DNA from: a virus
Lineage: Duplodnaviria > Heunggongvirae > Uroviricota > Caudoviricetes
Virus record (IMG/VR): IMGVR_UViG_2563366929_000003
Reading direction: 5' to 3' (one strand)
Length of the DNA stretch: 6,921 bases
Shown here: positions 1 to 6,921 of the stretch, piece after piece
How positions within the stretch are numbered: the stretch's first letter is position 1
How the letters are laid out: each line of letters starts with the position of its first letter
Notes under the pieces: model-generated
Seen by the model: the letters and a program-made list of their open reading frames with translations, nothing else
Databases searched by the model: none
What the model was told of the DNA's origin: nothing
Made by a program: the position numbers and the translations under genes

Positions 1-52
1 AAAGGGCCTTCCCGAGAGTGGTAAAGGAGAGGCCCTGGAAATACCCCACAGC

Positions 53-89
53 CCCGAAAAAGAGCCAGTCAGTTGCTTAACTGACTGGC
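53..89 (-). terminator. Putative intrinsic terminator for the minus-strand two-gene cassette: perfect 11-bp stem (64-74 gccagtcagtt / 79-89 aactgactggc) with 4-nt loop, followed on the minus strand by a T-rich run (rc of 53-63 = TCTTTTTCGGG)
   Basis: Read directly: perfect inverted repeat with gctt loop overlapping the stop codon (77-79) of the minus-strand ORF; a T-run follows in the minus orientation only. Confidence 0.5.
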
Positions 90-388
90 ATTACTGCTGT
101 AGCAAGATTTTTCCTGTATTCGTAAAATGATAACTCTCCTGATTTGAATCCTTTTAAGGTGGCTTCTATAAGGCATTTATTTTTTGAAAATCTTACATTT
201 ACAACCTTACCCTGTCCTTTTATTAAAACCGTATTATCGTTTTCAAGAACAAGATGAATATTCTCTGTGGCTAAATAGTAAATGTAATGTGAGACATTGT
301 GACGTTTTAGTTCAGAATAAAACCAGTGATAGTTTAAATTATTTCGCACTTTATCGAATATTTGTTTAAAAATGGCAATCTGAGCCAT
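77..388 (-). CDS. Hypothetical small protein (~103 aa), AT-rich accessory (moron-like) gene of unknown function; second gene of the minus-strand cassette
   Basis: ORF track 77..403 (108 aa). The first ATG (403) has no purine-rich Shine-Dalgarno upstream (upstream is a C7 tract), whereas the second in-frame ATG (386-388) is preceded by GAAGG at a 7-nt spacing, so the start at 388 is preferred. Region about 120-400 is far more AT-rich than the structural genes. I recognise no family. Confidence 0.5.
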
Positions 389-445
389 TGTAGTACCTTC
401 CATGTGATATGAGGGGGGGTAGTCTGCACGATTATCTAAATTGCT

Positions 446-679
446 TCAATCTGGTCTGACCTGTTTTCTGAGCAATTCAGTAATGTCACTCTTTTCTTTG
501 TTTGCTTCAGGCGAAACTCTTTTTTCTGAGCACAGTCTCCGGCGGCAGGCTTCAATGACCCAGGCTGAGAAATTCCCGGACCCTTTTTGAACAAGAGCGA
601 TGTTAATTTGTTCAATCATTTGGTTAGGAAAGCGGATGTTGCGGGTTGTTGTTCTGCGGGTTCTGTTCTTCGTTGACAT
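446..679 (-). CDS. Small basic DNA-binding protein, ribbon-helix-helix-like (77 aa); resembles the small YnfO/YlcI-type proteins that E. coli cryptic prophages encode next to their Nu1 homologues (recollection, unverified)
   Basis: ORF track 446..679. Basic N-terminal arm (MSTKNRTRRTTTR), then a predicted beta-strand (NIRFP), helix (NQMIEQINIALVQ), a G-x-S/N turn (KGSGN) and second helix (FSAWVIEACRRRL), the typical RHH (Arc/MetJ/CopG-like) layout. Sits divergently just upstream of cos and the Nu1 gene. Confidence 0.65.
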   Translation of the reverse strand: MSTKNRTRRTTTRNIRFPNQMIEQINIALVQKGSGNFSAWVIEACRRRLCSEKRVSPEANKEKSDITELLRKQVRPD

Positions 680-878
680 GAGGTTGCCCTGTATTCAGTG
701 TCGCTGATTTGTATTGTCTGAAGTTGTTTTTACGTTAGGTTGATGCAGATCAATTAATACGATACCTGCGTCATAATTGATTATTTGACGTGGTTTGATG
801 GCCTCCACGCACGTTGTGATATGTAGATGATAATCATTATCGCTTTACGGGTCCTTTCCGGTGATCCGACAGGTTACG

Positions 879-890
879 GGGCGGCGACCT
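879..890. other. cosN: cosN: 12-nt cohesive-end sequence GGGCGGCGACCT (terminase nicking site) of a lambda/21-type cos phage
   Basis: Read directly: 847-878 (acgggtcctttccggtgatccgacaggttacg) matches the lambda right-end sequence as I recall it, followed by gggcggcgacct, then cgcggtttttcactatttatgaaaatttt, nearly identical to the lambda left end. Nu1/A homologues lie immediately downstream. Confidence 0.85.
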
Positions 891-1042
891 CGCGGTTTTT
901 CACTATTTATGAAAATTTTTCAGGGAAAATCGTGTCGGTACTTCTCGAATATAACTTTTTGTTTTTTTTTAATATTGCATTCATAAATGTCCGACATGAA
1001 AGTGTCCGAAAATGCCTTTTTCTGGCGTTTTCATGTCGGGCC
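891..1042. promoter_or_regulatory. cosB: Putative cosB: terminase small-subunit binding repeats (R-like elements containing TTTCATGTCGG / CCGACATGAAA) plus an AT-rich tract (948-985, T5GT9) that may be an IHF/bending site
   Basis: Read directly: 11-bp inverted repeat 991-1001 ccgacatgaaa / 1029-1039 tttcatgtcgg, a related partial copy at 1003-1014 (gtgtccgaaaatg), and a weaker related copy at about 892-905. Position between cosN and the Nu1 start is analogous to the lambda R3-I1-R2-R1 layout, but the repeat sequence differs from the lambda CGTTTCC-type R sites as I recall them. Confidence 0.4.
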
Positions 1043-1067
1043 TTGTATTTGATAATGGGTTGTTTTC

Positions 1068-1616
1068 ATGAAGGTTAATAAAAAGAGGCTTGCCGAAATT
1101 TTTAACGTGGACCCGCGGACGATTGAACGCTGGCAGTCTCAGGGACTCCCTTGCGCCTCCAAAGGTAGTAAGGGCATTGAATCTGTATTTGATACTGCCA
1201 TGGCAATTCAGTGGTATGCGCAGAGGGAAACTGATATCGAAAACGAAAAGCTCCGCAAAGAACTGGCCGATTTGCGTGCGGCAGCGGAGTCAGATTTACA
1301 ACCCGGCACCATTGACTATGAACGCTACCGGCTCACAAAAGCGCAGGCAGATGCGCAGGAACTGAAAAATGCCCGTGAAGACGGAGTGGTGCTGGAAACT
1401 GAACTGTTTACCTTCATTCTGCAACGTGTGGCACAGGAGATTTCGGGGATACTTGTGCGTGTGCCGTTGACATTACAGCGTAAATATCCGGACATTTCAC
1501 CATCACACCTTGATGTGGTGAAAACTGAAATCGCGAAAGCCTCCAATGTTGCAGCTAAGGCCGGTGAAAACGTGGGCGGGTGGATCGATGATTTCAGACG
1601 CGCAGAAGGCAGCTAA
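1068..1616 (+). CDS. nu1: Terminase small subunit (lambda Nu1-like / phage 21 gp1-like), N-terminal winged-HTH DNA-binding domain
   Basis: ORF track 1068..1616 (182 aa). N-terminus [26 protein letters not shown]...[17 protein letters not shown] closely parallels lambda Nu1 (MEVNKKQLADIF...TIQNWQEQG...WYAERDAEIENEKLRRE) by recollection. First gene after cos; length matches Nu1 (181 aa). Confidence 0.9.
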
Positions 1617-3516
1617 TGCAGCCGGTGCGATAGCTACAGGGCTTTTATCTCTCATTATTCCTGTTCCACTGACGACAGTTCAGTGGGCCAATAAACATTA
1701 TTACCTTCCTAAAGAGTCGTCTTATACCCCGGGGCGGTGGGAAACACTGCCGTTTCAGGTTGGCATCATGAACTGTATGGGCAACGATTTGATTCGCACT
1801 GTTAACCTGATTAAATCTGCCCGTGTTGGTTATACAAAGATGTTGCTGGGAGTGGAGGCTTATTTTATTGAGCATAAATCACGCAACAGCCTTCTTTTTC
1901 AGCCCACGGACTCAGCTGCTGAAGATTTTATGAAATCTCATGTTGAGCCAACGATAAGGGATGTTCCTGCATTGCTGGAGCTGGCTCCATGGTTCGGAAG
2001 AAAACACCGCGATAATACGCTCACCCTGAAGCGTTTTTCCTCCGGTGTGGGGTTCTGGTGTCTGGGTGGTGCGGCAGCAAAAAACTACCGTGAAAAATCC
2101 GTGGATGTGGTCTGTTATGACGAGCTTTCCTCGTTCGAACCGGATGTTGAAAAAGAGGGTTCGCCAACCCTGCTGGGGGATAAACGTATTGAGGGCTCTG
2201 TATGGCCAAAATCCATTCGCGGCTCGACGCCTAAAATCAAAGGCTCCTGCCAGATCGAAAAAGCCGCTAACGAGTCGGCACACTTCATGCGTTTTTATGT
2301 GCCCTGTCCGCACTGTGGGGAGGAGCAGTATCTGAAATTTGGCGATGATGCCTCGCCTTTCGGTCTTAAGTGGGAGAAGAATAAGCCAGAAAGTGTTTTC
2401 TACCTTTGTGAGCATCATGGCTGTGTGATCCATCAGTCTGAGCTTGACCAGAGTAACGGGCGGTGGATCTGTGAAAACACGGGCATGTGGACCCGTGACG
2501 GCCTGATGTTTTTCAGCGCCCGGGGTGATGAAATTCCGCCGCCGCGCTCCATCACTTTCCATATCTGGACGGCGTACAGTCCGTTCACCACCTGGGTACA
2601 GATTGTCTATGACTGGCTGGATGCACTGAAAGATCCCAACGGCCTGAAAACCTTTGTGAACACCACGCTGGGCGAGACCTGGGAAGAGGCTGTGGGCGAA
2701 AAACTCGATCACCAGGTGCTGATGGATAAGGTTGTGCGTTACACGGCGGCGGTGCCTGCCCGGGTGGTTTATCTGACGGCGGGCATTGACTCGCAGCGAA
2801 ACCGTTTTGAGATGTATGTCTGGGGATGGGCTCCGGGAGAGGAAGCCTTTCTGGTGGATAAAATCATCATTATGGGGCGTCCCGATGAGGAAGAGACGCT
2901 GTTACGTGTGGATGCGGCGATCAACAAAAAATACCGCCATGCAGACGGAACCGAAATGACCATTTCCCGTGTCTGCTGGGACACCGGGGGGATCGATGGC
3001 GAAATCGTTTATCAGAGGTCAAAAAAACACGGTGTTTTCCGGGTGCTGCCGGTAAAAGGTGCATCTGTTTATGGCAAGCCGGTGATCACCATGCCAAAAA
3101 CCCGCAATCAGCGGGGCGTGTATCTGTGCGAAGTGGGGACGGACACCGCAAAAGAAATTCTCTATGCCCGTATGAAAGCCGATCCCACGCCTGCGGATGA
3201 AGCCACGTCGTATGCCATCCGTTTTCCTGATGATCCGGAGATTTTTTCGCAGACAGAGGCGCAGCAACTGGTGGCGGAAGAGCTTGTGGAGAAGTGGGAA
3301 AAAGGAAAGATGCGTCTGCTGTGGGATAACAAAAAGCGGCGTAACGAAGCGCTGGACTGCCTGGTGTATGCCTACGCGGCATTACGTGTGTCCGTGCAAC
3401 GCTGGCAGCTTGATCTGGCTGTACTGGCAAAATCCCGGGAAGAAGAGACGACCCGGCCAACCCTTAAAGAACTGGCAGCGAAGCTGTCCGGAGGAGTGAA
3501 TGGTTACAGTCGCTGA
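1588..3516 (+). CDS. A: Terminase large subunit (lambda gpA-like); ATPase/translocase plus endonuclease
   Basis: ORF track 1546..3516. Contains [10 protein letters not shown] at 1813-1842 (lambda Walker-A-like segment KSARVGYS), [20 protein letters not shown]...CEHHGC (2305-2424) and C-terminal RRNEALDC, all paralleling lambda gpA by recollection. Preferred start is ATG 1588 (MISDAQ...), giving 642 aa against lambda's 641 and overlapping the Nu1 end by 29 nt; the longer ATG 1546 is possible. Confidence 0.88.
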
Positions 3517-3706
3517 ACTGCAGGCGCTGCGTCAGGCGCGCCTTGATTTATTAACCGGTAAACGGGTGGTGTCTGTCCAGAAAGATGGTCGCAGAATTGA
3601 ATATACGGCAGCTTCTCTGGATGAGCTTAACCGGGCGATCAATGATGCGGAGTCGGTACTGGGGACAACCCGCCGTCGCCGTCGTCCGCTGGGAGTGAGG
3701 TTATGA
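3500..3706 (+). CDS. W: Head-tail joining / head completion protein (lambda gpW-like), 68 aa
   Basis: ORF track 3500..3706. Same length as lambda gpW; motif LTGKRVVSVQKDGRRIEYTA parallels lambda W ([20 protein letters not shown]). GGAGGAG at 3491-3497 just upstream of the ATG; overlaps the end of A by 17 nt. Confidence 0.85.
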   Translation: MVTVAELQALRQARLDLLTGKRVVSVQKDGRRIEYTAASLDELNRAINDAESVLGTTRRRRRPLGVRL

Positions 3707-5295
3707 AACGAACGCCTGTCCTGATTGATGTGAACGGCGTTCCGCTTCGTGAGAGTCTCAGCTACAACGGGGGCGGTGCAGGATTTGGCGGGCAAATGGC
3801 TGAGTGGTTGCCACCGGCGCAGAGTGCCGATGCGGCCCTGCTGCCCGCGTTGCGTCTGGGGAATGCCCGGGCAGATGATCTGGTGCGCAATAACGGAATA
3901 GCGGCCAATGCGGTGGCCCTGCATAAGGATCACATTGTCGGGCATATGTTTCTGATCAGCTACCGTCCGAACTGGCGCTGGCTGGGGATGCGGGAGACCG
4001 CGGCAAAAAGCTTTGTCGATGAGGTGGAGGCGGCCTGGTCAGAATACGCCGAAGGGATGTTTGGCGAGATCGACGTGGAAGGGAAACGCACGTTCACGGA
4101 ATTTATCCGTGAAGGTGTGGGCGTTCATGCGTTTAACGGCGAAATCTTTGTGCAGCCGGTCTGGGATACGGAGAGTACGCAACTGTTTCGTACGCGTTTT
4201 AAAGCCGTGAGTCCGAAACGGGTGGACACGCCAGGACACGGTATCGGGAACCGTTTTCTGCGGGCCGGTGTGGAGGTTGATCGATATGGCCGTGCCGTTG
4301 CGTACCATATCTGTGAGGATGATTTTCCTCGCTCCGGGAGTGGACGATGGGAACGGATCCCGCGTGAACTACCCACCGGGCGTCCGGCCATGCTGCATAT
4401 TTTCGAGCCGGTGGAGGACGGGCAGACCCGTGGGGCTAATCAGTTTTACAGCGTCATGGAACGGCTGAAGATGCTCGATTCCCTGCAGGCAACACAGCTT
4501 CAGTCGGCCATAGTGAAGGCGATGTATGCAGCGACGATTGAAAGTGAACTTGATACCGAAAAGGCCTTTGAATATATCGCCGGCGCGCCACAGGAGCAGA
4601 AGGATAATCCGCTTATTAATATTCTGGAGAAGTTTTCCAGCTGGTATGACACGAATAACGTGACACTGGGCGGTGTCAAAATTCCGCACCTTTTCCCTGG
4701 TGATGATCTGAAACTACAGACTGCGCAGGATTCAGACAATGGATTTTCTGCGCTTGAACAGGCGCTGCTGCGGTATATCGCCGCCGGTCTTGGCGTTTCC
4801 TACGAACAGTTGTCCCGTGATTACTCGAAGGTCAGTTACTCAAGTGCCCGCGCCTCCGCCAATGAGTCGTGGCGCTATTTTATGGGGCGGCGAAAATTTA
4901 TTGCGGCCCGGCTGGCCACGCAGATGTTTTCCTGCTGGCTGGAAGAGGCACTTCTTCGGGGGATTATTCGTCCGCCACGGGCACGTTTTGATTTTTATCA
5001 GGCGCGATCAGCCTGGTCACGGGCAGAGTGGATTGGTGCCGGAAGAATGGCCATTGACGGGCTCAAGGAAGTCCAGGAATCAGTGATGCGCATTGAGGCC
5101 GGACTGAGCACGTATGAGAAAGAGCTGGCGCTGATGGGCGAGGATTATCAGGACATTTTCCGCCAGCAGGTCAGGGAATCTGCTGAGCGGCAAAAAGCCG
5201 GACTCTCACGTCCGGTGTGGATAGCGCAGGCGTATCAGCAGCAGATAGCGGAGAGTCGCAGGCCGGAAGAGGAGACAACACCACGTGAGACGTAA
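3703..5295 (+). CDS. B: Portal protein (lambda gpB-like), 530 aa
   Basis: ORF track 3703..5295. Position between W and the protease gene and size (lambda B is 533 aa) match; ATGA start/stop overlap with W; GGAG in the 3691-3699 region upstream. Confidence 0.88.
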   Translation: MKRTPVLIDVNGVPLRESLSYNGGGAGFGGQMAEWLPPAQSADAALLPALRLGNARADDLVRNNGIAANAVALHKDHIVGHMFLISYRPNWRWLGMRETAAKSFVDEVEAAWSEYAEGMFGEIDVEGKRTFTEFIREGVGVHAFNGEIFVQPVWDTESTQLFRTRFKAVSPKRVDTPGHGIGNRFLRAGVEVDRYGRAVAYHICEDDFPRSGSGRWERIPRELPTGRPAMLHIFEPVEDGQTRGANQFYSVMERLKMLDSLQATQLQSAIVKAMYAATIESELDTEKAFEYIAGAPQEQKDNPLINILEKFSSWYDTNNVTLGGVKIPHLFPGDDLKLQTAQDSDNGFSALEQALLRYIAAGLGVSYEQLSRDYSKVSYSSARASANESWRYFMGRRKFIAARLATQMFSCWLEEALLRGIIRPPRARFDFYQARSAWSRAEWIGAGRMAIDGLKEVQESVMRIEAGLSTYEKELALMGEDYQDIFRQQVRESAERQKAGLSRPVWIAQAYQQQIAESRRPEEETTPRET

Positions 5296-6790
5296 TCTTT
5301 CACACATTATTGCCGCAGCATTCAATGAACCGCTGCTTCTGGAGCCCGCCTATGCGCGGGTTTTCTTTTGCGCGCTCGGGCGCGAGATGGGGGCAGCAAG
5401 TCTTTCGGTACCGCAACAGCAGGTACAGCTTGATGCTCCCGGGATGCTGGCTGAAACGGACGAGTACATGGCCGGAGGTAAACGACCGGCCCGTGTTTAC
5501 CGGGTGGTGAACGGTATTGCGGTACTGCCGGTGACCGGCACGCTGGTGCACCGGCTGGGGGGGATGCGGCCATTTTCCGGAATGACTGGCTATGACGGCA
5601 TTGTCGCCTGTCTTCAGCAGGCAATGGCAGATAGCCAGGTGCGGGGCGTACTGCTGGACATTGACAGTCCGGGCGGGCAGGCCGCCGGCGCGTTTGACTG
5701 CGCTGACATGATTTACCGCCTCCGGCAGCAGAAGCCGGTCTGGGCACTGTGCAATGACACGGCCTGTTCTGCAGCCATGCTGCTGGCGTCGGCCTGCTCC
5801 CGACGGCTGGTTACCCAGACATCCCGTATCGGCTCCATTGGCGTGATGATGAGCCATGTCAGCTATGCCGGTCATCTGGCGCAGGCCGGTGTGGATATCA
5901 CGCTGATTTACTCAGGGGCGCACAAGGTGGATGGCAATCAGTTTGAAGCGTTGCCGGCAGAGGTTCGCCAGGACATGCAGCAGCGGATTGATGCGGCGCG
6001 CCGGATGTTTGCCGAAAAAGTGGCGATGTTTACCGGTCTGTCTGTTGATGCAGTCACGGGAACAGAGGCCGCCGTTTTTGAAGGTCAGTCCGGCATTGAG
6101 GCCGGGCTGGCGGATGAATTAATCAATGCGTCGGATGCCATCAGTGTGATGGCCACGGCGCTGAACAGTAATGTCAGAGGAGGTACTATGCCGCAATTAA
6201 CTGCAACGGAAGCCGCCGCGCAGGAGAACCAGCGAGTGATGGGGATCCTGACATGCCAGGAAGCGAAAGGACGTGAACAGCTTGCCACGATGCTGGCAGG
6301 ACAACAGGGCATGAGCGTTGAACAGGCCCGGGCGATTCTGGCCGCGGCGGCACCGCAGCAGCCGGTGGCATCCGCGCAGAGTGAAGCCGATCGCATTATG
6401 GCGTGTGAAGAAGCGAACGGTCGTGAACAACTGGCGGCAACGCTGGCGGCGATGCCGGAGATGACGGTGGAAAAAGCCCGCCCGATCCTGGCGGCTGCAC
6501 CACTGGCGGATGCCGGGCCCTCGCTTCGTGATCAGATCATGGCACTGGATGAGGCAAAAGGGGCAGAAGCGCAGGCTGAACAACTGGCTGCCTGCCCGGG
6601 AATGACAGTGGAGAGCGCCCGGGCTGTGCTGGCTGCGGGATCAGGTAAGGCAGAACCGGTCTCTGCATCCACAACCGCCCTGTTTGAACATTTCATGGCG
6701 AACCATTCACCGGCAGCGGTACAGGGTGGCGTGGCACAGACGTCAGCAGACGGTGATGCGGACGTGAAAATGCTCATGGCCATGCCATGA
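5285..6790 (+). CDS. C: Prohead protease, S49 peptidase family (lambda gpC-like), with C-terminal scaffold-like repeat domain
   Basis: ORF track 5285..6790 (501 aa), GTG start overlapping the portal stop by 11 nt, GGAG at 5271-5274. N-terminal 300 aa parallel lambda C (AFNEPLLLEPAYARVFFCALG; GIAVLPVTGTLV; MTGYDGI; GAFDCADMI; KPVWAL; SRRLVTQTSRIGSIGVMM; ITLIYSGAHKVDGN) by recollection. Confidence 0.88.
   Translation: MRRNLSHIIAAAFNEPLLLEPAYARVFFCALGREMGAASLSVPQQQVQLDAPGMLAETDEYMAGGKRPARVYRVVNGIAVLPVTGTLVHRLGGMRPFSGMTGYDGIVACLQQAMADSQVRGVLLDIDSPGGQAAGAFDCADMIYRLRQQKPVWALCNDTACSAAMLLASACSRRLVTQTSRIGSIGVMMSHVSYAGHLAQAGVDITLIYSGAHKVDGNQFEALPAEVRQDMQQRIDAARRMFAEKVAMFTGLSVDAVTGTEAAVFEGQSGIEAGLADELINASDAISVMATALNSNVRGGTMPQLTATEAAAQENQRVMGILTCQEAKGREQLATMLAGQQGMSVEQARAILAAAAPQQPVASAQSEADRIMACEEANGREQLAATLAAMPEMTVEKARPILAAAPLADAGPSLRDQIMALDEAKGAEAQAEQLAACPGMTVESARAVLAAGSGKAEPVSASTTALFEHFMANHSPAAVQGGVAQTSADGDADVKMLMAMP
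6188..6790 (+). CDS. nu3: Nested in-frame scaffold protein (lambda Nu3-like), translated from an internal start within the protease gene; 200 aa
   Basis: Read directly: strong Shine-Dalgarno GAGGAGG (6176-6182) 5 nt upstream of an in-frame ATG at 6188 (codon 302 of the protease ORF). The product is Ala/Glu/Gln-rich, low-complexity and repeat-containing, as expected of a scaffold. Lambda has the same C/Nu3 nested arrangement. Confidence 0.6.
   Translation: MPQLTATEAAAQENQRVMGILTCQEAKGREQLATMLAGQQGMSVEQARAILAAAAPQQPVASAQSEADRIMACEEANGREQLAATLAAMPEMTVEKARPILAAAPLADAGPSLRDQIMALDEAKGAEAQAEQLAACPGMTVESARAVLAAGSGKAEPVSASTTALFEHFMANHSPAAVQGGVAQTSADGDADVKMLMAMP
6224..6670 (+). repeat. Three tandem, diverged ~48-53-aa protein-level repeats within the scaffold/Nu3 region (units approx 6224-6382, 6383-6526, 6527-6670)
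   Basis: Read from the translation: ENQRVMGILTCQEAKGREQLATMLAGQQGMSVEQARAILAAAAPQ / EADRIMACEEANGREQLAATLAAMPEMTVEKARPILAAAPLA / RDQIMALDEAKGAEAQAEQLAACPGMTVESARAVLAAGSG. All units are in the same frame with 159- and 144-nt spacing; DNA identity between units is only partial. Confidence 0.7.
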
Positions 6791-6826
6791 AGTCAGTGCT
6801 GACCATCAATAGGAGGTTTTTACAAT

Positions 6827-6921
6827 ATGGTGACGAAAACCATCACTGAACAGCGTGCGGAAGTACGTATTTTTGCCGGTAATGATCCGGCTCATACCGC
6901 CACAGGCAGCAGCGGGATTTC
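6827..6921 (+). CDS. D: Head decoration protein (lambda gpD-like), 5' partial (continues beyond window)
   Basis: ATG at 6827 preceded by AGGAGG (6811-6816). N-terminus MVTKTITEQRAEVRIFAGNDPAHTATGSSGI carries the NDPAHTAT motif recalled from lambda gpD (...SDPAHTATAPGG...). Position immediately after C/Nu3 matches lambda order. Confidence 0.8.
   Translation, partial: MVTKTITEQRAEVRIFAGNDPAHTATGSSGI

Follow-up and report, generated by a model that had tools for sequence, protein, structure and literature searches.

The question raised by this locus is whether two small genes located beside a lambda-type packaging site, on the strand opposite to the late genes, constitute a toxin-antitoxin or defense module or, rather, belong to the ordinary accessory gene complement of lambda-like prophages. 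The stretch of DNA analyzed here (hereinafter, the window) consists of 6,921 nucleotides from a tailed bacteriophage (Caudoviricetes; IMG/VR record IMGVR_UViG_2563366929_000003).

Layout of the window

The plus strand of the window carries the start of a late operon of the lambda type, which encodes, in this order, the terminase small subunit Nu1 (the first late-operon gene, 1068..1616; PF07471, E = 1e-80), the terminase large subunit, the head-tail joining protein, the portal and a 501-aa open reading frame (ORF; 5285-6790), the next long one after the portal gene. The cohesive-end sequence of cosN, GGGCGGCGACCT (879..890, plus strand), is recognizable directly and aligns with the right end of lambda; it is preceded by the cosQ-proximal sequence (approximately 843-878). 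Left of cos are two minus-strand ORFs, 679..446 (77 aa) and 388..77 (103 aa, or 108 aa if translation starts at an alternative ATG at 403), both running opposite to the Nu1/A/W/B/C genes.

These ORFs, with their coordinates, their orientation against the late operon and their position beside cos, had been described in a first-pass annotation of the window and are confirmed from the sequence. The AT-richness attributed to the region is likewise borne out, with a GC content of 0.31-0.36 over positions 101-500 compared to 0.49-0.65 in the late genes, and we judge that the annotation was right to place the pair among the non-structural accessory cargo of the slot that separates the lysis genes from cos, with transcription running counter to that of the late operon. 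Both ORFs represent real genes: each shows strong matches to a protein family, the dN/dS values among paralogs of the second one (0.12-0.38) imply that these are maintained as proteins, and the structure of a close homolog of the second protein has been solved.

The second gene is a DUF1398 gene truncated by IS4

The 103-aa ORF (77..388, minus strand), which the first-pass annotation could not place in any family, matches Pfam family PF07166 (DUF1398) with E = 4.8e-28 and 98.1 bits against a cut-off of 22, as well as phrog_413 with E = 2e-62; the "head protein" label attached to its family is probably wrong. The DUF1398 family, as encountered here, includes YdfO, YbcV, YcgX and lambda p78. The match, however, covers only positions 1-91 of the 119 in the profile, so that the domain is incomplete, whereas the intact allele of the gene scores 144.8 bits. 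This intact protein is about 80% identical over 135 residues to E. coli YdfO, for which an NMR structure is available (PDB 2HH8; E = 4e-67). Its AlphaFold2 (AF2) model has a pLDDT of 48, which is too low for a search by fold, and its predicted secondary structure mixes helices and strands.

The truncation is explained by an insertion sequence. Positions 1-93 of the window reproduce exactly the terminal 93 bp of IS4 (1426 bp, with 18-bp terminal inverted repeats), as found by an exact-string search in the copy that resides in lacY of strain MS20645; in many genomes, the IS4 transposase is annotated at this sequence. This right end of IS4, on the plus strand, includes both the terminal inverted repeat (76-93) and the adjoining 3' end of the transposase gene, that is, its C-terminal codons and the stop codon TAA (78-80). 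From position 94 onward, the window aligns without a difference to the intact DUF1398 gene of E. coli SF-468, which puts the junction at 93/94. In agreement with this placement, all E. coli matches to positions 1-1100 start at position 94, and positions 1-130 otherwise match IS4 copies. Residues 1-98 of the ORF (388..95) are identical to the 136-aa E. coli protein WP_000057035.1, an allele type present in strains such as SF-468, APEC O1 and ATCC 11775, and base 94 together with the IS4 sequence encodes the last five residues, VMPVS, followed by the stop codon (79..77). The 103-aa product is accordingly not a native protein, as had been supposed, but a chimera, in which the C-terminal 38 of the 136 residues, including the most conserved block of the family, are lost.

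Judged by its sequence, then, the second gene is a truncated pseudogene disrupted by IS4, and the cassette is unable to work as a pair in this window. A search of 5,426 complete E. coli genomes found the IS4/DUF1398 junction in none of them. Since the left edge of the window falls within the element, of which only 93 bp are in view, with the other end and any flanking target-site duplication of 11-13 bp lying outside, the contig was probably broken at a repeat; a junction at a single contig end could, in principle, also be an assembly join.

The same insertion accounts for the hairpin that was taken for the terminator of the cassette. The hairpin itself (64..89, minus strand) is real, with a perfect 11-bp stem, a 4-nt loop, a folding energy of -18.9 kcal/mol (z = -3.1) and a T-run, TCTTTTT, following it on the minus strand. 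It lies, however, wholly inside the IS4 segment, with its right arm within the terminal inverted repeat, and every E. coli homolog of the cassette aligns only from position 94. The hairpin is therefore a part of IS4 and not a terminator belonging to the cassette, and it may serve to stop inward read-through into the element. A seemingly novel 103-aa protein, complete with a terminator, turns out to be a chimeric ORF created at an insertion sequence junction, and the value of this result is mainly corrective.

The first gene is an intact ynfO

The upstream gene (446..679, minus strand; 77 aa) is an intact ynfO. Its product matches PF13132 (DUF3950) with E = 2e-20 and 72.8 bits against a cut-off of 25, and the NCBIfam YlcI/YnfO family NF041551 with 35.2 bits against a cut-off of 30; its sequence is the same as that of WP_001331705.1 from E. 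coli SF-468 (100% identity), and its identity to YnfO of E. coli K-12 is 97%. The DUF3950 family is a narrow one, with no more than 108 matching clusters (at 50% identity) among 1.8 billion proteins. In its members, variable tails follow a conserved N-terminal core of about 50 residues; the protein encoded in the window also has a basic N-terminal arm. In K-12, both ynfO and ydfO are included in the list of uncharacterized genes (the y-ome).

The core displays an Arc-like strand-helix-helix pattern, and the AF2 monomer model (pLDDT 67) shows an extended segment, NIRFP, followed by helices at 19-32 and 37-55. The top structural neighbors of this model identified with Foldseek are nearly all ribbon-helix-helix (RHH) proteins (CdbA, NikR, ParD2, YiiF, MazE9, Arc, VapB and KacA), with local rmsd values of 1.6-2.8 Å, and every one of these matches has E > 1. 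Profile alignment (hhalign) superimposes NIRFP on the NLRWP strand of Arc, albeit with E = 0.01 and a probability of 4%; the hhalign matches to both Arc and Mnt are weak, and a search of the PDB sequences with the YnfO profile yields chance matches only. The proposal that the 77-aa protein belongs to the RHH class holds up in that the model, its neighbors and the alignment with Arc all look RHH-like, but it is statistically insecure on the same three counts. We consider it likely, although not demonstrated, that YnfO adopts an Arc-like RHH fold.

A mosaic boundary passes through the gene. Positions 517-972, which include the sequence for the N-terminal domain of YnfO, the upstream region and cos, are about 93% identical to lambda at the nucleotide level, and left of 517 the window has no nucleotide match to lambda. 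The end of this similarity places a mosaic joint inside ynfO at about codon 54.

Toxin-antitoxin and defense readings

Under the type II toxin-antitoxin reading, YnfO would be an RHH antitoxin whose variable C-terminal tail neutralizes a DUF1398 toxin, the latter being inactivated by IS4 in the window. The gene order and protein sizes fit, with a small DNA-binding protein first and a partner of about 136 aa second; the RHH antitoxins ParD2, MazE9, VapB and KacA are among the structural neighbors of the YnfO model; the YnfO tail belongs to the variable segment that is inherited together with the downstream gene; and insertions often inactivate toxin genes. In addition, in the Qin-type lineage, named after the K-12 prophage, the two genes are neighbors throughout, separated by 57 nt in 77 of the 77 close viral-contig loci. 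This fixed adjacency, however, is limited to a closely related lineage, and common descent suffices to explain it.

Beyond that lineage, the pairing is not obligate. By tblastn, YnfO-like genes are found in 155 phage records compared to 43 for DUF1398. In the Stx phage BP-4795, a DUF3950 gene without a DUF1398 companion lies between Rz and the HNH-TerS-TerL genes; phage 2H10 also has a DUF3950 gene, and the part examined, up to the end of the record, revealed no DUF1398; and phage satellites carry DUF3950 without DUF1398. Conversely, ycgX is a DUF1398 gene that lies beside bluR without a DUF3950 partner. Of the 5426 complete E. coli genomes, 5376 contain DUF1398-like DNA, with ycgX accounting for many of the weaker matches, and 4187 contain ynfO-like DNA. 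In lambda and in the K-12 prophage DLP12, an oppositely oriented gene, ybcW, separates the two genes, and in the window, the two do not overlap.

The proteins themselves point in the same direction. The profile search that had been suggested as a check returns DUF1398 for one protein and DUF3950 for the other, and no toxin family for either; the only family matched by the second protein is DUF1398, which is no recognized toxin fold or family. Among the models of PADLOC-DB v2, nothing significant is found for the two proteins or their K-12 homologs, the best E-values being 0.0068, 0.023 and 0.0012, to unrelated models and with partial coverage. Homology of the second protein to a characterized, non-toxic family had been named as an outcome that would contradict the toxin reading; this outcome is only half realized, the family being a known one but uncharacterized. 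A HEPN nuclease was also considered for DUF1398, given the RHNVSH motif and a match to HEPN_AbiA_CTD, and rejected: the match is below the cut-off and is seen in 4 of the 23 members only, the histidine falls outside the conserved columns, and a mixture of predicted helices and strands is at odds with the all-helical HEPN domains. On this evidence, with the two families separable and DUF1398 placed in no toxin family, we regard a toxin-antitoxin function as highly improbable.

The related possibility that the pair is a prophage-borne anti-phage defense or superinfection-exclusion module draws on the location of the genes in a known accessory slot beside bor-type morons, on their AT-richness and on their antisense orientation relative to the late operon, with plausible expression in the lysogen. 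These features have to be weighed against the lack of significant PADLOC matches for both proteins and the K-12 homologs, the presence of the genes in lambda itself and the broken state of the copy in the window. Furthermore, the literature searched contains no report of toxicity or phage resistance for either gene. We consider a defense function very unlikely, and the corresponding proposal of the first-pass annotation, in either form, is not supported. The locus is ordinary, partly decayed and already known, rather than a new toxin-antitoxin or defense module.

A possible role of YnfO at the packaging boundary

A different reading ties YnfO to the boundary between the packaging site and the late operon rather than to DUF1398, which would be a neighbor without any relation to it; as an RHH protein, YnfO would bind DNA close to cos or influence the transcription that enters the terminase genes. 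A YnfO-family gene is located just before the terminase genes, on the opposite strand, both in phages of the lambda type (with Nu1) and in HK97-like phages with HNH and TerS that lack DUF1398, although their packaging modules are unrelated, and the approximately 200 bp from ynfO to cos are nearly invariant across four elements. PICI-like satellites carry two DUF3950 genes between the integrase gene and the replication operon, and one of these two genes, a complete ORF (P0332, 120 aa), combines a DUF3950 domain with a Terminase_2 N-terminal domain, a copy of the DNA-binding domain of TerS. The latter domain shares 64% identity with the TerS of the neighboring prophage and 53% with that of the satellite itself. 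This fusion hints that the DUF3950 domain may be used for recognition of the packaging site or of late-region DNA. However, the DUF3950 genes of the satellites do not adjoin TerS, and mosaic inheritance alone can explain the conserved position in phages. To our knowledge, no packaging requirement has been established in lambda genetics for the right end between Rz and cos. All things considered, we deem this reading unlikely.

In its strongest form, which we would give little chance, YnfO/YlcI is an overlooked, conserved regulator or DNA-recognition protein of the boundary between the lysis and packaging genes. Such a view is permitted by the position that the gene keeps in lambda-like and HK97-like phages, with or without DUF1398, by the intact but unannotated ORF in the reference genome of lambda, and by the borrowing of the domain by satellites, where it is fused to a copied DNA-binding domain of the helper terminase. 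If correct, it would implicate YnfO/YlcI in cos-proximal DNA recognition, control of late transcripts or interference with packaging, as opposed to the role of a passive moron.

Expression and the preferred reading

The stretch between the start codon of ynfO and cosN (680..878, minus strand) varies hardly at all between the window, lambda, Qin and DLP12, and it presumably holds the promoter and operator of ynfO. It contains a 13-nt inverted repeat (749-761/769-781). A simple scan for sigma-70 promoters on the minus strand upstream of ynfO did not find a consensus promoter, and an Rfam scan of positions 1-1200 gave nothing significant. Between the two genes, there is a 57-nt spacer (389..445, minus strand) with a GGAAGG ribosome-binding site at 401..396.

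Published data on the K-12 and lambda homologs bear on the accessory, non-essential nature of the genes and on their expression on the lysogen side, the expression evidence from K-12 being indirect. PdhR sites and PdhR-dependent expression have been reported around ybcV/ybcW and ynfO/ydfO in K-12; the K-12 ydfO transcript increases approximately 100-fold in the presence of ionic liquid, with no prophage induction reported; and ydfO expression changes upon overexpression of DicC. In lambda, lambdap78 is non-essential, according to both CRISPRi and earlier literature. A link between YdfO overexpression and resistance to oxidative stress was discarded because the source paper concerns YfdO.

The reading that we hold with good confidence is that the locus is an accessory segment of the right arm of a lambda-like E. 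coli prophage, a Qin-type ynfO-ydfO pair in which the second gene is disrupted by IS4. Its mode of action can be outlined as follows. YnfO would be a small, dimeric, Arc-like RHH DNA-binding protein, produced from its own promoter in the conserved region of approximately 200 bp before cos. Transcription from such a promoter would be antisense to the late operon, which fits with moron-type expression of ynfO in the lysogen, and autoregulation by YnfO is probable. The DUF1398 gene, where arranged as in Qin, would be co-transcribed downstream of ynfO, behind its ribosome-binding site; its product would be a non-toxic accessory protein that lytic growth does not require. Of the two proteins, YnfO alone could still be functional in this window.

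The ynfO-ydfO pair is a very common, catalogued and functionally uncharacterized set of accessory (moron-type) genes beside the lambda-like packaging site. A scan of species genomes for DUF1398 returned almost only Escherichia, along with lambda-DNA contamination in unrelated assemblies, and a scan of viral contigs returned near-identical loci only. Given that both families are present in most E. coli genomes and in lambda itself, there is little new in the window. A functional assignment of YnfO or DUF1398 would annotate thousands of prophages, but the window adds no special evidence toward it.

Comparison with known systems

With the Arc/Mnt/CopG-type repressors and RHH antitoxins, YnfO shares the strand-helix-loop-helix arrangement, the NIRFP segment comparable to NLRWP of Arc, the basic N-terminal arm and the small size; it differs from them in that neither its sequence nor its fold model yields a significant score. 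The closest structural reference for the second gene is YdfO (2HH8), a structural-genomics NMR structure of a DUF1398 protein without an assigned function, of which the window copy lacks the portion corresponding to the C-terminal 38 residues.

At the level of gene arrangement, lambda and DLP12 resemble the window in that both families occupy the corresponding slot, flanked by the lysis genes and cos, and run counter to the late genes. The order in DLP12 is borD, ybcV (DUF1398), ybcW on the other strand, ylcI (DUF3950) and nohD. The right end of lambda contains bor, lambdap78 (DUF1398) and lambdap79, which we take, by homology, to be the counterpart of ybcW, as well as an intact 64-aa ORF (48109..48303) that is not annotated in NC_001416 and whose product is identical to K-12 YlcI. 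At the DNA level, these elements and the window share about 93-95% identity over the sequence for the N-terminal domain of YnfO, the upstream region and cos. Unlike the window, both have the short tail of the 64-aa YlcI and the extra, oppositely oriented gene (ybcW/lambdap79) between the genes of the two families; they also carry bor, whereas none is visible in the window, where the intervening IS4 puts it out of view.

The closest relative is the K-12 Qin prophage with its ynfO-ydfO pair (b4533-b1549). Here, nohA is followed by 388 bp containing cos, ynfO (234 nt), a 57-nt spacer and ydfO (411 nt), so that Qin has in common with the window the order nohA(Nu1)-cos-ynfO-ydfO, the gene lengths and the spacer. 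The YnfO proteins are nearly the same, with the identity given above, and the DUF1398 proteins are about 75-80% identical. The difference is that the DUF1398 gene in the window, an allele of the WP_000057035.1 type, is cut after codon 98 by IS4.

The IS4 end and the interrupted DUF1398 gene

The window starts 93 bp inside IS4, as is typical of a short-read contig that ends in a repeat, and the junction between IS4 and the DUF1398 gene is found in none of the 5,426 complete E. coli genomes of the collection. The loop of the IS4 hairpin contains a TTAA palindrome (77-80) that provides stop codons on both strands: the IS4 transposase gene ends with the plus-strand codon (78-80), and the chimeric DUF1398 open reading frame (ORF) ends with the minus-strand codon (79-77).

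DUF1398 proteins are labelled either as "head protein" (phrog_413 and the RefSeq entry for lambdap78, the DUF1398 gene of phage lambda) or as "putative envelope protein". Because the DUF1398 ORF in the window (77-388) lies on the strand opposite to the late operon and lambdap78 is non-essential, these labels look like annotation carry-over rather than evidence.

Two published statements on ydfO, the E. coli K-12 homolog, bear on this family. Overexpression of YdfO has been said to raise resistance to oxidative stress (PMC4077768, citing Wang et al. 2010, PMC3105296). The cited paper reports this resistance for YfdO of prophage CPS-53, and ydfO is not mentioned in its main text; we therefore reject the claim as a mix-up of the gene names YdfO and YfdO. 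The same mix-up has since been carried into a table of a later paper. Additionally, K-12 ydfO has been placed among the genes "essential only by TraDIS" (PMC5821084). The gene is not listed as essential by Keio or PEC, and its homolog in the window tolerates the IS4 insertion; the TraDIS result is likely to be an artefact, arising from mapping or from insertion bias in a gene that is AT-rich and has paralogs.

Mosaic structure of ynfO

A lambdoid mosaic joint is located at position 517, within ynfO (about codon 54), where the conserved N-terminal domain ends, so that the tail of YnfO is inherited with the downstream segment and the putative DNA-binding core with cos. The basic arm of YnfO is encoded by the direct repeat AACCCGCA(N7)AACCCGCA (640-663, minus-strand codons 6-13). 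In the same region, 21 nt, CCCGCAGAACAACAACCCGCA, are invariant at the DNA level, including in the Stx phage BP-4795, despite the unrelated upstream region there; this invariance may reflect simple conservation.

DUF3950 genes in satellites and in phage lambda

PICI-like satellites carry two DUF3950 genes in tandem, at 5001-5363 (protein P0332) and 4590-4772 in loci L085/L086; the satellite locus L089 has a DUF3950 gene at 4714-5103 (protein P0299). In one gene of the tandem pair, the DUF3950 domain is joined to the N-terminal DNA-binding domain of Terminase_2, which here shares 64% identity with TerS of the adjacent prophage. The fusion protein might serve to interfere with packaging or to redirect it.

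The database matches include many of about 3.5 kb, as well as others with "species" labels such as Staphylococcus, Bacillus, Pseudomonas and Flavobacterium. These either share about 76% identity with the query DUF1398, a level equal to that of lambda p78, or are of the YlcI type, and they appear to stem from contamination of assemblies by control DNA of phage lambda.

The lambda reference genome NC_001416 itself contains, between lambdap79 and cos, an intact 64-aa ORF (48109..48303, minus strand) that is annotated in neither NC_001416 nor J02459. Its protein product is identical to YlcI (DUF3950) of E. coli K-12, and its counterpart in the window is 517-679 plus the downstream sequence.

What the first reader, a model, noticed from the sequence alone, without database searches (positions are those of the whole stretch)
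847..910. Intact lambda-type cos site with identical 12-nt cohesive end
GGGCGGCGACCT (879-890) is the lambda cohesive-end sequence, and the flanks (847-878 and 891-920) match the lambda right and left termini almost base for base as I recall them. Similarity then falls off from about 905 onward. This shows that the element packages DNA by a cos mechanism, that the window spans the junction of the genome's right and left ends (so it is circular or integrated, not a linear virion end), and that the packaging site is undecayed.
Basis: partly seen in the sequence, partly recalled or inferred. Interest (0 to 1): 0.5.

Follow-up and report, generated by a model that had tools for sequence, protein, structure and literature searches.

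The report
Phage-21-type cos site in prophage
This is the ordinary DNA-packaging (cos) site of a lambda-family prophage of E. coli: it has the same 12-base sticky end as phage lambda, but its recognition sites and enzyme genes are those of phage 21, and near-identical copies sit in hundreds of sequenced E. coli genomes.

Summary
GGGCGGCGACCT is at 879-890, once in the window. 847-878 matches the lambda right end 32/32. 879-920 matches the lambda left end 39/42 and phage 21 42/42.

The site is complete: cosQ (GGGTCCT, 849-855), cosN (877-892) and a tripartite cosB (R3 928-943, IHF site I1 952-964, inverted R2 986-1001, R1 1029-1044). Intact terS, terL, head-completion, portal and protease/scaffold genes follow.

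"Lambda-type" is only half right. Left of cosN the DNA is lambda-like. From cosN rightwards it is phage 21 (98.8% nt; TerS 181/182 aa, TerL 640/642). The specificity-determining positions are 21-type: R3 bp 56/59 = G/G, TerS E20/S24. Similarity to lambda drops at about 921, not 905, because the module switches, not because the site has decayed.

The window is identical to one contig, bounded by gaps, of a 4.7-Mb chromosomal scaffold, so the element is integrated.

Two caveats on "undecayed". An R2 substitution (T988) was found in prophages only, not in isolated phages. There is also one extra T beside I1, which restores lambda's R3-R2 spacing.

All of this is well-described biology and common in E. 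coli. Interest is low.

The parts
1..93 (.). End of an IS4 element at the contig edge. It truncates the DUF1398 gene. This is context, not part of cos.
   Evidence: window 1-96 is 100% identical to the ends of annotated IS4 elements in more than 2500 E. coli genomes; no complete genome has this junction.
77..388 (-). Truncated DUF1398 (YbcV-like) gene, 103 aa here against 136 aa in relatives.
   Evidence: gene table for L015 (PF07166).
446..679 (-). ynfO/YlcI-family gene (77 aa). It lies in the right-end module.
   Evidence: PF13132.
540..878 (+). Right-end segment almost identical to the last ~340 bp of phage lambda.
   Evidence: Alignment; 32/32 over 847-878.
849..855 (+). cosQ heptamer GGGTCCT, the packaging-termination subsite. 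It starts 30 bp before the right-end terminus, as in lambda and 21.
   Evidence: Position transferred from the OL657228 cosQ annotation. The sequence is identical in lambda, 21 and the window.
877..892 (+). cosN: the 12-bp cohesive-end sequence (879-890) plus 2 bp on each side. Inferred nicks lie between 878/879 on the top strand and 890/891 on the bottom strand. 10 of the 16 bp are two-fold symmetric.
   Evidence: The definition of cosN and its symmetry is from PMC9026076.
869..895 (.). Crossover interval between the lambda-type right end and the 21-type left end. The last lambda-specific base is 868 and the first 21-specific base is 896.
   Evidence: Alignments.
908..922 (+). I2, an IHF-like site annotated in phage 21. 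It lies in a block conserved between lambda and 21.
   Evidence: Transferred from M81255 196-210. Identical to 21.
928..943 (+). cosB R3 (AATCGTGTCGGTACTT), the critical TerS-binding site. It is identical to phage 21 and lies at +50 to +65 from the left end.
   Evidence: bp 56 and 59 are G/G, the 21 type.
952..964 (-). cosB I1, an IHF site (AAACAAAAAGTTA on the - strand; one mismatch to WATCAANNNNTTR).
962..970 (+). Run of 9 T where phage 21 and most relatives have 8. It moves R2 and R1 one base further from R3.
   Evidence: The exact 71-bp stretch with 9 T is present in 7 complete E. coli genomes.
986..1001 (-). cosB R2, inverted (reads TTTCATGTCGGACATT on the - strand). One substitution relative to phage 21 (window 988 T, 21 G), at the position equivalent to R3 bp 63.
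1029..1044 (+). cosB R1 (TTTCATGTCGGGCCTT), identical to phage 21.
1051..1065 (-). I0, an IHF-like site just upstream of gene 1.
   Evidence: M81255 annotation. One-mismatch consensus hit at 1053-1065.
1068..1616 (+). Gene 1, terminase small subunit (TerS, Nu1 family), 182 aa. It is 181/182 identical to phage 21 gp1 (D67A) and 52% identical to lambda Nu1. The recognition helix is 21-type (E20, S24).
   Evidence: Pfam PF07471.
1588..3516 (+). Gene 2, terminase large subunit (TerL, gpA family), 642 aa. It is 640/642 identical to phage 21 gp2 (I466T, V536A).
   Evidence: Pfam PF05876 and PF20454.
3500..3706 (+). Gene 3, gpW-like head completion protein, 68 aa, identical to phage 21.
3703..5295 (+). 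Gene 4, portal protein, 530 aa (526/530 identical to 21).
5285..6790 (+). Gene 5, S49 prohead protease/scaffold, 501 aa. The nested scaffold gene 6 lies at 6188-6790.
6827..6921 (+). First 31 codons of the head decoration gene, cut by the end of the contig.

Best explanation
The finding is the complete cos site of an integrated lambdoid prophage whose packaging module is that of phage 21.

Proposed mechanism, taken from the lambda/21 literature and not shown for this copy:
1. After induction and rolling-circle replication, dimers of the small terminase subunit (gene 1, 1068-1616) bind the R boxes of cosB. IHF bends the DNA at I1, so that R3 (928-943) and the inverted R2 (986-1001) face one TerS dimer.
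2. This anchors the large subunit (gene 2, 1588-3516) on cosN.
3. The large subunit nicks the top strand between 878/879 and the bottom strand between 890/891. That gives 12-nt 5' overhangs reading GGGCGGCGACCT.
4. DNA to the right is pumped into proheads through the portal (gene 4).
5. Packaging ends when the motor meets the next cosQ (849-855) plus cosN.

Recognition is 21-specific, so lambda terminase should package this DNA poorly.

The element is a natural mosaic. The right end up to cosN is lambda-like, and everything from cosN rightwards is 21-like. The exchange point lies in the 27-bp interval 869-895 that contains cosN.
For: Shown here:
- The cohesive-end 12-mer is exact and unique.
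- cosQ, the cosQ-cosN spacing and cosN are identical to lambda.
- Window 879-6921 is 98.8% identical to phage 21 OL657228, and the annotated cosN/R3/I1/R2/R1 features map one to one.
- The R-box core CRTGTCGG occurs three times in the window, all in cosB and in + - + orientation. 0.47 are expected by chance, and 1 of 200 shuffles reached 3.
- IHF-consensus hits lie at I1 and I0.
- The cosN-to-R3 distance is unchanged, with the R3 core at +53.
- TerS is 181/182 and TerL 640/642 identical to phage 21. All five ORFs are open, with the expected Pfam families.
- Specificity positions are 21-type: R3 bp 56/59 = G/G against lambda T/C, and TerS E20/S24 against lambda Q20/E24 (the positions are defined in PMC4669245).
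- The same right-end/cos/cosB junction is present in 632 of 5426 complete E. coli genomes at 80% coverage or more. Full-window matches lie inside prophages running from integrase to tail fibre.

From the literature:
- Lab hybrids with a lambda genome and a 21 left end are viable (PMC4669245).
Against: - Nothing shows that this copy is ever cut.
- cosB differs from phage 21 at four positions: an extra T in the run 962-970, plus 981, 983 and 988.
- Position 988 lies in R2, at a position conserved in all three R boxes of 21 and equivalent to R3 bp 63. That is the edge of the segment contacted by TerS.
- The T988 allele is in at least 173 E. coli genomes but in none of the 14 phage records with a 21-type cosB.
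- The source is a gapped scaffold with an IS4 at window 1-93. Its neighbouring contig belongs to a prophage part that lacks most of the O and P genes. The prophage may therefore be defective.
Confidence: 0.9

Rival explanations
1. The site looks complete but is impaired or never used. Either the R2 substitution (T988) and the extra T beside I1 weaken assembly of terminase on cosB, or the prophage is defective, so the site is a well-preserved relic.
For: - The T988 allele is found in prophages only, in none of the 14 phage records with a 21-type cosB.
- An IS4 lies 790 bp upstream, and the scaffold has gaps on both sides.
- The neighbouring contig lacks most of O, P and the nin region.
- From my own knowledge: defective K-12 prophages such as DLP12 and Qin also keep cos-like sequences next to Nu1 homologues.
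Against: - All five packaging and head ORFs are open and 98.8-100% identical to phage 21.
- R3, the critical site, and the cosN-R3 spacing are unchanged.
- In lambda the same mutation is milder in R2 or R1 than in R3 (PMC9026076).
- The extra T gives exactly lambda's R3-R2 core spacing: 53 to 113, against 53 to 112 in phage 21.
- The allele is kept in at least 173 genomes inside prophages that look complete.
Confidence: 0.2
2. It is a cos site of lambda packaging specificity, which is the literal reading of 'lambda-type'. Lambda Nu1/A would then recognise and cut it.
For: cosQ, cosN and the flanks 847-920 are nearly identical to lambda.
Against: - cosB from 921 onwards has no lambda R boxes. 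CGTTTCC is absent, and CRTGTCGG is present three times.
- R3 bp 56/59 and TerS residues 20/24 are 21-type.
- TerS is only 52% identical to Nu1.
Confidence: 0.02
3. It is the cos of a phage-inducible chromosomal island (PICI) or other satellite that borrows a helper's terminase.
For: PICIs carry lambda-like cosQ and cosN (PMC9026076 and PMC6739421).
Against: - PICI cos sites lack phage R boxes and are followed by rpp.
- Here three 21-type R boxes and an IHF site are followed by full terS, terL, portal and protease genes.
Confidence: 0.01
4. The lambda-right/21-left junction is an assembly chimera created where two prophage copies collapse in the draft assembly.
For: The window is a contig between N-gaps. 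The upstream contig ends in a second cos copy 101 bp after the two become identical, which looks like a repeat-induced break.
Against: The same junction is contiguous in closed genomes such as FDAARGOS_1292 and APEC O1, and in 632 complete genomes overall.
Confidence: 0.02

Closest known systems
cos site and head-gene operon of Escherichia phage 21 (M81255, X02501, OL657228)
   Same: - cosQ and cosN are identical.
- 879-920 matches 42/42.
- R3 and R1 are identical, with the same R3-I1-R2-R1 architecture and the same cosN-R3 distance.
- TerS 181/182, TerL 640/642, gpW-like protein 68/68, portal 526/530 and protease 494/501 aa identical.

   Different: - The 21 bp between cosQ and cosN, and everything to the left, are lambda-type rather than 21-type. 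Three diagnostic bases are 861, 862 and 868, and the upstream genes are unrelated.
- cosB has one extra T beside I1, two changes between I1 and R2 (981, 983) and one change in R2 (988).

cos site of phage lambda (J02459)
   Same: - Right end 540-878 is almost identical (847-878 is 32/32).
- cosQ, cosN and the 12-nt cohesive end are identical.
- 891-920 matches 27/30.
- The overall tripartite cosB plan is the same, as is the R3-R2 core spacing (53 to 113).

   Different: - R boxes are CRTGTCGG instead of CGTTTCC.
- R3 bp 56/59 are G/G instead of T/C.
- TerS is 52% and TerL 65% identical.
- The packaging specificity is therefore different.

Laboratory lambda-21 hybrids (e.g. lambda 21hy51), in which the lambda left end is replaced by 21 cosB plus the 5' part of gene 1
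   Same: They have the same arrangement of a lambda-type right end and cosQ joined to a 21-type cosB, and they are viable (PMC4669245).
   Different: - In the lab hybrids the crossover lies inside the terS gene, and the rest of the head genes are lambda.
- Here the whole packaging and head module is 21-type and the exchange point is at cosN.
Resident lambdoid prophages of E. coli such as those in APEC O1, FDAARGOS_1292 and ATCC 11775
   Same: Window 94-6921 matches at 98.7-99.0%, including the same lambda-right/21-left junction and the same R2 allele. APEC O1 also has 9 T.
   Different: They lack the IS4 insertion in the DUF1398 gene.

Membership tests
Lambda-like cos site (complex type: cosQ-cosN-cosB) | 12-bp cosN cohesive-end sequence with lambda-like sequence and partial two-fold symmetry | tested here: met
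   12/12 identical to lambda and 21. 10 of the 16 bp at 877-892 are symmetric (criterion from PMC9026076).
Lambda-like cos site (complex type: cosQ-cosN-cosB) | Conserved 7-bp cosQ upstream of cosN at the canonical distance | tested here: met
   GGGTCCT at 849-855, starting 30 bp before the right-end terminus as in lambda and 21.
Lambda-like cos site (complex type: cosQ-cosN-cosB) | cosB with three R boxes in the order R3-I1-R2-R1, with R2 inverted and an IHF site between R3 and R2 | tested here: met
   CRTGTCGG at 931-938 (+), 991-998 (-) and 1032-1039 (+). IHF-like site at 952-964.
Lambda-like cos site (complex type: cosQ-cosN-cosB) | Unaltered cosN-to-R3 distance (in lambda, a 3-bp deletion here is already severe) | tested here: met
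   The R3 core starts at +53 in lambda, 21 and the window, with no indel between 879 and 961.
Lambda-like cos site (complex type: cosQ-cosN-cosB) | Nu1-family terS and gpA-family terL genes immediately downstream | tested here: met
   PF07471, PF05876 and PF20454 on the identical locus L015. The ORFs are open.
Lambda-like cos site (complex type: cosQ-cosN-cosB) | Terminase actually nicks here to give 12-nt 5' overhangs | not testable with these tools
   Needs sequencing of virion DNA ends or an in vitro cos-cleavage assay.
Phage 21 packaging specificity | R3 bp 56 and 59 of the 21 type, and TerS residues 20 and 24 of the 21 type | tested here: met
   R3 is AATCGTGTCGGTACTT, identical to 21, with G56 and G59. 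The TerS recognition helix carries E20 and S24 (positions from PMC4669245).
Lambda packaging specificity | Lambda R boxes (CGTTTCC core; T56, C59) and Nu1 with Q20/E24 | tested here: not met
   The window's cosB has no CGTTTCC core. TerS is 52% identical to Nu1 and carries E20/S24.
N15-type simple cosB | A single R3 box, no IHF site, and rR2 inside terS | tested here: not met
   Three R boxes plus I1 lie upstream of terS.
PICI (EcCI) cos | cosQ and cosN without phage R boxes, followed by an rpp gene and no morphogenesis genes | tested here: not met
   Phage-type R boxes are present, with full terS, terL, portal and protease genes.

The most novel reading that the evidence does not exclude
The switch from lambda-type to 21-type sequence falls in a 27-bp interval (869-895) that contains cosN. 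Different right-end types are found joined to the same 21-type left end: lambda-type in the window, 21-type in phage 21 and in the neighbouring contig, and a third type in phage 1W. This could mean that lambdoid modules are exchanged by annealing and ligation of identical cohesive ends from different phages in a mixed infection or induction, rather than by homologous recombination. The data cannot separate the two. 869-895 is also the longest uninterrupted stretch of identity between the lambda-type and 21-type cos regions, which is where homologous recombination would be expected as well.
Probability: 0.1. Interest if true: 0.4.

Novelty: already known. Interest (0 to 1): 0.1.

Why it matters
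It matters little beyond correct annotation.
- The site marks the physical genome ends of a common family of E. coli prophages. PGAP leaves it unannotated: "none" is listed under the match.
- It shows that these prophages use phage 21 packaging specificity, not lambda's. That determines which helper phages, cosmids or PICIs could be cross-packaged.
- The cosN-centred mosaic junction is a tidy example of cos acting as a module boundary in lambdoid phages. That concept is established.

Tried and rejected
1. Chance match: rejected. The 12-mer is unique and sits inside 74 bp of near-identity.
2. Lambda specificity: rejected on the R boxes and the TerS residues.
3. PICI or N15-type cos: rejected on architecture and gene content.
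4. Assembly chimera at the junction: rejected because closed genomes have the same junction.
5. I looked for an isolated phage carrying the window's exact cosB allele, to support function. None was found; the best hits were 95.8% among 14 records.
6. Exact source among complete E. coli genomes: none, with 99.0% the best match. The exact source was found instead through the TerL protein, as NCBI GCA_000408305.1 scaffold KE137004.1.
7. I tried to judge from the scaffold whether the prophage is whole. This was inconclusive because of the N-gaps and a probable collapsed repeat.
8. Tandem-repeat scan of the window: nothing relevant.

Full report
**Observation.** The 12-mer GGGCGGCGACCT is at window 879-890 on the + strand and occurs nowhere else in the window. 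Even allowing one mismatch, only 0.04 matches are expected by chance. I built the lambda junction from the last and first bases of J02459 and aligned it to the window.
- Window 847-878 is 32/32 identical to the lambda right end.
- Window 879-920 is 39/42 identical to the lambda left end, with differences at 896, 902 and 920.
- On the left, near-identity to lambda runs from about 540 to 878.
- On the right, similarity collapses after about 920.

**What lies to the right of cosN.** A search of phage records gave phage 21 as the best match.
- Window 879-6921 is 98.8% identical to the complete phage 21 genome OL657228, and 879-920 is 42/42.
- Two phage 21 records carry curated cos annotation (M81255 and OL657228), which transfers onto the window as follows:

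| Subsite | Window position |
|---|---|
| cosQ (GGGTCCT) | 849-855 |
| Cohesive end | 879-890 |
| I2 | 908-922 |
| R3 | 928-943 |
| I1 | 952-964 |
| R2 (inverted) | 986-1001 |
| R1 | 1029-1044 |
| I0 | 1051-1065 |
| Gene 1 start | 1068 |

- These sites stand out without any annotation. The R-box core CRTGTCGG occurs exactly three times in the 6.9-kb window, all in cosB and in + - + orientation. 0.47 are expected by chance, and 1 of 200 shuffles reached three.
- One-mismatch IHF-consensus hits fall on I1 and I0.
- The 16 bp at 877-892 show two-fold symmetry at 10 positions, as described for cosN (PMC9026076).

**Genes.** Five open reading frames follow cos. Pfam families on the identical public locus are Phage_Nu1, GpA_ATPase/GpA_nuclease, gpW, Phage_portal_2 and Peptidase_S49.

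| Gene | Window position | Length | Identity to phage 21 |
|---|---|---|---|
| terS | 1068-1616 | 182 aa | 181/182 |
| terL | 1588-3516 | 642 aa | 640/642 |
| gpW-like | 3500-3706 | 68 aa | 68/68 |
| portal | 3703-5295 | 530 aa | 526/530 |
| protease/scaffold | 5285-6790 | 501 aa | 494/501 |

Against lambda the same proteins are 52% (TerS), 65% (TerL), about 50% (gpW-like), about 61% (portal) and about 55% (protease/scaffold) identical.

[quoted passage not shown] The difference rests on the R boxes and the TerS recognition helix, notably R3 bp 56 and 59 and TerS residues 20 and 24 (PMC4669245).
- The window has G56/G59, where lambda has T/C.
- Its TerS has E20/S24, where lambda has Q/E.

The site therefore has phage 21 specificity. 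"Lambda-type" is right for cosQ, cosN and the cohesive end, and wrong for the recognition part.

**Mosaic structure.**
- Left of cosN, the three bases that distinguish lambda from 21 between cosQ and cosN (861, 862, 868) are lambda-type.
- Right of cosN, the first distinguishing bases (896, 902, 920) are 21-type.
- The exchange point therefore lies in 869-895, which contains cosN.
- This junction is not peculiar to the window. 632 of 5426 complete E. coli genomes hold at least 80% of window 690-1067 in one piece. The best full-window matches (94-6921, 98.7-99.0%) lie in prophages that run from integrase to tail fibres.
- Other right ends are joined to the same 21-type left end: 21-type in phage 21, PhiR57_1, L014 and L017, and a third type in phage 1W.
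- Laboratory lambda-21 hybrids with a lambda genome and a 21 left end are viable (PMC4669245), so the combination is workable in principle.

**Is it undecayed?** cosQ, cosN, R3, R1, I1 and the cosN-R3 distance are all identical to functional phages. Compared with phage 21, cosB has four differences.
- **Extra T.** The run at 962-970 has 9 T against 8 in phage 21. This shifts R2 and R1 by one base, but the resulting R3-R2 core spacing (53 to 113) is exactly that of lambda, while 21 has 53 to 112. I infer that the change is within tolerance. The exact 71-bp stretch with 9 T is in 7 complete genomes, including APEC O1.
- **Positions 981 and 983.** These lie in the spacer between I1 and R2.
- **Position 988 in R2.** On the R-box strand R2 reads TTTCATGTCGGACATT, against ...ACCTT in phage 21. 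The change is at the position equivalent to R3 bp 63, the edge of the bp 55-63 segment contacted by TerS (PMC9026076). In lambda, a given mutation is milder in R2 or R1 than in R3 (same source). This allele is in at least 173 complete E. coli genomes but in none of the 14 phage records with a 21-type cosB. Its competence is unproven.

**Source and context.** An exact-protein look-up of TerL found the window at 100% identity over all 6921 bases in NCBI assembly GCA_000408305.1, scaffold KE137004.1 (4.7 Mb), at L015 8414-15334. The window is a contig bounded by runs of N on both sides.
- **Left edge.** Window 1-93 is the end of an IS4, which truncates a DUF1398 gene.
- **Upstream contig.**
  - It belongs to a different prophage type, 99.3% identical to L014, in which most of O, P and the nin region are replaced by a transposase gene.
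  - It ends in a second cos copy with the 21-type cosQ-cosN spacer. That copy is cut 101 bp after the two copies become identical, which looks like a repeat-induced contig break.
- **Downstream contig.** It is of the same type as the window, 99.5% identical to L013.
- **What this leaves open.**
  - The genome probably has two cos sites. It may have two prophages sharing a collapsed 21-type head module, or one rearranged prophage. This cannot be resolved without reads.
  - Whether the prophage as a whole can produce virions is unknown. The sequence-level integrity of cos and of the packaging genes is not in doubt.

**Rivals.**
- A lambda-specific cos, a PICI cos and an N15-type simple cos are excluded by the R boxes, the IHF site and the gene content.
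- An assembly chimera is excluded by the closed genomes that carry the same junction.
- The one live rival is a well-preserved but unused or weakened site. I give it about 0.2.

**Verdict.** It is the packaging site of a very common E. coli lambdoid prophage family. Its cosQ, cosN and right end match lambda, and its cosB, terminase and head module are those of phage 21. All parts and their mechanism are already described in the literature, so the finding counts as already known and is of low interest.

The only mildly novel reading is that the exchange point at cosN reflects joining of compatible cohesive ends from different phages. The data do not support this over homologous recombination, because 869-895 is also the longest uninterrupted identity between the two cos types.

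Noticed in passing
window 1-93 (and 77-388, minus strand): The window begins with the end of an IS4 element inserted into a DUF1398 (YbcV-like) gene, leaving 103 aa where relatives have 136. No complete E. coli genome in the collection has this IS4/DUF1398 junction.
   Followed up: yes
L015 7722-7868 (scaffold KE137004.1, about 550 N upstream of the window): A second cos copy sits in the same scaffold. It has a 21-type right end, cosQ, cosN, I2, R3 and I1. It is cut in the T-run 101 bp after it becomes identical to the window copy. This suggests two prophages sharing a collapsed 21-type packaging module, or one prophage with two cos sites.
   Followed up: partly
L015 496-2350 compared with L014 197-3900: In the source scaffold, the prophage part upstream of the second cos lacks most of O, P and the nin region. 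An rve-family transposase gene sits in their place, so that part looks replication-defective.
   Followed up: partly
L015 15335-16929 (gap to the right of the window): The scaffold gap after the window is 1595 N. The matching interval in the closest relative, L013 (15334 to 16314), is about 980 bp. Either the gap estimate is off or there is an insertion in the decoration or capsid genes.
   Followed up: no
L009 1-90 (LR597643.1 / NC_049948.1, phage ev017): This public phage record begins with a poly-T run and what I recognise as an Illumina Nextera i7 adapter (CAAGCAGAAGACGGCATACGAGAT...CTGTCTCTTATACACATCT in reverse-complement form). The phage sequence then starts at base 10 of the cohesive end. 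This is adapter contamination in a reference record.
   Followed up: partly
window 4000-4500 (portal gene): Differences between the window and its relatives cluster here: 20-25 of about 70-90 mismatches fall in one 500-bp bin for phage 21, L013, L014 and L017. This suggests a small mosaic patch inside the portal gene.
   Followed up: no
window 827-1078 (+): An 83-codon ORF runs straight across cosQ, cosN and cosB. Several phage records annotate a 'hypothetical protein' over cos, and one gene call (L018) extends terS upstream to 262 aa. These are probably annotation artefacts.
   Followed up: no
window 986-1044: R2 and R1, with the sequence between them, form a 27-nt imperfect inverted repeat (78% complementary, 5-nt spacer). 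An R2-like half repeat, AAGTGTCCGA, lies at 1000-1009. Both are also present in phage 21.
   Followed up: no

What the first reader, a model, noticed from the sequence alone, without database searches (positions are those of the whole stretch)
987..1042. cosB repeats differ from lambda R sites, suggesting non-lambda packaging specificity
Between cosN and the Nu1 start the repeated element is TTTCATGTCGG (inverted copies at 991-1001 and 1029-1039, a partial copy at 1003-1014, a weaker one at about 892-905) and not the CGTTTCC-type R sites I recall from lambda. The Nu1-like N-terminal DNA-binding domain is also diverged from lambda Nu1. A terminase DNA-binding domain and its sites co-varying is the known basis of lambda versus phage-21 packaging specificity, so this element likely has 21-like or a distinct specificity while keeping the same cosN. 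A T5GT9 AT-rich tract (956-970) sits where lambda has its IHF site I1.
Basis: partly seen in the sequence, partly recalled or inferred. Interest (0 to 1): 0.5.

Follow-up and report, generated by a model that had tools for sequence, protein, structure and literature searches.

The report
Phage 21 packaging site (cosB)
The repeats are the already mapped terminase-binding sites (R3, R2, R1 and an IHF site) of the phage 21 packaging signal, sitting in a common E. coli prophage next to a small terminase subunit 181/182 identical to phage 21's, so this is an ordinary, well-studied feature.

Summary
The two inverted TTTCATGTCGG copies (991-1001 minus strand, 1029-1039 plus strand) are real. They are R2 and R1 of the phage 21 cosB. 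Window 879-1075 differs from the phage 21 left end at four positions: one extra T in a T-run and three substitutions.

The small terminase subunit (1068-1616) is 181/182 identical to phage 21 gp1. Its first 66 residues, which hold the DNA-binding domain, are identical, and residues 1-54 match a solved structure (PDB 7LWR) exactly.

The first is not conserved among diverged alleles. The second does not match the motif and lies in sequence nearly identical to lambda.

The T-rich tract is part of the annotated IHF site I1.

The R cores carry G at bp 56 and bp 59, which published genetics identifies as the lambda/21 discriminators. Lambda and 21 terminases package each other's DNA about 10^4-fold less well than their own (PMC4669245).

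A 21-type cosB occurs in 712 of 5426 complete E. coli genomes. Interest is low.

The parts
848..859 (+). R4 box / cosQ region (CGGGTCCTTTCC, containing GGGTCCT). It is shared with lambda and needed for packaging termination.
   Evidence: Annotated as R4 in M81255 (136-147), mapped through alignment A1. Identical in lambda's right end. That cosQ is the 7-bp GGGTCCT is from my own knowledge of the lambda literature.
879..890 (+). cosN: the 12-nt cohesive-end sequence GGGCGGCGACCT. Window 879 is bp 1 of the virion chromosome.
   Evidence: Identical to bp 1-12 of phage 21 OL657228 and lambda NC_001416.
908..922 (+). I2 segment between cosN and cosB, annotated as an IHF-like direct repeat. It differs from lambda at one base (window 920).
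   Evidence: M81255 feature 196-210 mapped. Comparison with lambda. PMC4669245 states that I2 is needed for termination.
928..943 (+). R3, the critical binding site for the small terminase subunit (AATCGTGTCGGTACTT). The core CGTGTCGG lies at 931-938, which is bp 53-60, with G at bp 56 and G at bp 59.
   Evidence: Annotated as cosB R3 in OL657228 (50-65) and M81255 (216-231) and identical in the window. 14 of 16 columns are invariant across diverged 21-class alleles. bp 56 and 59 are critical for lambda/21 discrimination (PMC4669245).
952..965 (-). I1, the IHF site between R3 and R2 (minus strand AAAACAAAAAGTTA). The adjoining T-run extends to 970. It is T9 here and T8 in the phage 21 type sequence.
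   Evidence: OL657228 feature 74-86 and M81255 feature 238-252. One mismatch to WATCAANNNNTTR at 952-964, minus strand. 11 of 14 columns invariant. T-run length varies from T7 to T10 among 74 loci.
986..1001 (-). R2, inverted relative to R3 and R1 (minus strand TTTCATGTCGGACATT). It differs from phage 21's R2 (…GGACCTT) by C to A at window 988.
   Evidence: OL657228 feature 107-122. Alignment, sequence. The same variant occurs in 26 of 196 related loci.
1029..1045 (+). R1 (TTTCATGTCGGGCCTTG), identical to phage 21's R1.
   Evidence: OL657228 feature 150-166. Alignment. Core 8 of 8 invariant across diverged alleles.
1051..1065 (-). I0, an annotated IHF-like sequence overlapping the ribosome-binding site of gene 1. 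It is a consensus match only.
   Evidence: M81255 feature 338-352. One mismatch to the IHF consensus at 1053-1065, minus strand.
1068..1616 (+). [quoted passage not shown]
   Evidence: 181/182 identical to phage 21 gp1, with residues 1-66 identical. Pfam Phage_Nu1, E = 1e-80. Residues 1-54 identical to PDB 7LWR. 53% identical to lambda Nu1, with E20/R21/S24 in place of Q/N/E in the recognition helix.
1588..3516 (+). Gene 2, the large terminase subunit (gpA family), which nicks cosN once the small subunit has anchored it at cosB.
   Evidence: Start taken from the phage 21 annotation (OL657228 709). Pfam GpA_ATPase and GpA_nuclease. 98.6-98.8% DNA identity to the phage 21 head operon.

Best explanation
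Window 879-1067 is the cos site (cosN plus cosB) of a lambdoid E. coli prophage that carries the packaging module of phage 21. cosB has the canonical complex architecture R3 - I1 - R2 (inverted) - R1.

Inferred mechanism, taken from the lambda/21 literature and not tested here:
1. IHF bends the DNA at I1.
2. A dimer of the winged helix-turn-helix domains of gp1 (the small terminase subunit, TerS-21) docks on R3 and R2 across the bend. R1 plays an accessory role.
3. This anchors gp2 (the large subunit, TerL) so that it makes staggered nicks in cosN and starts packaging rightwards.

Specificity lies in the R cores, C(A/G)TGTCGG against lambda's CGTTTCC. They differ at bp 56 and bp 59. It also lies in the matching recognition helix, [10 protein letters not shown] against lambda's RTIQNWQEQG. 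This element should therefore be packaged by 21-type terminase and not by lambda terminase.
For: - DNA identity: window 822-6921 is 98.6-98.8% identical to phage 21 (M81255, OL657228). In 879-1075 there are only four differences.
R3 and I1 are also present.
- gp1 is 181/182 identical to phage 21 gp1, and the first 66 residues, which hold the DNA-binding domain, are identical. A PDB entry (7LWR) matches residues 1-54 exactly.
- R3 has G at bp 56 and G at bp 59 where lambda has T and C. The literature names these positions as the critical lambda/21 discriminators, with Glu24 of lambda TerS clashing with the G:C at bp 56 of 21's R3. The window protein has Ser24 (PMC4669245).
- Published helper-packaging data: a passive prophage with 21's cosB yields 1.24 with a 21-specific helper and 1e-4 with a lambda helper (PMC4669245 Table 6).
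- Phylogenetic footprint: among diverged 21-class alleles, some with different cohesive ends, the R3, I1, R2 and R1 blocks and the recognition helix are retained (six of seven alleles; STEC367's R2 core is degenerate) while the spacers drift. Pairwise identity is 0.93-1.00 for the R cores and 0.62-0.68 for the spacers.
- CRTGTCGG occurs three times in the window, all in cosB.
Against: There is no substantive evidence against this explanation. Minor points:
- This allele has an extra T in the I1 T-run, so R3-to-R2 is 67 bp rather than phage 21's 66.
- R2 has A in place of the C of the conserved CTT (window 988). This exact allele has therefore not itself been tested.
- Both variants are common natural polymorphisms, and 67 bp is also the spacing in lambda.
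- Whether this particular prophage is still inducible or intact cannot be judged from 6.9 kb.
- No binding or cleavage was measured here.
Confidence: 0.95

Rival explanations
1. The element has a third packaging specificity, different from both lambda and 21.
For: The repeats are not lambda R sites. The allele differs from the phage 21 type sequence by one indel and three substitutions, one of them inside R2.
Against: - The first 66 residues of the small terminase subunit, including the recognition helix, are identical to phage 21.
- R3 and R1 are identical to phage 21, and the 8-bp core of R2 is identical.
- The variant positions are common polymorphisms within the same 21-class population.
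Confidence: 0.02
2. The R2-to-R1 inverted repeat (989-1041) functions mainly as a nucleic-acid hairpin. It could form in the late mRNA just upstream of gene 1 and affect translation, stability or termination, or it could form a DNA cruciform. On this reading it is not, or not only, a pair of protein-binding sites.
For: The RNA fold of 980-1050 gives a 53-nt hairpin of -29.4 kcal/mol, z = -7.8. Lambda's equivalent region gives -34.4 kcal/mol, z = -6.0. All 21 distinct alleles retain some hairpin, from -14 to -36 kcal/mol.
Against: - Across 18 distinct alleles, covariation is no better than in shuffles (score 0.066 against 0.071; 357 of 500 shuffles reach the observed value).
- The inner-stem pairs at columns 18/44 and 19/43 are broken in 10 and 9 of the 18 alleles.
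- RNAalifold keeps only the invariant R cores and the A/T runs, with a covariation term of about zero.
- Two inverted copies of a 16-bp protein site produce such a hairpin automatically.
Confidence: 0.03

Closest known systems
cosB of Escherichia phage 21 (GenBank M81255, X02501, OL657228) with its small terminase subunit gp1
   Same: Same order, orientation and sequence of R3, I1, R2 and R1. R3 and R1 are identical. Same cosN. R3 lies at the same distance from the nick (core at bp 53). gp1 is 181/182 identical and the first 66 residues, which hold the DNA-binding domain, are identical. The downstream head genes are 98.6-98.8% identical.
   Different: - One extra T in the I1 T-run (T9 against T8).
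- Two substitutions between I1 and R2 (window 981 and 983).
- One substitution in the distal flank of R2 (C to A, window 988).
- One gp1 substitution, D67A.
- The DNA left of about 822 (the cosQ side) is lambda-type rather than phage 21-type.
cosB of phage lambda with Nu1 (the R3-I1-R2-R1 architecture)
   Same: Homologous architecture, an identical 12-nt cohesive end and cosQ, and the R3 core at bp 53. The R3-to-R2 distance is the same, 67 bp. The small terminase subunits are 53% identical and belong to the same Pfam family.
   Different: The R cores are CGTTTCC in lambda and C(A/G)TGTCGG here (bp 56 T to G, bp 59 C to G). The recognition helix differs at three positions (Q20E, N21R, E24S). 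Published mutual packaging exclusion is more than 10^3-fold (PMC4669245).
Simple cosB of phage N15 (a single R3, no IHF site)
   Same: A lambda-like cos in which the small terminase subunit's binding site lies about 50 bp right of the nick.
   Different: N15 has one critical R site, no I1, and an unrelated R sequence and recognition helix (PMC4669245). The window has three R sites and I1.

Membership tests
Phage 21-specificity complex cosB | Three R sequences in the order R3 - R2 - R1, with R2 inverted relative to R3 and R1 | tested here: met
   CGTGTCGG at 931-938 (+), CATGTCGG at 991-998 (-) and CATGTCGG at 1032-1039 (+). They coincide with the annotated R3, R2 and R1 of OL657228 and M81255.
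Phage 21-specificity complex cosB | 21-type discriminator bases in the R core: G:C at bp 56 and G at bp 59, where lambda has T:A and C | tested here: met
   In the three-way alignment, window bp 53-60 reads CGTGTCGG and lambda reads CGTTTCCG. The criticality of bp 56 and 59 is from PMC4669245.
Phage 21-specificity complex cosB | An IHF site (I1) between R3 and R2 | tested here: met
   Window 952-964 is identical to phage 21's annotated I1 core, with one mismatch to WATCAANNNNTTR. IHF binding itself was not measured.
Phage 21-specificity complex cosB | An adjacent cognate small terminase subunit whose winged helix-turn-helix recognition helix is 21-type | tested here: met
   Residues 1-66 are identical to phage 21 gp1. 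Residues 1-54 are identical to PDB 7LWR. Pfam Phage_Nu1, E = 1e-80.
Phage 21-specificity complex cosB | The lambda/21 cohesive-end sequence, with R3 at the conserved distance from the nick | tested here: met
   GGGCGGCGACCT at 879-890. The R3 core starts at bp 53, as in phage 21 and lambda.
Phage 21-specificity complex cosB | Packaged by 21-specific terminase but not by lambda-specific terminase | not testable with these tools
   Published for phage 21's cosB: 1.24 against 1e-4 (PMC4669245 Table 6). Not measured for this exact allele.
Lambda-specificity cosB | R cores of the CGTTTCC type and a Nu1 recognition helix with Glu24 | tested here: not met
   There is no CGTTTCC in cos. The protein has Ser24 and differs at helix positions 20 and 21.
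N15-type simple cosB | A single critical R3, no IHF site, and no R2 or R1 upstream of the small terminase subunit gene | tested here: not met
   Three R sites and I1 are present.

The most novel reading that the evidence does not exclude
The R2-spacer-R1 segment (989-1041) might have a second role as a stable hairpin in the late transcript just upstream of gene 1, in both lambda and 21. Alternatively, this allele's two deviations from the type phage (a 1-bp longer R3-to-R2 spacing, and C to A in the conserved CTT of R2) might measurably alter packaging efficiency. Neither idea is excluded. The covariation test gives no support for the first, and the second concerns common natural polymorphisms.
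Probability: 0.05. Interest if true: 0.25.

Novelty: already known. Interest (0 to 1): 0.07.

Why it matters
It matters little as a discovery. The lambda/21 packaging-specificity pair is a textbook case of co-evolution between a protein and its DNA site, and this window is simply a natural copy of the 21 side.

Practical value:
- It correctly labels this prophage's packaging module as 21-specific. That predicts which helper phages or co-resident lambdoid prophages could cross-package it.
- It shows that the first-stage reader can recognise co-variation between a terminase and its sites from raw sequence.

The natural-variation survey adds a small confirmation. R3, I1, R2 and R1 are the conserved blocks of 21-class cosB, even where the cohesive-end sequence itself has changed.

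Tried and rejected
1. Rejected: it matches the motif at fewer than 7 of 11 positions, and it is not conserved in diverged alleles.
2. Rejected: it does not match the motif and differs from lambda at a single base (window 896), so it is not a specificity element.
3. CCTGTCGG at 866-873 (minus strand), a 7/8 match to the core lying left of cosN. Rejected as a 21-specific site: it is identical in lambda's right end, and phage 21 itself has CCAACAGG there.
4. A conserved RNA or DNA hairpin across R2-R1. The fold is strong, but covariation is not above the controls.
5. TTTCATGAAGG at 1064-1074, over the gene 1 start codon (9/11 match to the motif; direct repeat GTTTTCATG). It lacks the GTCGG half, and its C is lost in many alleles. 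I treat it as chance.
6. An exact search for the T9 allele in the GTDB species-representative genomes found nothing. The origin of the window was not pinned down beyond an E. coli-type lambdoid prophage. The best complete-genome hit is 99.0% identical.
7. Sippy et al. 2015 (PMC5006951) and Feiss et al. 2010 (PMC2815929) are not held in the library. Their conclusions are cited second-hand from PMC4669245.
8. A search for the paper behind PDB 7LWR found nothing.

Full report
**What is in the sequence**

Window 879-890 reads GGGCGGCGACCT, the lambda/21 cohesive end. An ORF of 182 aa starts at 1068. Between them, TTTCATGTCGG occurs exactly twice, at 991-1001 on the minus strand and at 1029-1039 on the plus strand. 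The tract at 956-970 is T5GT9. The lambda R core CGTTTCC is absent from this region.

The degenerate core CRTGTCGG occurs three times in the 6921-bp window, all between 931 and 1039. Only 1 of 200 dinucleotide shuffles gives three hits anywhere. The 11-nt perfect inverted repeat alone is only modestly unusual (37 of 1000 shuffles).

**Identification**

A megablast of 780-1620 against phage records gives Escherichia phage 21 as the top hit: M81255 at 98.0%, and X02501 and OL657228 at 99.1%. The whole of 822-6921 is 98.6-98.8% identical to the phage 21 head operon.

Two independently annotated phage 21 records place the following features:

| Feature | Phage 21 position (bp) | Window position |
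|---|---|---|
| R4 | -31 to -20 | 848-859 |
| cosN | from bp 1 | from 879 |
| I2 | 30-44 | 908-922 |
| R3 | 50-65 | 928-943 |
| I1 | 72/74-86 | 952-965 |
| R2 (inverted) | 107-122 | 986-1001 |
| R1 | 150-166 | 1029-1045 |
| I0 | 172-186 | 1051-1065 |
| gene 1 | from 189 | from 1068 |

The window positions come from alignment A1.

The window differs from phage 21 in 879-1075 only by:
- an extra T in the T-run;
- T for C at 981;
- A for G at 983;
- T for G at 988.

- R3 (AATCGTGTCGGTACTT), which the literature treats as the critical site, was missed.
- The 'partial copy' at 1003-1014 does not reach 7/11 identity to the motif on either strand. It repeats only the distal half of R2.
- The 'weaker copy' at 892-905 has no motif match. 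It lies in the stretch right of cosN, where it differs from lambda at a single base (window 896).

**The protein**

- The 182-aa product is 181/182 identical to phage 21 gp1. The single difference is A67 for D67, so residues 1-66, which hold the DNA-binding domain, are identical.
- It belongs to Pfam Phage_Nu1 (E = 1e-80).
- Residues 1-54 are identical to PDB chain 7LWR_A. It also matches the lambda Nu1 DNA-binding-domain structure 1J9I.
- Against lambda Nu1 it is 53% identical. The recognition-helix segment [10 protein letters not shown] differs from lambda's RTIQNWQEQG at positions 20, 21 and 24.

**Link to specificity, from the literature**

All statements in this section come from Feiss et al. 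2015 (PMC4669245) and Feiss 2022 (PMC9026076).
- The difference is attributed to the TerS recognition helix and the cosB R sequences.
- bp 56 and bp 59 of R3 are critical for recognition.
- Glu24 of lambda TerS clashes with the G:C at bp 56 of 21's R3.
- In helper-packaging tests, a passive prophage with 21's cosB gave 1.24 with a 21-specific helper, 1e-4 with a lambda helper and 3.5e-4 with an N15 helper (Table 6).
- PMC9026076 describes the general architecture R3-I1-R2-R1, with R2 inverted. In its model, IHF bends the DNA so that a dimer of the small terminase subunit's DNA-binding domains docks on R3 and R2.

In the window, bp 53-60 reads CGTGTCGG where lambda reads CGTTTCCG. That is G at bp 56 and G at bp 59, together with Ser24 in the protein. 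The element therefore has phage 21 specificity by every sequence criterion available.

**Natural variation (my own check)**

- A 21-type cosB covering at least 80% of 860-1075 is present in 712 of 5426 complete E. coli genomes.
- Among 74 IMG/VR loci whose small terminase subunit is 98-100% identical, there are 21 distinct alleles between cosN and the gene 1 start.
- In these alleles the T-run varies from T7 to T10, the 981/983/988 haplotype seen in the window is common, and the R cores are almost invariant.
- More diverged 21-class alleles keep the recognition helix [13 protein letters not shown]; R3, I1 and R1 are kept in all of them and R2 in all but STEC367, whose R2 core is degenerate, while the spacers diverge. 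These are E. coli MLI114, STEC367 and IMG/VR loci L087-L090, some of which have different cohesive-end sequences.
- Mean pairwise identity is 0.94 for the R3 core, 0.93 for the R2 core, 1.00 for the R1 core and 0.90 for I1.
- With T9, the R3-to-R2 distance in the window is 67 bp. Lambda and the diverged alleles with an intact R2 core (MLI114 and L087-L089) also have 67 bp, while the phage 21 type sequence has 66. The indel is therefore within natural tolerance.
- The window's R2 carries A instead of the C of the CTT that ends all other R sites in 21 and in lambda R3. This variant is found in 26 of 196 related loci.

**Rival tested: a hairpin**

Window 989-1041 folds as RNA into a long hairpin of -29.4 kcal/mol, z = -7.8. 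Lambda's R2-R1 region behaves likewise, at -34.4 kcal/mol, z = -6.0.

Across 18 distinct alleles the results do not support a selected structure:
- the pairing percentage and covariation score are no better than column shuffles (357 of 500 shuffles reach the observed score);
- the inner-stem pairs are broken in about half the alleles;
- RNAalifold retains only the invariant R cores and the A/T runs.

The hairpin is adequately explained as a by-product of two inverted protein-binding sites.

**Verdict**

The interpretation, a non-lambda and 21-like specificity, is supported. The feature is the already characterised cosB of phage 21, in a widespread E. coli prophage. Novelty: already known. Interest: low.

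Noticed in passing
window 756-878: The DNA left of cosN is lambda-type, with 1 mismatch in 123 nt to lambda 48380-48502. Upstream of about 822 it is unlike phage 21's own right end. The prophage is therefore a natural mosaic joined at or near cos: a lambda-like cosQ side with a 21-type cosB and head genes.
   Followed up: partly
L005 (E. coli MLI114, NZ_CP117013.1) 701-1452: This prophage has a natural hybrid small terminase subunit. Its N-terminal half is 21-type, with an identical recognition helix, and from about residue 100 it is almost identical to lambda Nu1. It sits next to 21-type R3, R2 and R1. It is a natural counterpart of the laboratory hybrid lambda-21 hy51.
   Followed up: partly
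L006 (STEC367), L087, L088-L090, upstream of the small terminase subunit gene: 21-class cosB (R3, I1 and R1, plus R2 in all but STEC367, where its core is degenerate) and the 21-type recognition helix (seen in L087-L090; the STEC367 protein was not examined) occur with different 12-nt cohesive-end sequences, for example GGGCGGCAGCGG and GGGCGGTAGACG. cosN has therefore diverged while cosB specificity has been kept.
   Followed up: partly
window 989-1041; lambda bp 109-166: The R2-spacer-R1 segment folds into a very stable hairpin in both phages: -29.4 kcal/mol, z = -7.8 here, and -34.4 kcal/mol, z = -6.0 in lambda. No covariation supports a selected structure across 18 alleles.
   Followed up: yes
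window 961-970: The T-run beside the IHF core is length-polymorphic, from T7 to T10, among otherwise near-identical prophages. The window has T9 and the type phage 21 has T8. The exact window allele was not found in the GTDB species-representative genomes. A homopolymer sequencing error cannot be excluded.
   Followed up: partly
window 988: R2 ends in ATT rather than the CTT shared by R3, R1, phage 21's R2 and lambda's R3. The variant is present in 26 of 196 related loci, so it is probably tolerated. Its effect on binding is untested.
   Followed up: partly
window 1027-1035 and 1062-1070: The direct repeat GTTTTCATG links the left half of R1 to the gene 1 start codon. TTTCATGAAGG at 1064-1074 matches the R motif at 9 of 11 positions. 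It is not conserved in diverged alleles, so it is probably chance.
   Followed up: partly
window 77-403 (-) and 446-679 (-): Two small minus-strand ORFs lie upstream of cos. In near-identical E. coli prophages the genes there are annotated as a DUF1398 domain protein and a YlcI/YnfO family protein. They were not examined further.
   Followed up: no

Follow-up and report, generated by a model that had tools for sequence, protein, structure and literature searches.

Genes in which a capsid scaffold is nested inside the gene of the head protease are an established scheme in the lambda and HSV-1 literature. Lambda gpC is an S49 protease with the scaffold nested in frame and a C-terminus shared by both products, and lambda has been stated to have Shine-Dalgarno (SD) sequences at both starts. 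In HSV-1 (UL26 / UL26.5) the scaffold, produced in excess, likewise corresponds in frame to the C-terminal portion of the protease gene. The fold of the HSV-1 protease (herpesvirus assemblin) is unrelated to S49, and the UL26.5 product has its own promoter and transcript and does not arise from one mRNA through an internal ribosome-binding site. In Haloferax tailed virus 1 (HFTV1), harringtonine ribosome profiling together with mass spectrometry showed that the scaffold is produced from a start lying in frame within the prohead protease gene (gp17 / gp17.5); only weak sequence similarity of this protease to that of lambda was reported. Phage P2 gpO, which belongs to a different protease family, carries an N-terminal protease and a C-terminal scaffold in one reading frame.

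The closest described system is the head operon of phage 21. Record M81255.1, in which the features are labelled 'putative', contains gene 6 (CDS 5475..6077) with a putative ribosome-binding site (RBS), and record OL657228.1 contains CPT_21_06, 'scaffolding protein', also with an RBS. An annotation note of Gifsy-1 cites the Swiss-Prot entry VG05_BPP21 with the words 'Contains: Scaffold protein GP6'.

The DNA analysed here (the window) is a stretch of 6,921 nt from IMG/VR virus record IMGVR_UViG_2563366929_000003 (Caudoviricetes). Unlike the phage 21 records, it comes from a prophage that resides in an E. coli chromosome. It was 98.4% identical to phage 21 at the nucleotide level across 5285-6921 (1637 nt). 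Gene 6 and CPT_21_06 both map to window positions 6188-6790, and the annotated RBS maps to 6177-6182. Comparison with these records makes it very probable that 6188-6790 (+ strand) is the scaffolding gene of a phage-21-like prophage, nested in frame in the head maturation protease gene. A first-pass annotation had predicted two products of one frame, a protease and a 200-aa scaffold with the same C-terminus, which is what the phage 21 records annotate in this near-identical DNA. The nested gene is already known, as phage 21 gene 6, and its recognition is correct but ordinary: as a discovery it matters little, the scheme having been described for lambda in 1980 and annotated in the phage 21 head operon record.

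Head genes in the window

The window contains cosN (GGGCGGCGACCT, 879-890) followed by ORFs which, by annotation of an E. coli copy and of phage 21, encode the terminase small subunit (1068-1616), terminase large subunit (1546/1588-3516), head-tail joining protein (3500-3706) and portal (3703-5295). The head protease/scaffold ORF (5285-6790, + strand, 501 aa) starts with GTG, and its first 11 nt coincide with the end of the portal gene. The start of a head decoration gene, homologous to phage 21 shp and lambda D, lies at 6827-6921 (+ strand) behind its own SD (AGGAGG, 6811-6816) and runs out of the window. The lambda-type order of cos, small and large terminase, W, portal, C/Nu3 and D was thus found, and the synteny common to lambda and the window reads Nu1-A-W-B-C/Nu3-D-E. 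Phage 21 has the same 501-aa ORF, internal ATG and three repeats ('Tri boxes'), with portal upstream and shp downstream.

The 501-aa ORF was taken from the ORF list and its translation. It is homologous to phage 21 gene 5 and to lambda C (54% protein identity to lambda gpC), matched WP_016239227.1 ('S49 family peptidase') exactly and matched PHROG 53, 'head maturation protease', at 5.9e-228. An SD-like sequence, AGAGGAGA (5268-5275, + strand), lies 9 nt upstream of GTG 5285; M81255.1 and OL657228.1 both carry an RBS annotation at the corresponding position. The Peptidase S49 catalytic domain (SppA/ClpP fold; Pfam PF01343, E = 1.5e-34) covers residues 146-293 (5720-6163, + strand), and SppA structures 3rst/4kwb aligned to residues 77-290 (E = 3.6e-16). 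S162 and K214 were invariant in an alignment of seven sequences and presumably form the catalytic dyad, going by what is known of SppA and gpC. The internal start at residue 302 lies 9 residues past the domain end (293 by Pfam, 290 by the SppA structures), which bears out the earlier placement of the start where the catalytic domain ends.

The predicted internal start site

Read directly from the sequence, the internal SD is GAGGAGG at 6177-6183 (+ strand), within codons AGA GGA GGT (Arg298-Gly299-Gly300), and is separated by a 4-nt spacer (TACT) from ATG 6188-6190. This ATG is in frame with the ORF at 5285-6790, since (6188-5285)/3 = 301, and is codon 302 of 501. The motif, the ATG and its frame were therefore as first described; GAGGAGG had been placed one nucleotide too early (6176-6182) and its spacer given as 5 nt.

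The anti-SD duplex energy at ATG 6188 was -12.6 kcal/mol, the best among 135 in-frame internal ATG, GTG and TTG codons of the five complete genes (runner-up -7.4 kcal/mol), and the pairing exceeded that at all gene starts in the window. Phage 21 has GAGGAGGCACTATG where the window has GAGGAGGTACTATG; the change is a synonymous GGC -> GGT at Gly300, which makes the anti-SD pairing one base longer in the window. GTG 6236 and ATG 6239, further into the nested frame, are also preceded by an SD (CAGGAGA, -7.4 kcal/mol), at spacings of 8 and 11 nt respectively.

Part of this strength comes with the protein sequence. When synonymous codons of the gene were permuted 1000 times, a site of -10 kcal/mol or lower arose at the ATG in 31% of the recodings of R-G-G-T-M, and one of -12 kcal/mol or lower in 2.7%. 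An SD-like sequence is favoured by the residues R-G-G themselves, so the statistic from the single sequence is modest and weight was placed on comparative evidence. The 31% figure also favours an improbable alternative, in which only the full-length 501-aa protein is made, the C-terminal scaffold is freed by autoproteolysis as in P2 gpO, and the SD is a by-product of Arg-Gly-Gly. Protease-scaffold fusions without an internal start are known (P2 gpO), and most database records give a single 'S49 family peptidase'. Against this, a strong and conserved internal SD-ATG is present here, unlike in a gpO-type gene, and a 1:1 ratio of protease to scaffold would be at odds with the stoichiometry known from lambda. 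Lambda genetics, attributed to Shaw and Murialdo in 1980, is also said to separate the functions of C and Nu3.

The same motif might instead serve mainly as an elongation pause at the protease/scaffold boundary, aiding co-translational folding and starting nothing. Its position 9 residues past the end of the S49 fold suits this reading, and pausing at SD-like sequences has reportedly been proposed, and disputed, in the literature. A pause needs no ATG, yet conservation extends to both the SD and an ATG 4-8 nt beyond it, at a spacing optimal for initiation, and a listing of all GGAGG sites showed that other domain boundaries in the window have no such motif. Pausing may coexist with initiation; as the main function it leaves the ATG unexplained, and we regard it as very improbable.

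No sigma-70-like promoter was found upstream of 6188, which is consistent with internal translation initiation and not with a separate transcript; a separate transcript for the scaffold was rejected on this ground, and the locus differs in this from HSV-1 UL26.5. The preferred start also differs from that of HFTV1, an archaeal virus with no SD motif at its internal start. Accessibility of the mRNA around 6188, estimated by local partition-function folding, was not distinctive (mean unpaired probability 0.42 against a background of 0.37 +/- 0.08, with 28% of background positions as open), and a search of the window for Rfam families gave none. A minus-strand CII-site pattern (TTGYN6TTGY), annotated in OL657228.1 across the internal start, was taken as a chance match; the window has 4 such matches where 1.6 are expected, and 4 were reached in 15 of 200 shuffles.

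Conservation of the internal start

A single-protein scan of genome contigs gave 6 loci, and the best 80 viral-contig loci were mostly near-identical; diversity was added by tblastn against phage records. Relatives with as little as about 54% protein identity still had the SD and ATG. The pair was present in the 24 distinct DNA variants obtained, with lambda, Trabulsiella and IMG/VR loci (60-68% identity) among them. Flanking residues differed among these variants (SNVRGGTM, THDTGGTM, SKTKGGNM, LSGGRM).

Three observations argue against an SD that is a mere by-product of the protein sequence. Where Gly-Gly is replaced, a purine-rich SD remains (CAGGAGA where the residues are Q-E-N, and AGAGGA, at a weaker -5.8 kcal/mol, where they are K-E-D), if less strong in the Providencia sequence. 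Gly299 was encoded by GGA, which of the four Gly codons is the one these genes use least (19%), in 68 of 68 homologues with Gly there, and conserved Gly columns without codon variation numbered only 2 of 40; the homologues compared are mostly close relatives, and such counts are not independent events. Finally, in 13 genes of distant phages that consist of S49 plus an extension, each with 21-45 in-frame starts, the ATG at the domain boundary ranked first in 10, second in 2 and fourth in 1. The boundary start thus recurs, unannotated, in distant S49 head-protease genes, and in the seven distant records inspected no separate scaffold gene was found between the portal and capsid genes.

The predicted scaffold product and its repeats

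The nested gene (6188-6790, + strand; 200 aa plus stop) is a homologue of phage 21 gene 6 and a functional analogue of lambda Nu3. Its predicted product has a mass of 20.4 kDa and a pI of 4.6, would begin with the peptide MPQLTATEAAAQ... and matched PHROG 8399, 'head scaffolding protein', at 3.5e-34. The C-terminal part of the ORF had been described as a low-complexity region rich in Ala, Glu and Gln. It is Ala-rich (A 24.5%, Q 8.5%, E 8.5%); the sequence is nevertheless built from three diverged repeats of about 50 aa and is not plain low complexity. The repeats, the 'Tri boxes' of phage 21, are three copies of a module that is single and conserved in lambda Nu3, and all three aligned with the Nu3 box.

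Module 1 ('Tri1 box', nested residues 6-58, 6203-6361, + strand) was delimited from the repeat annotation of M81255.1, DNA repeat family D1 and the Nu3 box alignment; it was helical in the AF2 model, with a pLDDT of about 80. Module 2 ('Tri box', residues 59-107, 6362-6508, + strand) and module 3 ('Tri3 box', residues 108-156, 6509-6655, + strand) were delimited from M81255.1, DNA repeats, AF2 and protein alignment. Module 2 is partly or wholly deleted in alleles of 482 and 451 aa; the natural 451-, 501- and 551-aa forms have 2, 3 and 4 modules, respectively. Module 3 is followed by a helix (residues 160-173) and a low-confidence acidic tail to 6787. The repeats were found by DNA repeat search and protein alignment and were missed by Tandem Repeats Finder owing to the low similarity of the DNA copies, only about 71%.

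The AF2 model of the 200-aa product was a string of small helical modules with flexible linkers (pTM 0.28). It was computed from a modest alignment, and the search matches behind this were for the most part pieces of full-length genes on short contigs. A Foldseek search of this model against the PDB gave a best E of 2.5; whole-chain matches are not meaningful for a string of small modules with such a pTM. A Pfam search of the scaffold part gave only sub-threshold HHH matches.

The start of nu3 in lambda

The first-pass annotation had likened the locus to lambda C/Nu3. The likeness stands in the protein identity, in the conserved scaffold box (ENSRIMGIL...GMTVKTARRILAAAP) and in a strong lambda SD-ATG, GGAGGgcgaATG (5333-5344; ATG 5342, Met309 of gpC), which aligns with window position 6188. 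Lambda has one scaffold module with a 36-residue insertion before it, against three modules in the window. The likeness fails at the annotated start: lambda RefSeq nu3 runs from 5132 (Met239), begins inside the protease domain and gives 201 aa and 20.8 kDa, and is not the positional equivalent of 6188. The SD at 5132 is weak and distant (-6.9 kcal/mol at 12 nt). A start at 5342 would give a protein of 131 aa and 13.4 kDa, and the lambda precedent applies without reservation only if initiation in lambda likewise occurs at this SD-ATG.

The RefSeq start gives some grounds for placing the nested start of the window elsewhere in frame, at the equivalent of lambda Met239, and the CAGGAGA noted above does the same for GTG 6236 or ATG 6239. 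The codon aligned with Met239 is ATT (Ile235, 5987), from which no start is possible. At 6236 and 6239 the energy is far weaker and the spacing longer, the CAGGAGA falls in the conserved Q-E-N-Q-R-V-M of repeat 1 so that its conservation is explained by the protein, and a start there would cut into the first module. We consider either of these positions highly unlikely, and ATG 6188 is retained as the start.

Whether the SD-ATG at the end of S49 is an ancestral, family-wide scaffold start, lambda 5342 included, is in our judgement evenly balanced. It would extend to phages annotated only with 'head maturation protease', which may include Chi-like Casjensviridae, Gifsy-1 and phi80 and phages of Vibrio, Marinobacter, Rhodobacter and Stenotrophomonas, and, with weaker support, perhaps Felix O1. 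If it is ancestral, lambda Nu3 would be the 131-aa protein and not the 201-aa product from 5132, and the module count of a chain, which is 1 in lambda and ranges from 2 up to 4 or more among natural 21-like alleles, would be a parameter of capsid assembly that is free to vary. The nu3 start in the lambda reference record does not match the conserved site. UniProt may already list Met309 as the start of lambda Nu3; if it does, the lambda part would be a database inconsistency and not a discovery.

Proposed use of two starts

We infer the following scheme for the prophage. Ribosomes would start at two places in one frame of a single late polycistronic mRNA. From GTG 5285, with a moderate and distant SD, they would make a 52-kDa protein of S49 protease and scaffold domain; from ATG 6188, with a near-perfect SD at a spacing of 4 nt, the 20-kDa scaffold domain alone. 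Both products would carry the same C-terminal modules, and because these are common to both, a few protease molecules would enter the procapsid together with a large number of scaffold molecules. Proteolysis of the scaffold, and of the protease by itself, would then make DNA packaging possible. Use of the internal site in the prophage and the excess of scaffold are likewise proposed, and the assembly and proteolysis steps are suggested by analogy with lambda genetics and biochemistry, reportedly the work of Shaw and Murialdo in 1980, Ray and Murialdo in 1975 and Medina and colleagues in 2010 and 2011.

Annotation of the nested gene

That ORF calling would miss the nested gene had also been foreseen. 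The ORF list of the window contains only the long ORF, and the RefSeq/PGAP annotation of the E. coli chromosome copy likewise gives only 'S49 family peptidase', a product name also borne by many homologues, and omits the nested gene. The practical value of the analysis lies here, in that a presumably essential assembly protein is absent from the RefSeq gene list examined. A phage-21-like head operon was present in about 1500 of 5426 complete E. coli genomes. A simple rule would recover such genes: the best SD-ATG within about 30 residues past the S49 domain is taken as the scaffold start.

Identity of the locus and existing annotation

The window derives from a prophage. It encodes a protease protein identical to WP_016239227.1 from E. 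coli, and 1506 of the 5426 complete E. coli genomes contain 80% or more of its sequence. Positions 5285-6921 are 98.4% identical to the head operon of phage 21, the type phage, in which the nested scaffold gene is already known and publicly annotated. In M81255.1, gene 5 is 4572..6077 (window 5285-6790), the nested gene 6 is 5475..6077 (6188-6790) and a putative ribosome-binding site is 5464..5468 (6177-6181), with three repeat regions marked within gene 6 as 'Tri1 box', 'Tri box' and 'Tri3 box'. OL657228.1, the complete genome of phage 21, compares the two genes with lambda C and Nu3 and names them 'capsid protease/scaffolding protein' and 'scaffolding protein'. A Swiss-Prot name quoted in a Gifsy-1 annotation note reads 'VG05_BPP21 Head-tail preconnector protein GP5 [Contains: Scaffold protein GP6 ...'. 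The first-pass annotation had proposed a nested scaffold of the lambda C/Nu3 type, missed by ORF callers; this interpretation is supported, and the nested gene is absent from the one RefSeq chromosome annotation of an E. coli copy that was examined. The residual value lies in annotation, as candidate nested scaffolds are missing from that prophage annotation and from the distant phage records that were inspected, and the lambda start is inconsistent.

Position and strength of the internal start

The sole long ORF across the site in the ORF list is 5285-6790 (plus strand, GTG start, 501 aa by translation). GAGGAGG was read at 6177-6183, followed by TACT and by ATG at 6188-6190, which is codon 302 of the ORF and in frame ((6188-5285)/3 = 301). 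The motif, the ATG and the frame were therefore confirmed as first described, with the motif moved by one base (from 6176-6182) and the spacer shortened from 5 to 4 nt. Reading from 6188 yields 200 aa (20.4 kDa, pI 4.6). Peptidase_S49 (Pfam) spans residues 146-293 of the 501-aa protein (E = 1.5e-34), and solved SppA structures match residues 77-290. The gap between the end of the catalytic domain and the internal start is 9 residues, in agreement with the earlier placement of the start at the domain end.

Every in-frame ATG, GTG and TTG within the window's five complete genes (n = 135) was scored by how well the sequence before it pairs with the 16S rRNA 3' end. ATG 6188 scored -12.6 kcal/mol against -7.4 for the runner-up, and was stronger than all gene starts in the window (W homologue -9.5, protease GTG -9.1, decoration gene about -10.9). 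After synonymous-codon permutation of the gene (n = 1000), the Shine-Dalgarno (SD) sequence at 6188 reached -10 kcal/mol or lower in 31% and -12 or lower in 2.7%. This single-sequence statistic is modest because the peptide Arg-Gly-Gly-Thr-Met itself predisposes to an SD-like sequence, and it is suggestive rather than decisive. A nested start at GTG 6236 or ATG 6239 was considered as an alternative, but the SD of both is far weaker, is unfavourably spaced and itself falls within a conserved peptide. No promoter-like site was found upstream of 6188, so the shorter product is predicted to arise by internal translation initiation; HSV-1 UL26.5, in contrast, has its own transcript.

Conservation across related loci

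The homologous loci compared came from genome, IMG/VR and phage entries. They supplied 24 distinct DNA variants of the segment that links the protease domain to the first scaffold box, and all have an in-frame ATG after an SD-like sequence. A single product resembling P2 gpO, with the SD a by-product of Arg-Gly-Gly codons, is disfavoured because the SD-like sequence survives amino-acid replacements and the ATG is conserved together with it. GGAGG is retained while nearby residues differ (SNVRGGTM, THDTGGTM, SNKTGGTM, SKTKGGNM, NNSKGGDM, and LSGGRM in lambda), and two sequences that do not encode Gly-Gly carry a purine-rich SD, namely CAGGAGA (coding Q-E-N) and the weaker AGAGGA (-5.8 kcal/mol, coding K-E-D). 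An SD-like sequence acting solely as an elongation pause would leave the ATG unexplained. A codon alignment was made of 71 distinct sequences, mostly close relatives, so that counts from it are not independent. All 68 Gly299 codons in it are GGA, the least used of the four glycine codons in these genes (19%), and only 2 of 40 conserved glycine columns lack codon variation among these related sequences.

In-frame starts were ranked in thirteen protease genes with a C-terminal extension, from lambda, phi80, Gifsy-1, a Trabulsiella prophage, Chi, Felix O1 and Vibrio, Marinobacter, Serratia, Pectobacterium, Stenotrophomonas and Rhodobacter phages among others. The boundary ATG, 25-30 residues past the last conserved protease motif, ranked first in 10, second in 2 and fourth in 1 among 21-45 in-frame starts; in the distant S49 genes inspected it is usually the best internal start, but only fourth in Felix O1. 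An SD-like sequence and in-frame ATG past the protease domain were seen in phi80, Vibrio HY01, Marinobacter PS6, Serratia Smarc1, Felix O1, Chi, RcIroh, Pectobacterium MA11, Stenotrophomonas Suzuki and Gifsy-1. A Burkholderia phage protease of 300 aa, which has no extension, showed no comparable internal site. A separate scaffold gene between the portal and capsid genes was found in none of the 7 distant records checked. Because the deposited annotation of these loci has one CDS only, such nested scaffold genes are probably widely unannotated.

Proposed translation scheme

The best-supported reading is the lambda scheme of one late mRNA, one frame and two starts, in which the message would be translated from 5285 and 6188. 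The protease start is a GTG with its SD 9 nt away, overlapping the portal gene stop by 11 nt. At the scaffold start, a near-perfect SD precedes the ATG by 4 nt. Scaffold is therefore predicted in excess of protease. The protease would enter the procapsid via the scaffold modules common to both products and, once inside, would degrade the scaffold and itself. Sequence features, homology and conservation are direct results of this analysis. Use of the site and these assembly steps we infer from lambda work, reportedly that of Ray and Murialdo in 1975, Shaw and Murialdo in 1980 and Medina and colleagues in 2010 and 2011; that nested protease-scaffold genes are generally recognised lends them further support.

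Anatomy of the predicted scaffold product

The nested product is 24.5% alanine and contains three diverged copies of one module (residues 6-58, 59-107 and 108-156), the DNA copies being about 71% alike and spaced by 150 and 141 nt. The C-terminal region, first described as low-complexity and Ala/Glu/Gln-rich, is thus Ala-rich but not simply low-complexity. Lambda Nu3 has one conserved box, ENSRIMGILNCEEAHGREEQARVLAETPGMTVKTARRILAAAP, to which all three copies align; the lambda scaffold has one module and the window product three. An AlphaFold2 model from a 26-sequence alignment has three small helical bundles (pLDDT about 75-84) joined by low-confidence linkers, an additional helix at 160-173 and a low-confidence acidic tail. 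Its pTM of 0.28 is expected for beads on a string, and a search of solved structures with this model found no resemblance.

The scaffold region (6203-6655) is length-polymorphic among natural E. coli prophages. A 451-aa allele of the protease protein lacks one entire module of about 50 aa, the commonest allele (482 aa, on at least 1000 contigs) has a 19-aa deletion within module 2, the 501-aa allele is that of the window, and a 551-aa allele has four modules. In a 657-aa form a duplication spans the internal SD-ATG region.

The nu3 start in lambda

Lambda RefSeq (NC_001416) gives nu3 as 5132..5737 (201 aa, 20.8 kDa), with Met239 of gpC, a residue within the S49 domain, as its first. The sole SD-like sequence of this start, GGGAGACA, is 12 nt upstream (-6.9 kcal/mol). 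In the alignment, the start of phage 21 and of the window falls on lambda 5342 (Met309), with GGAGG 4 nt before (-10.8 kcal/mol) in the conserved SD-ATG GGAGGgcgaATG at 5333-5344; this start would yield a 131-aa, 13.4-kDa Nu3. As aligned, the RefSeq start does not correspond in position to that of phage 21 and the window, and a nested start at its place is impossible in the window because the aligned codon (5987) is ATT. Public data include called proteins of both lengths; the one of 131 aa is on 165 contigs as 'hypothetical protein'. UniProt presumably lists lambda Nu3 as an isoform without residues 1-308.

Other features of the window

The cosN sequence GGGCGGCGACCT at 879-890 is the exact lambda/phage 21 cohesive-end sequence, and the window runs across the junction of the prophage genome ends. 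On the minus strand left of cosN are genes for a DUF1398 protein (77-403) and YnfO (446-679). To the right, the small terminase gene starts at 1068, preceded by AT-rich DNA (about 985-1040) in which TGTCCGA/TGTCGG motifs recur and which is presumably cosB. The large terminase starts at ATG 1546 in the ORF list (71-nt overlap with the small terminase gene) and at the equivalent of ATG 1588 in the RefSeq E. coli copy (29-nt overlap); neither has a strong SD. The head operon genes are tightly coupled: the SD of the W homologue (GGAGGAGTGAATG, 3490-3502) is formed by the Gly-Gly codons closing the large terminase gene, and at 5285-5295 the end of the portal gene is overlapped by the protease GTG start.

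On the minus strand, OL657228.1 has two annotated matches to the CII-binding pattern TTGYN6TTGY, at 6193-6206 and 6427-6440, and one of them covers the nested start. They are probably chance matches: the window has 4 occurrences where 1.6 are expected, and 4 were reached in 15 of 200 shuffles. At 4272-4288, within the portal gene, GGAGG is followed 9 nt later by an ATG out of frame with portal, which heads a listed 66-aa candidate ORF (GTG 4268 to 4468).

What the first reader, a model, noticed from the sequence alone, without database searches (positions are those of the whole stretch)
6224..6670. Triplicated ~48-aa repeat in the scaffold domain
The C-terminal part of the protease/scaffold ORF contains three tandem units sharing the pattern (I/V)M-x-(I/C/L)...(Q/E)EA(K/N)G-x-E...LA...(M/P)-x-M(S/T)VE-x-AR-x-(I/V)LAA. 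The units are diverged at the DNA level, so this is an old duplication kept by selection, not recent slippage. By recollection lambda C/Nu3 carries at least one unit of this motif and lambda C is about 60 aa shorter (439 vs 501 aa), consistent with extra copies here. The copies could be multiple capsid- or portal-binding modules; copy number may relate to capsid size or assembly kinetics.
Basis: partly seen in the sequence, partly recalled or inferred. Interest (0 to 1): 0.55.

Follow-up and report, generated by a model that had tools for sequence, protein, structure and literature searches.

The report
Phage 21 scaffold "Tri box" triplication
The head protease/scaffold gene of this phage 21-like element carries three diverged tandem copies of a small three-helix module that lambda and most relatives have only once; the repeat is real and old, but it has been annotated in phage 21 since the early 1990s as "Tri boxes" and its function is still unproven.

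Summary
The 501-aa ORF at 5285-6790 (S49 prohead protease, with a nested 200-aa scaffold ORF from ATG 6188) has three tandem units of 42-45 aa at 6224-6358, 6383-6508 and 6524-6649. Pairwise scores are 11-16 SD above shuffles. Synonymous sites are saturated and dN/dS is 0.06-0.30.

It is not new. The window is 98% identical to phage 21, and GenBank M81255.1 marks the same three stretches as "Tri1 box / Tri box / Tri3 box, function unknown".

What I added:
- Lambda and Aeromonas phiARM81ld have one unit. Gifsy-1 has the same three in the same order.
- Of the 150 best representatives from 1.84 billion proteins, 136 have one unit.
- All eight lineages examined pair the unit with a lambda E-type capsid gene.
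- With a 52-sequence alignment, AlphaFold models the unit as a compact three-helix bundle (pLDDT 86-94), not a hairpin.
- Rare E. coli prophage variants with 2, about 2.5 and 4 units sit in intact head operons with the same 342-aa capsid gene, so copy number does not track capsid size.

The most likely role, which is inferred, is a protein-binding module that holds both protease and scaffold inside the procapsid. Interest is low.

The parts
5285..6790 (+). Gene 5 / lambda C homologue: S49 prohead protease fused to the scaffold domain, 501 aa, GTG start overlapping the end of the portal gene
   Evidence: ORF list. Pfam Peptidase_S49 at aa 146-293, E = 1.5e-34. 98.2% nt identity to phage 21 gene 5.
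6177..6183 (+). Shine-Dalgarno (GAGGAGG) for the nested in-frame start
   Evidence: Read directly from the sequence. Annotated as an RBS in both phage 21 records. An equivalent AGGAGG-ATG is present in Gifsy-1 and lambda.
6188..6790 (+). Nested gene 6 / Nu3-like scaffold ORF, 200 aa, same frame and same C-terminus as gene 5
   Evidence: phrog_8399 'head scaffolding protein' and phrog_8940 'capsid assembly protein' each match in 3 stretches.
6224..6358 (+). Unit 1 (aa 314-358). It keeps the ancestral N-terminus R-V-M-G-I-L seen in lambda. GenBank Tri1 box corresponds to 6255-6358.
   Evidence: Unit HMM 81 bits. 71-79% identical to the first units of Gifsy-1, P0121, P0123 and P0124, against 45-61% to paralogous units. 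Tri-box coordinates mapped.
6359..6382 (+). Linker 1 (QPVASAQS), Pro/Gln/Ala-rich
   Evidence: Low pLDDT and no helix in the single-sequence model.
6383..6508 (+). Unit 2 (aa 367-408), 3 aa shorter at its N-terminus. GenBank Tri box corresponds to 6395-6505.
   Evidence: Unit HMM 84 bits. 79% identical to Gifsy-1 unit 2.
6509..6523 (+). Linker 2 (DAGPS)
6524..6649 (+). Unit 3 (aa 414-455). GenBank Tri3 box corresponds to 6536-6649. Modelled as three helices: aa 414-419, 428-435 and 442-452.
   Evidence: Unit HMM 82 bits. AlphaFold with a 52-sequence alignment gives pLDDT 86-94 over the unit. It has G-A-E where the family has a near-invariant G-R-E.
6650..6787 (+). Single-copy C-terminal tail (46 aa). 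It includes the conserved helix T-A-L-F-E-H-F-M (nt 6671-6697), which corresponds to lambda T-A-L-D-R-L-M.
   Evidence: Near-invariant Met in alignment A2. Helix 53-66 of the model, pLDDT about 71-76. In relatives the tail after the last unit has a median length of 51 aa.
6260..6267 (+). GAAGCGAA, repeated at 6410-6417: the end points of the natural 150-nt deletion that yields the 451-aa two-unit form
   Evidence: DNA alignment with L006. Repeat positions.
6431..6438 (+). CTGGCGGC, repeated at 6488-6495: the end points of the natural 57-nt deletion that removes the end of helix 2, the loop and helix 3 of unit 2 (482-aa form)
   Evidence: DNA alignment with L007. Repeat positions. The junction probe matches 56 of 5426 complete E. 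coli genomes.

Best explanation
The region encodes three paralogous copies of a module of about 42 aa. A single copy of this module sits about 40-60 aa from the C-terminus of lambda-type (S49) prohead protease/scaffold proteins.

Shown:
- The module is modelled as a compact three-helix bundle.
- The copies are joined by short Pro/Ala/Gly/Gln linkers, like beads on a string.
- Because gene 6 is nested in frame within gene 5, both the protease and the scaffold end in the same three modules and the same single-copy tail.

Inferred: the module is a protein-protein contact site that holds protease and scaffold against the inner face of the E-type capsid shell, or against each other, during procapsid assembly. 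The protease then destroys it. Three copies would make that contact multivalent.

The triplication arose once, in the ancestor of the enterobacterial phage 21/Gifsy-1 head module. It is maintained by purifying selection. Short direct repeats between and within units occasionally mediate changes in copy number.

It is the same feature that GenBank M81255.1 annotates in phage 21 as the Tri1, Tri and Tri3 boxes.
For: - Reality of the repeat: z = 11-16; single-unit PHROG profiles match three times.
- Identity with the Tri boxes: 98.2% identity to phage 21, and the repeat_region features map to window 6255-6358, 6395-6505 and 6536-6649.
- Selection: dN/dS 0.06-0.30 with saturated dS. All three units keep the family-wide conserved residues I, E-A-x-G-(R)-E, A, L-A, M-(T/S)-V-E, A-(R/K), L-A-A.
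- One unit is the norm: lambda and phiARM81ld have 1; 136 of the 150 best representatives have 1; the divergent lineages L091-L097 have 1.
- The triple is ancestral to 21 and Gifsy-1: positional orthology of U1 and U2.
- Partner context: the unit is followed by a PF03864 Phage_cap_E capsid gene in all eight lineages examined.
- Lambda Nu3 interacts with E, C and itself in yeast two-hybrid, and is needed for incorporation of portal protein B (PMC3224144).
- Analogy: the C-terminal helix-loop-helix of the P22 scaffold binds the coat N-arm (PMC9965877).
Against: - No experiment or complex model here shows what the unit binds. The partner could be capsid, portal or the scaffold itself.
- The whole head module is syntenic, so co-occurrence with E-type capsid genes cannot separate these candidates.
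- The single-copy tail helix downstream of the units is also conserved and could be the real capsid contact.
- Rare natural forms with 2 or about 2.5 units lie in intact operons. Three copies may therefore not be strictly needed, although whether those prophages are viable is unknown.
- Unit 3 has lost the near-invariant Arg of G-R-E.
Confidence: 0.55

Rival explanations
1. The units are self-association (oligomerisation) modules of the scaffold. Three copies per chain would let phage 21 scaffold molecules cross-link into the internal core rather than bind the shell.
For: Lambda Nu3-Nu3 and C-Nu3 interactions are reported, and dimerisation was confirmed independently (PMC3224144). The units are acidic or neutral (net charge 0, -3, -3). 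That differs from the basic coat-binding helix-loop-helix of P22.
Against: No data locate the self-interaction to this unit. In most relatives a single copy suffices.
Confidence: 0.2
2. The units dock protease and scaffold onto the portal (gpB homologue) in the assembly initiator complex.
For: Lambda Nu3 is required for incorporation of B, and C-B contacts are listed among published interactions (PMC3224144). All lineages with the unit have the same lambda-type portal gene immediately upstream.
Against: Two-hybrid screens did not detect any B interaction. By my own recollection of the lambda literature, the scaffold is present in far more copies than the 12 portal subunits, so a module carried on every scaffold chain is more than portal docking alone would require.
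Confidence: 0.12
3. The extra copies are largely redundant spacer: a tolerated duplication that only lengthens the flexible scaffold, with no function of its own for copies 2 and 3.
For: Natural forms with 2, about 2.5 and 4 units occur in intact operons. In the 21 lineage the roughly 37-aa linker that lambda has before its unit is absent.
Against: All three copies are under purifying selection and keep the conserved residues of the family. The three-unit form has persisted since before the 21/Gifsy-1 split. It also dominates: 2558 places against 56 for the truncated form in complete E. coli genomes, and 76 of 80 IMG/VR loci.
Confidence: 0.1
4. The unit is a helix-hairpin-helix-like DNA-binding motif.
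Against: The Pfam score is 13 bits against a cut-off of 24. The Foldseek E-values are all above 3. The units are acidic. By general knowledge of tailed-phage assembly, scaffold is removed before DNA enters the head.
Confidence: 0.03

Closest known systems
Phage 21 genes 5/6 with 'Tri1 box / Tri box / Tri3 box' (GenBank M81255.1; also OL657228.1)
   Same: The same gene at 98.2% nt identity, the same nested start and the same three repeats. The annotated boxes map onto the cores of the three units.
   Different: Only point differences, for example A/V in unit 2 and APLA/SPQA after it. The GenBank note reads 'function unknown; putative'.
Lambda C / Nu3 (S49 prohead protease with nested scaffold)
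   Same: The S49 domain, the position between the portal gene and the D/E genes, the conserved SD-ATG nested start, the C-terminal unit and the T-A-L-D-R-L-M tail.
   Different: Lambda has one unit, not three, and about 37 aa more linker before it. C is 439 aa against 501 aa here.
Gifsy-1 gpC homologue (STM2605)
   Same: Three units in the same order, with positional orthology, and the same nested start at aa 302.
   Different: 56% identity in the scaffold part. Its unit 3 keeps G-R-E.
P22 gp8 scaffolding protein, C-terminal coat-binding helix-loop-helix
   Same: A small helical module near the scaffold C-terminus. It is the best-documented way that a scaffold attaches to an HK97-fold shell (PMC9965877). 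This is a proposed functional analogy.
   Different: P22 has two helices at the extreme C-terminus, is basic, is present once, and has no fused protease. Here the module has three helices, lies about 50 aa from the end, is acidic or neutral, and is present three times. No sequence or fold match to any solved scaffold was found.

Membership tests
Phage 21 Tri boxes (M81255.1 annotation) | Three repeat_regions inside gene 6 of the phage 21 head operon | tested here: met
   Locus L001 features 1568-1671, 1708-1818 and 1849-1962 map to window 6255-6358, 6395-6505 and 6536-6649, with no indels and 98.2% identity.
Lambda C/Nu3-type prohead protease-scaffold | S49 (SppA-like) peptidase domain in the N-terminal two thirds | tested here: met
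   PF01343 at E = 1.5e-34, aa 146-293. phrog_53 'head maturation protease' at E = 5.6e-150.
Lambda C/Nu3-type prohead protease-scaffold | In-frame nested scaffold ORF with its own ribosome-binding site | tested here: met
   AGAGGAGG-TACT-ATG at 6176-6190. The equivalent site is conserved in Gifsy-1 and lambda. Expression itself cannot be tested here.
Lambda C/Nu3-type prohead protease-scaffold | Gene order portal - C - decoration (D/shp) - E-type capsid | tested here: met
   In the window the portal ORF is 3703-5295 and the shp start is at 6828. Near-identical loci continue with HDPD and a 342-aa Phage_cap_E gene.
Lambda C/Nu3-type prohead protease-scaffold | Proteolytic removal of the scaffold and self-processing in the prohead | not testable with these tools
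   Needs biochemistry.
P22-type coat-binding helix-loop-helix | Two-helix hairpin at the extreme C-terminus with basic contact residues | tested here: not met
   The model has three helices per unit, ending 46 aa from the C-terminus. Net charge is 0 to -3. No PDB sequence or fold match.
Helix-hairpin-helix (PF00633) | Score above the Pfam gathering threshold | tested here: not met
   13.0 bits against a cut-off of 24, E = 0.095.
UBA/CUE-like three-helix bundle (fold class only) | Compact three-helix bundle of about 40 residues that superposes on UBA/CUE domains | tested here: inconclusive

The most novel reading that the evidence does not exclude
The number of three-helix modules sets the avidity of scaffold and protease for the E-type shell. 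Recombination at the short repeats between and within units would then be a natural tuning knob. The rare 2-, about 2.5- and 4-unit forms would be functional variants with altered assembly kinetics or protease loading, rather than neutral or defective alleles.
Probability: 0.12. Interest if true: 0.45.

Novelty: already known. Interest (0 to 1): 0.2.

Why it matters
Scaffold-to-shell contacts are known in atomic detail for P22 and a few other phages, but I found nothing comparable for the lambda family. No solved structure matches this region by sequence or by fold, and the literature searches found no structural study of it.

This work marks a small, confidently modelled, family-wide module as the obvious candidate for that contact. 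It also shows that phage 21 carries three copies of it. That gives a simple set of deletion and binding experiments.

The triplication itself is a rediscovery of a feature annotated in GenBank M81255.1, so the finding does not change what is known.

Tried and rejected
- **DNA repeat finders.** TRF and the DNA repeat finder do not see the array. The repeat exists only at the protein level, so recent slippage is rejected.
- **Pfam.** There is no family for the unit. The HHH hit is below threshold.
- **PDB sequence search.** Only chance LacI matches.
- **Foldseek against PDB.** Nothing with E < 3.
- **Single-sequence AlphaFold of the 200-aa product.** Low confidence (mean pLDDT 64.6). It suggested two-helix hairpins, which the alignment-based model replaced.
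- **80-nt junction probes.** Uninformative, because the tool joins neighbouring pieces. I replaced them with 36-nt probes that cannot seed on the other forms.
- **The search for related loci.** With A1 it returned only near-identical E. coli prophages.
- **Capsid-size hypothesis.** Rejected, because all copy-number forms go with capsid genes of 341-342 aa.
- **Literature.** Searches found no paper in the held library on the Tri boxes or on the function of this motif. I believe, from memory, that the phage 21 head-operon sequence paper is Smith and Feiss, Gene 1993. The DOI I tried for it is not held, so what that paper says about the boxes was not read.
- **Cluster counts.** The 90%-identity clusters made the 482-aa form look common. 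Genome-level counts show it is rare.

Full report
**What the window is.** The window is a lambda-type head operon:

| Feature | Coordinates |
|---|---|
| Nu1 | 1068-1616 |
| Large terminase | to 3516 |
| W | 3500-3706 |
| Portal | 3703-5295 |
| 501-aa ORF (lambda C homologue) | 5285-6790 |
| Start of a phage 21 shp-type decoration gene | 6828 |

The 501-aa ORF is 98.2% identical in DNA to gene 5 of phage 21 (M81255.1 and OL657228.1), and 94-98% identical to a set of E. coli phages and prophages. Residues 146-293 are a Peptidase_S49 domain (E = 1.5e-34). An in-frame ATG at 6188, preceded by AGAGGAGG, opens a nested 200-aa ORF. Both phage 21 records annotate this ORF as gene 6, the scaffolding protein.

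**Is the repeat real?** Yes. The three units are aa 314-358, 367-408 and 414-455 (nt 6224-6358, 6383-6508, 6524-6649). Local alignment scores between them are 85-105, against 25 +/- 5 for shuffled partners. That gives z = 11.6-16.3, and none of 2000 shuffles reached the observed score. Sixteen columns are invariant among the three. Four PHROG profiles built from scaffold or capsid-assembly families each match the 200-aa product in three stretches.

At the DNA level the array is invisible to Tandem Repeats Finder, and only a 41-nt core is 71% identical. Third-codon positions are 31-37% identical between units, which means they are saturated, while amino-acid identity is 54-63%. dN/dS is 0.06-0.30.

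**It is already annotated.** GenBank M81255.1 ("Bacteriophage 21 head gene operon") carries three repeat_region features inside gene 6: "Tri1 box", "Tri box" and "Tri3 box". There are no indels between that record and the window over this stretch. The boxes map to window 6255-6358, 6395-6505 and 6536-6649, which are the cores of my units 1-3. The observation therefore rediscovers a known feature of phage 21. I could not read the paper behind the record: the DOI I tried, recalled as Smith and Feiss, Gene 1993, is not held.

**Copy number in relatives.**
- A unit HMM finds exactly one copy in lambda C (aa 357-401, 53.7 bits) and one in Aeromonas phage phiARM81ld. It finds three in Gifsy-1.
- Units are positional orthologues. 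Unit 1 of the window is 71-79% identical to the first units of Gifsy-1 and of three other three-unit proteins, but 45-61% identical to paralogous units. Unit 2 behaves the same way (71-79%), and unit 3 less clearly (61%). The triplication therefore predates the 21/Gifsy-1 split, where the scaffold part is 56% identical.
- Unit 1 keeps the N-terminal R-V-M-G-I-L of the single-unit family. Units 2 and 3 lack three residues there, so unit 1 looks like the original.
- A profile of the three units, searched against 1.84 billion representative proteins, found 443 proteins at E <= 0.001. On recount, 136 of the best 150 have one unit, 9 have two and 4 have three. One had no unit on recount. Most of the two-unit hits are fragments of 21-like proteins. 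P0127/P0132, P0155 and P0248 look like separate duplications. The three-unit proteins are all in the enterobacterial 21/Gifsy-like group.
- In proteins longer than 300 aa the last unit ends a median of 51 aa before the C-terminus.
- The 62-aa difference between 501 and 439 aa comes from about 97 aa of extra units and linkers, minus about 37 aa of linker that only lambda has.

**What the unit looks like.** A single-sequence AlphaFold model of the 200-aa product was poor (mean pLDDT 64.6). It drew each unit as a long helix plus a short helix. I then aligned unit 3 plus the tail with 51 diverse single-unit C-termini. With that alignment the unit is modelled at pLDDT 86-94 as three short helices, at aa 414-419, 428-435 and 442-452. 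The conserved E-A-K-G-R-E and P-G-M-T stretches form the two turns.

The units are neutral to acidic, with net charges of 0, -3 and -3. The linkers are rich in Pro, Gln, Ala and Gly. After unit 3 comes a single-copy tail with a second conserved helix, T-A-L-F-E-H-F-M (lambda T-A-L-D-R-L-M).

**Context across lineages.** Eight lineages were examined: lambda, 21, Gifsy-1, phiARM81ld and four divergent groups of metagenomic viral contigs. In every one the unit-bearing S49 protein lies between a portal gene and a PF03864 Phage_cap_E capsid gene. A gpD-type decoration gene usually lies between them. The module therefore belongs to the lambda E-type head module. Because that whole module is syntenic, this cannot identify which protein the unit touches.

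**Copy number is polymorphic but three is the norm.** The 120 closest protein clusters include the following forms:

| Form | Units | How it differs from the window |
|---|---|---|
| 451 aa | 2 | U1/U2 chimera plus U3; a 150-nt deletion, exactly one period, between the GAAGCGAA copies at 6260 and 6410 |
| 452 aa | 2 | U1 plus U3 |
| 482 aa | about 2.5 | 57-nt deletion between the CTGGCGGC copies at 6431 and 6488; removes the end of helix 2, the loop and helix 3 of unit 2 |
| 551 aa | 4 | 150-nt duplication joining the U3 loop to the U2 loop; seen in two assemblies |

The 451-, 482- and 551-aa forms all lie in otherwise complete head-tail operons with the same 342-aa capsid gene. That argues against any link between copy number and capsid size.

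The variants are rare. Counts come from 36-nt probes that cannot seed on the other forms:

| Probe | Complete E. coli genomes (of 5426) | Places |
|---|---|---|
| Undeleted unit-2 boundary | 1604 | 2558 |
| 482-type junction | 56 | 56 |
| 451-type junction | 0 | 0 |

In addition, 76 of 80 IMG/VR loci have three full units and 2 have the truncated unit 2. Whether the variant prophages are viable is unknown.

**Mechanism.** Three things are shown. The unit is a conserved, selected, confidently modelled three-helix module. Protease and scaffold share it through nested translation. It is present once in most relatives and three times here.

The rest is inferred. I take the unit to be a protein-binding site that localises both proteins inside the assembling E-type shell, with three copies giving multivalent attachment. 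The inference rests on:
- the yeast two-hybrid contacts of lambda Nu3 with E, C and itself, and the requirement for Nu3 in portal incorporation (PMC3224144);
- the documented role of the C-terminal helix-loop-helix of the P22 scaffold in binding the coat N-arm (PMC9965877);
- the placement and fold class of the unit.

The rivals are self-association, portal docking, a largely redundant spacer, and a helix-hairpin-helix-like DNA binder (very unlikely). They are listed with their evidence in the Rival explanations section. The conserved tail helix is a serious alternative for the actual shell contact.

**Verdict.** Novelty is "already known" because of the phage 21 Tri boxes in GenBank M81255.1. 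The additions made here are modest and do not change the picture: one unit is the family norm, the unit has a three-helix fold, the triple is orthologous in Gifsy-1, rare recombinant copy-number variants exist, and there is no link to capsid size. Interest is low.

Noticed in passing
window 6176-6190; L004 (Gifsy-1) C codon 302; L003 (lambda) C codon 309: The strong SD-ATG of the nested start is conserved at the equivalent codon in the window, Gifsy-1 and lambda (CAGGAGGGCGAATG). The RefSeq-annotated lambda nu3 start (C codon 239, nt 5132) has only a weak, distant GGGAG. The lambda scaffold may really start at Met309, giving 131 aa rather than 201.
   Followed up: partly
window 6671-6697 (aa 463-471): A second conserved element lies downstream of the repeats: the helix T-A-L-F-E-H-F-M, which corresponds to lambda T-A-L-D-R-L-M. 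It has a near-invariant Met across 52 diverse C-termini and is single-copy everywhere. It could be the true capsid-contact tail.
   Followed up: partly
window 77-403 (-) and 446-679 (-): Two minus-strand ORFs upstream of Nu1 match DUF1398 (E = 4.8e-28) and DUF3950 (E = 2e-20). These are accessory genes of unknown function at the end of the late region.
   Followed up: partly
window about 6193-6206 and 6427-6440 (-): OL657228.1 annotates two 'CII binding site' pattern matches (ttgyN6ttgy) inside gene 6. One is at the nested start and one is inside unit 2. They are pattern matches only and are probably chance.
   Followed up: no
P0080 (721 aa), P0084 (577 aa), P0126: In some E. coli genomes the C ORF runs from the end of unit 3 straight into tail-fibre-like sequence. 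These appear to be prophages that have lost everything between the scaffold and the tail-fibre genes.
   Followed up: no
P0001 (657 aa): A single E. coli sequence has a 156-aa segment duplicated, from late in the protease domain to the start of unit 3. This gives six unit matches. It may be a real tandem duplication or an assembly artefact.
   Followed up: no
L009 (GCA_900537015.1), four-unit form: The assembly has an ambiguous base (N) exactly at the duplication junction and at the matching position of the next unit. A second assembly (P0003) encodes the same four-unit protein, so the form is probably real.
   Followed up: partly
phrog_21 match to window 5285-6187: The PHROG called 'portal protein' (1362 profile positions) matches the S49 protease part at E = 3e-54. 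That family therefore seems to include portal-protease fusion proteins.
   Followed up: no
window 1546-3516: The mechanical ORF for the large terminase (656 aa) starts 14 codons upstream of the 642-aa product called in near-identical loci (start M-I-S-D-A-Q). The upstream ATG overlaps the end of Nu1.
   Followed up: no
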